DNA of 63,331 bases, filler included, from Folioceros fuciformis (lineage: Eukaryota): NCBI GenBank assembly GCA_049999805.1. It is 9 parts of 9 records of this genome, joined end to end, with 100 filler letters (N's around TTAATTAATTAA, not from the genome) between each part and the next. Parts side by side here need not be neighbours in the genome. Positions count along the whole stretch, not along the records: positions 45,164 to 55,474 come from JBNGIO010005816.1; 8 more parts are not named here. One strand, 5' to 3'. Each line of letters starts with the position of its first letter. The first letter of the stretch is position 1. Made by a program: the position numbers and the translations under genes. Positions 1-63,331 of this stretch are shown here, piece by piece. The notes under the pieces were generated by a model. It saw nothing but the letters and a program-made list of their open reading frames with translations, searched no databases and was not told where the DNA came from.

Positions 1-3000
1 GTTGGACAACGTTCTCTACGTTCCTACCATGGCAAAGCATCTTCTTTTGGTTAGCCAGTTGATGAAACTTGGGCAGTTTGACCTGCTATTTACAGCTGAT
101 GGTTGCATGCTCACCCATAAAGGTGCTGATGATCCAGTGGCTTGTGGGCTTCTGGTTGATGACTTATATCGCCTAGATATATGTTGCCAATCTGCTCACA
201 GCATTTTTGCAGCTGCTTACACACAGTCAGAATTAGCACAATTGTGGCATGCCCGTTTGGGCCATGCAAATAAGAACAAACTTATTAAGATGTCCAACAC
301 TGACTGTTATCGTGAGCCGCTGGCAACTTGTTTTAAGGAACTTGCCTTGTGTGACTCCCTCGTCCTTTCTAAGCAAAAGGAACTCCCCTTTCCAGCTACG
401 GTTGCTCACCGTACTTCCAACGTCTTGGATCTGGTGCACACAGATATCTCAGGCAAAATTCAAGTGCCTTCTTTAGGCGGTTCCCACTATTACCTGACAC
501 TTACCGATGACTACAGTCGCTATTCATGGACTTTCCCTCTTGAGCGTAAATCTGACACATTTCCTGTATCATTTCCAAACCCCTACACACAGCAGCAAAA
601 CGGCGTGGCTGAGAGGAGGAATCAGACATTACTTGGAATGACACGCAGCATGCTGGAGTGGTCAGGTTTGGATAAATCCTACTGGGCTGAAGCTGTTGTC
701 ACGGCTACATACATTCTAAATCGACTTCTTACTAGTTCTGTGGAGACTCGGACTCCTGTTGAGGTCATTTGGCACCGCCGCCCCAGCCTCCTCCACTTGC
801 GTGTTTTCGGCTCACCGGCTTATGCTTATATCCCTAAGAAACAACGCAAGAAACTTGACGACCGGGCAAAGCTTCTCATTTTTGTGGGTTATGGTGAGGA
901 GACCAAGGCCTACAAATTATATGATCCTCTGTCTCGTACCTGCACCTTTGCTCGCAGTGTTACTTTCAAGGAGCTTACCCGCCCGGCCGTTCCTCATTTT
1001 GCTGACTCTTCGGCTGTTTCTTCTCCTGCTGATGACTTTGACCTTGAAGTTTCGGAGTATCCTCAGGATGTTTACATGGTTCCCCTTTCAGGGGGTGCTC
1101 CTCCTGCTGCTGGTGGTGGTTCAGGGGGTGGTTCTCAGTCCCCTGCACCGTCATCTTCCTTCGCACCACTTGACTTGCCTGTTTTAGGTCATTCTCCTAT
1201 CCAGCCAGATGATCCCGCTGAATTAAATGACACACACGGGCTGCCAAGTGATGCAAGTGCTGAAGACTATGCTGAAGACAATGAACCCCCTGCAGCACAG
1301 ATTGATGACTTAGGCGAATTTCCTTTAGTTGAAGACTCACCTGATCTTCTTCATTCCTCTGCGTCTTCTGATGATGATGTTGATGAAGCCCCATGCACCT
1401 CAGTTCCTGATGTTCTTGAGTCCCCTGTCTTACATGCTCCCGTCCCAGTGACGGAAGAACGCAGATACCCAAGCAGAATCCGAAACCCTAGGGATCAGTG
1501 GCACGAGAAACCATATGAGTAAGTGGATTTTAGAATCCCTAAATCGTCCAGGCTGACACAAAACCCATCTCTAGTGTTCTCTTGCTCTATAGATCATCTT
1601 GCCGAACCCCGCAGTTATCAAGAAGCTGTCACTGGTAAGGATAAGGATCATTGGATCCCGTCCATACAAGATGAGTATAATTCTCTTATACAAAATGAAA
1701 CATGGGAGCTATGCCCCCTACCTGCTGGAAGGAAGGCCGTGAGTTGTAAATGGATTTTTAAACACAAGCTAAATGCTCAAGGCCAGATAGCTAGGTATAA
1801 ATCCATATTGGTCGCTCGAGGTTTTTCGCATGTAGCTGGTGTAGATTATGTTGAGACTTTCAGTCCTGTAGTCAAAACGCAGTCCATCAGAATGATTTTA
1901 GCCCTAGCTGCTGCACGTGATTGGGACTTGGAACAAATGGATGTCTCAACAGCTTTCTTGTATGGTGAGCTTGAGGAGGAAATTTACCTAGAGCACCCTG
2001 AAGAACATAGACGCTTACCTTAAGTCCATAGGTTTTGTCCAGAACCCTGCTGATGTGAATGTCCATCGATATTCCAGAGATGGCCATGTTGTCATCTTAG
2101 CCTTGTATATTGATGACGCTATTTTTTCCTCTGATAATCGCAAGCTCTTGGATTGGGTAAAGCAAATGCTTCACAAAAGATATAATATGAGGGATATTGG
2201 CACACTTACCTTTGTACTTGGTGTTCAACTAATCAGAGACCGCGGCAATAAGACTCTTATTCTGCATCAATCTAAATATATCAATGAGACCTTGAAGCGT
2301 TTCAATCTGGACAAAGCAAAACCTATTAGCACACCAGGGGTTATAGGTTTTAAGCTGACCTCACAGCAGTCACCACAAAGTGAAGAAGAGCAACACGCCA
2401 TGATGGATGTTCAATATAGGCATGCTGTAGGATGCCTTAATTACATTGCTTGCTGGACACGGCCTGACATTCAACATGCCGTTAGTTCAGTGTCCCAATT
2501 TTTTGGAAAAACCTGGTAAAGATCATTGGAGTGCAGTCAAGCGTGTAATGCGATATCTTAGAGGAACTTCAACTTATGGTCTCTGCTATCGGCTTGGCTC
2601 ACTTGATTCAGATTTCACACTCGTTGGGTATGCCGACGCCGATTGGGCCACAGACCCTGAAACCCGTCGGAGTTTGTCAGCCTACTGCTTCTTCTTATCT
2701 GGAGCTGTTGAAAATTGGAGCTCAAAGAAACAAGTATCCGTGGCCTTGTCCTCCACGGAAGCCGAGTATAAGGCTCTTACAGACTTTGCTAAGGAGGCAG
2801 AGTGGGAGCGTAGTTTCTTGGCTGGCCTCTTGTTTCCACAAGCACAACCCACAACGGTGTTTTGTGATAATCAGTCTACCATTGCTTTGGTTGGAAACCC
2901 GCGTTTCCATGCTCGCACAAAACACATTGAAATTCAGCATCATTTTGTGTGACACTCCGTTGAAAGGCAAATTGTCAAGATTTCTTATGTATCAACAGAT

Positions 3001-3090
3001 TTCAATGTTGCTGACCTCCTTACCAAGGCCTTGCCGACATCCAAGCATTCTTTCTTTCGTGATCAGATGGGGCTTGTGGATTATGTTGGC
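1..3090 (+). mobile_element. Ty1/copia pol (end of protease, integrase, RT, RNase H), degenerate
   Basis: WHARLGH, VHTDISG, QQNGVAERRN, MDVSTAFL, LYIDD, YADADWA, RTKHIEIQHHFV in INT-RT-RH order; stops, frameshifts and internal deletions near 560 and 2000. Confidence 0.95.
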
Positions 3091-3260
3091 TTTGCCTCTC
3101 AACAGGTTTTGGACTCTTGACTTGCTTCACGTCCGGCGCATCAGGCTCTCGCGGATGAAGCTCCTTTGCTGTATTTAATCGCGATTTCCTGCTGCTTGTT
3201 TGACCGTGGCTGTGTGACGTGTCCTCCGAACTGCGTTAGTCTGTCGTGGTTAAGGGGGTG

Positions 3261-3467
3261 TGTTAAGAGACCTACCAGGTCTTGGTAACCATGTCATTAG
3301 ATTAGGGTTGATAATATATTTACCATAATTAGCATTGATTAATTAGCCCTAATATGAAGAGACACTTTACTTATGTATTTAAACATTTTTGTTAATTGTA
3401 ATGTATTATTCTTTTGCCTACCATTGTTCTGATTTTCTCAAGCTCTCCGCTCTAGAAAACTCTAACA
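3261..3467 (+). repeat. 3' LTR of the copia element at 1-3090
   Basis: Follows purine tract AAGGGGG (3252-3258); TGTTAAG...CTAACA termini; AT-rich with TATA-like motifs. Confidence 0.8.
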
Positions 3468-4219
3468 GTGACGTATACATAACGGAGGTTCACATTGCTC
3501 GGATCATCCTTAGCGCTCCTGTTGGCTGCCCTGCACCGCGGCGGCTCCAAGCGTAAAACCTAGAACCCTCTATCATGGCAGCCTTCAATACTGCAGTCCT
3601 GTGTGAAGCAGCGCTAAAGAGAAGGGAATGCGTGCCCGTGCAAGAGCCCAGAAATAGCAGAAGCAAAGCCCGCGCAGCCTTGGGTCAGCTGCAACTCACT
3701 AGAGGAACTGGTCAGGAGAGTGAACAGTATGCCGGTGAGCTCAAGACCATACCCAGGGACTGCTAGAGCTTCGCAGGAGGAGGGGCCCCAACAGCAACTG
3801 CCAGACTTTCGCTATTCGTAGTACGCTGCTCCCATCCTTGCGGCCAAGCTCAGGGCGGCCATGAACATGATTGCGGAGTTGGAACTGCTGCTAGCTGCTG
3901 GTGGAGTCCCACTGCCTTCAGATGAACCGCATGATGTGAAACCTGTCTTGTGAGAATTAGGGCAGCACGGGATGATTTCATCCTAAGGTGAGCTTCATCC
4001 ATCCCGTCTGTCCTTGCTATTGTGTTGTCAAATGTGTGATTGACCTAACATGTGTTGTGGACTCTCCCTCTGACGAGCCTGCTACGTGCAGTAGCAGGCT
4101 ACGTGTGCAGGCAATTGGATTGCTGGCACACCACACCACACCCAGGGAACGTCCGGGTTCCCGCCCCCTCCTACCAGATAAGTCCTAAGACCCATCCTTG
4201 AAGTAGGCAGAGTAATCTG

Positions 4220-4892
4220 ATAACCCAAGTCCCTCAAGGTGCTTATAGTGCTTATGTTTTGGCAAGCCCTTTTTGAGGATGTTTGCTATGTTTTCATCTG
4301 TATGCACATAGTCTACTTTGACCACACCTCTCTAGACTACATCTCTAACATAGTGGTGTTGAATTTCAATGTGCTTAGTACGTGCATGAAATCTAAGATT
4401 AGCCACCAATGCCAGGGCTGACATATTGTCACAATGCAGCTTTGTAGGTGCCATTTGTTCCTGGTCAAGGTCCTTGAGGAAACTACGCTCCCACTCAGCT
4501 TCCTTGGAGGAGGTTGAGAGACTCTTCCTGGAGTCGCTGTCGGATGCCCAGTCTGCATCCTTAAAGCCTTCTAGGGTAAGTTTCTTCTTCCCACTGCTCC
4601 TGTAGAATAGGCCTGTCATTTGTGTCCCTTTCAAATACCTGAAAATGCGCTTGATAGCAACCCAATGTGCATTTCCAGGTCGCTCCAAGAATTGTGACAC
4701 AATGCTGACAACGTATTGGATATCTAGCCTGGTCCAATTAGCAACAAATATGAGACTGCCCACAGCGTGCCTGTAGGGGATTGTAGACATGTCCTTAATT
4801 TCTCCCTCAGACTGCGGACAGTGCTCACTGGTGAGTTTCATTCCAGTTGCATAAGGTGTGGACATAGGCCTGGCTTGATCCATCTTAAATTT
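4220..4892 (-). mobile_element. Ty1/copia RT end and RNase H fragment with internal deletions
   Basis: PYRHAVGSL, WVAIKRIFRYLKGT, DADWASD, CDNMSAL, RTKHIEIQHHYVR. Confidence 0.9.
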
Positions 4893-5564
4893 ATGGTGAG
4901 TGATAGGGGGACTCACTTCATCAATGAAGTAGTCAAGCACATGACTGAATATTTCAATATCAGTCATAGGAAGACCACTCCCTACAACCCTAAGGCCAAT
5001 GGGCTCACGGAGAAGGCTAACGGGCTGTTGTGAAAGATCCTCAGCAAACTCACCGTCACCTATGCTCATGACTGGGATAGGAAACTCCACTCAGCCTTGT
5101 GGGCATACAGGACTACTGAGAAGGTTACTACCCAGCAGACCCCTTATTACCTCACCTATGGACACTCACCAGTCATGCCCATCGAATTTGAGGTACCTAC
5201 CTTGAGGATGCAGGAGAGCAATCGATTGACCGTGGAGGAGAGCCAACTGGAGAGGCTAACCAGTTTTGTGCAGCATGATGAGGATAGGGCACGGGCCTTG
5301 GCTGTTTTCCTTGATGTTCAGGAGAGGAGGAAGAAGTGGCACGACCATAAGTTGCGTAAACAAGAGTATGTTGTGCCTGGAGATTTAGCCTTGTTATATG
5401 ACAATAGGTACATGCACTTTCCAGGTTAGCTGCACTTGAGATGGATGGGACCTTACAGGGTGCTGGAGGTGTATGAGAATGGGTCCATTCAATTGCAGCA
5501 CCTCAACGGCCCCAACTTGCCAACCAGGGTTAATGGCTGGCGTGTGAAGAAGTATTATCAGTAG
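4893..5564 (+). mobile_element. Ty3/gypsy integrase C-terminal half (non-chromovirus), degenerate
   Basis: VSDRGTHF, TTPYNPKANGLTE, WAYRT, WMGPY, RVNGW; near-identical to 55575-56230 on the minus strand. Confidence 0.92.
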
Positions 5565-5598
5565 TTGGCGAGGACGCCAACAAATGAGAAGGGGAGTA

Positions 5599-7031
5599 TG
5601 TGGACTCCACATGCTGAACAGACCCCTGGGAAATGATAGGTTTTCTTTTTTTTGGGATTTGTGAGTGAGTGTTGTAGAGGAAAGATTGGAAGGTTAGGTT
5701 AGAATAGTAGCTAGAGTGATGGTGAGTCGATAGGGTAGGTAGGTTGTGTGGTAGATAGGACGTGGGCTCTAGTTCCTGGGCCAAGGGTAAGTAGGCTAGA
5801 GGGTAGTCGGATGAGGAATGGGCCGGCAGTTCGGCTAGCCACACTAGACGGCTGACTTGACCTGGGCGAGACCGGGAAGTGGCGGCTGAGGCAAAAGGTA
5901 TAGGAGACCGACTGGTTGATCTGGCCAGGCTAGTTGGTAGATCCAGTTGGGCAGCCAGGCAGCCGGCTGGCCGAGGGAGGAGTAGGCAGCAACCATGTAG
6001 GCGACCTGGCTGTTGGCAGGCCGCATGGCCAGACCCAGGCCGGGGTCCGGGCCGGAGCTGCGAGGCAATCAGCCGAGTAGGCCGCCGGAGCGCTGGAGGG
6101 GGCAAGGTAGGCAGCTAGGCGGGGTTGCTGGAACCCAACCAGCAGTCCAACCCGGGTTGATGGGAGGCAATCCTGCAGGTCCAGGCTTTAGGCCGGTTGG
6201 TGGATCCAGCCAAGCTGGACAATAGACCAGGCTAGAGCTCAGAACAGGCTAGGGAGGCTGGGGGCCTGGCTGGCTGGCCGGGTTTGGACCAGCAGCCCAA
6301 CGACCTGGAGCGGCCGGGCTGGCCGAAGCTGGATGACTTGGGAGTCCACAAAGGCAGAGCAGCCAAGCTAAGTCCAGGCAAAAGGCAGAAGAAAGGTGAC
6401 GGGCCGCTGAGGGGTCTCGACAACCGTGAGCCTGGGACGGATGCATGCGGGCTGGGTAGAATCTAGGCAACGGCCGCCTGGCTGTCATAACCAGGTAGTT
6501 GCTGGCCTGCTGGTGGCGTGGTAGGATCCAGAAGCCGGGTAGTGAGGTGCCTAGCTGGATCGAGAGGTTAGGGCCTCGGGCCTGTCGATCGGGCAGGGCT
6601 TGGTGACTAAGGATGTCCTGGCGGGTATGACCACAGGTGGAGGGCCAGCAGACTGGGCCGCCAGCAGCTAGGCACCCTGGAGGTGGGTCGGCTAGTCGAT
6701 CCGGAAGGCTGGCTGGTTGGCTGGCCGGGTTGGCTGGCGGGCCAGGTGACAAACGGATTCGGCCGCCAACGCCAAGCTAGGACGGGCTAATCGGGCAGCT
6801 TGGCTGGTCACAGTTGGGAGCAGAGCAGCAAGGTCGGAGCTAGAAGCAAGCCAGGCTAGAGGCAGCATCGAGGCGTGGCTGGCGTGGATGAGGTTGGTTG
6901 CAGGACCGGTGCGTCAGGATCAACTCCGGGGCTGTGGTAGTCCAGAATCAGGATGCACGGCAAGCCGGCTTGCAGGCACCTAGACTGATCAGCAGCAGGT
7001 CGGCAGGGCCAGCAAGCTGGCTGGAGTCCAG
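5599..7031 (+). repeat. Partial 3' LTR of the gypsy element (long, GC-rich)
   Basis: Starts TGTGGACTCCACA after PPT GAGAAGGGGAG; its start matches the reverse complement of 36286-35600; a new TGTTAGA LTR-like start occurs at 7032. Confidence 0.8.
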
Positions 7032-7082
7032 TGTTAGATAACAAGCTCTGTCACACTTAGGGTTGTATATATTTAATTTAGA

Positions 7083-7182
7083 NNNNNNNNNNNNNNNNNN
7101 NNNNNNNNNNNNNNNNNNNNNNNNNNTTAATTAATTAANNNNNNNNNNNNNNNNNNNNNNNNNNNNNNNNNNNNNNNNNNNN
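7083..7182. other. Artificial scaffold linker N44-TTAATTAATTAA-N44 (also at 15426, 22503, 41513, 45064, 55475, 58139, 60811)
   Basis: Identical 100-bp six-frame-stop spacer occurs eight times. Confidence 0.98.
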
Positions 7183-8000
7183 ACTTTTAAAGCTGATGCC
7201 AACTTGTTTTGTGAGAGCTGCCAATTCCGGAAGCTCTCTCAAAAACCTTATAATGATCCATCTCCTACTAGGGCTACACAATTGTTGGAAGTAGTCAATT
7301 CAGATATATGTGGACCAATGTCGACTGACTCTTTGGCGGAGCAATCTATTTTCTCTCCTTCCTAGATGAATGGAGTCACTACTACCACCTATATTTCCTA
7401 CATAGTCGGCAGCAGACTTTTTCCAAGTTTACTAAACATGGAGCTATGGCAGAAGCACAAACAAGACATGTTATTAAACGGCTGCGTAGTGACAACGCCA
7501 AGGATGAGTGTAGAATTCACAACTTTCTGCAAACAAAAGGGGATCATACATCAGCTCACTGTCCCCTACCATCCACCACAAAATCCCTACGCTGAAAGAT
7601 ATAAGAGGACAATTCAGGAAAGGACAAGGGCAACTCTTACAGCTGCTAGACTTACAAGGGGATATTGGGCTGAAGCAATAGATTCAGTCAATTATATGGC
7701 CAACAAATTGCCTCTGAAACCACTCTATGATACCACTCCCTATCAAAGGTGGACTGGCAACAAGCCCCGGATCAGCCATCTTAGGACGTTTGGCGCCTCA
7801 GCCTATGCTTTTGTACCTGGGGATAAAAGATGCAAAAGGACAACAAGGCCACCAAGCATATCTTTGTAGGATACTCAGATATTGTTAAGGGATACAAACT
7901 ATATAACCCTTTAACAAAAGAATTGACGATTGCCAGAAGTGTAAGTTTCAATGAGACTCACATTTTGAAGTCTCATCTCCATGCCATATCTAGCCACGAT
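7183..8000 (+). mobile_element. Ty1/copia integrase fragment, frameshifted
   Basis: SDICGPM, TVPYHPPQNPYAER, YWAEA, HLRTFGASAYA, FVGYSDIVKGYKLYNP. Confidence 0.9.
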
Positions 8001-8549
8001 ATGCTGCCACCAGCGTCTGTTCATGGGCATGCACCTCAGTCAGTTTCAAATCAAGATTATGATACAAGCACAACTACAGCCCTTATCAGGCCCCCAGCTT
8101 TCAAGTATTGCGTCCCTACCACTTGCAGACTCAACACACAAGTTAGACACGGCCATAGGAGAGACCAGCACACTCGACAAGGCCATAAGACAGATTCATC
8201 ACAGGACGCACCTGCAGCACCCTGACTCAACTTCGATCTAATCAGCGTGCAGCAGCGGCAAATCCTCATCACTCCTTTTCTTTCTTCCCAGCAGCGATGC
8301 CACACATGCAGTTTGATCAAGGCGTGCAACTCCATGCCTCTCACAGGTAGACTCGAGCGAGTTGTATGGGGTTGTGCCTCCTCTTTTGCGCTGCAGGCAA
8401 CAGCATCGGCCTGCGCCCACCTTCACCATGATCTGATTCAGTGCAGCAGCCATGTGATGTGGTGCGCACAGCGCAGGATCGGATCACACACACCAGCGGA
8501 GAGCAGCAAGGGCCGGATCGGGAGCGGTCGAGTTTTCGCGGCCTCACTA

Positions 8550-10722
8550 GTTTTATACGGCACGGTGAGTTGGTAATGGATCCCTTCCGAAGAGCAAAAG
8601 TTCTGAAAAGCATTGCTGATGTACTCGCCACCATTGTCTCTACATAAAATTTTAGCCTTGTGACCTGTCTGCCGGGTTGCAAAACGCACATAGGTTTGAA
8701 AATACATAAGAGCCTCGCTTTTATGTCTTAACACATAAACAATACAATAGCGGCTCCATTCATCTATGAATATAATAAAATAAACAGCTCCTCCAAATGA
8801 GCTAGCAGACAAAGGGCCACAAATGTCACTATGAATAGTATCCAAAAGGGCAGAGGCCCTTGTTGAGTGGAGATCCGTATATGGCTTAAAAAAGGCTTTA
8901 CTAAGCTGACAGGCGTCACAGAAGGGGTGACTAGAAGGGAGATAGGTAAGTGGATCTCGAAAACTATCACCCTTTGTTAGAGATGCTAGACGTTGAAAAT
9001 TGACGTGGGCAAGATGACAATGCCAAAGTTGCATTGAAGTTTGTCTTTGAATGGCATTAACAGACTAAGTGGATTGAGGTTGCACTATCGATTTGACACC
9101 TAATAAATACAAATCATGAAAAGGGGTGCCTATGAAAAGGTCCTGACTTGATGGAACATGCGTTACAGTGCAACCATATTGATCAAAGCAGACTCGGCAA
9201 GAGTGTTCTTGTGACAACTTAATCACTGACATCAAATTTTTGGTCATAGATGGGACAAATAAAACACCAGAAAGTATAAGTGAAGACTCGTCTGAGAGTT
9301 GTATGACCACTGAGCCCAAGCCTTTGATGGAAAGCCCATTGTCATCACCCAAAAGCACAAACTGATTGGCATCATATGTGGGTGAGAAAGTTTTAAATGA
9401 GTGTCTGTCAAAACAAATATGACTAGTGGCTCCAAAATCTAAAAACCAAGTTTCTACTTGAGAATGGACAGATGAAAGACAAACAGCTAAGATTGTGGGT
9501 GACTTAGCCTTTGTTGTTGTGACATTTGATTCAGGGAGACTTGTATCTCGTCGAGGCTCACCGGCCTTTTTCTTCCGGCAATCCTTCTCAATATGGCTAG
9601 GTATCTTGCACCAATAGCAGGTCATATTTATGCTTTGGTGCTGCTGTAGATTATATGTGGAACGCTGAAAATTTTGGTTGGGGAAGCCACATCCCCTACC
9701 ACGTCCTCAAAAGCCCCCTCTGCCTCAAGAAGTGAACAAAATTCTTGAGTTTGATTGACCACTTGAGCTAGCCTTCATTTTATTAAGTCCACGAGTCCTC
9801 TCCTCTGCTAGAAGAGCTCCAAACACCTCCTGAAGTGTAATAGCAAGAGTTGCACCTGCAACTATTGTTTCACTAGCTGTCCTTACAATGGCGCTTTGTG
9901 CGCTTACAAAAGATTGATATGCTTCAGGAAGAGTAGCAAGAAGGCTGACAGCAGCTTGAACTTCACTTAAGTCTATTCCACAATATGCAAGGTTAGCACG
10001 ACAAGTGCAAAACCTGTTGATATAAGACTCCACAGTCTTATTGTCTTTCATACAAAGACTAAAAAATTCCCTGAAGGCTTGTACTAGGGAGGCTAAGCTC
10101 CTTTCCTTATAAATCATCTTAAAGTTATTCCACACATCACTTGAAGTGGCAACACCCAAGGTATTTGTCATCATATTCCGATCTAGAGCAGAAATAATAA
10201 CAGTTCTTGCACGCCGATCCTTCCGTTGCCATTCCAAAATGAGATCAGGGGCGGCTCTTGTATGTAGCAAGAGCAGGTTTAGACTCGTCTACAACCCCCA
10301 TCAATTCATTTTCTTCCAAAATTTGTGACACCTGCATTGCCCATATAGTGTAATATGTCCCATTAAATCTATCTCTATCCTTGAATTCTATCCTAAGAGG
10401 AGTAAGAAGAGCGGGAGGCAAAGAAGAAGATCTCGACATGTTTAATCTAGATTGTACAGCTTGTGGAGAAAAATCCCATATAGAATACTCTACAGAAGTT
10501 TTTATCTCTCAATTTTCAAATAAATTGCCAAAGAATGTATTGAATGCTTCACTATTATCACTATCATCAATGAAATCAAAATACATAAAAATAATAATTA
10601 GTACCAAAGCATATTGCAAGCGATGAGATGTAATGGATCTAAGCTCATGTATATAAATTAATTGAAAACAACAGTGAAATAGGAATTTGCTTTAGTATGG
10701 AGGTTAGTGACCGTGTCTAACA
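8550..10722 (-). mobile_element. Ty1/copia 5' part (possible LTR, gag, zinc knuckle, protease, integrase N-half), truncated
   Basis: DRFNGTYYTIW, CYWCKIPSHIEKDC, WFLDFGATSH, WHCHLAH, HSDICGP, RDNGGEY; TGTTAGA start at 10722. Confidence 0.88.
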
Positions 10723-10826
10723 CCCAAGCCACCCAGGTTTGACTTCTGTCTAGTGCAGCGCCTCGAGCTGGAAATACTCTTTTAAAAAAAAACTTGCTAT
10801 TAGGGCGCGGTCGCCGGTGGTAACCA

Positions 10827-11373
10827 CTGCGCCGCATAGCCGTTGTGTGCGCGGCACCTCTAATTTGCACCTGCTACTCAATAATTTTAATCCCTACGCC
10901 GCGCACACAGCGGTTGCGCAGTGCCTCCAATTTGCACCCGCTACTCAACAATTTTCATCCCTACGCCGCGCAGCCGCTGTGTGCGCGGTGCCTCCAATTT
11001 GCACTCGCTACTCAACAATTTTCATCCCTACGGTGCGCAGCCGCTGTGTTTGCGGCACCTCCAATTTGCACCCACTACTCAACAATTTTCATTCCTGTGC
11101 CGTGCAGCTGCTGTGTGAGCGGCGCTTCCAATTTGGACCCGCTACTCAACAATTTTCATTCCTGCACCGCGCAGCTGCTGCGTGAGCGGCGCCTCCAATT
11201 TGGACCCGCTACTCAACAATTTTCATTCCTGTGCCGCGCAGCCGTTGTGTGCGCGGCGCCTCTAATTTGCACCTGCTACTCAACAATTTTCATCCCTGCG
11301 CCGCGCAGCCACTATGTGTGCGGCACCTCCAATTTGCACCCCCTTCTCAACAATTTTGATCCCTGCGCCGCGC
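10827..11373. repeat. Tandem array, 67-bp period, ~8 units, each with a GC hairpin
   Basis: CCTC(C/T)AATTTG-type motif recurs at 10857, 10924, 10991, 11058, 11125, 11192, 11259, 11326. Confidence 0.95.
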
Positions 11374-11620
11374 GCCTAATTAGCCCCCACATTGCGACTG
11401 TAATCGGCTAGCATTACTTATGAATTGTGGCGGAATTCCAGAATTCCATTAGAGTTGGTTGGGTGCGGCAGATCATGGGCAAGGATGCAGGTCATGCTGG
11501 CTGCTTCTGCTGCATGTCTTCGGAACGGGCCGCTGGTGTGTGCACCTCCTTAAAATGTCCCGTGGTTACAAGCCGTCGTGGTTCCTTCCGAAGGGGATGC
11601 TGCTTAATATCATTATGAGC

Positions 11621-11689
11621 TATTTAGATTAATAGCTCATAATGTATCTATCATTTTGATTGATAGATTATGAGCTATTAATCTAAATA
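11621..11689. repeat. Perfect 23-bp inverted repeat (hairpin)
   Basis: TATTTAGATTAATAGCTCATAAT (11621-11643) and its reverse complement (11667-11689). Confidence 0.9.
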
Positions 11690-12071
11690 TCTTTTCTTTT
11701 CTTATGATTATAAGGCTTGTACAAGCTTCATCTACTGGATCTCACAATTAGGTTTGTTTAGAGTATCGCGCATCAAGCAAGCTCTTTCGGCGTCTTGTGC
11801 ATCGGGTGACAAGAGTAGTCTAACGATCATAAGTTAGCCACTTAATTTGCAACCACGTTGCAACAATTTTATTCTTAATCCACTTACACCCAAGTTTAGA
11901 CTAAATTACCAATATTGCTCAAGTCTAAATCCAACCAAGTTTAGATTGAATTACCAATATTGCTCAAGGCTAAATCCATGGGGTCTAAAAAAATCATGAT
12001 TCAACCTTGAGGTTTACCAAGCTTCCACGCCTCCAACATAGAGGTAAAGTGGCACACGGAGACTGAAGTGC

Positions 12072-12935
12072 TTAGCGCATCGATCCATCCATGTTCCCAC
12101 TAACATACTCTTTGGAGCCATGGAGTTCAACAATCTCGCCTAACAATTCATGACCAATAGGCTGAGGATAGATAGGTGGTCGAAGCTGGATGGAAGAAGT
12201 GTCTTCAAGTTGATTGGCATTCGTGCACAAGTACATCATTGCCTCCATAAACCCTCCCTGCCGAATCTGCATCACAAAACCAGAACCTGGGCTTTCTTCA
12301 ACTTGATTTTCCTTCTTCACCACACACGTTCCTCCTTCTTCAAGGAAGTCTTTCCCCTGCACATCTTGGTTAGCATGCTGTCCCCCCTCGGTAGTTGCTT
12401 TCTCGGCATGTTCCTCCGTCTTCATAGCCAATGCTTCCATGAAAGGTACATACATCTCTTCCGCATGATTTTCAGGCTTCATAATAAGGGCCTCCATAGA
12501 AGATGCTTCTATACCATTTCTCGGTGCAGCAAAATGTGCTGGCTTTCCTTGCGCATGTATGTAGCGATCTCTCTTCATTTGAATTTGCTGAGCTCCACAA
12601 TCATATGTAGATTAGCTAGACATGTTAGTACCCGGCAACCAGAAGAGCATTAAAACCTATTGTTCAATGAAACAACCAATGTAAATGATACATACCTTTT
12701 CATCAAGAATTTCGCAAGCCTCCAATATCTCAAACTTCAATGCGAGAGGACGAACTTTGCACTTCGACATATCCTTCCCCCCCTCGACAAGATGTTGAAT
12801 TGCTCGCAGATAATTTCCGTACGCAAAGCTTTTTTTGCAATATTTGCAAACTATGCGCTTCAACGTCTTGAATGCACTCGACTCCACATGGTCGTAGTAC
12901 TTCCAAATAGGATGGTGGCGACCGGTAGTGACCAT
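12072..12935 (-). CDS. Spliced BED-type zinc-finger protein (coding exons 12935-12696 and 12587-12072, ~250 aa); probably DNA-transposon derived
   Basis: HPIWKYY...VCKYCKKSF...RAIQHL...C BED pattern; phase-0 GTATG...CTCAG intron joins the two ORFs in frame; upstream UTR intron GTAAGT (13140) to GCAG (12957). Confidence 0.65.
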
Positions 12936-13216
12936 CTTTGTATATTTGCTAACCTCCTGCGTGGCACAAACAATCAAAACAATAAAATTAGAATCGTACA
13001 ACATTGACATGATCATACTCCATAAACAATGAAAGCAACATGTGCAATCATTGCACATGATAATCTTCTTATCATTATCATTATGACAAGAAATAAAAAT
13101 AAATGGCCCTAGAACATATCAAAATATCTATCGTACTTACCCTCGTGTCACCCCTTCTCTCTTCCCACACATCCGCGTAAATGAGTGCGCTGGTTTTTTC
13201 CCACTCCGGACCTCAC

Positions 13217-13224
13217 ATATATAG
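13217..13224 (-). promoter_or_regulatory. Putative TATA box of the BED-finger gene
   Basis: CTATATAT on the minus strand ~80 bp upstream of a GAGG/GTAAGT donor. Confidence 0.4.
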
Positions 13225-13549
13225 ACGCGGACCGCACGTGTGAAGACATTGCTTTCGATTGTATGAGAGAAACTTTCGATGCTTCATTCATTAGACCTTA
13301 TAATTTAATTGTGTTCTTTATGACGTATTAGGAAGCTATCGGGTTATAAATTTTATACGTTATACATAAATATTTTTTTTCAGAAAGATAATGCTATACT
13401 TGCATCATTTGTCGTTCCTTTGGCCTTTTTCATGTTTAAGTGTAGTTGAGGGGCTGTCATTCGCCAATTTAAGACTTGTCCCATTAGAGCTCGTACATCT
13501 TCCTACATGATGCCGCTCGCAATGTCTTGTGCTCGATGGAGTGAGAGTA

Positions 13550-14950
13550 TGAGTTTTTCCAGTAATCTTCACACATGATGTCATTCTCCATATCATATTG
13601 TCAATGGCAAAGGAGTGTGAGTTCTTTCAATATGTCTTTACACATGATGCCATTCACCATGTCATGTTCTCAATGACCTACGAGTCTTTGAGTTTCTTCT
13701 TGTATATCTTTACACATGATGCCATTCACCATGTCATATTCTCAATGACCTACGAGTATGAGTTTCTTCTTGTATATCTTTACACATGATGTCATTGACC
13801 ATGTCATGTTCTCGATGGCCTAAGAGTCTGAGTTTCTTTAAAATATCTTGACACATGATGTCATTCACCATGTCATGTTCTCGATAGCAAAAGAGTGTGA
13901 GCACTTTCATGGCTATTTGATGTGCTCATGGCCAAGGAGTGTGAGTTTTTTCCATTATACCTTCACACATGATGTGGTTTGCAATTTCATGTGCTTGATG
14001 ACTAAGGAGTGAGAGTTCTTTTAGTATATCTTCACACATGATGTTATTTGCGACTTGATGTTCTTAATGGCCTGGAAATATCTTCACACATGATGTCGTT
14101 TGCGATGTCATGTTCTCGATGGACTATGAGTATGAGTTCTTTCAATACCTCTTCTTACACATGCTTTTTGTGATGTCATGCTCTCGATGGACTATGAGTA
14201 TGAGTTCTTTCAATACCTCTTCTTACACATGCATTTTGTGATGTCATGTTCTGTATGGCCTAACAATGTGAATTCTTTTAGTACATCTTCATGCATATGC
14301 CATTTGCAACACACATATGGTTTTTGCGATGTGATGTTCTCGATGGCCTATCAATGTGAGTTCTTTTAGAACATCTTCACACTTATGCCGTTTGCAAGAC
14401 ACATTTGGTATTTGCGATGTCATGTTCTGGATGGCCTAACAAAGTGGGTTCTTTTAGAACATCTTCACACATATGCCGTTTGCAAGACACATTTGGTATT
14501 TGCAATGTCATGTTCTGGACGGCCTAACAAAGTGGGTTCTTTTAGAATATCTTCACACATATGCCGTTTGCAATGTCATGTTCTCAATGGCCTAGCAATA
14601 TGAATTCTTTCAGTATATCTTCAATATGTCATGTTCTCGACAACTTGGAAGTATGGATTCTTTCCAGGATGTCATGTTCTCCACAACTTGGAAGTGTGGA
14701 TTCTTTCCAGGATGTCATGTTCTCCACAACTTGGAAGTGTGGATTCTTTCTCTTTCCAGGATGTCATGTTCTCAACAACTTGGAAGTATGGATTCTTTCT
14801 CTTTCCAGGATGTCATGTTCTCAACAACTTGGAAGTGTGGATTCTTTCTCTTTCCAGGATGTTCTCGACAACTTGGAAGTGTTGTCGAAGTGTGGATTCT
14901 TTCTCTTTCCAGGATGTTCTCGACAACTTGGAAGTGTGGATTCTTTCCAA
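13550..14950. repeat. Degenerate tandem array (CATGATGTCATGTTCTC core; ~55-80-bp units grading into 43/49-bp units at 14628-14950)
   Basis: Repeated ATGTCATGTTCTC and CAACTTGGAAGTGTGGATTCTTT motifs. Confidence 0.9.
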
Positions 14951-15525
14951 GTATAGAGCAAGCATATACATTGTGCAAACGGTGTGTTGCTTTGAATGAA
15001 ATTCCTTATTCCTTTTTACCAAAGGATGACAAATCTATGTTGCAAATGGGCCCATCATGGATTCTACTCAAGATCTCATTTGTGAGTATATTATCATCTA
15101 CCCGTGGGCTCAGCTATATAGGGATATGGGATAGGCAAGGTCCACATATATATACTCTTCCATGGAAGACCCTTTGCTCTTGAGACCTATGGGGGCATGG
15201 GCAAGGAGCTTTCAAGGCTTTCAAGGCTTATTAAGGTGAGACATGCCTTGCACTTAGCTGTTATACCTTATTAGGCTCTGAGGATCTAGGCCTTCATGGA
15301 GCGACATACAATGAACCTTGTGTACCAGACACACTTCTTGAACAAGGGCTCACAAGTCTACACACAAGTCTTGCTGGTACACACTTCTTGAACAAGGGCT
15401 CACAAGTCTACACACAAGTCTTGGANNNNNNNNNNNNNNNNNNNNNNNNNNNNNNNNNNNNNNNNNNNNTTAATTAATTAANNNNNNNNNNNNNNNNNNN
15501 NNNNNNNNNNNNNNNNNNNNNNNNN

Positions 15526-17659
15526 GCCTCCATGCGTTTGAGACTAGGGTGCCCTAGTCTACAGTGCCAGATATAAGTGGCATCATTCTGCTCAGTCCTG
15601 ACCCCCAAATATGCATGAGCTGCTTGTGAGGATTTTGCAAACGTACAATCAAGCAGATACAGGTCGGACTCCATTTTTGCAGTCATCAAGATCTCCTTTG
15701 AGGCCATATCTCTTAACCAACAGGTTTCATCATCAAATTCAATCTTTACACCCCAGTCTTTACAAACTTGTCTTACTGAGATGAGATTCTTTCTCATCTG
15801 TGGAACGTGGAGCATTTCTCGCAGATGTCGAATTGATCCATCCGCCAAGAGTAAGGGAACTTCTCCCACTCCAGCTATTTGTAAGCCACTTTCATCACCC
15901 AGAAGGACATAATGTCTTGGGTCCATGCTAGTATAAGNNNNNNNNNNNNNNNNNNNNNNNNNNNNNNNNNNNNNNNNNNNNNNNNNNNNNNNNNNNNNNN
16001 NNNNNNNNNNNNNNNNNNNNNNNNNNNNNNNNNNNNNGTCTTGGGTCCATGCTAGTATAAGTCGAGAAATCCTTTTTACAGTGGCAAATATTTGTGGACG
16101 CTTCGGAATCCACAAACCACCGATTCCTGTCCACTTTGGCATGAGCAAGGTAAACTGCCAGTATCGTGGACGCATTCTTGGTCTTAACTAACATGTTTGC
16201 TTCTCCTTGTGCAGGTTTCCTTGGGTCATCTGCTTTCTTTTTCCTACAGTCATTCTCTACATGCCAAGGTATTCTGCACCAGTTATAGATGATGCGCTTG
16301 TTTGTCTGAAACCCTGAAGACATGCCTCTTCCTCGTCCACGTTGGGCATAGCGCCCTCCTCGACCGCCACGACCACCACTCGATGAGAAGAGAGCTCTAC
16401 TGCTTTGCGAAGCATGCTGCCGGGACGAGGTAAGTGTTGCCTCCTCCTCAAGGAGGGCACCTATTGTGTTAGACAAGGAGACTGCTCCAGCTGCAACAGA
16501 TCTAAGATTACTGTTTTGTGTACTAACAAATACCCAGTATTTTTCCGGGAGTGACATTAATAGTGCTACGGAAGCCTGTAATTCAGTAACCTTGGTGCTT
16601 GCAGATGCCAATTTTTGATGTAGATGGCAAAATCGCATAACGTGATCCTCCACGCTCTCACCGTCCTTCATCTTGCAGTTCGAGAAGGACCGACTTGCAT
16701 GAACGAGTGAGGACTGGTTCGTTGTAGCGAACATCTGGCTTAGAGTAGTCCAAGCCTCATGCGATGTATCGACGTCATCGATGTGGTGAATCATCGAACT
16801 GTCGATCACCAACTCCAGAATTGCTCTGGCTCGTAAGTCCTTCTTCTTCCACGCATCAATGTCTGTTTGCGTAGCCGCCTGTCCAGATGGAATTGCAGTA
16901 GTACCGTTGATCACATCCTAGACGTCTTCTATCTGCAGAATAGTCTTGAGGCGATGGGCCCATACATCATAATTGTGTCCAACAAATCTGTCCTTATCTT
17001 TAAGGTCTAGTTTAATTGCTGTAGTAGCCATCTTTGCAGTGGGACACAGTTTGGATCCCGCAAGTGTAGGAGTCCACAATCTGTGAGACTCCGACCTTGA
17101 TTTCAGTTTATTGGGATCCTTGGTCAACCAGGCAGGAGTTCTGCTCCTTATTCGCTCTGCTGATTTAGAGCGTGCCGGTCTGGAATCCTCCGGCATGACA
17201 TATCTTGTGTCAGCGGTATCCTCACAATAGTGTGTACTTGATCCAGTTTGGTGCTGGATTTAAGTTCTTTAACTACATCCGCATCTCTCTTTTGGAACAT
17301 GATGCAGGGCTTCTATTTCGAGTATAAAGCGATGCATGAGGCAGACGTTCAAATCCTTCTGAGATTTGTTTCACAGATAAATCTGACCTCGTGGACACAT
17401 CGCGTCTGCCAAACTCTATCTTGTTCTCGGTACATCATCTCCAAACTTGGCACCAATTCAATCTTGATGAGACTCGCTCAACTTTGAACTGGCCTAAACG
17501 TTGTTGCGTGCGCCAACGTGTGCCAATGAAAAACTGGTTAGAAAATCTTGATCTTCCCAAGCTTCTTGAACCGTCTTGTTTGTAAGCACAGTCCGCTCAG
17601 TGATGGTGCGTGAAAACACCATCTGATCGCCGATCATTGTAGAACCAGCTCTGATACCA
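15526..17659 (-). mobile_element. Ty1/copia internal 5' part: PBS (tRNA-iMet), leader, gag, protease, GAG-pre-integrase
   Basis: PBS TGGTATCAGAGC at 17659-17648; DKDRFVGHNYDVW, RGGRGG, WFVDSEASTN, WHCRLGH. Confidence 0.92.
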
Positions 17660-17863
17660 TGTAGAATTCATCAAAGATGCATTTTACTATGAATTAGACG
17701 TTTACATAGCATGCGGCTGACGGTTACAACCGTTGGAGTTTACGTTCACGTGACTATTAATATCTAGGACTATTTACGAATATATATAAATAAGTAATTA
17801 GGTTTTTTTCCTATTTAGCTATCCAGGCGGCTACTCTAGACTACTCTTCGATACTTCTTTACA
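17660..17863 (-). repeat. 5' LTR of the copia at 15526-17659
   Basis: TGTA...TACA termini, immediately adjacent to the PBS. Confidence 0.8.
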
Positions 17864-18928
17864 CTCCACAACCTCCCATAAGGTGGAGAGACCTTGTAGG
17901 ATTGTTTTTGTCATTTCACACATTGTGGTCTGTCCCTACTTGCTCTAGGACAAGTGGAGGTGCCGGTTTTGGCGTTGGGTGTGATTTCTAGAGCATGGGC
18001 ACGAGAACGCAAGAGCACGAGAGGTGCACAAAGCAAAAACATTTATATTTTTAGCAAAAGCATAAATGTATACAAGAATTGTATTTCTAGAAAATGTATC
18101 TGATTATGAAACTAACCTAAACTAAAATAATTTCCTTTATCGGTTGTGTGTGTGCGCAGTGCCTGGTAGGAATTGAACGGTGGTGTGGTGGCCAAGGTTG
18201 AGAGGATTGTCCTTAACTCTTGATTGTAAGGGATGTCATGTCTTGCTCTCCTCATCTATCCGTGCTTGGCTTAGGACAAGAGGTGTTGCTGGCTCTGTGC
18301 TTACACAACACCTAGTAGCATCAAGAGGTGCGGTGGCCAGGAGGGCCAAGGGGCTTGTTCTCAGCTCTTCATTGTAAGGGTATATCTTTCTCTTGACTTG
18401 TCCGCTCTTCTTATTTGGTTGAATAAGGGCTTGGTGCCGGCTGTGGCATGTGGTATCTGGTAAGGTTGACGGGTGGAGGTATCCAAGGGGAGTCTGTCTG
18501 TTCAAATGGCTATGACATAGGGGCAAGAGGATACATAGGGGCCCGAGGATACTTAGGAGAAGAGGTAGTAAGAAAGGTATACTCTCCGTTTTTTGGAGGG
18601 GAAAACCATGGGCACCTAACCTTGGGCACCCCGAGCATACTAGAAACAAAGGAAGGAAGTAGCCTAAGAACACAACCATTATCTAGCCTAAGAACACAAC
18701 CGGTATGTAGCCCTCGTTTGGACATGAAGAGCATGCACGTAGCCCCCACGAGAAGTACCGAGTGCGACGATGTGCCCATGAATGCATCCATGAATGACGG
18801 TGCAGCAATTACTTGACCACAATGCTTACGAGCTCTAGCGGGAACCCCTGCATGTTGCCAATGGTTGGTGCATTTCAGTGGGAGTCACAATAAGCATGCA
18901 TTTCAGTAGCAGTTGTCAAGGATATGCC

Positions 18929-21900
18929 TGTTAGAGCCCTATATAGGGCACGTTTCAACAAATATTCTAATATGTATTTAATTAGGTTATTGAGATATCA
19001 TTAGGCATAGTAGTTTCAGTTATAACCGCTTGTGTGTTCACCCCTTGATATGTTGACTCTCTTAATTGTAACATAGAGTGTTCATCGTGTATGCTGATTT
19101 CTTATCATGGTATTAGAGCCATGCAAATCTTTGATTGAAATGTACTTCCCATAAAGGGGATGCTAACAACATGGCCAGACACGGTAGAAAGAGTTAAGGG
19201 AATTTCACCAAATTTTCCCCAGCTTTTATCTACCGTGGTCATGACCACCCTGCTAGAGCACCAATAGCTCAGAGGCAAACACCTGTCCAGTGCAGTTGTG
19301 ATCCAAGGCCCCCCTGCACATCTTGTAGGAGACATTCCTCTAATGTTTCCTTGTAGGCCATTCAAAGTCAATTAGAACACATTGAAGGCCGTCAATTACA
19401 AGTACTTGCTTTCATGTAGCACTTCGAGAAATGTCAACGATTAGCCCTCCCCAACATGGTGAAAATGATTACTCGAAAACAGGATGAAATCATTAATCTG
19501 CAAAAATCACTATTCCAATTAGAATAGAAGATCAATAAACTTACTTTAGTTATCATTGGCAATTCCTCTAGTTCATCCACAGAAGCAAAAGACAAGCACT
19601 TAGCCAATGATGATTGCTTACCCAAGATTCCATGTGTAGAAGATTTTCTAGCTAATCCCTCTATAGCTAGATGTTTTTCAGGTCCAGATTTAGACTAGAT
19701 CTGGGCACTAGGCCCTCTGGATGTGGTCTTTGCCCAATCGAGCTTACAGACCATTAAAAATTAGAAAAACCACACACCACCACTTATGGCTAGATCAAAT
19801 TCTGCAGGATCAAGCACCACCACTATTAATAATACATATAAATATGACTTCAAGCAAAAAGACAAGTTTACTCGAAGTGAATATGACATTTGGTCAATGC
19901 GGATGCAAGGTATTTTGGAAGACAGCGATTTGTAGGATGTTGTTGATGGTACATATGCTAAACCTGCAGCAACTGGCAGAAATGCAGCACTAGCATCTGA
20001 CATTGCAGCATGGACCAAAACAAATAAGAGAGCAAGGAATGTGATCCTCTCCAGGTTAGACAAGAGTACTGCTCATCATGTCATAGGTGCAGTAAGTGCA
20101 GCTTTGGCTTGGTCAAATCTCAAGCAGCTGTACAAATCTGTGGACACAATGAGTAAAGTGAATGTAACTAGGGCATTTTATCATTTGAAGATGAATGAAA
20201 CAGACAAGGCTGTCAACATATCAAATCGTTCAAGACAGCCAGAGCAAGATTAGCATCATGCGGCACAGATTTGGATGAAAGCCAAACAGCCATAGCTTTG
20301 CTAGGCTCCCTCCCTAACAGTTACCGCAAATTCAAGACGACACAAAATGGTGTTCTCAAGCAAGCCACTCTTGCGGCAAAGAAGTCACTTGGACAACCAA
20401 TTGATTTCTCTATCTCGGAGTTGGTCGGAGCCCTCATGGAGGAAGAGGCCTCAAGAGGCCTGCCCAGCACATCTAATGCTGGAGCCCAAGGAAGAGCCCT
20501 CTTTGTGGTCAGAGGAAGAGGTCGAGGCCGCGGACGTGGCCGTCCTCCATATGGCAGTCGACCACCAATTGCAGCACCACGAAGGAAAGGGAGCTGTCAC
20601 TGGTGTCAAATAGAGGGGCATTGTGAAAGAGAATGCCGACGGAAAAAGGATGGTGAGCCTAGGAGAGGTAACCCTGCCAATACTAACATAGTACAGAAGC
20701 CACCTGTACTTCTAGTTGTCTACCTAGTTACCTCTTAGAATGATATGGCAAATTGGTACGTTGATAGTGGTGCCTTTGCACACATTTGCAATACAAGATC
20801 ATATTTTACCTCTTACATACCTAGTCAGCATGGCAGCTTTGTTCTCCTAGTTGATGATAATGGTCTGATTGTCCAAGGTCGAGGCACAATTCATCTTAGG
20901 TGTGCAAGAGGTGAGATCCTGCAACTTGATGATGTCTATCATGTACCTCAGATGGCCAAAAATCTGTTATCTATTAGACAGTTCACAATGTTAGGGAGAC
21001 ATCAAGTTCAATTTACCAGTCAGCTATGTGCTATCCAAGACATTAGCAGCTCACCACCAGTCTGCATTTGTGAAGGGAGACCGCTACATGACCTTTATTG
21101 TCTGGAGTTAAAGTCTGCTCCAGTCTCCCATCTTGCATGTTTTTCAAAAGCACAGTTATCAGCCTAGTGGCATTGTCGGCTTGCTCATGTCAATTCACGT
21201 AAACTCATGAAACTTAGTCTTAGCAATCTTTACCTAGATAAGATACCTGCCCTGTCGGATGTGTCTTTCCGTGAGAGTTGCGTTTACTCTAAGAACTGAG
21301 TGTCCCCTTTCCCTATCGGACCTGCAACTAGAGCCACACATCCGTTAGATTTGGTCCATACAAATCTATGTGGCCCTATGTCATGTCCATCCTTTAGCCA
21401 TTCGTCGTGTTTCATGTCGATGGTGGATAATGCCATGAGAATGACCTACACCTATTTTTTGAGGCACAAGTCAAAAGCTGTGGACAAATTCAAGGAGCAC
21501 ATGGATACGGCAGAACGCCAATTGGGCACTCAACTAAAGGCAATTAGAACAGATGGCGGAGGTGAATTTGTATCAGGTTCCTTCACACAGCTTTGTATAT
21601 CGAAGGGCATACAGAAGCAGAGAAGTGTACCTTATTCCCAGGCACAAAACGGGGTAGCTGAGTGGTGTCATCAGTGGCTTGTTGAGGCTACTCACTCAAT
21701 GCCTCATAGTGCAAATTTGCCCAAGACCTATTGGGCAGAGGCGATCTCAATAGCCACTTACTTGAAAAATCGCCTTCCCACCTCAGCAGTTGACGATACA
21801 CCTTACCAGGCCTGGACAAGATGCAAACCCTCCTTATTGCATCTACGAGCGTTTGGAGCACCTGCATATTTGCACATACCCAAGCAACTGCGTCAGAAAT

Positions 21901-22012
21901 TGGATTTAAAGGCCACCAAACTACTTTTTGTCGGCTACATGGAAGGCATCAAAGGCTACAAGTTGGTGCATCCCCAAACTCACCGGATTATATATTCGAG
22001 GAGTGTAGTTAT
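18929..22012 (+). mobile_element. Ty1/copia element 5' part (LTR 18929-19107, PBS 19108-19119, gag from ~19786, protease, integrase), degenerate
   Basis: TGTTAG...TATCA then TGGTATTAGAGC; CHWCQIEGHCEREC, WYVDSGA, RTDGGGEF, YWAEA; many stops. Confidence 0.92.
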
Positions 22013-22502
22013 TGTAGGGTTATTAAAGCCCAATGTGCTTAGACTAATGTGTTTAGTCTAAGATTAATGTCTAGTTAAGTATCATTAGTTTAGATTAGCT
22101 TAAGCTAATATGTAGGAAGCTTCTTGCGCAGCTTCCTATACGCTTCTTGTGAAGCTTCATAGGGAGCTCTTCTAGAGGGTAGAAATACCCCCTTGAGCTC
22201 CCTTGCATATTGAGACCTTTTGTGAGAGTGTGACCTCTCTTTCTCCTCTCCTCCTTGCCTCCTCCTCTCCTCTCCTTCACCATGCTCCTCTAGCGATCCT
22301 TCAAGTGGTATCAGAGCCAGGTTCCGGAGCAAGATGGTGATGTCCGTGGGTGATGCGGATAGAGGCTCAAGGCTATGAGGTGCGAGGGTCTTGAACCCCG
22401 CCGTGCAAGGAGTGGCAGTACGGAGCACGAGTGATCTTGGGCTGTGTGCAACGTCTGGGGAGCTTCAAGATCGCTAGGAACACCAAGAGCGCCTATGCGT
22501 AG
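22013..22502 (+). mobile_element. Nested LTR retrotransposon 5' end (LTR 22013-22303, PBS 22306-22318)
   Basis: Interrupts the integrase at SRSVV; TG...CA then TGGTATCAGAGCC. Confidence 0.85.
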
Positions 22503-22604
22503 NNNNNNNNNNNNNNNNNNNNNNNNNNNNNNNNNNNNNNNNNNNNTTAATTAATTAANNNNNNNNNNNNNNNNNNNNNNNNNNNNNNNNNNNNNNNNNN
22601 NNAC

Positions 22605-25600
22605 TGTTAGAGTTATTAAATATTTCTTAAGTTACATTGTTATATACCTAGGGCTAGTTACTTACGTAAACTCTTGTGGCAGTTATTAGTTGTAACCGTT
22701 CATGGGACATGGACGCTATATCCTTGTTCCCCTACCAATGTAATATATCAGTTTTGCTTTGTTTCTCAGAATGTTCAGCCCACCGATCTGATCCATTAAA
22801 AGCGCAACATGGTATCAGAGTATCACGTTTTGATCCTTTGGGCTCATCGGCTGTTTGCTTTTATTCCGCTATACTAGAATTCCTGAAATAAAATGGAAAT
22901 CGTTGCGAAACCCTAGTAGATGTGGAAAGATGCGTCGCAAGCATCCTTGCAGGCAATCATGGCCGGAATTTGATAAAGCAAAGCAGCGGAGATCTGATTT
23001 TGAAAGGCTTTATTTTAAGAAGATAGCATCGTCCGCTGAAATTAGGGACAGGGCTCGCTTCTTAGACGCTTTTCTTGCTTCTCATATCTCTGCAAACAGC
23101 CGTGCATCATCATCAGATTGTGGACACAAACAGCAGAATCTTGAACGCTTAGCTATTCCTCACAGAAACACTTCCAGACCTGAAGTCTTCACTGAGCGTC
23201 AGGCTATTCTTAACTCAATTCTGAACATTAAGAGCACAACCTTGGAGTATACAGCCCGTATTGATGCTGTTCAGAATCGGCTGGAGTATATTGAGAAGCA
23301 GCGTGTTTCAGATCTGATGACAATGGCAAAACAAGAGACAGAAATTAGTGACCTCAGGGAGCAGATTGCTCGCCTGTCATTGCTCCACTAATTCAGCCTG
23401 TCTCTTATAGGCATCATGGCGACAGGAACTAATCCTGACGTCAATTCAGACAGGTTGCAAGAGAAAGATCGTCTGAACTCACACAATTTTGATGCCTGGA
23501 GCTTTAGGGTGCGTTGCATCCTCGAGGAGAAAATTCTTATGGAAGTTGTTGATGGGTCTGTTCCAAAGAAGGTGGCTGGACAGCCCTCAGGTCCTCCTTC
23601 TCCTGGAGGAACTGTACCTACATGGACAATGAAAGATGAATTAGAGTGGAAGTATAAAGACAAGAAGGCACGAGCAATTCTCGTGGCCTCTGTGTCGCAG
23701 GAAATGATACCTCATATTATACTGACTCAATCCTCAAACAAGGTTTGGTCATTGCTATCAGAGACGTATGACTCCAAGGATATGGTAGCCGAGGCAGCTG
23801 CAACCCTGCAATATCAAACACTTCGCATGAAGGAATCAGACTCGGTTGAGAGTCATGTAGCCAAGTTTAGGGCATGTAGGGCCAAACTTGCATCCTGTGG
23901 AGTGTTGGTGACAGAATCAAGAGCAGCCATACAGTTGCTCCTCTCCCTTCCACCTAGTTATGAACAGTTCAGTTCCAGTTTACAAACCTCAGCAGTGGTC
24001 ACCCCTGCCACAGCAAATACTCCAGCAACTTCTAATCTAACTGTATAGAAAGTTGTAGGGGCTTTGTTACAGTTTGAAGCCAATAGAAAACAGATGAAAG
24101 GAGGTTCTTCTAGCTCACATACCTTTCACAAACAAAGTGACACAGCACTGTATGCTGGTAGAGGTAGAGGCAGGGGTAGATTTAGAGGAAGGTGGAGAGG
24201 TGGCTCAGGCGGGGGTAGAGGTCAGACGTCCCACACACCTGCAAGTCAGCCAAGTTCTAACTCTACTACCAAACCAGGGAACTGTAACTATTGCGGGAAG
24301 CCAGGCCATTGGGTCAAGGACTGTAGGAAGGTGAAGGATGATGCTGCAAAGGGCAGTCATCCACCAGTAACACATACTGCTAGGGCTACAACGCCTGGAC
24401 TGCTAGTAGCTTGTTTATCCTCTTCTCGAGTAGCCTGTCAGAAGTGGTTTCTTGACACTGGAGCCAGTAATCACATGTGCTCTAAGAGGAAATCCTTCAT
24501 CACTTATGAACCATCACCTACATGCCATTCAACAGCGGTAGTGTTAGGGGACAACTCTACAATACCCATCAAAGGATCTGGGTCAGTTCAGATTACATTG
24601 AGAGATGGCAGCTTCCTAATGCTTGAAGGTGTACTTCATGTTCCTGCTCTCGCTAAAAATCTGGTGAGCACAATGGCTCTTGGAAAGACGAACCTGTATA
24701 GGATCACGTTTGAAGGCACTGAATGCCAGATTTCCAGAGTTGCTTCTCCAACAGTCATCATCGCGAGGGGGACACCACTCTTTGATTTGTACCTTCTTGA
24801 TTTTATATCAGACACACCTAGCGAGGGAGCCAATACAAGTGTTGCCGTTACAACAGCTAGAGCTGGTGATGCTTTCAAGTGGCACTGTCGTCTTGGCCAT
24901 CCTAATATTCAAGCAATGCGGAGACTTCTGAGAGAGAGAATGGTAACAGGCTTTAGTGAAAGTGAATTACCTTATCTCGATCTGTGCGTAGCTTGCGTGC
25001 ATGGAAAACAGTTCAAGTCACACTTTAGCAGTGGAAAGGCGAGAAAACCAACAGAGATTTTGGATTTAGTCCACTCAGATATTTGTGGACCCATGTCTGT
25101 CCCCTCATGGGGAGGAGCCAAATACTTTGTTGTTTTTGAGGACGACAGATCCCACTTTGTTGTAACTGAGCTTCTCCGCCAGAAGAGTGAGGTGTTTGAC
25201 AGCTTCAAACGGTATCTCGCATATGCAGAACGACAAACAGGTTATAAGCTTAAATGCCTTCGTTCTGACAATGGCAAAGAGTACCTGTCTACAGCGTTTC
25301 AAGAATATTGTCAAGAGAGGGGGATCACTCGACAACTTACCATTCCATATCACTCTGATATGAATGGACGTGCTGAAAGGAGACACAGGACTATACAAGA
25401 TGCTGCACGCACTCTTCTGTACCAGGGGCGATTGTCTATCAGGTTTTGGGCAGAGGCTGTGCAGGTTGCCACTTATCTCCAGAACAGGTCAGCTGTATCC
25501 TCCCTTCGTGGCTCCACTCCTTTTGAAGTCTGGACGGGTAGTAAACCTGATCTGTCCCATCTAAGAGTTTTCGGCAGCACTGCATATGCCCACATCCCGG

Positions 25601-28600
25601 ATAAGTTACGTAAGAAGTTTGCCTTGAAGTCTAAGAGGCATATATTCATAGGATACACAGTAGGGATTCATGGGTATAAACTTTTAGATCCTACCACACA
25701 TAGAGTTGTGCATGCCCGGACTGTAGCTTTTGATGAGAGTGTTGTCCTTCGACCACCTTCTCACTCACCTGATGATTTCCTAGATCCAGATGCTGTTACT
25801 CTTGAGGAACCCCTTGCAGAGACAGACAGAGAGGTTAGTGAGTCTGATTTTGTTCATTTTCCTGATAGTGATCCTTCCTACCTTGATATTCCGAATGTAC
25901 AGCCTGCTGTCCAACCTCAAGTTCCGGTGCAGCACTTACCCTTACATGTCCCTGCTGTAGACCCAACTGTAGATCCACATGATCAGCCTGATTCTGTCCA
26001 TGTTGATGAGCAGCCAACTGTGCTACCAGGACCAGATGCTCATGATGATGAGTCTGTTTCTCCACCGCCTACTCCGCCTTCTCCATCTGTTGATAACCCT
26101 GAGTGGCCTGTAGATGATCCTGTGGAATATGTCATCCCTGTACCTCAGCCAGCACCTCCTCGTCGGTCTACTCGAGTTAGACGACCTCCTGACCAATGGG
26201 CTGATCCTCCCTATCGGAGTGAGGACTTTAGGAAAGTACCTAGACCAGTAGGTTCAGGTCCAGGGGAGGTAGTCATTGATGTGGTGGAGAGGGCCAATAT
26301 GATGGTGAATCCAGGCTATGAACCTCAGTCGTATCGTGAGGCTATCTCTGGTCCTGAAGCACATTTTTGGAAGCAAGCCATTCAGTCCGAATATGACAGT
26401 TTGATAGCCAACAAGACCTGGGAAATCTGCCCTCCGCCTCAGGGGAGGAAAATTGTTACCTCGAAGTGGGTCTTCAAGTTAAAATATAAGGCGGACGGCA
26501 GCATTTCGAGGTATAAGGCTCGGTTGGTCGCCCGGCCGGGGCTTCTCTCAGGTGGAAGGATTGGATTATCATGATACCTTTTCGCCTGTTGTGAAGTCTC
26601 AGTCTTTGCGGGTTCTCTTCTCTATGTCGGCGTTTTTCTCTCTGTTCATCCACCAGATGGATGTAAAAACCGCATTTTTGCATGGCAAGTTAGAAGAGGA
26701 CATTTTTATGCAACAACCAGAGGGCTTTGAGGTAGCAGGCAAAGAGAATCATGTGTGCAAGCTTCTTAAGACTATCTATGGGCTCAAGCAAAGTCCTAGA
26801 GCCTGGTACCAATGTATTGATGAATACTTGCTGGGTCTTACTTTTGAGAAGAGTACTGCTGATTCGAATGTTTATCATCTGGAAGAGCCCACAGGCTATG
26901 TCATATTAGCACTCTATGTCGACGACTGCATTTTGTTGGGCACTGACTTGGTACAGATTACAAAAGTGAAGGGACTCTTATCTGCTCGTTTTGACATGGT
27001 TGATGTAGGAGAACTGTCTTATTGTCTTGGAACACAGCTTTACCGTGATCCTGCGTCAGGCACTCTTACGATTCATCAAGAAAAATACATTTATGACATG
27101 TTATTTAAGTACAAATTGACAGATGCTAAGCCAGCTCTTACCCCTCTTGAGGCAGGCTGTAAGTTAACTAAGGAACAGTAACCTGTAACTGATGTTGAGA
27201 AGCGGGAAATGGAAGCAGTTCCCTATGCCCAGGCTGTGGGTTCTCTCATCTATTGCTCAAATAATAGCAGACCAGATATAGCTCTTCCTGTAAGCATGGT
27301 CTCCCAACACCTCAAGAGCCCAGGGAGAGCACACTGGTCAGCAACAAAGAGGATCCTACGCTATCTAAAGGGCACGAGTAAACATGGCATCAATTATACA
27401 AAGCAGGGCTATGATGATGAAGAGTTTACCCTTGTTGGTTATTGCGATGCCGACTGGGCGGCAGACCCAGATACGAGAAGGTCAGTCTCTGCCTACACAT
27501 TTCTACTTGCAGGAGGTGCCGTGACATGGTCATCGAAAAAGCAAACGACGGTGTCACTTTCATCGATAGAAGCAGAATACTCTGCTCTTACTCAAGCCTC
27601 CAAGGAAGCAATATGGTTGAGAAGGTTACTGGCTGATCTTGGACAGTCACAGAAGAACCCAACAGTGATATATTGTGATAACCAATCAGCTTTGGCATTG
27701 GCACAGAATCCTGTCTTTCACGCCCGGACTAAGCACGTCAAAGTTCACCATCACTTCATAAGGCATGCAGTCGAGACAGGCCAGGTCAAGCTTGAATATG
27801 TGCCAACAGATTCCAATGCAGCAGACATTCTCACCAAGAGTTTACCTAGGATGAAGCATAATCAACTTAAAGAGGCGTTAGGAGTGTTCAGTCCACGTCC
27901 TTTTTCCCACCTGTCCAGCAGAAATTAGTCATATGTGTCTGAGGAGCAGTGAGCAGACTTGTTCAGCACTTCACAGTGTCTTTCTACCTATTTCTGTTCA
28001 CCTCTGCAGGCCTAACACTACTCAGAGTTTTCAGAACTAGAGGGGGATAGGAATTTGGTTTTTCCTCTTTTGCTCATCTTCTGAAACTCCACGAAATTTG
28101 GGTCGAGGTTTGGAGTGTCTTCTTCTGAATCGTCTTCATTCTCGTCCATCCACAGTGTGCCTGTCTCCTCAGCCATTCTTTCTCGTGACACTGGACATGT
28201 GCAATCTTTGTCAGCAGCAGATCAAATCACATCAATAGTGAGCAGATATTCGATAAGCTGCTGGACTTACAGTAGCAGCGAAATAGAGCAGCATCAGTTT
28301 CTGCCATTCGCTTGATCACGACTGTCGGGATGCGAAATCTGGCGTGTCTCGCGAATCTGAAGAGCCTGGACTTGGAGAGGTGCCAGATGATCCACGGCGG
28401 TTGGTGCATGCCTCGGGGCTTACAGCGCTGGAGAGGCTCAACCTTGATTGATGCAGTTGAGCTCAGGAGCTGAAGTTTTGTAGCTGCTAAAGGGAGGCGA
28501 AGCTTCGAGAGTGTACCGGCACGGGGCTGCATGCGCTTGAGCAATTGTTGGTCACGCGGGTTTCCCGTTTCGTCATTCAGTTTCGCTCCTTATCTCTTTT

Positions 28601-28837
28601 TAGGCTTATAGCTGTATATACAATGAGAGGGGGTGTTAGAGTTATTAAATATTTCTTAAGTTACATTGTTATATCCTAGGGCTAGTTACTTACGTAAACT
28701 CTTGTGGCAGTTATTAGTTGTAACCGTTCATGGGACATGGACGCTATATCCTTGTTCCCCTACCAATGTAATATATCAGTTTTGCTTTGTTTCTCAGAAT
28801 GTTCTGCCCACCGATCTGATCCATTAAAAGCGCAACA
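22605..28837 (+). mobile_element. Full-length Ty1/copia element: LTRs 22605-22809 and 28634-28837, PBS 22810-22820, PPT 28625-28633, gag-pol 23416-27928
   Basis: LTRs differ by 1 substitution and 1 indel; 3' flank ATTAC matches the visible AC at the 5' flank; all gag/PR/INT/RT/RH motifs present; stops at 24046 and 27179, CCGG-duplication frameshift near 26533. Confidence 0.97.
22930..23391 (+). CDS. Extra ORF (153 aa, coiled-coil C-terminus) between PBS and gag
   Basis: ATG at 22930, stop 24 nt before the gag ATG; heptad-like VQNRLEYIEK...EISDLREQIARL. Confidence 0.55.
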   Translation: MRRKHPCRQSWPEFDKAKQRRSDFERLYFKKIASSAEIRDRARFLDAFLASHISANSRASSSDCGHKQQNLERLAIPHRNTSRPEVFTERQAILNSILNIKSTTLEYTARIDAVQNRLEYIEKQRVSDLMTMAKQETEISDLREQIARLSLLH

Positions 28838-29250
28838 ATTACAAACATGACTGGAGGAATGGTGGCCAGCAAGTGGCTTACTTGCCCCTCAATCTTCACG
28901 GGAGCATAGAAGTGGACACCATTACATTAGTTGTCCATAGGTGTTCACATGCTCTTTATAGTTGATTATTGACCATAGACAAGTGGATACTTGGCCGGAC
29001 ATCGACCCGGAAGAAGAGGAGGCTATTCTCGACCTATCAGAACCATTCTTGCCAGCAACCCTAAACCTCCTACTTGTGAGATGTATTATTGGGGGATAGC
29101 ATGGGGGACCCATGTGTGGACAAGTTACATGTGGTTACCTCACAGGTACAGTTGGCTCTTCAACGGGTCCAACCTCCTCCAACACCGGATGGGCAACCAA
29201 CTCTTGGGGCTATTAGTCAGTCCATTGTGAAATGGACACCACTTGCATCA

Positions 29251-30200
29251 GGCCTAACAATGATGGAATTGTTTGGAGGCCTATGCACTAGACTTGAAGC
29301 TATGCTGCAGAATGGGTTGGTTGTGGCCAAGTACATTTATTGTGATAAGTGTCCAATAGCTAGAAGACTAGCTGCCTTTCGAATTCAAGGATTACACTCC
29401 CGGTTTTCGACACATTGCCACCCACTACTACAGCTACCATGTTCACAGCCCTTCCACAAGATGTCTAGTACATCCAAATTGGGCACATTCATCAGTTGTC
29501 ACTTATAGACATTGTGGTGGCTAGCTGGGAATGCCAAGGTTTTTCCTCGGCTGGTGCTAGAATAGGTCTGCAGGATCCATGGTTTGCTCTTTTTTTGGGA
29601 GCTTCGACGCATCTTGGCCTGGGTTCAAACTCACAACCCAAGCTATGCTTACATCTTGGAGAACACACCAGCCCAACTGGATTCTCCAGCACAGGTGTGC
29701 TAGGACATGGTTGTAGTCCAACAACATGTGGGGGTGCCATTGTTGCTTGATGCTACACAAGCAGGAAGTTATGCAGATTGCTTGCGCAATTTTTGGACCA
29801 ACCTCGCACCTTTGCTTGTGCTTGAGTTAGTGTTGACTACTACTATTCGGGACCCATCGCTCAGCTTGCTCACAGTTTTGGACAGCCCCGACTAATACGT
29901 GCAATTGAGAAGAAGCCATGGTATAGCACAAATGTCCCGGGATAGCCACGCCGCACGCTTTCAACTCTTGTGACTTACCCTAGTTCCTATGCATATAGGG
30001 GGAAAGAGGCTGGCATGCTTTTGAACACAAATACACAGCAGTGGGAGGAACCAAGTGTGGAGGAACGTGAGCGCATGATGGGTTTTCAAACCCACTCCAC
30101 AATAGCCCCTCATGTTACAGTTAGCTAGCGTTGCTCAGCCCTGGGGCGTGTCATGGATCTCTCTACTGTCACATGGCTGGTAAGTGTGTGCCTAGCATTT
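29251..30200 (+). pseudogene. Decayed C5-cytosine DNA methyltransferase (DNMT3-like, non-permuted), probably retrotransposon-borne
   Basis: Motif I ELFGGL (29266), IV IVVASWECQGFS (Cys 29532), VI YILENT (29659), VIII RNFWTNL, IX/X EERERMMGF...R..LGRVMD; spread over several frames with stops. Confidence 0.82.
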
Positions 30201-31158
30201 CAACTCATGACTTGTATAGGTCCTCGTCCAACCCCACAATGTTCCAGCACCTACATTGCCGTTGCTATCCATCTACCGTACCCTAGCTACACCACTTGGT
30301 CCACTTGGCTTGATGCCAGGGGGGGGGACATGTGGCATGTGCTAAGCAACTTGTTTTTTTAGCATCAAGTCCTGGAGGAGACTAGAATTCAACATTCAGA
30401 GCTGCAAGGGCACACCCTTTGATTGAGACCTTTCTCTGAACAATGGGACCCAAGCTCATTGTGGAGTGGTTCTTACACCCAATAACCACTAAAAGGGCCA
30501 CACTTCCCCTTATTATCGTTGTAGTCCTATGATTCACTCCCAAGGGAGTGAACTAGTGTCAAGGTTACCTACAATTTTCCCACAATGCCTTAATCTGATC
30601 CTATCTATCAACCGGTTCCTAGCCCTGACCACACTACAACAAAAAAATCAGAATCCTTCACCCTATCTTCAACGCCAACCACAACAACAGCTGAATGAGA
30701 ACTCTAGCATCATCTTCAGCCCCCCCTTCCAGCTCCAAGTATCAGCTGCCTCAGCAGCTGAGAGGAGGCCCCCAGCCCTAGCCTCGGCCTCCACTCTCAG
30801 CCCTAAATGCCAGCCACCTCAAAAGTTGAATGAGCAATTCAGCACCTGAGCTCCTCACCTTAGCACACCAACTCCACACTCTAGCACTTCCACTCTCCAC
30901 TTCAGTTCTTCAGCCCTTCATTCCTTCACTCTCTCTCTTCACTCCTGGATTTTGGAACACAACAGCCCCTCACTTGCAGTCCTTGGGGCAAGGGTGTGTA
31001 GACCCAGGCTGTTAGAAATCAAGCTCTAATTGAATTGTTATTAAGAGCATACAACACTTAGGATAGTGTAGATTATCCCATATTGAACTCGTAGTTATCT
31101 ACCACCTAAGTGTTATCAGGATATACCAAGATATTGCACCCTTGAGACTAAGGCTTAC

Positions 31159-34100
31159 TGTGGAGTGATTTCTTGCACCCAAGAACCACCTAAGGGGCCA
31201 CACATTCCCCTATTGTCGTTGCAGTCCTATGGTTCGCTCCCAAGGGAGTGAACTAGTGCCAAGGAACACTACCTATCACACTTCTACCTATCAGTCGGTC
31301 TATAGGTCTGTCCATACACTCACAACAAAAGGGCTAGAAGCCTAGCCTACCCCCTAAGTCAGCTCACCCAACTCACACTTCTGTTCTTCAGTCCTCCAGC
31401 TCTTCTTGATTCCCACTTCAGCCACTTCCTCCTTACTTCAGTCTTCAAGATTCCCACTTCAGTCCCTTCCTCTTCACTTCAGTCCTCCAAGATTCCTACT
31501 TCAGTCCCTTCCTCTTCATTTCAGTCCTTCACCCCCCACTTCAACACACACTCCTACTCTTCAGGAGCTCACTCTTCACTTCTATGCATTCCACTCCAAC
31601 TCTTCCTCTCTTTTCTTTAGCTCTCCCCCCTGGAAATTAGGGCACAATGGCTTCACTTCTTGCAGCCTTCAAGCATAGTGTGGATCTAGGACTGGATAGC
31701 CCTTCAGCTCACGGTCCTGTTCCTTCACTTCAGCCAACCTGCGAATCATGTAGCCCTTGCGGATTCGGCCACACGAATCTTGATAGCCCCGGGATCCCCA
31801 CGTTCCCCTAGCGGCAAGGGGAATCAGGACTTTGGGTCAACCTCAACCGGCTCAACGCCCTAAGCTAGGAGTTCTACCCACAAAATCCGGGGACCTCACA
31901 CCATAGACCGCCCCCTCTCAATGGCAGGTCTCCCCTCTTATCTGCCTACCCTCTATCTCTGTCTACTAGGGTTAACCTGAATCAATTACCCTACCTCCTC
32001 TCTCTGACCTAACCAAATTCTGACCTAAACCTGACCTAGGTATGACCTAATCTGGATCTGACCTAAACCTAACCCAAATCTAACCTAGACCTAGCCTAAG
32101 TCTAACCCAGACCTAACCTAACCTAGGTCTGACCTAAACCTAACCTATCCTGACCTAGGTCTGACCTAAGCCTAACCTAACCTAACCTAGACCTAACCTA
32201 AACCTAACCTATCCTGACCTAGGTCTGATCTAAGCCTAACCTGACCTAGGTCTGACCTAAACCTAACCTAGACTTAACCTAACCTAGAATCCTAACTCTA
32301 ATCTACACCTGCTTCTAATTGCCCATTGCCCCTTGACACCGTTAGCTGCCCACAATTATCAGCCCGTCACATCTAGCAAAGATCAGGGGTGCCTCTCAAC
32401 ATCCCTCTCCTGTCTCGGGTCAAATCAACTCCCTCTGATTATCCTGCCTTCTTCCCCAAAGTCTCCCATCTTTAGGTCCTTCCCTCCATCCTGCTGGCCA
32501 CGGCCGGCCAAGACTCCTGGCCCTGCAACCTGCCCACCAAGCGCTCCTGAATAAGGAATCCGCCATCCTATCAACATAACCACCGCTGCGCTTCCCACCA
32601 TGAGTAGCACACCTAGGCTAGGCCTTCGGCCTACAAGCAACTAGGGTTGCTACTCATGGATGGAAAGCCAAGTGTCACTTATGTCCTTAGCGGACCACCC
32701 TCCAAGCTGCTTGACTGGTCTGCTGGACTGATGCCCTTGAGCGGATAACCCCAAGGCGTTGCGTCCTAGCATGGCACACACCATCCATCATCGCCCATCG
32801 CCGCAATTAGCATCCGGCCATCCACCTGTTGTAGCGAGTCAGTTCCAACCCACTAACTGCGGATGGCAAGCCGTATGCTAATTACGGTCACTGGCTGCCA
32901 TGGTACAGGGGATGAACTACCCTTGCCTTCGATGCTCGAGTGGGGCAGTCCACGCCCCCCCCAACGCCATCCCCACACCCTAAGATAGCCTGGCAGTACC
33001 TACCACCAGTGTTTTAGTGTCAGGCTGTCATCCTTAGAGTGTCCCTCGGGACACTCCCCTGTCTTCCCCCTGGGCACCCGCCTACTCGGCTGTTACAGGG
33101 GGAAGACGCCTACTCGGCTGTTAGGCCTACTGGCTGCCCAACCAGCCATCTGGCCAGTCTTCGGCTAATAGATCCGGTCGAGACCATTTTGTCCAGCCCA
33201 AAGGAACGACCATACAGGACCACCGATGGGGTCAGTTGATTTGCATTGCACCTGGTTTGACCAGGATTTGGAACAAACCGCTCTCCTTGGTTTGCAGTGC
33301 ACTAAGTGCAAGTCCGTCCGTGCCTGGGTGCTCTCGGATTCAACCGCTTGTCCTCAGCCACTGCTTGGATTCGGCTAGCACGCCGTGAATCTCCTAGCTC
33401 TGCTTCCAGCCAAACTGCGACTATCCCAACTGCTCGGTCTCTGGCTGATCAGGATTAGATCTAGTCAGCTCGCCTGGTTACCGAGTCACCTGCTATTTTC
33501 CTGATTCAGCTAGCTGGCCAGCCGACCAGACTCGACTGGCTAGCCTGCCTTTGCCTGGATCTGGCTAGGCGGCCAGCCCGTAGGCCGCCTACTGCCCGCT
33601 TGCAATTGGAGCGGGCTGGGTTGCTAACCAGACTCCTCACCACCATCTCCAGCCAGCAACCCCCTTGTTCGGCCAGCCATCACGGCTCATCTCGGTTGCT
33701 CGTGGCCGGCCATTCGCCTGGCTAAGACAGCTAGCCATGCCACTAGCCCAACCCCCCTCAGATCCACTTGTCTCGCTTGCCCAACCAGCTGGCCAGAGGC
33801 CCCTAGCTACCAGGTCGCCCCAGCCAGTGGATCCGCACCCCGATCGGCCCCTGACCGCCTAGCTGCTGCTCAGTAGCTGGTCGCTGCTAAGCCGGCCCCC
33901 CTGCTACTCGTCTTGCCAATCCAATTAGGCGCCCACTTGCCATGCTGATGGGCCAGGCTGCCTGCCTGCTTGCTGCCTGGCGGGATCCGCCTGCCAGCCT
34001 TTGCCCTACAGCCAGCCGGCCTGCTAGGCCCAACTAGGACCCAAGCTTGGATCCTACCTTGGCCTGCTACACCTGCGGATCCAACGCCGCTTGCCTGGCC

Positions 34101-36286
34101 TGGATCCAGTGCCACCGCCTGCCTCCAGCCACTGCCAACACGGCTAGCCGACCAGCCAGGCCGCCAGCCTGGCTACCGAATCGGGCAGCCAACTCGCTGC
34201 GTCCCGATCTGCCCCTTTAGGCGACTTCCTGGCTAGCGCTCCACCTGCCAGCCTTACCTACCAGCAGCACGGCGTGTAACAGCCCGAGGCCCGTCTACCC
34301 ATTCTGATTTCCACCCCTACCATGCTACCTATCTGTTGGTGACACCGATCCACCAGCCCCCCCGGCTAGCCCGTCTACCAAACCCGGATCGCCTGCAGCT
34401 TGGCCGCACCCCTTGTAGTGGCCCCAACTAGCCGATCAGCCAGAACGCTGCCTGGCTCCAGCCGTGGCTAGCCGTTTCACCAGCCACCAACTTCCCTGGC
34501 TCGCTCTTGGCTAGATCCGATGCCCACTCGGCCCAGTTCCGACTCCGAGTTGCTACAACCAACCCGACTGATCACTTTGCGAGATCTCGGCTACTTGACT
34601 AGCTTCAGGACCCGACCCTAGCTGCCAATGCCTGCTGCTGCCTGAGAGCTGGCCAAGCCGTTGCCTGGATTCGCCTTAGCCCGTACACCAGTCAGTAGGT
34701 TGCCTCCCCGGATCCACCTAGCGAGTCGGCTTGCTGGATCCGGCCTGTAAGGCCGCATCCAGCCCGCCACCAGCCAACATCTGAGGCCAGCCGCCCCGAT
34801 AGCCAGCTTTCCTGCTAGCTTGCCTCCGGCCTGAGCCTCCCTTGCTGGCCAGCACGGCTTGGATTAGCCCAAGGCTCGTATGGCTTCGTTCCAAAGCTGT
34901 CTCAGGCTGTCTAGCCTTGCCACTCTAGCTGCAGCCAGGCCGGCCCTTGTCTGGCTAAAACCAAACCCACCAGGCTTGCTAAGGCTTGGCTGCCTTCCCC
35001 GGCCAGGCGGCTACCTGGCTGCCCGACTGGATCTGCCTACCAGCCAGGCCACACACCGTCCTCCTGGCCAATTTGCTCAGGCCGCCCACCTGCTCGGCCT
35101 GCCTGTGTTGGGCTGGACCAGCCCCAGCCAGTCCGGCCAGCCTGCCTAGCTTCGGGATCTAGCCCTGTCCGGCCTGCCGGTTCCGTCTATCAGCCTGCAG
35201 ATCCTCCCCGGCCAGGATTCCCCTCAGCCAGCCAACCTGCTCCTGCTGTAGGCCGGGCTAGGCTGTCTGGCGATCCGGCGAGTATCTGCCTGCGTCCGGC
35301 CACGGGCTGTCCGCGCCGCTGGGGCGCCTGCCTGCTCTCTAGATCTGGCCAGGCATCCCACCCACGAGGCCGCTTGCTGTAGCCCCTAGCCAGCCCCCTC
35401 GTGATCCTGGCCAGGCAGCCATGGCCGCCTGGATCCCGACGCCGTGCTTGCTAGGTCACCCACCCGCCTGCTACCGGGTTGCCTGCCTGCAGCCATGCTA
35501 AGCTACCTCCCCGTAGCCGGATGTCCGTGCTGCTGGCCCAGCCCTTGCAAGAGCTCCTCTGCAACCCCTCCTCTCTGTAGCCGGGCCGCTGCTGGCCCGG
35601 TCCTCCTCTAGCTGGTTGGGTTCCAGCAACCCCGCCTAGTTGCCTACCTTGCCTCCTCCAGCGCTCCGGCGGCCTACTTGGCTGATTGCCTCGCAGCTCC
35701 GGCCCGGACCCTGGCCTGGGTCTGGCCATGCGGCCTGCCAGCAGCCAAGTCGCCTACATGGCTGCTGCCTACTCCTCCCTCGGCGAGCCGGCTGCCTGGC
35801 CTTGCCCAGGCCAAGTTAGCCGACTCGTGTGGCTAGCCGAACAGCCGGTCCATTACTTTCCCGGCTACCCTCCAACCTACTGACCCTGAGGCAACACTCC
35901 CCCTACCCGGCCATCTGGCTGGCTAACTTTCCCCAAACCTGATGCTCCCACAACCTTAGGCCCTCCATGCGTGACCGCCTGCTCTCGAGCCCTTGGTCCC
36001 AAGCACCGCTATCCCCGTCTCCCGCTTCCACCAGCATCGACCAAAGAGAGCCCCGCTCGCCTTCCATGACGTCCTAGGGTTTACTATTCCTCCATCACCT
36101 TACCCCAGGAACCAGAGCCCACGTCCTATCCACCACACAACCTACCTACCCTATCGACTCACCATCAATTTAGCTACTATTCTAACCTAATCTCCCCACC
36201 TTTCCTCTACAACACTCCCTCACAAATCCAAAAAAAACAGAAAACCTATCCTTTCCCAGGGGTCTATTCAGCATGTGGAGTCCACA
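31159..36286 (-). mobile_element. 5.1-kb solo LTR of the gypsy family with CTTAC TSD
   Basis: TGTGGA...TCCACA termini; CTTAC at 31154-31158 and 36287-36291, single CTTAC at the empty site in the host 3' LTR; minus-strand start matches the LTR at 5599. Confidence 0.9.
32000..32295. repeat. Degenerate CCTAA/CCTGA/CCTAG pentamer array inside the solo LTR
   Basis: For example CCTAACCTAACCTAACCTAGACCTAACCTAAACCTAACC. Confidence 0.9.
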
Positions 36287-38561
36287 CTTACCTTATTGAG
36301 GGTTGCCCTGCCTGAAGGCTATATATGTAGCATCCTGTGCACTATAAGGAATGAACTGTGGAGTCCATCTAAGCTTGTGGTGCTATTTCAACATGGTGTC
36401 AGAGCTAGAGAGAACGCCGGCGGCCATGGTGGCTATGGCGGGGGTTTGAGGCTATGGCCGTGAGCGTGAAGGTGGCTTGCAACGCAAGCCATTGAGAGGT
36501 GCAGCGGCGTAGGCGGCGTAGGAAGCCGCAACAGGCGCCACAGGCACAAGAGCGTGCGAGAGGCGCGAGAGGGAGAGAGACTTAGGAGGAGCAGCAACTA
36601 CTGGAGGCAACCAGGCTATGGAAGCCATAGCAGGCCCAAGATTTGCGAGGAGGAAGGCCTGAACTTGGCAAACAGTGTTCTGTTTTTTTGAAAGCTTGAG
36701 CAAAGGCTATTTTTGCTTAGCGAAGAGTCAGCTCCACATTCAAGAATTGTTGAGATCTGATTAAGGCCTATGGAGTGCTAGAGCTCTACAGCAGTGTAGG
36801 GAGTTGCACTCAAGATTGTCAAAAACATCTGTTGAAAGACGCATGAAAGTGTTTTGACAATCTGTCCACAAGGGGCTTAGTGGCACAGCAAGCAAGAGAA
36901 GGCAAATGAGGGTGAACACAGGTGATGAGAGTGAACCGGAGATGGATCATACTCCATCACAGGAGCAAAAGACTGCTCACAAGCATTGGATTGAGAGAGC
37001 ATGTAAAGTGTTACACTGGCTCTCCTCAAGTATTTCAGATGCTATGGTCATACAGATCACGGGATGTGAGTCTCTGAAGGATGCATGGGACATACTCATG
37101 AGGAACTATGGGAATGTCACACATGCTAGGAAAATCCAGTTGAAGCAACAGTTCAACAACTTGTCACAAGGTAGCAAATCCATACTCGTGTATACAACAG
37201 AGGTGAAGACCATAGCTCATCAGCTTGCTATAATCGGTGCAAGTGTGACGGAAGATGACATGGTTACAGTTACTCTGAACGGACTTGGCAAGGAATATAA
37301 GTCCTTTGACACATCAATCTCTGTGAGAGCCGAGTCCCCAAGTTGGGATGAATTGGTTGCTTTGTTGCTGCATGAGAAAGTTAAGCTTGGTCTAAACACA
37401 GGTTCAGGTATGTCTCAAGGGAGAGACACTATTTTGTTTTCTAACCAGCGTGGGAGAGACCACAGAGGTCTGGTTCATTCCGAGGACGGGGTGATGCTCG
37501 GAACACGCAGAATCAACAAGACAATTGGCGTGGAGGAAATGCCCAAGGCCAGAGTGGATGTGGAAGGTTTAGAGGCGCAGGTAGAGCCACAAGAGGAAGA
37601 GATGGTTCTTTTCAATCTCATGACCATTCCAATACAGACAAGGAGAGTTACTACTGTGGAAAGGTTGGTCATATTGGTAAGGACTGCTATAAGCAACAAG
37701 CAGACATGAGAGGAAAAGGAAGGCAGCATGGGAACTATGCCTCCTCTAGTAATGCTGGAAATGACCAGGATAGGTTGTTTGCCATGCAACATCTCTCTGA
37801 ACAGTATGGGCAAAATGATGAGAGATGGTACATTGATTCAGGAGCATCAAACCACATGACGAGTGGTTTAACAAGATGGATGCAAGTCCCCATGGTCATG
37901 TGTGTACAGGAGATGACACACAACATGACATAAAGCACAAAGGAATTATTCCTCTTAGGATGCTGAATGGTCAGCAGAAGAGTCTGCAAGATGTGTTGCA
38001 TGTTCCAACCATTACGAAGAACCTGTTGTCTGTTGGACAAATGGCTGAACGAAATCTGCAGGTTCAATTCAATAAAGATGGATGCTTTATTGAAGAATAT
38101 GATAGAGGGCACAAACTGATTGCTAAAGGTAGTAGGAATGGATGGATGTTCACTCTGGATGCATCCATTCCAGAGCTAAATGCAGCAATGTTTACAAATG
38201 ATGTAGGTGCCATACGTGATGTTGAAATATGGCATAAGAGGATTGAGCATGTGAACATAGAGAAGCTAAAATCTATGCAATTGAAAAGCGTGTTGGAAGG
38301 ATTGCCCAAGTTCAAGTATACTGATCTTGGTCATGTTTGTTATGCATGTCAATTTGGAAAACAGTCAAGGTTTCTATTTGTGCGACACGTGCAAAACAGC
38401 TCAAGACCTTTGCAATTGATACACTCTGATGTATGGGGTCCTTCACAGAATGCATCGTTTGGAGGAGCCCACTACTATGTCTCCTTCATTGATGATTTCA
38501 GCAGGTACAAGTGGCTGTACATACTGAAGCATAAGGATGAAGTGTTCGAGTCTTTCAAGGA

Positions 38562-38582
38562 CCCTTAACCCTAAACCCTAAA
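38562..38582. repeat. Short interstitial telomeric tract CCCTTAA-CCCTAAA-CCCTAAA
   Basis: Sits exactly at an integrase deletion junction. Confidence 0.8.
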
Positions 38583-41500
38583 GACAGTTGACTTGCAGAT
38601 ACACACCACAGCAGAATGGTGTTGCAGAGAGGAAGAATAGGGTAGTTATGGAAACAGCAAGGGCAATGCTGAATGAGAAGTGCTTACCTAATGATCATTG
38701 GGCAGAAGCAGTGATGACAGCAGTGTATGTACTGAATCAAACTCCTACGGTAGGAATTCATGATGCTACACCAATTGAGAGATTGTATGGCTATAAGCAG
38801 GATATTAGGCACTTGAAAGTGTTTGGGTGCATTGCATATGTGCATGTACCTGATGAGAAGCGTAGGAAGCTGGATCCTAAAGCAGAGAAGAGTGTTTTTC
38901 TGGGGTATGCACGAAATAGGAAGGCATATAAGTGTTATGTGCCATCCACACATGAGATCCTGATAAGCAGGGATGTAGTATTTGATGAGTCAGCCTCCTG
39001 GTATAGCAACTCTATTGCACTACCCTATGACGAACCCACAGGGGAGAGTACTGTTAAGAGTAGTCCAGCAAAGAGTGAGGATGTGACCAATGGTGGATCA
39101 CCAACGGTGAATCCATGGTCTGGAAGACTGCGGAATGGTAAACCCAAGACCACTGAGCCAGACATGTCAGTGAGGGGGAGAGTACAAAGCAGCAAAACTG
39201 GAAATGAGGGATATGAATCCTCAAGTAGTGAGAGCATTGACAATGAGTTTTGCATTCAGTCTGTGGAAACGCCAAGTGCTAAGGAGCATCGATATTCAAG
39301 GCAGGTTCAAACTGAACCAAGACCAAGGAGATCTGAGAGGGTTCGGAAACCCATTGGCAGGTACACCTATACAAGCTACAATGCGCAACATTATGCATAT
39401 ATGACAAGGGTCACAGCTTGTAAGGAGCCAACCAAGTTTGCTGAGGCAGTGACAGATGATAAGTGGTGTCAAGCCATCGATGAAGAATACTCAGCATTAG
39501 TTGAGAATGGAACATGGGATTTGGTTCAATTGCCTGATGGCAAGGTTCCTATTGGTTCTAAGTGGGTGTACAAGTTGAAGTTCAAGTTAGATGGAACGCT
39601 GGAGCGTTACAAGGCCAGGTTCGTTGCAAAGGGATATGCACAACAGTATGGTCTTGATTATGAGGAAACCTTTAGTCCAGTAGCCAAGATGACAACGGTA
39701 AAGACAGTCATAGCATTAGCAGCAGCTAAACGATGAAAGTTATGGCAAATGGATGTCAAGAATGCTTTCTTGAATGGTGAGTTGCAGGACGAAGTGTACG
39801 TGGAACAGCCTGAAGGCTATGTTCATCCTAAGTTTCCAACGTACGTATGCAAACTGAAGAAGGCATTGTATGGACTCAAACAGGCACCTAGAGCATGAAA
39901 TGCTCGTATCACAAGCTATTTGAAGGAGCGAGGGTTTGTGATTGGAGACGCAGATCACAGTCTGTTTGTAAAGCAGACCAAGGTAGGACAAGTGTGTCTT
40001 GTCGTTTATGTTGACGACCTGATTATCACAGGAGATGATGCAGATGGTATTGCAGATGTCAAGGCAAATCTACAAAAAGAGTTCAAGGTGAAGGATCTTG
40101 GTGAACTCAGATACTTCTTAGGAATTGAGTTTGTGTCTACACCTCAAGGAATCTAGCTATTGCAAAAACAATATGCTAAGGATATGCTGCAGAAGTATGG
40201 CATGGCAGATTGCAAAGCGATGGATACACCATTGGAGCAAAACGTCAAGCTGCAAATGGATGTAGGAACATGAGTGACAACATGAGTAGCATGAGGTTGG
40301 CTACTAATCTTGTGTTTCAGGCTCGTTCGAAGCATATAGAAGTACATCATCATTTCATCAGGGAAGTGGTATTATCTGAGAAGATAGATCTTCGGTACGT
40401 GAAGATCGAAGACCCGGTAGAAGATATCTTTACTAAGTCGCTAGATAGAGATAAGTTCTTACTCTTTCGTGAACTACTTGGAGTGTTACAAATAGTTTGA
40501 GCTTGAGGGGGAGTGTTAGAAATCAAGCTCTAATTGAATTGTTATTAAGAGCATACAATACTTAGGATAGTGTAGATTATCCCATATTGAACTCGTAGTT
40601 ATCTACCACCTAAGTGTTATCAGGATATACCAGAATATACCAGGATATTGCACCCTCGAGACTAAGGCTTACCTTATCGGGGGTTGCCCTGTCTGAAGGC
40701 TATATATGTAGCATCCTGTGCACCATAAGGAATGAACTGTGGAGTCCATCTAAGCCTATGGTGCTATTTCAACAGGATAGCCTTCTCGGCTCACGGCCCT
40801 GCAGTCTGTCACCTTGGAAACCCCTTAGGGTTTATCGAGGTACCCCAGCCACCCAACTAGCATGCAAGAAAGGTCAGCTCTTGCGGATCTGGCCACCCAG
40901 ATCTCAGCAATTTTGGGAGCCGCCACATTCCCGTAGTGGTATAGGGAATGAGGGCCAAGGTGCATGTGCACACTGGATTAACCCTCTAACCCAGCAGCCT
41001 ACACACAAGGTCAAGGGAGTTGTGGAGGCAAAACCCCGGGCACTGATTGCCGACGGGTCCCACCTTTAGTGGCCACACTTATCCCACTGTCGTTGAGACA
41101 TTGGGTTTCGTTCCCACGAAGGAGCGATGGGGTTCCTTGCTGCTGTGGATGGAGGGTCGGACTTGATCGACTCGATGACGGATTCGAGGGCTCCCCACCA
41201 GCTCCGATCAGGCGTAGGACAGGCCTCGCTGTCCGGCGGTCAGCTGCACCTCTCTCGGTGCCCACAAACTCACTCCAGTCACTACCACGACTCTAACCTC
41301 TCAGATCTGCGTCTTCCTTCACTCACTTCACTCACTCTCTCGCTCCAGCACCAACACCAGCAACTACTAGCAACCAGCAACGACACCACTAGCTTGTATA
41401 CTTCCCTACGGACTCCTCCTACCCGGCAAGAGTCACTAGACTAACCCCAAACAAAAGGAAGAAGGGAACACACTCCCCTCTTGGGTATCTCCTCCCCACA

Positions 41501-41743
41501 ACCTTACCAGACNNNNNNNNNNNNNNNNNNNNNNNNNNNNNNNNNNNNNNNNNNNNTTAATTAATTAANNNNNNNNNNNNNNNNNNNNNNNNNNNNNNNN
41601 NNNNNNNNNNNNTGTGGGCTTGGTGGAATTGGTTGTGAGCGGTTTCTTGGTGGGACGGAATTGGTTCATCCCACCAGCTGTAGGATTGGTTGCGCACACT
41701 ATGGTGCATAGCAAGTGCTCTGATACGGTGGGTGGTTGAAAAG

Positions 41744-42197
41744 GTATTGTAGATCAGAAGAGACGAAACCCCTTTGGCCAAGACGGGACCAACAGCCTGC
41801 TGATATCGACATCTCGCCTTGTGGTAGCTGCGGTGGCCCTCGCGTATTCGAGTTTCAGGTAGGGTGTGGATAGAAAGCAAAGAGGTGTGCAGCAATCAAT
41901 TCTGTTGGCAGCTGACATGGACCCTGCGTTTGCTAAAGCTGTGCACGTTGTCGATGTCGACACATTCATTCGTCCGTTCGTTCACTGAATCCTTCACTTT
42001 TTCCTTCACTCATCCTGCAGATTCTACCGCAGCTGCTCTACTTTCTGCAAGTGGAGAACGAAGCCAAGTCGCTGGACTGGGCAACCATCGCCGTGTACAC
42101 GTGTGCGGCGTCCTGCGACATCGGAGCCGCTCCAGCTGTTGCACAGGGCTACAAGGAAGAATTTGCGTGGGTGCAGTTAGAGAGCTACGGAGCTTGA
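41744..42197 (+). CDS. PDCD2: Programmed cell death protein 2 (PDCD2), last two coding exons (41744-41858, 42021-42197); 5' part outside this scaffold
   Basis: YCR...KPLWP...ISPCGSCGGPRVFEFQ|ILPQLLYFL...SLDWATIAVYTCAASC...GYKEEFAWVQ; phase-0 GT-AG intron; missed by the ORF track. Confidence 0.9.
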
Positions 42198-43345
42198 TGG
42201 GCTGGTATGGGGCTGGGTTTTGATGTGCCTTCCCGTCCCGTGCCGGGCTGTGCCGTGCTGGCCTCCGTCGCTTCCATCACAGTCGCTGTACTGGGGGAGA
42301 GGCTCCCCCTCCTTGCAGTGGTGGTTACGCTACGCTTCCCGTGTTGTACATACGGCAGAAACGCCGTTGTAATCAGAAACCAGAAACCAGGAAGCACAGG
42401 GAATAGAGTCCGTCTGGTCATTTGTGTGTGATGCATCACGCGTGCGACCGTGGGTCACGCGGGTCCCATCCGGCCCAACTGTCGGCCCCAGGACTGGTTC
42501 CTGTAAGTCAGCCCACAGCCCCACTTGGTCCGATCATGCACGCTGAGAATCAGCAGTAGTATGTATGTTTGTATGGAGGTATCAGTACGTGGCTGCACCT
42601 GGACAGATAACAAGGGTCACCAGGTAGTGCCTGGGATGTCAGCATCCGGGTGCAGACGTTTTGTTCAAGGAAGGTACAAGAGCATAGAAGAAGACGGAGG
42701 TGGGACTCGCTCGGTCCGGGGTAGCAGAAGATTCAACACATTGGCACAGCACAGCACTGCCCTGTTCTGTCCTGTCCTGCCCTGCCCAGTAGACTGTGGA
42801 AATTTGGTGTGTCTGCATCTCCGCTCTCCAGGATGGCTCCCTGGATCGCCACCTTTTGTGCCCATCCCGATCTCCCTCCTGGAAGCATTGTTGTAGCTCA
42901 CGACAAAGGAATGCTCGCTGTTGCCTACCCACTGGCCGGCTGGTGAGTCCGCCCCATCCTGGACTGTGGACTGGCCTGGACTGGGATGCACTGGAGTCCT
43001 GCACTCAGCACGCAGCTGTAGCTGGGCCAGCCTCGTGGAATGGAACTCGCAAAGGTCCTGCTCATCACGACGTGCAAGTAGAGCCCCCACACACGTATAT
43101 GGCATGTCCAGCACCACTGCTCACCATTCCGTTTTGTGGTCTCTGCGTGTGGGGACTCTTGACCCATAAGTCGTCACCAGGCCAGGCCCACACGCATGCA
43201 ACCTTGCTCGACACGCACGCAGGCAGTCATAGCCAGGCCCAGCACGCAAACACCCATCACATATTCCTTCCTTCCGTCGCTAGACTACCTTCTTCTCCCA
43301 CTCTACACACATATCGCCATGCATCCTATGGCCATACCATACCTC

Positions 43346-43389
43346 GGGCTGGGGCAGGGGCTGGGGCAGGGGCTGGGGCTGGGGCAGGG
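43346..43389 (+). repeat. (GGGGCW)n hexamer microsatellite, potential G-quadruplex
   Basis: GGGCTGGGGCAGGGGCTGGGGCAGGGGCTGGGGCTGGGGCAGGG. Confidence 0.8.
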
Positions 43390-45231
43390 CCAGGCAAGGC
43401 CCGAGCCCAGCCGAGCTGGAGTTGAAGACCGTTTATCTCATGTCCATGCTCCCTTGCCTTCCCTTGGCTTGGTCTTGCCTTGCCGTAACCCTTCTGCGGG
43501 GTGGCCAGGCACGTGGGACTAAGCCGGAGCACGTGACAGGAATCGTGGGCAATAGGGTTTATTGTAGGTGGTAATGGGTTTCATCAGTCACGCTGATCAT
43601 GAGAGACCATGGCAGAAGGGGCTGCTGTCCGCTGTCCTTCCAGGGAAGGCAAGCTGGCAGGCGTGAGAAGGGGGGGGCAAGCGTGGCGCCAGCTACGTCC
43701 GACGTGGCTGCACTCGATGGCCGCCACTTGATGTCGCGCATGTGGCCCGCGCCGAGGGGGCCAGGCAGAGCAGGGCAGGGCAGGGCAGATAAGGTTATGT
43801 ACGTACCTGGTCTAACCAACGGGCCACACATTAGCCCCCGGATACGTTAACCCCAGTGGAAGCCTGCATTCCAGCCTGGCATGGGTTTTCGTGCACACTC
43901 CACAAGGCCATGTGGCATGTGCCAGCATGCCAACATGCCAGCCTGGTTCAGACAGCATCTCTCGACGCTTCCTCGCTTCCATATTTACATATGTAGACTC
44001 CATGGAGCGAAGACGGTAATTCCTTAGCCGGGCACCGAGTGGATGAATGGATATTCTATTTTCATATTCATATCTAAATCCGGGGGGGAACGCATGACCT
44101 GAAAAGAAAGAGGACAGAGTGGGAGTCTGCGGGAATCGAGCTCCGGTCGCCTCCGCCCTCGACGTTGCTCTTTACCGCTCGACCTACGCACTATGAAATA
44201 TCCAATATGAAATCCGCTTTCCTCCTGTAGAGTAGGGATTCCACTGAAGATATGTTCACGGGAACGTGGAGGAAGATAGCTGTGCCTTGACGGGGTCGTT
44301 GATGAGTATCAAGCAATATAGAAAGGGACTGATTGCTTCCTCCTCCCTCGGCTGAGCGAGCGAGCCAGCCAGCTACAGGAGAAGAATTGGTCACGCTGTT
44401 TTGTGAACGTTGAACGTTGTAGGTGCATGCATACATGTCCCGCGTAGCCGTGTCGCTCGATCGGGGGGTGTTGGCTGGAGAAACTGGCCAGGCTCATTAA
44501 TAATAGTATAATAGCCGTTTCGTCCCGCGAGTGAGGGAGGTGTGTCTCTGCTGTCCTGCCCCCGCTCTGTTCCGTCCTGCGGATCCCTGCCATGTCCAGC
44601 CCAGCATATAGAGAGAGGAGAGAGAGTTTGGAAGCGGGACTGGGACTCTCTGGGAGCCAGACAGCGAGCCAGCCAGCTCGCGGCTGCCTCCTGCCTGTGT
44701 CCCCTGCTTCTTCTGGCCTTGGTGCCTCTCCCACGCCTCGTCCACCGGGCGGCTCCAGGCCCGGACGCCGCCGCCGCATCCGCCAACCCGCTTGCGGCTT
44801 CCTCCGTCTGCCGTCCATCCCACCTTCCCCCTCTCTTCTATGCTCCATTGCTGCTTCGCCACGCGGTGGTGCTTTGTTTGACTGGGCTACGCAGGCAGGA
44901 CAGAATAGAAACACAAGAGAATACATGACAGCGGAACACAACAGGCTGCTTGCATATTTGCTTCGCTTGATTGGAGCAAGACTTTCATCGCAAAACAAGA
45001 GCGAGCAGCGGACTGGACAGGAGTCGCTCCCAGGGGCCTTGTTGTTGCAGCGGCAGATCAATTNNNNNNNNNNNNNNNNNNNNNNNNNNNNNNNNNNNNN
45101 NNNNNNNTTAATTAATTAANNNNNNNNNNNNNNNNNNNNNNNNNNNNNNNNNNNNNNNNNNNNAGGCATAACTGGCCCTGACCACACGCTCCTCACGCTA
45201 GCCAGCCAGGCATGTGCAGAGAATGGAGTGG

Positions 45232-45660
45232 TTAAGACCAGTATAGCTTTCCCGTGAGTGAGCTTTGGTACACAGGACACTGCACTCTCTGCATTTGGGT
45301 GACCTTGCGAATCACTCTTGTTAGAATGCTCGACACATCTTCGGTACGAGAGTGGTCAATGATGGCTTTCATGAAAGCTACGATGAAGTTTGTGCCTTCC
45401 TCCACATCTCTGAAGGATAAATCTCCAGGACTGATAGAGAAGACGATGAGAAAATCTTTCGCCTGATACAAGGGTCGTATTCTCTTGCTGAGACCCTGGC
45501 TTCCCTGAACGTCTGACCCCTCGGCTGTGCTGGTGGTGGCAACGTAGGCGGGGCCCGACCCCTGTGCTTTCATGCTTCTCACCACACTGCCAGTGCCTCG
45601 ACAAGCATTTATGACAACCACCTTAGGCTTGTTTGCCAAATACTGGCATTCAGCGATGGG
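45232..45660 (-). pseudogene. Animal-type caspase (peptidase C14A-like) C-terminal half: catalytic-Cys strand plus p10 region; out of frame with the upstream ROCO ORF
   Basis: CQYLANKPKVVVINACRG (Cys codon 45603-45601) resembles CPSLAGKPKLFFIQACRG; KDFLIVFSISPGDLSFRDVEEGTNFI...ILTRVIRKV...QCPVYQSSLTGKLYW resembles a caspase p10. Confidence 0.82.
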
Positions 45661-48484
45661 CACCACCTTTCCAGTACAACTGTCGTTTCCCTTGAAGAGC
45701 TTTACCTTCGGCGTCATCCAAGGTGAAGGGAACAAAGAATCCAGGCCTTCGATTCGCATCATCTTGATAGCACAAGTATAGTCTCTTCATCAATAACACC
45801 AGATGTTGAATGCGAATCCCGTGCACTTGCGTGTCTTGGAGGATCCGGGCCAAGGTTCCATAGAGCAAAGTTTCAGCAACAAACCTATCATTGAATCTTC
45901 CCAAGGGAGGCGATTCAGTTAGAAGGTGAATGAGGCGGCCCAGGAACGAATGACTGATCCAGTGTGGATTTACCACCACAGCATCTGCATCTTGGAACCA
46001 GATGACCCTGCCTGCATTGTGCAGATAGGCAAGAGTAGCTTGAAGGCGTTGCTCGTCACCTTCATCAACGCTTTGCTCATAATCTTCATCAACCCATTGC
46101 TCATCATCTTCTTCAACGCTTCGCTCATCATCTTCTTCAACGCTTTGCTCATCATCTTCGTCAACACTTTGCTCATCATCTTCTTCAACGCTTTGCTCAT
46201 CTTCTTCTTCAACGCTTTGCTCATCATCATCTTCAACGCTTTCCTCATCATCTACGTTAAACAACTTTTTGCATCGCTCCTTGGTCACGATAGGCTTCGC
46301 TGGATTTCGAGATACCCACTGAGTCAAAACAACATTCAATCGGTTGCATGCCTCGGGGACCCAAAACAGAGGAAGTGCAAAGAGCTGTCGAAACGATTGG
46401 AATAGTTCCTCCAGCAAGGGGTGCACGGTGTGCGTAGATCGAGCATCCATGAAGAGTAGAGGCGTTGCCATGACATGAAGTACCTCCTCGAAAGCCTTGG
46501 CCAACTCGTCCACAACTGGTTGCAACAGATCTACTAGTAGTTTAGCATGCAGACCCTCCATCCGATCCTTATGAGTAACAACCACAAATACTCGAGGCAA
46601 GCAAGCACCCATGTTGCGAGAATTAGAGTGGATGAATCTAAGCCAAAACTTGAAGCTGTTCGTGAACTTGTCCAACAGCATTTCAGTGGACGGGAGGGGT
46701 CCACCAGGCTTGCGGGCATCAAATGGGTTGAACATAAACAAGAAGACACATGTCTGGTTGAAGCTCGGAAACAAGTAGTCTTGCAGAGCTCGGTAGTGAG
46801 CTTGTCCAGCCAGATCCCAAATGGTAACTTTCATCTCGTCGTCGTTGCGCAGCACCTCGATTTCTATGCCTTCCGTTCTGGGGACAGAACCCACCTGGTT
46901 GGATGATGCGGTTCCTGTGAGTGGATGGTTGGATGATGCGGTTCCTGTGAGTGGAACATTACCAAACCAGGAACCATTCCAAGCTAGAGACAGTTGTTCC
47001 CACAATAGGACTCGCTTGGCTGATGCGGCTCCTGCACAATGTGATGCGTGTGGTTGCGATGCGCGCCATGCGGCGATCATGGTGTTTCGGAGAGTGGTCT
47101 TCCCTGCGTAAGGAGCACCGCACAGGAAAAGGCGCCCGACCCTGGGCTTCACAGCCTGTTGCCCCTCCAACAGCAGAGGCCAGTAGGCCCTGTGAGTAAC
47201 ATTGCGTGCCAACGTCGCGTTGATGATGGCCTGCTTTCCCTCGCTCCCCCAGTCTGTGCTCTGGATGTCGATCTTCTGTAAAGTGGTGTTGCCTTGGAGG
47301 GACTGCATCAGCTCTCTGAAGACCTCATCGTTGAGTCCCTCGCAAAACACAAAGCGGAGCTCATTCAAAGATGTATTTTCCTTCAAAGACTGCACCAACG
47401 CTTTCATGAAAGAGGGCCACTTTAACCGTCTCAAAGTCAGGGTACGTAATGCTTTGCATTCCAGAAACGACATCGAAAATTCACTTAACGACTCGTCATC
47501 GTCATATTGGAACAAGTCAAGATTGGAGAGGGTGGAGTTGTGGCGCCAAGCATCCAGGTCGAACTTGACAGCAAAATGGTTGATGATCAGCTCCGTGATA
47601 CAATCGTTGGTGCCCAACATTCCGGCCAGCGCGTCGGCCAGGCCTGGCTCCTCGCTGTTCCCGAAATCCAACCTCCGGCTGGTGACCCCAGATATGGGGG
47701 CATCAGCATCAGCACGGGTGAAAGCAAGTTTGCACACAGTGCTCATGGGCCCCAGGTTGCCCTGTACGGAACCCCTAACTGCATTACGCCCACCCGGATA
47801 TTCATCATCCAACTGAAGCTCCCGGAGCGAGGCACAGAGCGGCAGAGCGTTTGCAATACACTGGGCTCCCTCCTCATCCATGCCGATAGCTCGCAGATGC
47901 AGGGTATGGAGACGGGGAGCGGTGGCCAGCATGCGAGCCAGGTGCTGTGCCCCTTCACCATCTCCCACTCTGTTCCGGACTAGGCTCAAATACTCCAGGA
48001 CGGAATCCTGGTTGAAGCCATCGACCAGGGCACCAAGTCCAGCGGCATCAAGCCCAATCCTCCATGCGTCCAGCTGTCGCAAGCTGCGACTGGAAGCAAT
48101 AATCTGGCCCAGGGCCTTGCAACCCGCCAGCCTTCCAAAACCAGTACACCAATTCAGAACAAGAGATTTCAGGGAAGGGTTGGATGCCAGGGCCCCCAAC
48201 AGAACCCCGCATTCATCCTCCCGAGCGATGCCGATTCCCCACTCTTCATCTATCTCCAGGCGGCAGCGGAGACTGCGGCACTGGCCAATAGCTGTTAATA
48301 CCCGAGTGCGCACTCGCCAGTGCCTGCCATCCGTGCTCGTTGAAACTCCCCGTCTGAAGAAATCGCCGTACTCCCTTCCGTGCAAGTCGGGGAGTTGGGT
48401 CAAGGAGTGCCCTTCCAGATCTTCCAGCAGCTGCTGCAGCTTAGCCGGCAACTCGCGCCAGTCATAGTCCTCTTGCTCCGCCAT
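45650..48484 (-). CDS. Intronless LRR-ROC-COR (ROCO, TORNADO1-like) protein, 944 aa, COR truncated
   Basis: RNI-like LRRs (LEYLSLVRNRVGDGEGAQHLARML); ROC G1 GAPYAGKTT, G2 RTEGIE, G3 WDLAGQ, G4 THKD; COR-like YLHNAGRVIWF...VVNPHW, FFVPFTL. Confidence 0.88.
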   Translation of the reverse strand: MAEQEDYDWRELPAKLQQLLEDLEGHSLTQLPDLHGREYGDFFRRGVSTSTDGRHWRVRTRVLTAIGQCRSLRCRLEIDEEWGIGIAREDECGVLLGALASNPSLKSLVLNWCTGFGRLAGCKALGQIIASSRSLRQLDAWRIGLDAAGLGALVDGFNQDSVLEYLSLVRNRVGDGEGAQHLARMLATAPRLHTLHLRAIGMDEEGAQCIANALPLCASLRELQLDDEYPGGRNAVRGSVQGNLGPMSTVCKLAFTRADADAPISGVTSRRLDFGNSEEPGLADALAGMLGTNDCITELIINHFAVKFDLDAWRHNSTLSNLDLFQYDDDESLSEFSMSFLECKALRTLTLRRLKWPSFMKALVQSLKENTSLNELRFVFCEGLNDEVFRELMQSLQGNTTLQKIDIQSTDWGSEGKQAIINATLARNVTHRAYWPLLLEGQQAVKPRVGRLFLCGAPYAGKTTLRNTMIAAWRASQPHASHCAGAASAKRVLLWEQLSLAWNGSWFGNVPLTGTASSNHPLTGTASSNQVGSVPRTEGIEIEVLRNDDEMKVTIWDLAGQAHYRALQDYLFPSFNQTCVFLFMFNPFDARKPGGPLPSTEMLLDKFTNSFKFWLRFIHSNSRNMGACLPRVFVVVTHKDRMEGLHAKLLVDLLQPVVDELAKAFEEVLHVMATPLLFMDARSTHTVHPLLEELFQSFRQLFALPLFWVPEACNRLNVVLTQWVSRNPAKPIVTKERCKKLFNVDDEESVEDDDEQSVEEEDEQSVEEDDEQSVDEDDEQSVEEDDERSVEEDDEQWVDEDYEQSVDEGDEQRLQATLAYLHNAGRVIWFQDADAVVVNPHWISHSFLGRLIHLLTESPPLGRFNDRFVAETLLYGTLARILQDTQVHGIRIQHLVLLMKRLYLCYQDDANRRPGFFVPFTLDDAEGKALQGKRQLYWKGGAHR
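46050..46255 (-). repeat. In-frame 24-bp repeat encoding (EEDDEQSV)x~8-9 within COR
   Basis: Repeated CAACGCTTTGCTCATCATCTTCTT. Confidence 0.93.
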
Positions 48485-48569
48485 GCTGTGCTAAGCTGCG
48501 CTTCCCGATGCAAGCAAATATGATGAACGGATTGTGTGGATCACCCGTTTCGTAGCAGGGGCAGGAACC

Positions 48570-48870
48570 TCACAGCACACACTCGAGGACTGCGTCACCA
48601 GACAAGGACAGGCTACGGGACAGCCACCTCACGAGCACACACTCGAGGAGGATTGGGAGACCAGACAAGGATAGGCCAGCGGCCAGCAACCTCCCAAGAA
48701 GACACTCGAGGAGGATTGGCACACCACACAAGGATAGGCTAGGGGACGGGGAAATCAAACTCACAGCAAACACACTTGAGGAAGATCCCGATTGGAACAC
48801 CAGACACGGGTAGGCCAGGGGACGACAAACTCACAGCACACACACTGGGTGAGGATTGGGACACCATACA
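48570..48870. repeat. Degenerate ~60-70-bp repeats just upstream of the ROCO start
   Basis: CACACTCGAGGA(GG)ATTGG...CCAGACAAGGA repeated ~5 times. Confidence 0.75.
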
Positions 48871-49685
48871 AGGTCTTTTGAATCTCCGAGGTTGTGTGGT
48901 AGCCGGCACGAGAGCTGACAAGTCTCCCTCACTCTCCCTCCACTCATCACTAGTGGATATTCCTCCTCCATATTTGCGCGCAGTATTTTATCAACCACAC
49001 CTAAGTGTTGTGGACTCATTGGGCCAGCCAGCGTCGTGGACACGAAAGGCTAAACTTTTCTAAAGCTGCGACTTCCAACCCCCTTCGAATTCTCTCCCCC
49101 CTACCCGTACTTGTCACAACACGACATGTCTCTTGCTCCACTGCTGCTTGCACGAAAGATGCCTTCCTTAACATGGAAGGCAGGTACAGCAGGTTTGTGA
49201 GCAGTGGGACCCAGCACCTGAGCTCAGCTCAGCTAGGTTCTAGCCCAGTCATCGTTATCCCTTCCTTTGGACTCATCAGGGGGAAACGCGGTTTGTCCGG
49301 ACCAAGCGCGTTGAATGAGAATGCCCATAAAATGCGGTTTGTCCGGACCAAGCGCGTTGAATGAGAATGCCCTTATGGGTTGGGTTCCTTCAAGTCGGCC
49401 ATTATACTGTCTCTTGAATATACATATCATATCGTATCATATCATGAGTACTTAACACAACTTATACCATAGGGACTTAATACTTAACACAACTTGTACC
49501 ATAGGATACCGATCTACTTGCTGCAAAAGGCATGCTTCATTTCTTGAGTGTAGGATGCTTAATTCCATCTTCCCTTTGTCTAAGAACCCATATTGAGTGC
49601 AAGATTAAGGTTTATGCACTCAAAATTTGTACCTAGATGGGGTGCCTAAGGAAATTCCTGTGCACTAAGCCATTTCAATTTCAAC

Positions 49686-50052
49686 ACACAAGTCATGGTG
49701 CACACTTGTGCAAGCCAATTAAGTCATGGCACACACTTATTCATGCCAACCGAGTCATGGCACACACACTTGTGCATACCAACCAAGTCATGGTACACAC
49801 TCACTTGTGCATACCAACCGAGTCATGGCACACACTTGTGCATGCCAACCGAGTCATGGCACACACTTGTGCATGCCAACCGAGTCATGGCACACACTTG
49901 TGCATGCCAACCGAGTCATGGCACACACTTGTGCATGCCAACCGAGTCATGGCACACACTTGTGCATGCCAACCGAGTCATGGCACACACTCTTGTGCAT
50001 GCCAACCGAGTCATGGCGCACAATTGTGCACGCCATCTGAGTCATGGCATGC
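49686..50052. repeat. 31-bp minisatellite, ~11 units
   Basis: GAGTCATGGCACACACTTGTGCATGCCAACC at 49820, 49851, 49882 and onward. Confidence 0.95.
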
Positions 50053-50068
50053 ACAAATACATAGCTGC

Positions 50069-53000
50069 TGTTGTTTTATAGGATCGAGTAGAGACTAGAC
50101 GCGCACAATAGAGTGCGACAAAGAATAGAATGATGTTATGCGTGTTGTGCGAGGCGACTTGTGTGCCGCGTGAAGTTACAGCAGTTATTAGCCGTTGGTA
50201 ATCGTGTCCCCGTCTATCTAGGGCGCGGTTCAAATCTCGACGTTAACCTAACTATAAAAGGGTTCGGCTATAGGCATGAACCAGATAGAACAAGGTTACA
50301 AGCCTTCTAACACTCCCGCTTAGCCGACACTTTATACTTCTCTTCGTGTTCACGCTCCTTTGGTCTGGTTGATTTTTGTTCCTCCTCCTAGCAGCTGCAA
50401 TTGTTGAGCTCGAGCGATGCCTCCGCTAGTCCTCCCTTCGCCCTCCACCTCGTAATCATGTGCAGGAAGAGCAAGATGTCCTTGATCAGTTGAGAGCTCT
50501 CGACGCCCATGTGCGAGTGATCCGTGGTCTTCCTCCTTCCGGCCGAGATGGCTTGATGTCCCTGTCCAAGAACTCCCACTGCCCCCGGCTGAACATGTTG
50601 GTGGAGAACTATGAATTCGACGTCGGAGTTGGTGGCGGCTAACCTTGCACTATGCTCCATGGTTTGCTGCCAATCCGGAGTATATTTTTCTGCAAAATAG
50701 ATCACGAGTAGGACTACATGTACGACTCCAACCCACAGCAGATAAGTTTTGTCTCTTTGGAGAGTCTGTCATGCCTAGTCCTACATAGTGTTTATCATGC
50801 TTCTCTTTAGGTAGTGGTTTCGTGAAAATGTTTGCAGTGTTTTCTTCTGTTGGGACATACTCTAGCCTAACATGTCTGTCCTCAATAGCTTGTCTGATGA
50901 AGTGGTACTTCACTCCAATATGCCTTGTCCTAGAATGCATGACCGGGTTGTTGGAGATTGCGATTGTTGATTGGTTGTCGCACCTAACCCTTGTTGGTCC
51001 TTCCTGCTTGCAGCCAATTGATTGTAGCAGGGCTTGGAGGTGGAGCACTTCTTGTGTTGCAGCAAAGACAACCACGTACTCCGCCTCAGTTGAGGAGAGT
51101 GCAATAATAGGTTGTCTCTTGCACCTCCATGCTACGACGCTACCGCTGATCTTCACACATTACGCCGTAATGGACTTCCTTGTATCCTTGTCAGCAGCCC
51201 AGTCTGCATCAGTGTAACAAGTGAGTGCTGCATGGATCTTGCCTGTTTGGTGTTTATACAGAAGTTCGAGGCCTGGCTTGAGCTACAAGTAACGCAGAAC
51301 CCGCTTTGCTGCAATCCAATTTTGTTGGCCGGGATTAGCCAAGAACCTGGACACATAGTGTGATGCCAAGGAAATCTCAGGCCGCGTCCACCCTGCTAGC
51401 CAGACGAGGCATCCGGCCAGTACTCCGAAAGGTTCCCCTTCCATCTCAGCTCGTTCTTCTTTTGTTGAAGGTGATTGTTCAGTTGACATGATCGCTCCTA
51501 CAGGTACTGGTGTCGCCATAGTCTTGCACTCCGTCATATTGAACTTGTCCAGCAATCTTTTGACATAGTGCTCTTGATGAATAAAGATGCTGTGGTCGAC
51601 AGGATTGACCTTGGCTTGTACCCCTAGGAAAAAATTGATGCTCCCATGATCTGTCATCTTAAATTCAGAGGATAGTATGTCTTTCACCTTTTGCATGATT
51701 CTTGGAGAAGTCGCAAAGATGAGAGTGTCATCAACGTACAGCGCAAGGTAAGCTGTGTCCTTCCCTTCTCTCAGCAGATAGAAATTACCATGAGATGGAG
51801 ATTGTACGAATCCTGACTTCATTAGGTACGCGTGTATACGCTTGTACCATGCTCGAGGTGATTGTTTCAACCCATACAGGGTTTTCTTCAGCCTACACAC
51901 ATGCGTTGGATGCTCCTTGCTAACATACCCTTCTGGTTGTTGCATGTACACTTTTTCATCAAGTACGCCATTCAGAAAGGTTGTTTCAACATTCATTTGA
52001 TGGACTTCCATGTTCATTTCTGCAGCCATAGCTAGGAGAGTGCGGACCGAGGCAGCACAAACTACACGTGAAAATGTTTCTTTGTAGTCCAACCCTTCCT
52101 TTTGGGAAAAACCGCGCACAACTAACCTCGCCTTATACCTTCCGATGCTCCAATCCAGTTTTAGCTTGTACTTGAAAACCCACTTGCAGGTGATGGGTTT
52201 ACGGTTGGTTGGCAAGGGTTCTAGTACCCATGTGGAGTTGTCCATCAGCGACTTGTATTCTTGATCAATGCCGATTCTCCAATGAGCCTTATCAGGTCCA
52301 GTCAATGCTTCCTGGTATGTCCTTGGCTCCCCCAAGTCTTGTGCTGACACTAGAGCCTGGGCTAGCAGGGCCTTCCGCATGTGCGTCTTAGCTCCCGCTC
52401 CCATTTGATAACCTACATACTTGGCTTGTGTAGGTTGTTGATCAGCAGGTGGTACATTGATAGGTAGCCCAGGTGTGGTTTCTGCTGCCTTAGTTTCTGC
52501 TGCCTTACTCCCCCCTCGAGGTGCCACCAATTGATCTTGTACGGTATACTGCATTAGATGGGGGGGGGGGACAGTGGAGGCACTTGCCACTCCTCTCGAG
52601 ATGCAGTATGATGACGAAGAGACCGCCGCAGGGTTGGTACCGGTGCCTCTTCCACAGGCACGGCTGCGGGCTCCTCCTCTCCATCACTAGGAATGTCGAG
52701 CTCAGCTTCGCCACCATTGTCATCAGGAAACACACTATGAAGGGGGTAAGAGTCCACGGGTGTAGTGGGTGCAACAGAAGCATCAGGTGCCATCAAAGAG
52801 TCAAGGTCAGATGCATTTTGTGCAGTAGTGTCATTGTCACTATCACTGTCATTGTCACTAGAACTATTACTACTGCCGGGTGGAGCTGGCACAAATGTTT
52901 GCAGGCTAGACGATGCGTTTCCTGAGTGACTTTGAGCTTCGGAAGGGTCTCTGACTTCGCCTTGTGGCTTTGAGCTGTCCAGGACGTGGAGCTCGTCAAA

Positions 53001-55474
53001 GATGACGTTGCGAGAGTGGCTGATCTTCCTTGTAGTCGGGTTGAAGAGTTTGTAGCCCTTCACCCCCTCAGTGTACCCGATGAAGATTAATTTCTCAGCT
53101 TTGAAGTCCAACTTCTTCCTAGTCTGGGCAGGTACATGAATATATGCTGGTGAGCCAAATACTCTTAAATGGCTTATTCTAGGCTTCATACCTGTCCACC
53201 TTTCATAAGGAGTAGCTCCTTCAAAAGCTCTGGTAGGAAGTCGGTCAGCATGCTTTTGGCCCCCTCTTGAACGTAGTGCTTCTTCCTCTCTGCTAGAGGA
53301 TTCTGATCGGAGGAGTGGGCCACAATCAATTGCCTGAAGATGCCTTCTTTTTCACAATAAGCTCTAAACTCGCCCATGGCAAGTTCTCCTGCATTGTCAC
53401 TCCTCAGGGTCTTCAACTTATGCCCTGTAAATCTCTGTGCATATTGCAGGTACTGGATAAACCTGTCAAGTGCTTGACTCTTATGGGCAAGGAAATAAGT
53501 TAGTGTAAACCTACTCCAATCATCTACTATGACCATAAAGTACTTAGCACCGCCGAAAGAAGTGGTGGACATAGGACCACACAAGTCTGTGTGCACTACC
53601 TTAAGAAGGTGAGTGGCCCGGGTTGCATCAGTGTTTTTGTGAGGCAACTTGTGATGTTTGCCAAAAGTACATGATTCACAAAACACATTGTCAGGAACTG
53701 TAAGATTTATCTTATCTCTATACATGTCAGAGTTGACTACTTGCTTGAGCCTAGGAAAGTTGGTGTGGCCTAGGCGACAGTGCCACAGGAAGGATTCTTC
53801 ACTTGAGGTGATTCTTTTTGCAACTGCGACGATTTCTGTGTGAACTTCTTCAGGGCTGCACCTTGTTGATGGAGAAGTCGAGCTTGTACAAGTCATGTAC
53901 TGGTACTCCTCTGGCTATCTCAGACTTGATGTTGCCGGTTGAGGTGACCACACACTCTTCACCTTTGAAGTTGACTTGAACTCTATGTTGCTTGCATAGG
54001 TGCCGCACCGACACCAAGTTCTTCGCCATCTGCGGCACAAGTAAGACTTCTTCGAGTAGCAACTCTGCTCCATTGGCCAGCTTAACACTCACAGTACCTG
54101 TACCTTCAATGAGCAGGCCACTATCGTCTCCTAATAGCACGTATTGTTTTGGTGGTCCCTGGCTGAACTCACTAAATAGTGATCTGGTGTTGCGAATGTG
54201 GGCCGAAGCCCCAGAGTCAAGAAACCAAGAGTGCCTATCTATGGCCGAGTGTACCATGTAGACTGCCAATATGACATTGGATCCTCTCAGCTTTGTGGCA
54301 GTGTTTGCTTCTGGTGGTGCCAGTCGACGTGGCTTGCTTGCCTTCTTCTTCCGGCATTCATGCTCGTGATGGCCGGGGAACCTACACCAGTTGCAATTGC
54401 CCTTCTTGCATGGAGAAGTTGAGGGTGCACTCGACCAGTCTTTGCTTGGAGCTTGCTTCCTTGGGGGCCATGAAGGGCGGCCAGCTTGAGGTCGTCCTCT
54501 TCCCCTCCCCCTTGATGTGTACAGTACTCTATTGCTTGAATTCGAGGACGCTCCTTTGTTTGAGCGATGTGAGGATTCCTCTTCAAGCAAGGCTCCTATG
54601 ATCTCTGACAAAGTGATTGTCACCGTACCTGCAAGCGCTGCTGCTGCGGCTCGCAAGGTTGCATTCTATGTACTCACGAAAGTCTTGAAGTGTTCTGGCA
54701 GGGACATTAGGAGTGCGACTGCCACTTGGAGCTCGGAAACCTTCGTGCCGGCTGACACCAAACGCTGTCTCAGGTGGCGGAACTTCATTATGTGCTCCTC
54801 TACATTCTCTGAATCCTTCCTGCGCAGATTCCAAAAATGACGAGTAGCTGCAATAATTGATGTTGAGCTCGTTGTTGCAAAGACCTGGTGGAGGGACGTC
54901 CAAGCTTCAGCTGTGGTCTCCGCGTCGTCGACGTGGTGCATCATTGAGTTGTCCAGCGCTGACTAAAGCAGGGCTCGTGCACGCAGGTCGGTCTTCTTCC
55001 AATTCGAGATGACGTCCGCGGCTGTCATTGCGGCAGGCTTGGCAGTTGCGCTGGAGGCCACATCCCACAGGTCCTCAAGCTGGAGAAGTATCTTCACCCT
55101 CTGCATCCAGACATCGTAGCCGGTACCATCGAACCGGTCTCTGTCCTTGAAGTCTAACCTGATGCTGGTCACTGTTGTTGGCGCCGGATTTGCCATGACT
55201 GTGAATGGAAATGGCTCCCTCTTCGGCGATCCCGATCGGACCCTCCTCTTTGCACAGGTGTCCTTTAAAGGTTCACTCCCTGTTGGTTCTTGAGACTTCC
55301 CTCGATGCCCTCTACGAAGCATTCGCCGGTTGCCTCCACATAATGCTCCAGCAAGATCTCTTTGGTTGCATCAACTGCCTTCGTCTCCACTGTTGTATTG
55401 ACTACTTTGCTTTCTACAGGTTTTGACAGAAGGAGTTTGATGGACTTCTGATCTTTGTGTAGGTTGGAGACTTG
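50069..55474 (-). mobile_element. Ty1/copia element, near complete (gag from ~55196, pol to ~50700, PPT ~50313-50322, 3' LTR ~50312-50069), degenerate
   Basis: DRFDGTGYDVW, CNWCRFPGHHEHEC, WFLDSGAS, HTDLCGP, LYVDD, SSTEAEY, RTRHIGVKYHFIR; TGTTAG LTR start after AAGCGGGAG. Confidence 0.93.
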
Positions 55475-55574
55475 NNNNNNNNNNNNNNNNNNNNNNNNNN
55501 NNNNNNNNNNNNNNNNNNTTAATTAATTAANNNNNNNNNNNNNNNNNNNNNNNNNNNNNNNNNNNNNNNNNNNN

Positions 55575-58138
55575 CGCCAGCCATTAACCCTGGTTGGCAA
55601 GTTAGGGCCGTTGAGGTGCTATAGTTGAATGGACCCATTCTCATACACCTCCAGCACCTTGTAAGGTCCCATCCATCTCAAATGAAGCTTACCTGGAAAG
55701 TGCATGTACCTATTGTCATATAGCAAGGCTAAATCTCCAGGCACAACATACTCTTGTTTACGCAACCTCTGGTCATGCCACTTCTTCCTCCTCTCCTGGA
55801 CATCAAGGAAAACAGCCAACTCCCGTCCCCTGTCCTCATCATGCTGCAGAAAACTGGTCAGCCTCTCCAACTGGCTCTCCTCCACAGGCAATCAGTTGCT
55901 CTCCTGCATCCTCAAGGTGGGTACCTCAAATTCGATGGGCATGACCGGTGAGTACCCATAGGTGAGGTAATAAGGGGTCTGCTGAGTGGTAACCTTCTCA
56001 GCAGTCCTATACGCCCACAAAGCTGAATGGAGCTTCCTATCCCAATCATGAGCATAGGTGATGGTGAGCTTGCCGAGAATCTTGCACAACAGCCCATTAG
56101 CCTTCTACGTGAGTCCATTGGCCTTGCCTTGGGGTTGTAGGGAGTGGTCTACCTATGAGTGATATTGAAATATTTAGTCATGTGTCATGTCATTGATGAA
56201 GTGAGTCCCCCTATCACTCACCAACTCCAACGGACACCCATACCTTGTGATGATTTGCTCAAACAAAAATCTGGCCACCACATTTGCTGTGTCCACGGGC
56301 AAAGCTTGGGCCTCCACCATGCGCATGCAGTAGTTGGTTACCACCAAGATGTATTGGTTCTGCCTTACCTTGGACTTGGGCTGAATTGGTCCCACAAAAT
56401 CAATCACCCACTTCTCAAATGGTGCTTACGCTAGGATGGGGACCAATGGCCATTGTGTGGTCCTGGTAGGCTTCCCCACCCTTTGGCATGCGTCACACCT
56501 CCTGATGAACCCTCCAGCATCAGCATGCATTGCTGGCCACCAATACCCTACTGCTAGAATTTTTCTACAGGTCGCATGGGCTGCATAATGGCCCCCAGCC
56601 TCTCCCTCATGTAAGGAGCTGATAACTTGCTCCACTTGGCCAGGTTTGACCCACAACCGCTCCACGCCATCAGCCCCTGCACGATACAGCCTGCCCTTGT
56701 ACCTAACCACCAGCCTTGTGAAGTACAAGAACAGCCGCTGCTGCTGCAGTGAGAGATCAGCTGGAAATTCCCCCATGCCTAAAAAAATCAGACACCTCTT
56801 GGTAGGAAGGCTTACGGAACCCTCTTCTCCCCTTTCTCATTTGGTGCTGCACCTTCACCTCTTAGCAGCCTAGCATTTGGTTTGGCCCTCTCCTTCTCCA
56901 CTAGGTCTGCTGAAAATGCCTCATCCGGAAAATCATCTTCTTGGTCTTGAACCACCTTCTCTGTTTTCAGCCTAGACAGAAAATCAGCATTCACATGCTT
57001 GCGCCCTTCCCTTGTTTCCACGATGAATGTGAACTCCTGCAAGAGCAAGATCCAGCGGGCTATGCGGCCCGATAGGTCTGCCTTATTGACCAGGTGCTTG
57101 AGAGCAAAATGATCAACATGGAAGACAAACTCATAGGAGAGGAGGTAGTGGCGGAATTTACGACAAGAGTAGACCATGCCAAGTGCCTCCCTCTCGGTTG
57201 TGGTGTACTTGCGTTCAGCCTCCGTAAGTTGACGTCTAGCATAGTAGATTGGGTAGTCCCTCCCCTTCTCATCCCACTAGCTAAGGACTGTCCCAATGGC
57301 AAAGGCTGAAACATCCACGTACACATGGAATTTCTTGTCCCAATCAGGCCCCTTGAGTGTTGGTGCTGTCACAAGGGTGGTCCTCAAGTCCTGAAATGGA
57401 GCCTCTCTCTGCTGTTCACTCCCAAGATTGCTCCTTCCTCAATAGGCCCGTTAAAGGAGCAGCCTGTCTTGCAAAATTTGGCACGAACCGGCGGTAGTAT
57501 CCCACCATCCCAAGGAATCCACACAGCTCCTTGAGTGTGGCTAGGGCCCTCAAGGCAGCAATCACCTTCACCTTGTCCAGGTCCACTTCAATGCCCCGTG
57601 CTGAGATTCTGTGACCTAGCAAGATCCCTTTAGCCATGCCAAAATAGCATTTCTCCATATGCAAACAAAGCTGCGTCTCATGGCACCTGGCCAAGCACAG
57701 CCTTAGGTGCTCCAGATGCTGCTCCACCCCTCCAGACACACAAAAATCATCTATGAACACCTCTAGGAACTTGTGAAGGAAATCCTTGAAGATCTTGTAC
57801 ATGCTGCGCATAAAGGACCCCGGTGCTCCTGTCAGCCCAAAAGCACTCCTCTTGTAGGCAAATGTCCCCCAATCAGTTGTGAAGGTTGTCAATGGCCAGT
57901 CACTCTCCCTTAGGGACAGTTGATTGTAACCAGAATAGCCATCCAAAAAGGAGTAAATCATGCGGCTAGCCACCCAATCCAGAATGTTGTCAATGAATGG
58001 CAAAGGGAAATGATCCTTCTTGGTGGCTTTGTTCAGCCTTCTCCAATCTTGGCACACCCGGATCTTCCTCGGGTGTTTCTTGGGCACCACTACGATTCAG
58101 GCCACCCAATCTGAATTCACAATTGGAAAAATCACATC
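55575..58138 (-). mobile_element. Ty3/gypsy pol (RT, RNase H, integrase), degenerate
   Basis: DHFPLPFID, LDGYSGYNQ, VFIDDF, HVDHFALKHL, GGHY...CDACQ, SDRGTHF. Confidence 0.95.
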
Positions 58139-58459
58139 NNNNNNNNNNNNNNNNNNNNNNNNNNNNNNNNNNNNNNNNNNNNTTAATTAATTAANNNNNN
58201 NNNNNNNNNNNNNNNNNNNNNNNNNNNNNNNNNNNNNNGGGCTCACAGCACGGATGCGTTCTGGTCTGCAAAGGGTTCAACTGGGCTCCTCCCTCTTACA
58301 TCTGCACGCGTACAGGTTTCTTTATGCTGCAGGTTGGGGTTAACACCGAGTCCACTCCTGGATCTTCAAGATACGTCTACACTGCTGAGATTTGATCCAC
58401 GATGGCGCCAAGAAATCTGCATTCAGTGGTTACTTGTAGCAGGCTGCTATACCCAGTCT

Positions 58460-60810
58460 GTATGCATGCTTGTTGTGCAGTTCTTTTGACAGGGCTTTAG
58501 TAAGTAGGTCAGCCGGATTTTCTGCTGTTGAGATGTAGGTCACAGACATCTAACCATCTCCAACAACTTCTCTTATAAAATGATGATAAATTTCCATGTG
58601 TTTCACTCTAGAATGGAAAACAGGGTTGCGAGATAGGGCTATCGCTCCCTGATTATCGCAGTGGAGGACTGTTGCATTTGTCTGGACTACCCCCACATCT
58701 GCTAAATTTCTTCTTATCCAGATGGCCTCTTTAGCAGCCACGGTAAGTGCCTTATACTCCGCTTCTGTACTGGATGTAGATATAGTTGCTTGCTTTTTAC
58801 TTGTCCAGGATATTGGGCCTCCAGCTAACATAAAAACGAAAGCTGACAACGATTTCCTGCTGTCCAGGTCGGAGGCCCAGTCTGAATCGCAGAATCCCTC
58901 CAGGGTAAGTCCGTTCTCATCTGATCCAGCATAAGTTATGCCATGGGAAGCAGTCTGTTTCAAATACCTGAATGTTCTCTTGACCTGACTCCAACGTTCT
59001 GGATGTGGGTTATCCAGGAACTGCGATTCCAGGCTGACTGAGAATGCAATGTCAGGTCTGGTCACGTTTGATAAATATATTAGGGTTCCCACAGCATGTC
59101 TGTACGGGGTCCTAGACATTTCCTCCTCTTCTTCAGGTGTTAGAGGCTCAAGATTCTTCTGCATTTTTAAACCTGTGGCAAGTGGTGTTGCACATCCATT
59201 TGCTGCGTCCATGTTGAATTTTCTGAGACTATCATTAACATACTTCCGTTGACACATTGATAATTTTCGAGTACTTCTGTCTCTTATGATCTCGATACCC
59301 AGGCACCAGGTCAACTCGCCAAGTTCAGTCATTTCAAACCCTTGCTTCAGTAAGTCCTTGACCTTACTCATCAAACTCCCTTTGCCGGTTGTAGCTGCTA
59401 GCACTAAATCGTCTACATACAGGAGCAGGATCATGAAGGCCTTGTCTTCCTTCAGCACATAAAGGCCAGGGTCAGCTGTCCCCTGCTGGAATCCAAGTTC
59501 CTTCAGGTATGCATCGAATCTTTGATTCCAGGCCCTTGGACTTTGCTTTAACCCGTACAGAGTTTTCTTGAGTTTGCACACTAGACGCTCATTGCCTGGT
59601 TTTATATACCCTTCCAGCTGTTCCATATACAGCTCCTCTTCCAAGGTACCATGTAAAAATGCGGTTTTTATGTCCATTTGCTCGAGGTCTAGGTCCATAT
59701 GAGCTGACAGTGCAAGAACCATACGCAGGGTGGTGAATTTCACCACTGGAGCAAATATATCAGTGAAATCAACACCCGGAATCTGAGAAAAGCCTCGTGC
59801 CACTAAACGTGCTTTGTAACGAGCAATGCTCCCATCAGCCTTCATTTTTCTTTCAAATACCCACTTACACGAGATGGGTTTTCTGCCATGAGGTAATTCT
59901 GACAGTATCCAGGTTCCATTCTGCATGATTGATGCATACTCCTCTTCTACTGCACGTTTCCACTGTGCAGCCTCTGATCCAGAATATGCTTGTGCCATGG
60001 TTGCAGGCTCAGTGTAATCGGCGACAGCTGCCTGCAGAGCATGTATGTCCGCAGTACTCGTGACTGGTTGTTCAATGGCATTCAAAGCATCTTCCAAATC
60101 CCCACCAACTGATGATGCACCAGCGACAGGCACATCAAATATAACAGCATGTATCCCTCCTGCACTGTTTTTGGATTGACGTTTGGATCTAGAGCGAGTC
60201 CATTTTGAGTGACGCCAATCCTCCATTTCCAAAGGTGGCTCCTTCCAGGGCCTGTTGCGCTCCCTAAGTGCATACCTACTGACAACAGGGACTTGTTCAG
60301 CTTCAGGTGCAGCAGACTCTGCCTCAAGTTGAGTCTCCTCAGGTTCCACGTCTTCGACTAATTCATCATCAGGTACGACACCTTCATCAACTTGAATGTC
60401 AAGAGTACTGTCATCCTCTTCACCAGTCTGATCAAAACGTGACACTTCCATATCATCCACTTCCATGCTGCCCTGGACAGTGGACGGTGACCAATCAACT
60501 GGATCAACTTCATTAGATTCAAAATTTTCTGTATGCACAGGGCTGTTACTGCCAGCAACTTTAGGAGGAGAAGAAGGTAAACTCATGACACTTTGTTCAT
60601 CAAATACCACGCTCCTTGCATGACTGACCACCTTCGTTTCGGGATCATAAAGCTTGTATGCCTTTATACCCTCTGTGTACCCAACAAATACTAACTTGTG
60701 GGCACGATCATGCAGCTTTGTCCTCCGTTTGGGCTTGGGAATGAGCGCATAAGCTGGAGCTCTGAAAATACGCAAGTGCTGCACAGCTGGTTTTCGTCCC
60801 CACCATGCCT
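58460..60810 (-). mobile_element. Ty1/copia integrase end, RT, RNase H
   Basis: 744-aa ORF with YKARLVARGF, MDIKTAFL, LYVDD, CDSDWA; premature TAG at 58552-58550, frame continues (ENPADLLTKAL). Confidence 0.95.
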
Positions 60811-60922
60811 NNNNNNNNNNNNNNNNNNNNNNNNNNNNNNNNNNNNNNNNNNNNTTAATTAATTAANNNNNNNNNNNNNNNNNNNNNNNNNNNNNNNNNN
60901 NNNNNNNNNNATCATCTCGGAG

Positions 60923-62986
60923 ATGGATGCACCTCAGAGCGTGAGACAGGTTAGAGCTTTCATTGGGTTAGTGGGTTACTACAGGAGATTCATCAAGGAC
61001 TTCGCTAAGAAGGCGGCAGCTTTGACCCAGCTAACGAAAAAGGATGTGCTGTATGAGTGGACCCCGGAGAGGGAGGAGGCGTTTCAGGACTTGAAGAGGA
61101 GTTTGGTGGCAGCACCCACATTGAGCCCACCAAATTGGGAGAAGACCTTTCATGTGTATGTGGATGTGTCAGCCTATGCTATAGGGGCCATCCTCAGCCA
61201 ACAAGACGACAAGAAGAGGGATCACCCTATCTTCTATGCCGGAAGGCAACTCACGGATGCGGAGAGGAATTACTCCACAACGGAGAGAGAGGCTTTGGGC
61301 ATCATCTACGCTTGTAAGAAGTTCCGTCACTACCTTCTAGCTTGCAAGGTAGTATTTCATGTGGACCACTTTGCTTTGAAGTATCTTGTGAACAAGCCTG
61401 ACCTATCGGGGAGGATCGCTAGGTGGATTCTCTTGCTGCAGGAGTGTGATTTTGAGGTGGAAACAAGAGCAGGGAAGAGCCATGTTAATGCTGACTTTGT
61501 TTCTAGACTCAAAACCAAAGGGAAGGTTAGAGAAACGGATGACAGGTTTCCTGATGAGGAGTTGATTGCTGCTGTACATACAGTAGAAGAGGGAGAGTTC
61601 GATGAACAGGTTACCGGTGAGGGAGGAGGAACCTCTACAAGGGTTGAGAGTAGCCAGAAGGTCAGCCAGGCTCGAAGGAAGAGGAACCATCGTAGCGACA
61701 GGTTGGGAAGGCCTTGTGCTAGGCAGTTGCTACCAGTTGAGGTGAGGAGATTTTTGGAGTTTGGAATCATGCCAGCTGGATTGAGCCGTGAGGGTAGGGC
61801 AGTGTTCTTGCACAAGACAGGCCCATATTGTTTGAAGCAAGGGGTCTTGTACAAACTAGGCCCAGATGGTAAGGTGAGGCGTTGTTTGGAAGTGAATGAA
61901 GGTGTTGTGGTGACCGAAGCTTTGCATGCGGAAGAGGCAGGAGGCCACTATTCAGTCCCCATTACCATCAAGAAGATCTTGGATACTGGGTTTTGGTGGG
62001 CTACCATGCAGAGGGATGTGTGGGATTTTGTAAGAAGGTGTGATGCTTGTCAAAGGGTAGGGAGACCCACATTGACAACCAGGTGGCCGTTGACCTACAT
62101 TTTGCCGTTGGCTCCGTTCGAGAAGTGGGGGATCGACTTTGTAGGGCCGATTCGTCCACCTACTCGCTGGACAAGGAAGCAATACATCTTAGTGGCAACG
62201 GACTACTGTACCAAGATGGTGGAGGCAGAGGCTACCCGACGGGACGATGCCCCAACAGTGGCCAAATTTCTGTTTGAGAACATCATCACACGCTATGGGT
62301 GTCCGTTGGAGTTGGTCAGCGACAGAGGTACACATTTCCTCAATGAAGTCATCACCACCTTGACCACCTACTTCAACATTCGACATAGGAAGACCACTCC
62401 TTACAATCCGAAGGCGAATGGGTTAACGGAGAAGACCAATGGTCTTTTGGGGACCATCTTGACCAAGGTGACTGTGACTCACATGTACGATTGGGATACC
62501 AAGTTGCATTCAGCACTTTGGGCTTACAGGACGGCAGAGAAGATCACCACGAAGAGGACTCCATACTACTTGACCTATGGTATGTCGCCTGTTCTTCCCA
62601 TTGAGTTTGAGATTCCCACTCACCGTGTCATGGAGGAGGCTAGGCTACCGGTGAGGGAGAGCCAAGAAGCTAGGTTGGAAGCTTTCATCACCTACGAGGA
62701 GGACCGAGAAGAAGCCTTGGAGGAGACTCATAGGATACAAGAGCAAAGGAAAACCCGCCATGATGGTAGGTTGAGGAAGAAGGAGACCATTGTACAGGGC
62801 GATCTGGTGCTACTGTATGACAGTAGGTACATGGATTTCCCAGGTAAGCTGAGGCTGAGGTGGATGGGTCCTTACAAGGTGGAGGAAGTGTTTGAGAATG
62901 GGTCTGTCCAGTTGAGGGTATTGGATGGTGATTTGTTGCCAACTAGGGTCAATGGTTGGCAAGTCAAGAAGTACTATCAGCCCTGA
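60923..62986 (+). mobile_element. Ty3/gypsy pol (RT connection, RNase H, integrase), uninterrupted partial ORF, non-chromovirus
   Basis: YVDVSAYAIGA, NYSTTEREAL, GGHY...CDACQ, PFEKWGIDF, SDRGTHF, RVNGWQVKKY; no chromodomain. Confidence 0.95.
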
Positions 62987-63032
62987 GAGGGTTAGTTGTT
63001 TGCGGGGACGCAAACAGCTGAGAAGGGGGGCA

Positions 63033-63331
63033 TGTGAACCTCCAAAGTTTGGGGTAGTAGTTTGTTTTGGTTGAAAAAGGGTTAATAGTGGTATGGTTTG
63101 GTTTTCTTTTTCAACTTATTTTTCCTAATTTTCCTTGATTTTCTGGTTATTTTTCCTATTTTTCTTTGTGCTAATTGGGTTAATTGACTAGGAAATAGTG
63201 GGTTTGGTTATAAGAGTGGGTATAGGTTTGGTCCCAGACCTGGGAAGGTTTAGGTTCGGTACCAGGCCATAGGGTTGGGTGATTAGTTTAATATTAATTA
63301 AAGATATATAATATTAAATGATTAAATAATA
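63033..63331 (+). repeat. Start of the 3' LTR of the gypsy element
   Basis: TGTG after PPT GAGAAGGGGGG (63020-63030). Confidence 0.75.

Follow-up and report, generated by a model that had tools for sequence, protein, structure and literature searches.

A truncated plant-type ROCO reading frame abutting an out-of-frame caspase-type fragment in Folioceros fuciformis DNA

The Folioceros fuciformis DNA analyzed here (63,331 nucleotides; referred to below as the window) carries a plant-type ROCO reading frame that ends at the border of COR-B and is followed, one base out of frame, by the C-terminal part of a caspase-type C14 domain. The locus may be a rearranged and probably non-functional copy of a multi-copy family, with an internal deletion in a ROCO-caspase gene as its likeliest origin, a reading to which we give about an even chance of being correct. 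The window consists of nine contigs artificially joined by N44-TTAATTAATTAA-N44 spacers and is not one genomic stretch. The ROCO/caspase pair lies on a 10.3-kb contig (45164-55474), the end of which is marked by the spacer at 45064..45163 (an unstranded feature); the stop of the caspase frame is 68 bases from this contig end, and the joint between the two parts is about 500 bases from it. The host genome of the locus is of the seed-free-plant type. A decayed copia element occupies 50650-55370 of the same contig, and the remaining window consists, by eye, almost entirely of retrotransposon fragments. A blastn comparison of the contig with the eight remaining ones gave no match (E≤1e-10), an outcome that speaks neither for nor against a common origin, and tblastn found no second C14 piece elsewhere in the window.

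The ROCO part is a 944-amino-acid ORF on the minus strand (45650..48484; stop, 45650-45652), as are all the features described below. It ends QLYWKGGAHR, as an earlier note on this DNA had reported, and the COR region that the note ascribed to it proves to be COR-A only. As in plant ROCOs, the N-terminal part is formed by leucine-rich repeats of the ribonuclease inhibitor (RI) type (about residues 70-430; 47195..48277), which match RI-like PDB proteins (E, 2.7e-7 to 1e-3) over about residues 70-250; the homologue P0002 carries LRR_6. These repeats are followed by a predicted Roc GTPase domain (46505..47119) with the P-loop, DxxGQ, and N/TKxD motifs in the forms GAPYAGKT (residues 456-463; 47096-47119), DLAGQ (residues 557-561; 46802-46816), and THKD (residues 637-640; 46565-46576). 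The Pfam Roc match of the ORF (23.2 bits) is below the cut-off of 27, whereas that of the homologue P0001, at 32.9 bits, exceeds it. Roc contains a 30-nt duplication (46896-46955), and an acidic tandem repeat of 8.5 copies of 24 nt (46049-46253) precedes COR-A (residues 810-919; 45728..46057), for which the Pfam match of 29.6 bits is below the cut-off of 35.3. COR-B, which is part of the COR dimerization region, is absent from the ORF: homology with the 1170-residue ROCO of Marchantia extends to about its residue 940, immediately ahead of the F/Y-x-G-R(R) motif with which COR-B opens. Judged by its best homologues, which are the ROCO proteins of Marchantia (E, 6.6e-62), Sphagnum, Adiantum, and Calypogeia, the ORF is a plant-type ROCO, in agreement with the earlier note. 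Marchantia polymorpha MPTK1_4g13206 (P0001; 32% identity) has the N-terminal motif, RI-type LRRs, Roc, and COR-A in the same order, in an uninterrupted ORF. Compared with plant ROCOs of the TORNADO1 type, the window ORF terminates where COR-A would pass into COR-B, contains the acidic and 30-nt repeats, and has caspase sequence next to it; a scan of five plant-type ROCO hits, of which three are named, showed no C14 domain.

The caspase-type sequence expected in a shifted frame from about 45660 was found in an ORF of 176 amino acids (45232..45762) that overlaps the ROCO ORF and reads ...GKVVPIAECQYLANKPKVVVINACRG...SFR...KLYWS before its stop (45232-45234). Pfam Peptidase_C14 matches this ORF with an E value of 1.6e-19 (71 bits, against a cut-off of 21.4), and the ORF has 133 PDB matches at E≤0.01, of which all 60 listed are caspases and the best is Dronc (2.3e-10). 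The segment with caspase homology (45232..45660) comprises the Cys motif NACRG (INACRG; 45595-45609), a linker, a p10 part with SFR (45409-45417), which supplies the second S1-pocket Arg, and KLYWS; NACRG and SFR take the place of the QACRG and SWR given in the earlier note. The catalytic Cys, here in the Q/N-A-C-x-G form, is invariant in the 74 rows of alignment A4, and 17 of the 74 sequences have N for the Q of QACRG, as does the window segment. The motif [QN]AC[RQKG]G occurs in 123 of the 150 listed relatives, and the metacaspase motif C[HN]SG alone occurs in none of them. A metacaspase identity (C14B, D-x-C-H-S-G) was rejected on this count and on that of the listed PDB matches, and by its motifs the segment is of the caspase type, as the earlier note had held. 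Compared with the animal caspases Dronc and caspase-3/-7 (MEROPS C14A), the segment shares KPK..NACRG, S-x-R, and the p10 part, but it belongs to a separate long-stem clade, has N for Q, and represents the second half only. The C14 match spans profile positions 106-233 of 233, corresponding to the C-terminal 55% or so of the domain. Neither the Pfam match nor the alignment includes the catalytic His (S/A-H-G) or the His-bearing half, and the position of the first S1 Arg falls within this missing half; the His is present in all 74 rows of A4, clade relatives included. The segment is therefore not a complete p20 plus p10 caspase domain. In a search for longer homologous proteins with the caspase fragment, none of the 433 candidates scored.

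ROCO homology ends and caspase homology begins at 45659..45661, with the two frames offset by one base. The caspase homology starts at a Pro codon (45660-45658), and the ROCO ORF stops three codons past the joint. No combination of GT..AG splice sites around 45640-45710, inspected by eye, brings the ROCO and the caspase into one frame. The claim that a caspase domain is joined to the ROCO thus holds for the caspase type but not for a complete domain or for joining in frame, and a sensor, an oligomerizing GTPase, and a protease on one chain are not encoded here, where the frames differ, a stop intervenes, and COR-B and the His half are absent. It is very unlikely that the locus is a functional gene in which the offset is a sequencing error and an LRR-Roc-COR-A protein with a His-less pseudo-caspase pairs with other caspase chains, or in which the truncated ROCO serves by itself as a decoy or regulator. 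The 944-amino-acid ORF is intact from its homologous N terminus with all G motifs, and the caspase frame is open too, as such a gene would require; however, an offset exactly at the homology breakpoint argues against a simple base-calling error, the catalytic His and the first S1 Arg are both missing, and no indel between 45650 and 45790 was reported in three public runs under the same species label (X1, X2, and X3), whose contig tables were compared with the window.

In these runs, 289 (X1), 518 (X2), and 410 (X3) short contigs fall on 45164-49200 at 90-100% identity, which indicates that the gene family is multi-copy. Loose contig ends, with differing continuations beyond, occur at 45660 in at least five contigs of X2 and at least two of X3 and at 45671 in X1; translated by hand, the continuations past the joint read ..GGAASKYNYVGR and ..WDGVTAGQYNY, which fit the start of COR-B. 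About half of the window's words are present in the public runs. At position 45585, all contigs placed there in X1, X2, and X3 carry another base, so that the exact window copy, and hence the joint, is without confirmation in the runs. Several window bases in the caspase part have no support in any of the three, and the summed depth of the caspase part in X1 is 2 to 5 times that of the ROCO part, which means that many caspase copies must sit in other contexts. None of the 29 pieces listed, from a set with 1224 more, bridges 45660. In a fragmented assembly, a short-read assembler could have created the joint by fusing a caspase-family contig with a ROCO paralogue close to where the 10-kb contig ends. 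Its nearness to the contig end, the breakage of a highly multi-copy family into 100- to 200-nt contigs in the runs, the unsupported caspase bases, and the missing bridge would all suit such an artefact, which we nevertheless consider unlikely: the missing bridge holds only among the pieces listed, no shared repeat able to mislead an assembler is seen by eye at the joint, and the partner is the very domain found after COR-B-like sequence in the relative P0028, a coincidence that a random mis-join would not favor.

In a tree of 118 rows with SH-aLRT branch support, the window fragment falls within a 10-row clade (SH-aLRT, 99; stem, 0.54) that has no named animal row and includes a hornwort transcript and a caspase-NB-ARC-LRR protein of the moss Ceratodon. 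Among the clade members listed in A4, seven have both S1 Arg residues; the sequences of P0013 and P0099 do not include this region of the domain, and the members that do include it retain the caspase-type Arg/His/Cys/Arg residues. The sister of the window fragment is P0028 (support, 82), a protein from a public assembly that is 32% identical to the window segment and whose caspase domain is complete (residues 187-425; Pfam E, 8.3e-34). P0028 retains the residues aligned with R179, H237, C285, and R341 of the caspase active site and S1 pocket. Its AF2 model is confident in the caspase part, and the predicted fold gives TM scores of 0.80-0.87 (normalized by target length) with caspase-3/6/7/9. 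The recorded sequence begins with an N-terminal extension (pLDDT, <50) that is weakly COR-B-like. With the COR-B region of plant ROCOs, this extension has an hhalign score of 26.6 (E, 0.006; probability, 6%), which is reached by none of 100 shuffled controls (maximum, 21.8), and a BLASTP comparison of P0028 with the Marchantia ROCO is not significant. A COR-B-like extension followed by a complete caspase is the layout expected of the undeleted parent gene. In the Protein Atlas, the caspase part of P0028 meets chordate caspase clusters only, and the extension yields nothing usable. A metagenome scan gave 30 loci (L001-L030), all on short contigs and none containing P0074 or P0094; the best 10 of the 30 show 26-33% identity, with up to 52% in short segments only.

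An internal deletion is suggested by the coincidence of the end of ROCO homology, just before COR-B, with the start of the caspase at about 45660 and by contigs under the same species label that run past 45660 into COR-B-like sequence. It is also suggested by the multi-copy state of the family, by the placement of the fragment in a strongly supported clade as sister to P0028, by the complete caspase behind the COR-B-like extension of P0028, and by an order and orientation (ROCO 5', caspase 3', and the stop directly after KLYW) like those in P0028. Against it are the lack of a listed bridging contig, the presence of only about half of the words in the runs, the mismatch at 45585, the weak COR-B likeness and 32% identity of P0028, and the excess depth of the caspase part in X1. 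We infer a ROCO-caspase fusion as the parent gene. An ancestral LRR-Roc-COR-A-COR-B-caspase gene would have lost about 1 kb, with one end of the deletion where COR-B begins and the other midway through the caspase domain, leaving an intact LRR-Roc-COR-A ORF that terminates shortly after the joint and an out-of-frame, His-less C-terminal half of the caspase. It is rather unlikely that no ROCO-caspase parent ever existed and that a ROCO 5' fragment and a caspase 3' fragment (from a stand-alone or NLR-type gene) were juxtaposed in repeat-rich DNA by transposon-mediated capture or non-homologous repair. Such an event would agree with the copia element on the same contig, the retrotransposon fragments that fill the rest of the window, the truncated and out-of-frame state of both parts, the greater depth of the caspase part, and the moss protein P0165, in which the caspase is N-terminal to NB-ARC and not behind a ROCO. 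However, the fragment has as its sister the COR-B-like plus caspase protein P0028 rather than the NLR-type moss group, and order and orientation suit a simple internal deletion.

In the moss protein, Ceratodon purpureus KC19_5G008800 (P0165; caspase-NB-ARC-LRR-Arm), a caspase domain belonging to the clade of the window fragment is fused to an LRR-bearing NTPase of the receptor type; the annotation of this plant protein lies on a 20-Mb contig. The caspase of P0165 stands on the N-terminal side of a STAND NB-ARC ATPase, whereas that of the window stands on the C-terminal side of a Roc-COR GTPase. Branchiostoma floridae XP_035660786.1 (P0102) and C3YZ38 (P0083) have Roc-COR-A-caspase in the domain order of the window within one predicted protein, so that this architecture is not unique to the window lineage. 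The P0102 Roc is weakly similar to that of the window (24% identity; E, 6e-4), its caspase groups among animal caspases, far from the window clade, and the amphioxus protein looks like an independent fusion. The literature searched yielded no description of a caspase-type domain in plants, NLR and ROCO proteins included, or of the amphioxus Roc-COR-caspase. The passages searched in Chia et al. 2024 (PMC11218826) mention no caspase-domain NLR; its supplementary NLR tables may list one. A family of ROCO-caspase receptors, as the earlier note proposed, is plausible given the COR-B-like sequence and complete caspase of P0028, but the window locus cannot encode such a receptor.

In their abstracts, two papers (PMC5756287; PMC10896300) place caspases in animals only and give plants metacaspases. 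The clade with the Arg/His/Cys/Arg set holds a moss NB-ARC-LRR fusion, a hornwort transcript, and the window fragment beside a plant-type ROCO. We tentatively suggest, at somewhat less than even confidence, that a distinct clade of true caspase-type (C14A-like, Asp-pocket) proteases belongs to seed-free land plants and serves as the effector in switch-NTPase receptors of two kinds: NB-ARC-LRR receptors in mosses and LRR-Roc-COR receptors in the window lineage. These would be putative single-chain, inflammasome-like death or immune receptors, of which the window locus would be a decayed member; if true, this contradicts the restriction of caspases to animals. In intact members, LRR sensing and GTP-dependent dimerization by Roc-COR may bring two caspase domains together, by analogy with the induced-proximity activation of initiator caspases, and the paired domains may then cut after acidic residues. 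The window locus itself is of low functional value because it is probably a pseudogene, and its worth is as a pointer to a little-known moss and hornwort caspase family on immune-receptor-like proteins. Should intact members prove active, receptor-caspase fusions would have arisen in plants, linking NLR and ROCO biology with the logic of the animal apoptosome and inflammasome, and the origin of caspases would become testable outside animals.

The minus strand of the window carries a 944-aa ORF (45650-48484) ending in QLYWKGGAHR*, as the earlier note had reported. It contains ribonuclease-inhibitor-type LRRs at residues ~70 to 250 (PDB matches with E values down to 2.7e-7) and the Roc motifs GAPYAGKT, DLAGQ, and THKD, and its Pfam matches to Roc (23.2 bits) and COR-A (29.6 bits) stay below the respective cut-offs. 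All six of its database matches are ROCO-like, the named ones coming from four land plants, Marchantia (32% identity; E = 6.6e-62), Sphagnum, Adiantum, and Calypogeia, and Roc lies above the Pfam cut-off in four of the five matches scanned. The LRRs, the Roc motifs, and the COR-A match uphold most of the LRR-ROC-COR architecture proposed earlier, but COR-B is absent in an alignment with plant ROCO proteins. An acidic DDEQSVEE-type tandem repeat (46049-46253; 24 nt, 8.5 copies) directly precedes COR-A, and a perfect 30-nt duplication (46896-46955; PLTGTASSN twice) lies in the long Roc insert that separates the P-loop from the switch region. Two minisatellites are located upstream of the ROCO start, at 48557-48873 (63 nt, 4.9 copies) and 49691-50049 (31 nt, 11.3 copies).

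A second ORF (45232-45762) overlaps the 944-aa ORF in another frame. A profile search, proposed in the earlier note as a check, gave a Peptidase_C14 match (E = 1.6e-19) that supports the caspase assignment and spans only profile positions 106 to 233 of 233; the ORF is without the His-bearing half of the domain. At E ≤ 0.01, 133 PDB sequences match this ORF, and all 60 displayed are caspases, the best among those listed being Dronc (residues 300 to 417; E = 2.3e-10). The motifs previously read as QACRG and SWR are in fact NACRG and SFR. No further C14 or ROCO pieces were found within the window by tblastn.

A full scan of 1.84 billion representative sequences returned 186 matches to the caspase piece at E ≤ 1e-3, none above 48% identity. 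Among the 150 relatives listed, 123 have the motif [QN]AC[RQKG]G and none has the metacaspase C[HN]SG as its sole motif, which agrees with the earlier view of a caspase-type rather than a metacaspase domain. The named relatives are mostly animal caspases (snail, mussel, insects, and mite); one, P0013, is a Nothoceros aenigmaticus (hornwort) transcript with 41% identity that reads CFVNAHG and INACRG. A subgroup of the relatives has the consensus CFV[SN]AHG..KPKVxxINACRG..VVFST..S.R..GTYFVQAL..KLYW. For the phylogenetic analysis, 150 of 151 candidates matched the clade HMM, from which 117 covering >150 profile positions were kept and 33 partial ones dropped. In the resulting quick IQ-TREE tree (LG+G4; 118 rows including the window piece; midpoint rooted for drawing only), a clade of 10 rows (SH-aLRT, 99; stem length, 0.54) unites the window piece with the hornwort and moss sequences and six further rows, two of them without a group label; the 13 named animal rows all lie outside it. 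Using the subgroup alignment as a query for longer proteins yielded one, KC19_5G008800 (P0165) of the moss Ceratodon purpureus, with 1,147 aa, Peptidase_C14 at 30-241, NB-ARC at 308-549, and then LRRs and an Arm repeat, so that its caspase-type domain is N-terminal. Its close relatives in the tree are the database proteins P0074, P0023, and P0138.

The sister of the window piece's clade (support, 82) is P0028, a database protein of 450 aa with a complete C14 domain (187-425; E = 8.3e-34). Its structure model, built from 74 aligned sequences, is mostly confident over residues 170 to 430, with pLDDT >90 over most of the C14 domain and lower values in the linker, and reaches TM scores of 0.80 to 0.87 (normalized by target length) against caspase-3, -6, -7, and -9. 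The alignment columns of R203, H260, C306, and R360 vary little or not at all; these residues correspond to caspase R179, H237, C285, and R341, which form the Asp pocket and catalytic dyad. The pattern R-H-G-N-A-C-R-G-S-R is kept in seven of the nine clade rows listed; P0092, which reads ICCRG, keeps both Arg residues, His, and Cys, and P0013 and P0099 are missing the first Arg position. In the 186-residue N-extension of P0028, for which the structure model is unreliable, residues 2 to 97 align with the COR-B part of the Marchantia protein (971-1064; hhalign E = 0.006). A COR-B-only profile scores 26.6 against this extension, compared with 12.7 for the reversed sequence and a mean of 14.3 for 100 shuffles (standard deviation, 2.5; maximum, 21.8), and BLASTP of P0028 against the Marchantia ROCO is not significant. 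A COR-B-like nature of the extension is suggested, not proven.

The ROCO protein stops at about residue 940 of the 1,170 of Marchantia, directly before the COR-B start with its conserved F/Y-x-G-R(R), and caspase homology begins at the Pro codon 45660-45658, aligned with a clade-invariant Pro. The ROCO codon at this point begins with base 45661 and that of the caspase with base 45660, so the two frames are one base apart, and the ROCO stop codon follows three codons past the joint. No frame-restoring splice from GT/AG sites near the joint was found by eye. As assembled, both domains are thus cut at a single point, a pattern that marks a deletion or non-homologous join rather than a designed fusion. 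The most likely reading, to which we give an even chance, is that the locus derives from a parent gene that would have encoded LRR-Roc-COR-A-COR-B-caspase, and that an internal frame-breaking deletion of ~1 kb may have left the present copy as a pseudogene or truncated ROCO.

A rival reading, which we consider unlikely, is that unrelated fragments were brought side by side in repeat-rich DNA. On the same 10,311-base contig (45164-55474) as the locus is a decayed copia-type LTR retrotransposon (50650-55370, minus strand), whose gag, Pol_BBD, integrase, SH3-like, and RVT_2 pieces are spread over separate frames; no nucleotide match of this contig to the window's other contigs was found. The nine contigs of the 63,331-base window are separated by eight artificial N44-TTAATTAATTAA-N44 spacers (7083-7182, 15426-15525, 22503-22602, 41513-41612, 45064-45163, 55475-55574, 58139-58238, and 60811-60910), so that adjacency across a spacer is without meaning. 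Judged by eye, nearly every long open frame in the other parts of the window is a retrotransposon piece. The region 30001-36000 is G+C rich (up to 0.65) with a strongly negative GC skew, and CCTAA/CCTAAA-like units (67 to 76% matches) form a degenerate array at 32019-32301.

Three public runs under one species label, from two studies, contain about half of the window's words. Over 45164-49200, they provide 289, 518, and 410 short contigs at 90 to 100% identity, which indicates a multicopy family; summed depth in run X1 is 1,090 to 1,950 over the caspase part versus 18 to 910 over the ROCO part. In five contigs of run X2 and two of run X3, the ROCO-side match ends at 45660 and then diverges, and one X1 contig diverges at 45671. 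By hand translation, these contigs read on as ..GGAASKYNYVGR and ..WDGVTAGQYNY, which fits a COR-B start, so paralogues with an undisturbed ROCO exist. None of the contigs listed for the three runs bridges 45660, and an assembly chimera close to the contig end would leave such a picture, an explanation that seems quite improbable to us. No indels between 45650 and 45790 were reported in the run contigs, and at 45585 all contigs aligned there, in all three runs, differ from the window. Some run contigs also skip 173 bases (46034-46208) or carry 6 extra bases at 45980, indicating that the number of DDEQSVEE-type repeats differs among copies, and several skips and back-joins occur over the upstream minisatellites.

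Two predicted proteins of Branchiostoma floridae also combine Roc and caspase domains (P0102, Roc-COR-A-caspase; P0083, Roc-caspase). Their Roc is barely similar to that of the window (24%; E = 6e-4) and their caspase domain groups among animal caspases, and this looks like a separate fusion; a literature search found no description of these amphioxus proteins. Caspases are stated to be restricted to animals in the abstracts of PMC5756287 and PMC10896300. The literature search yielded no paper on plant NLR or ROCO proteins that bear caspase-type domains, and the passages searched in PMC11218826 mention no caspase-domain NLR; its supplementary tables may list such domains.

That the locus encodes a functional truncated or pseudo-caspase protein is highly unlikely. 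The earlier proposal of a sensor, dimerizer, and protease in one chain is ruled out here, as the His, COR-B, and a common frame are all missing. The locus is a variation on a receptor NTPase joined to a caspase-superfamily effector, a kind already known. For intact family members, the proposed mechanism is a reasonable model, and the clade behind the window piece is a more interesting object than the locus itself.
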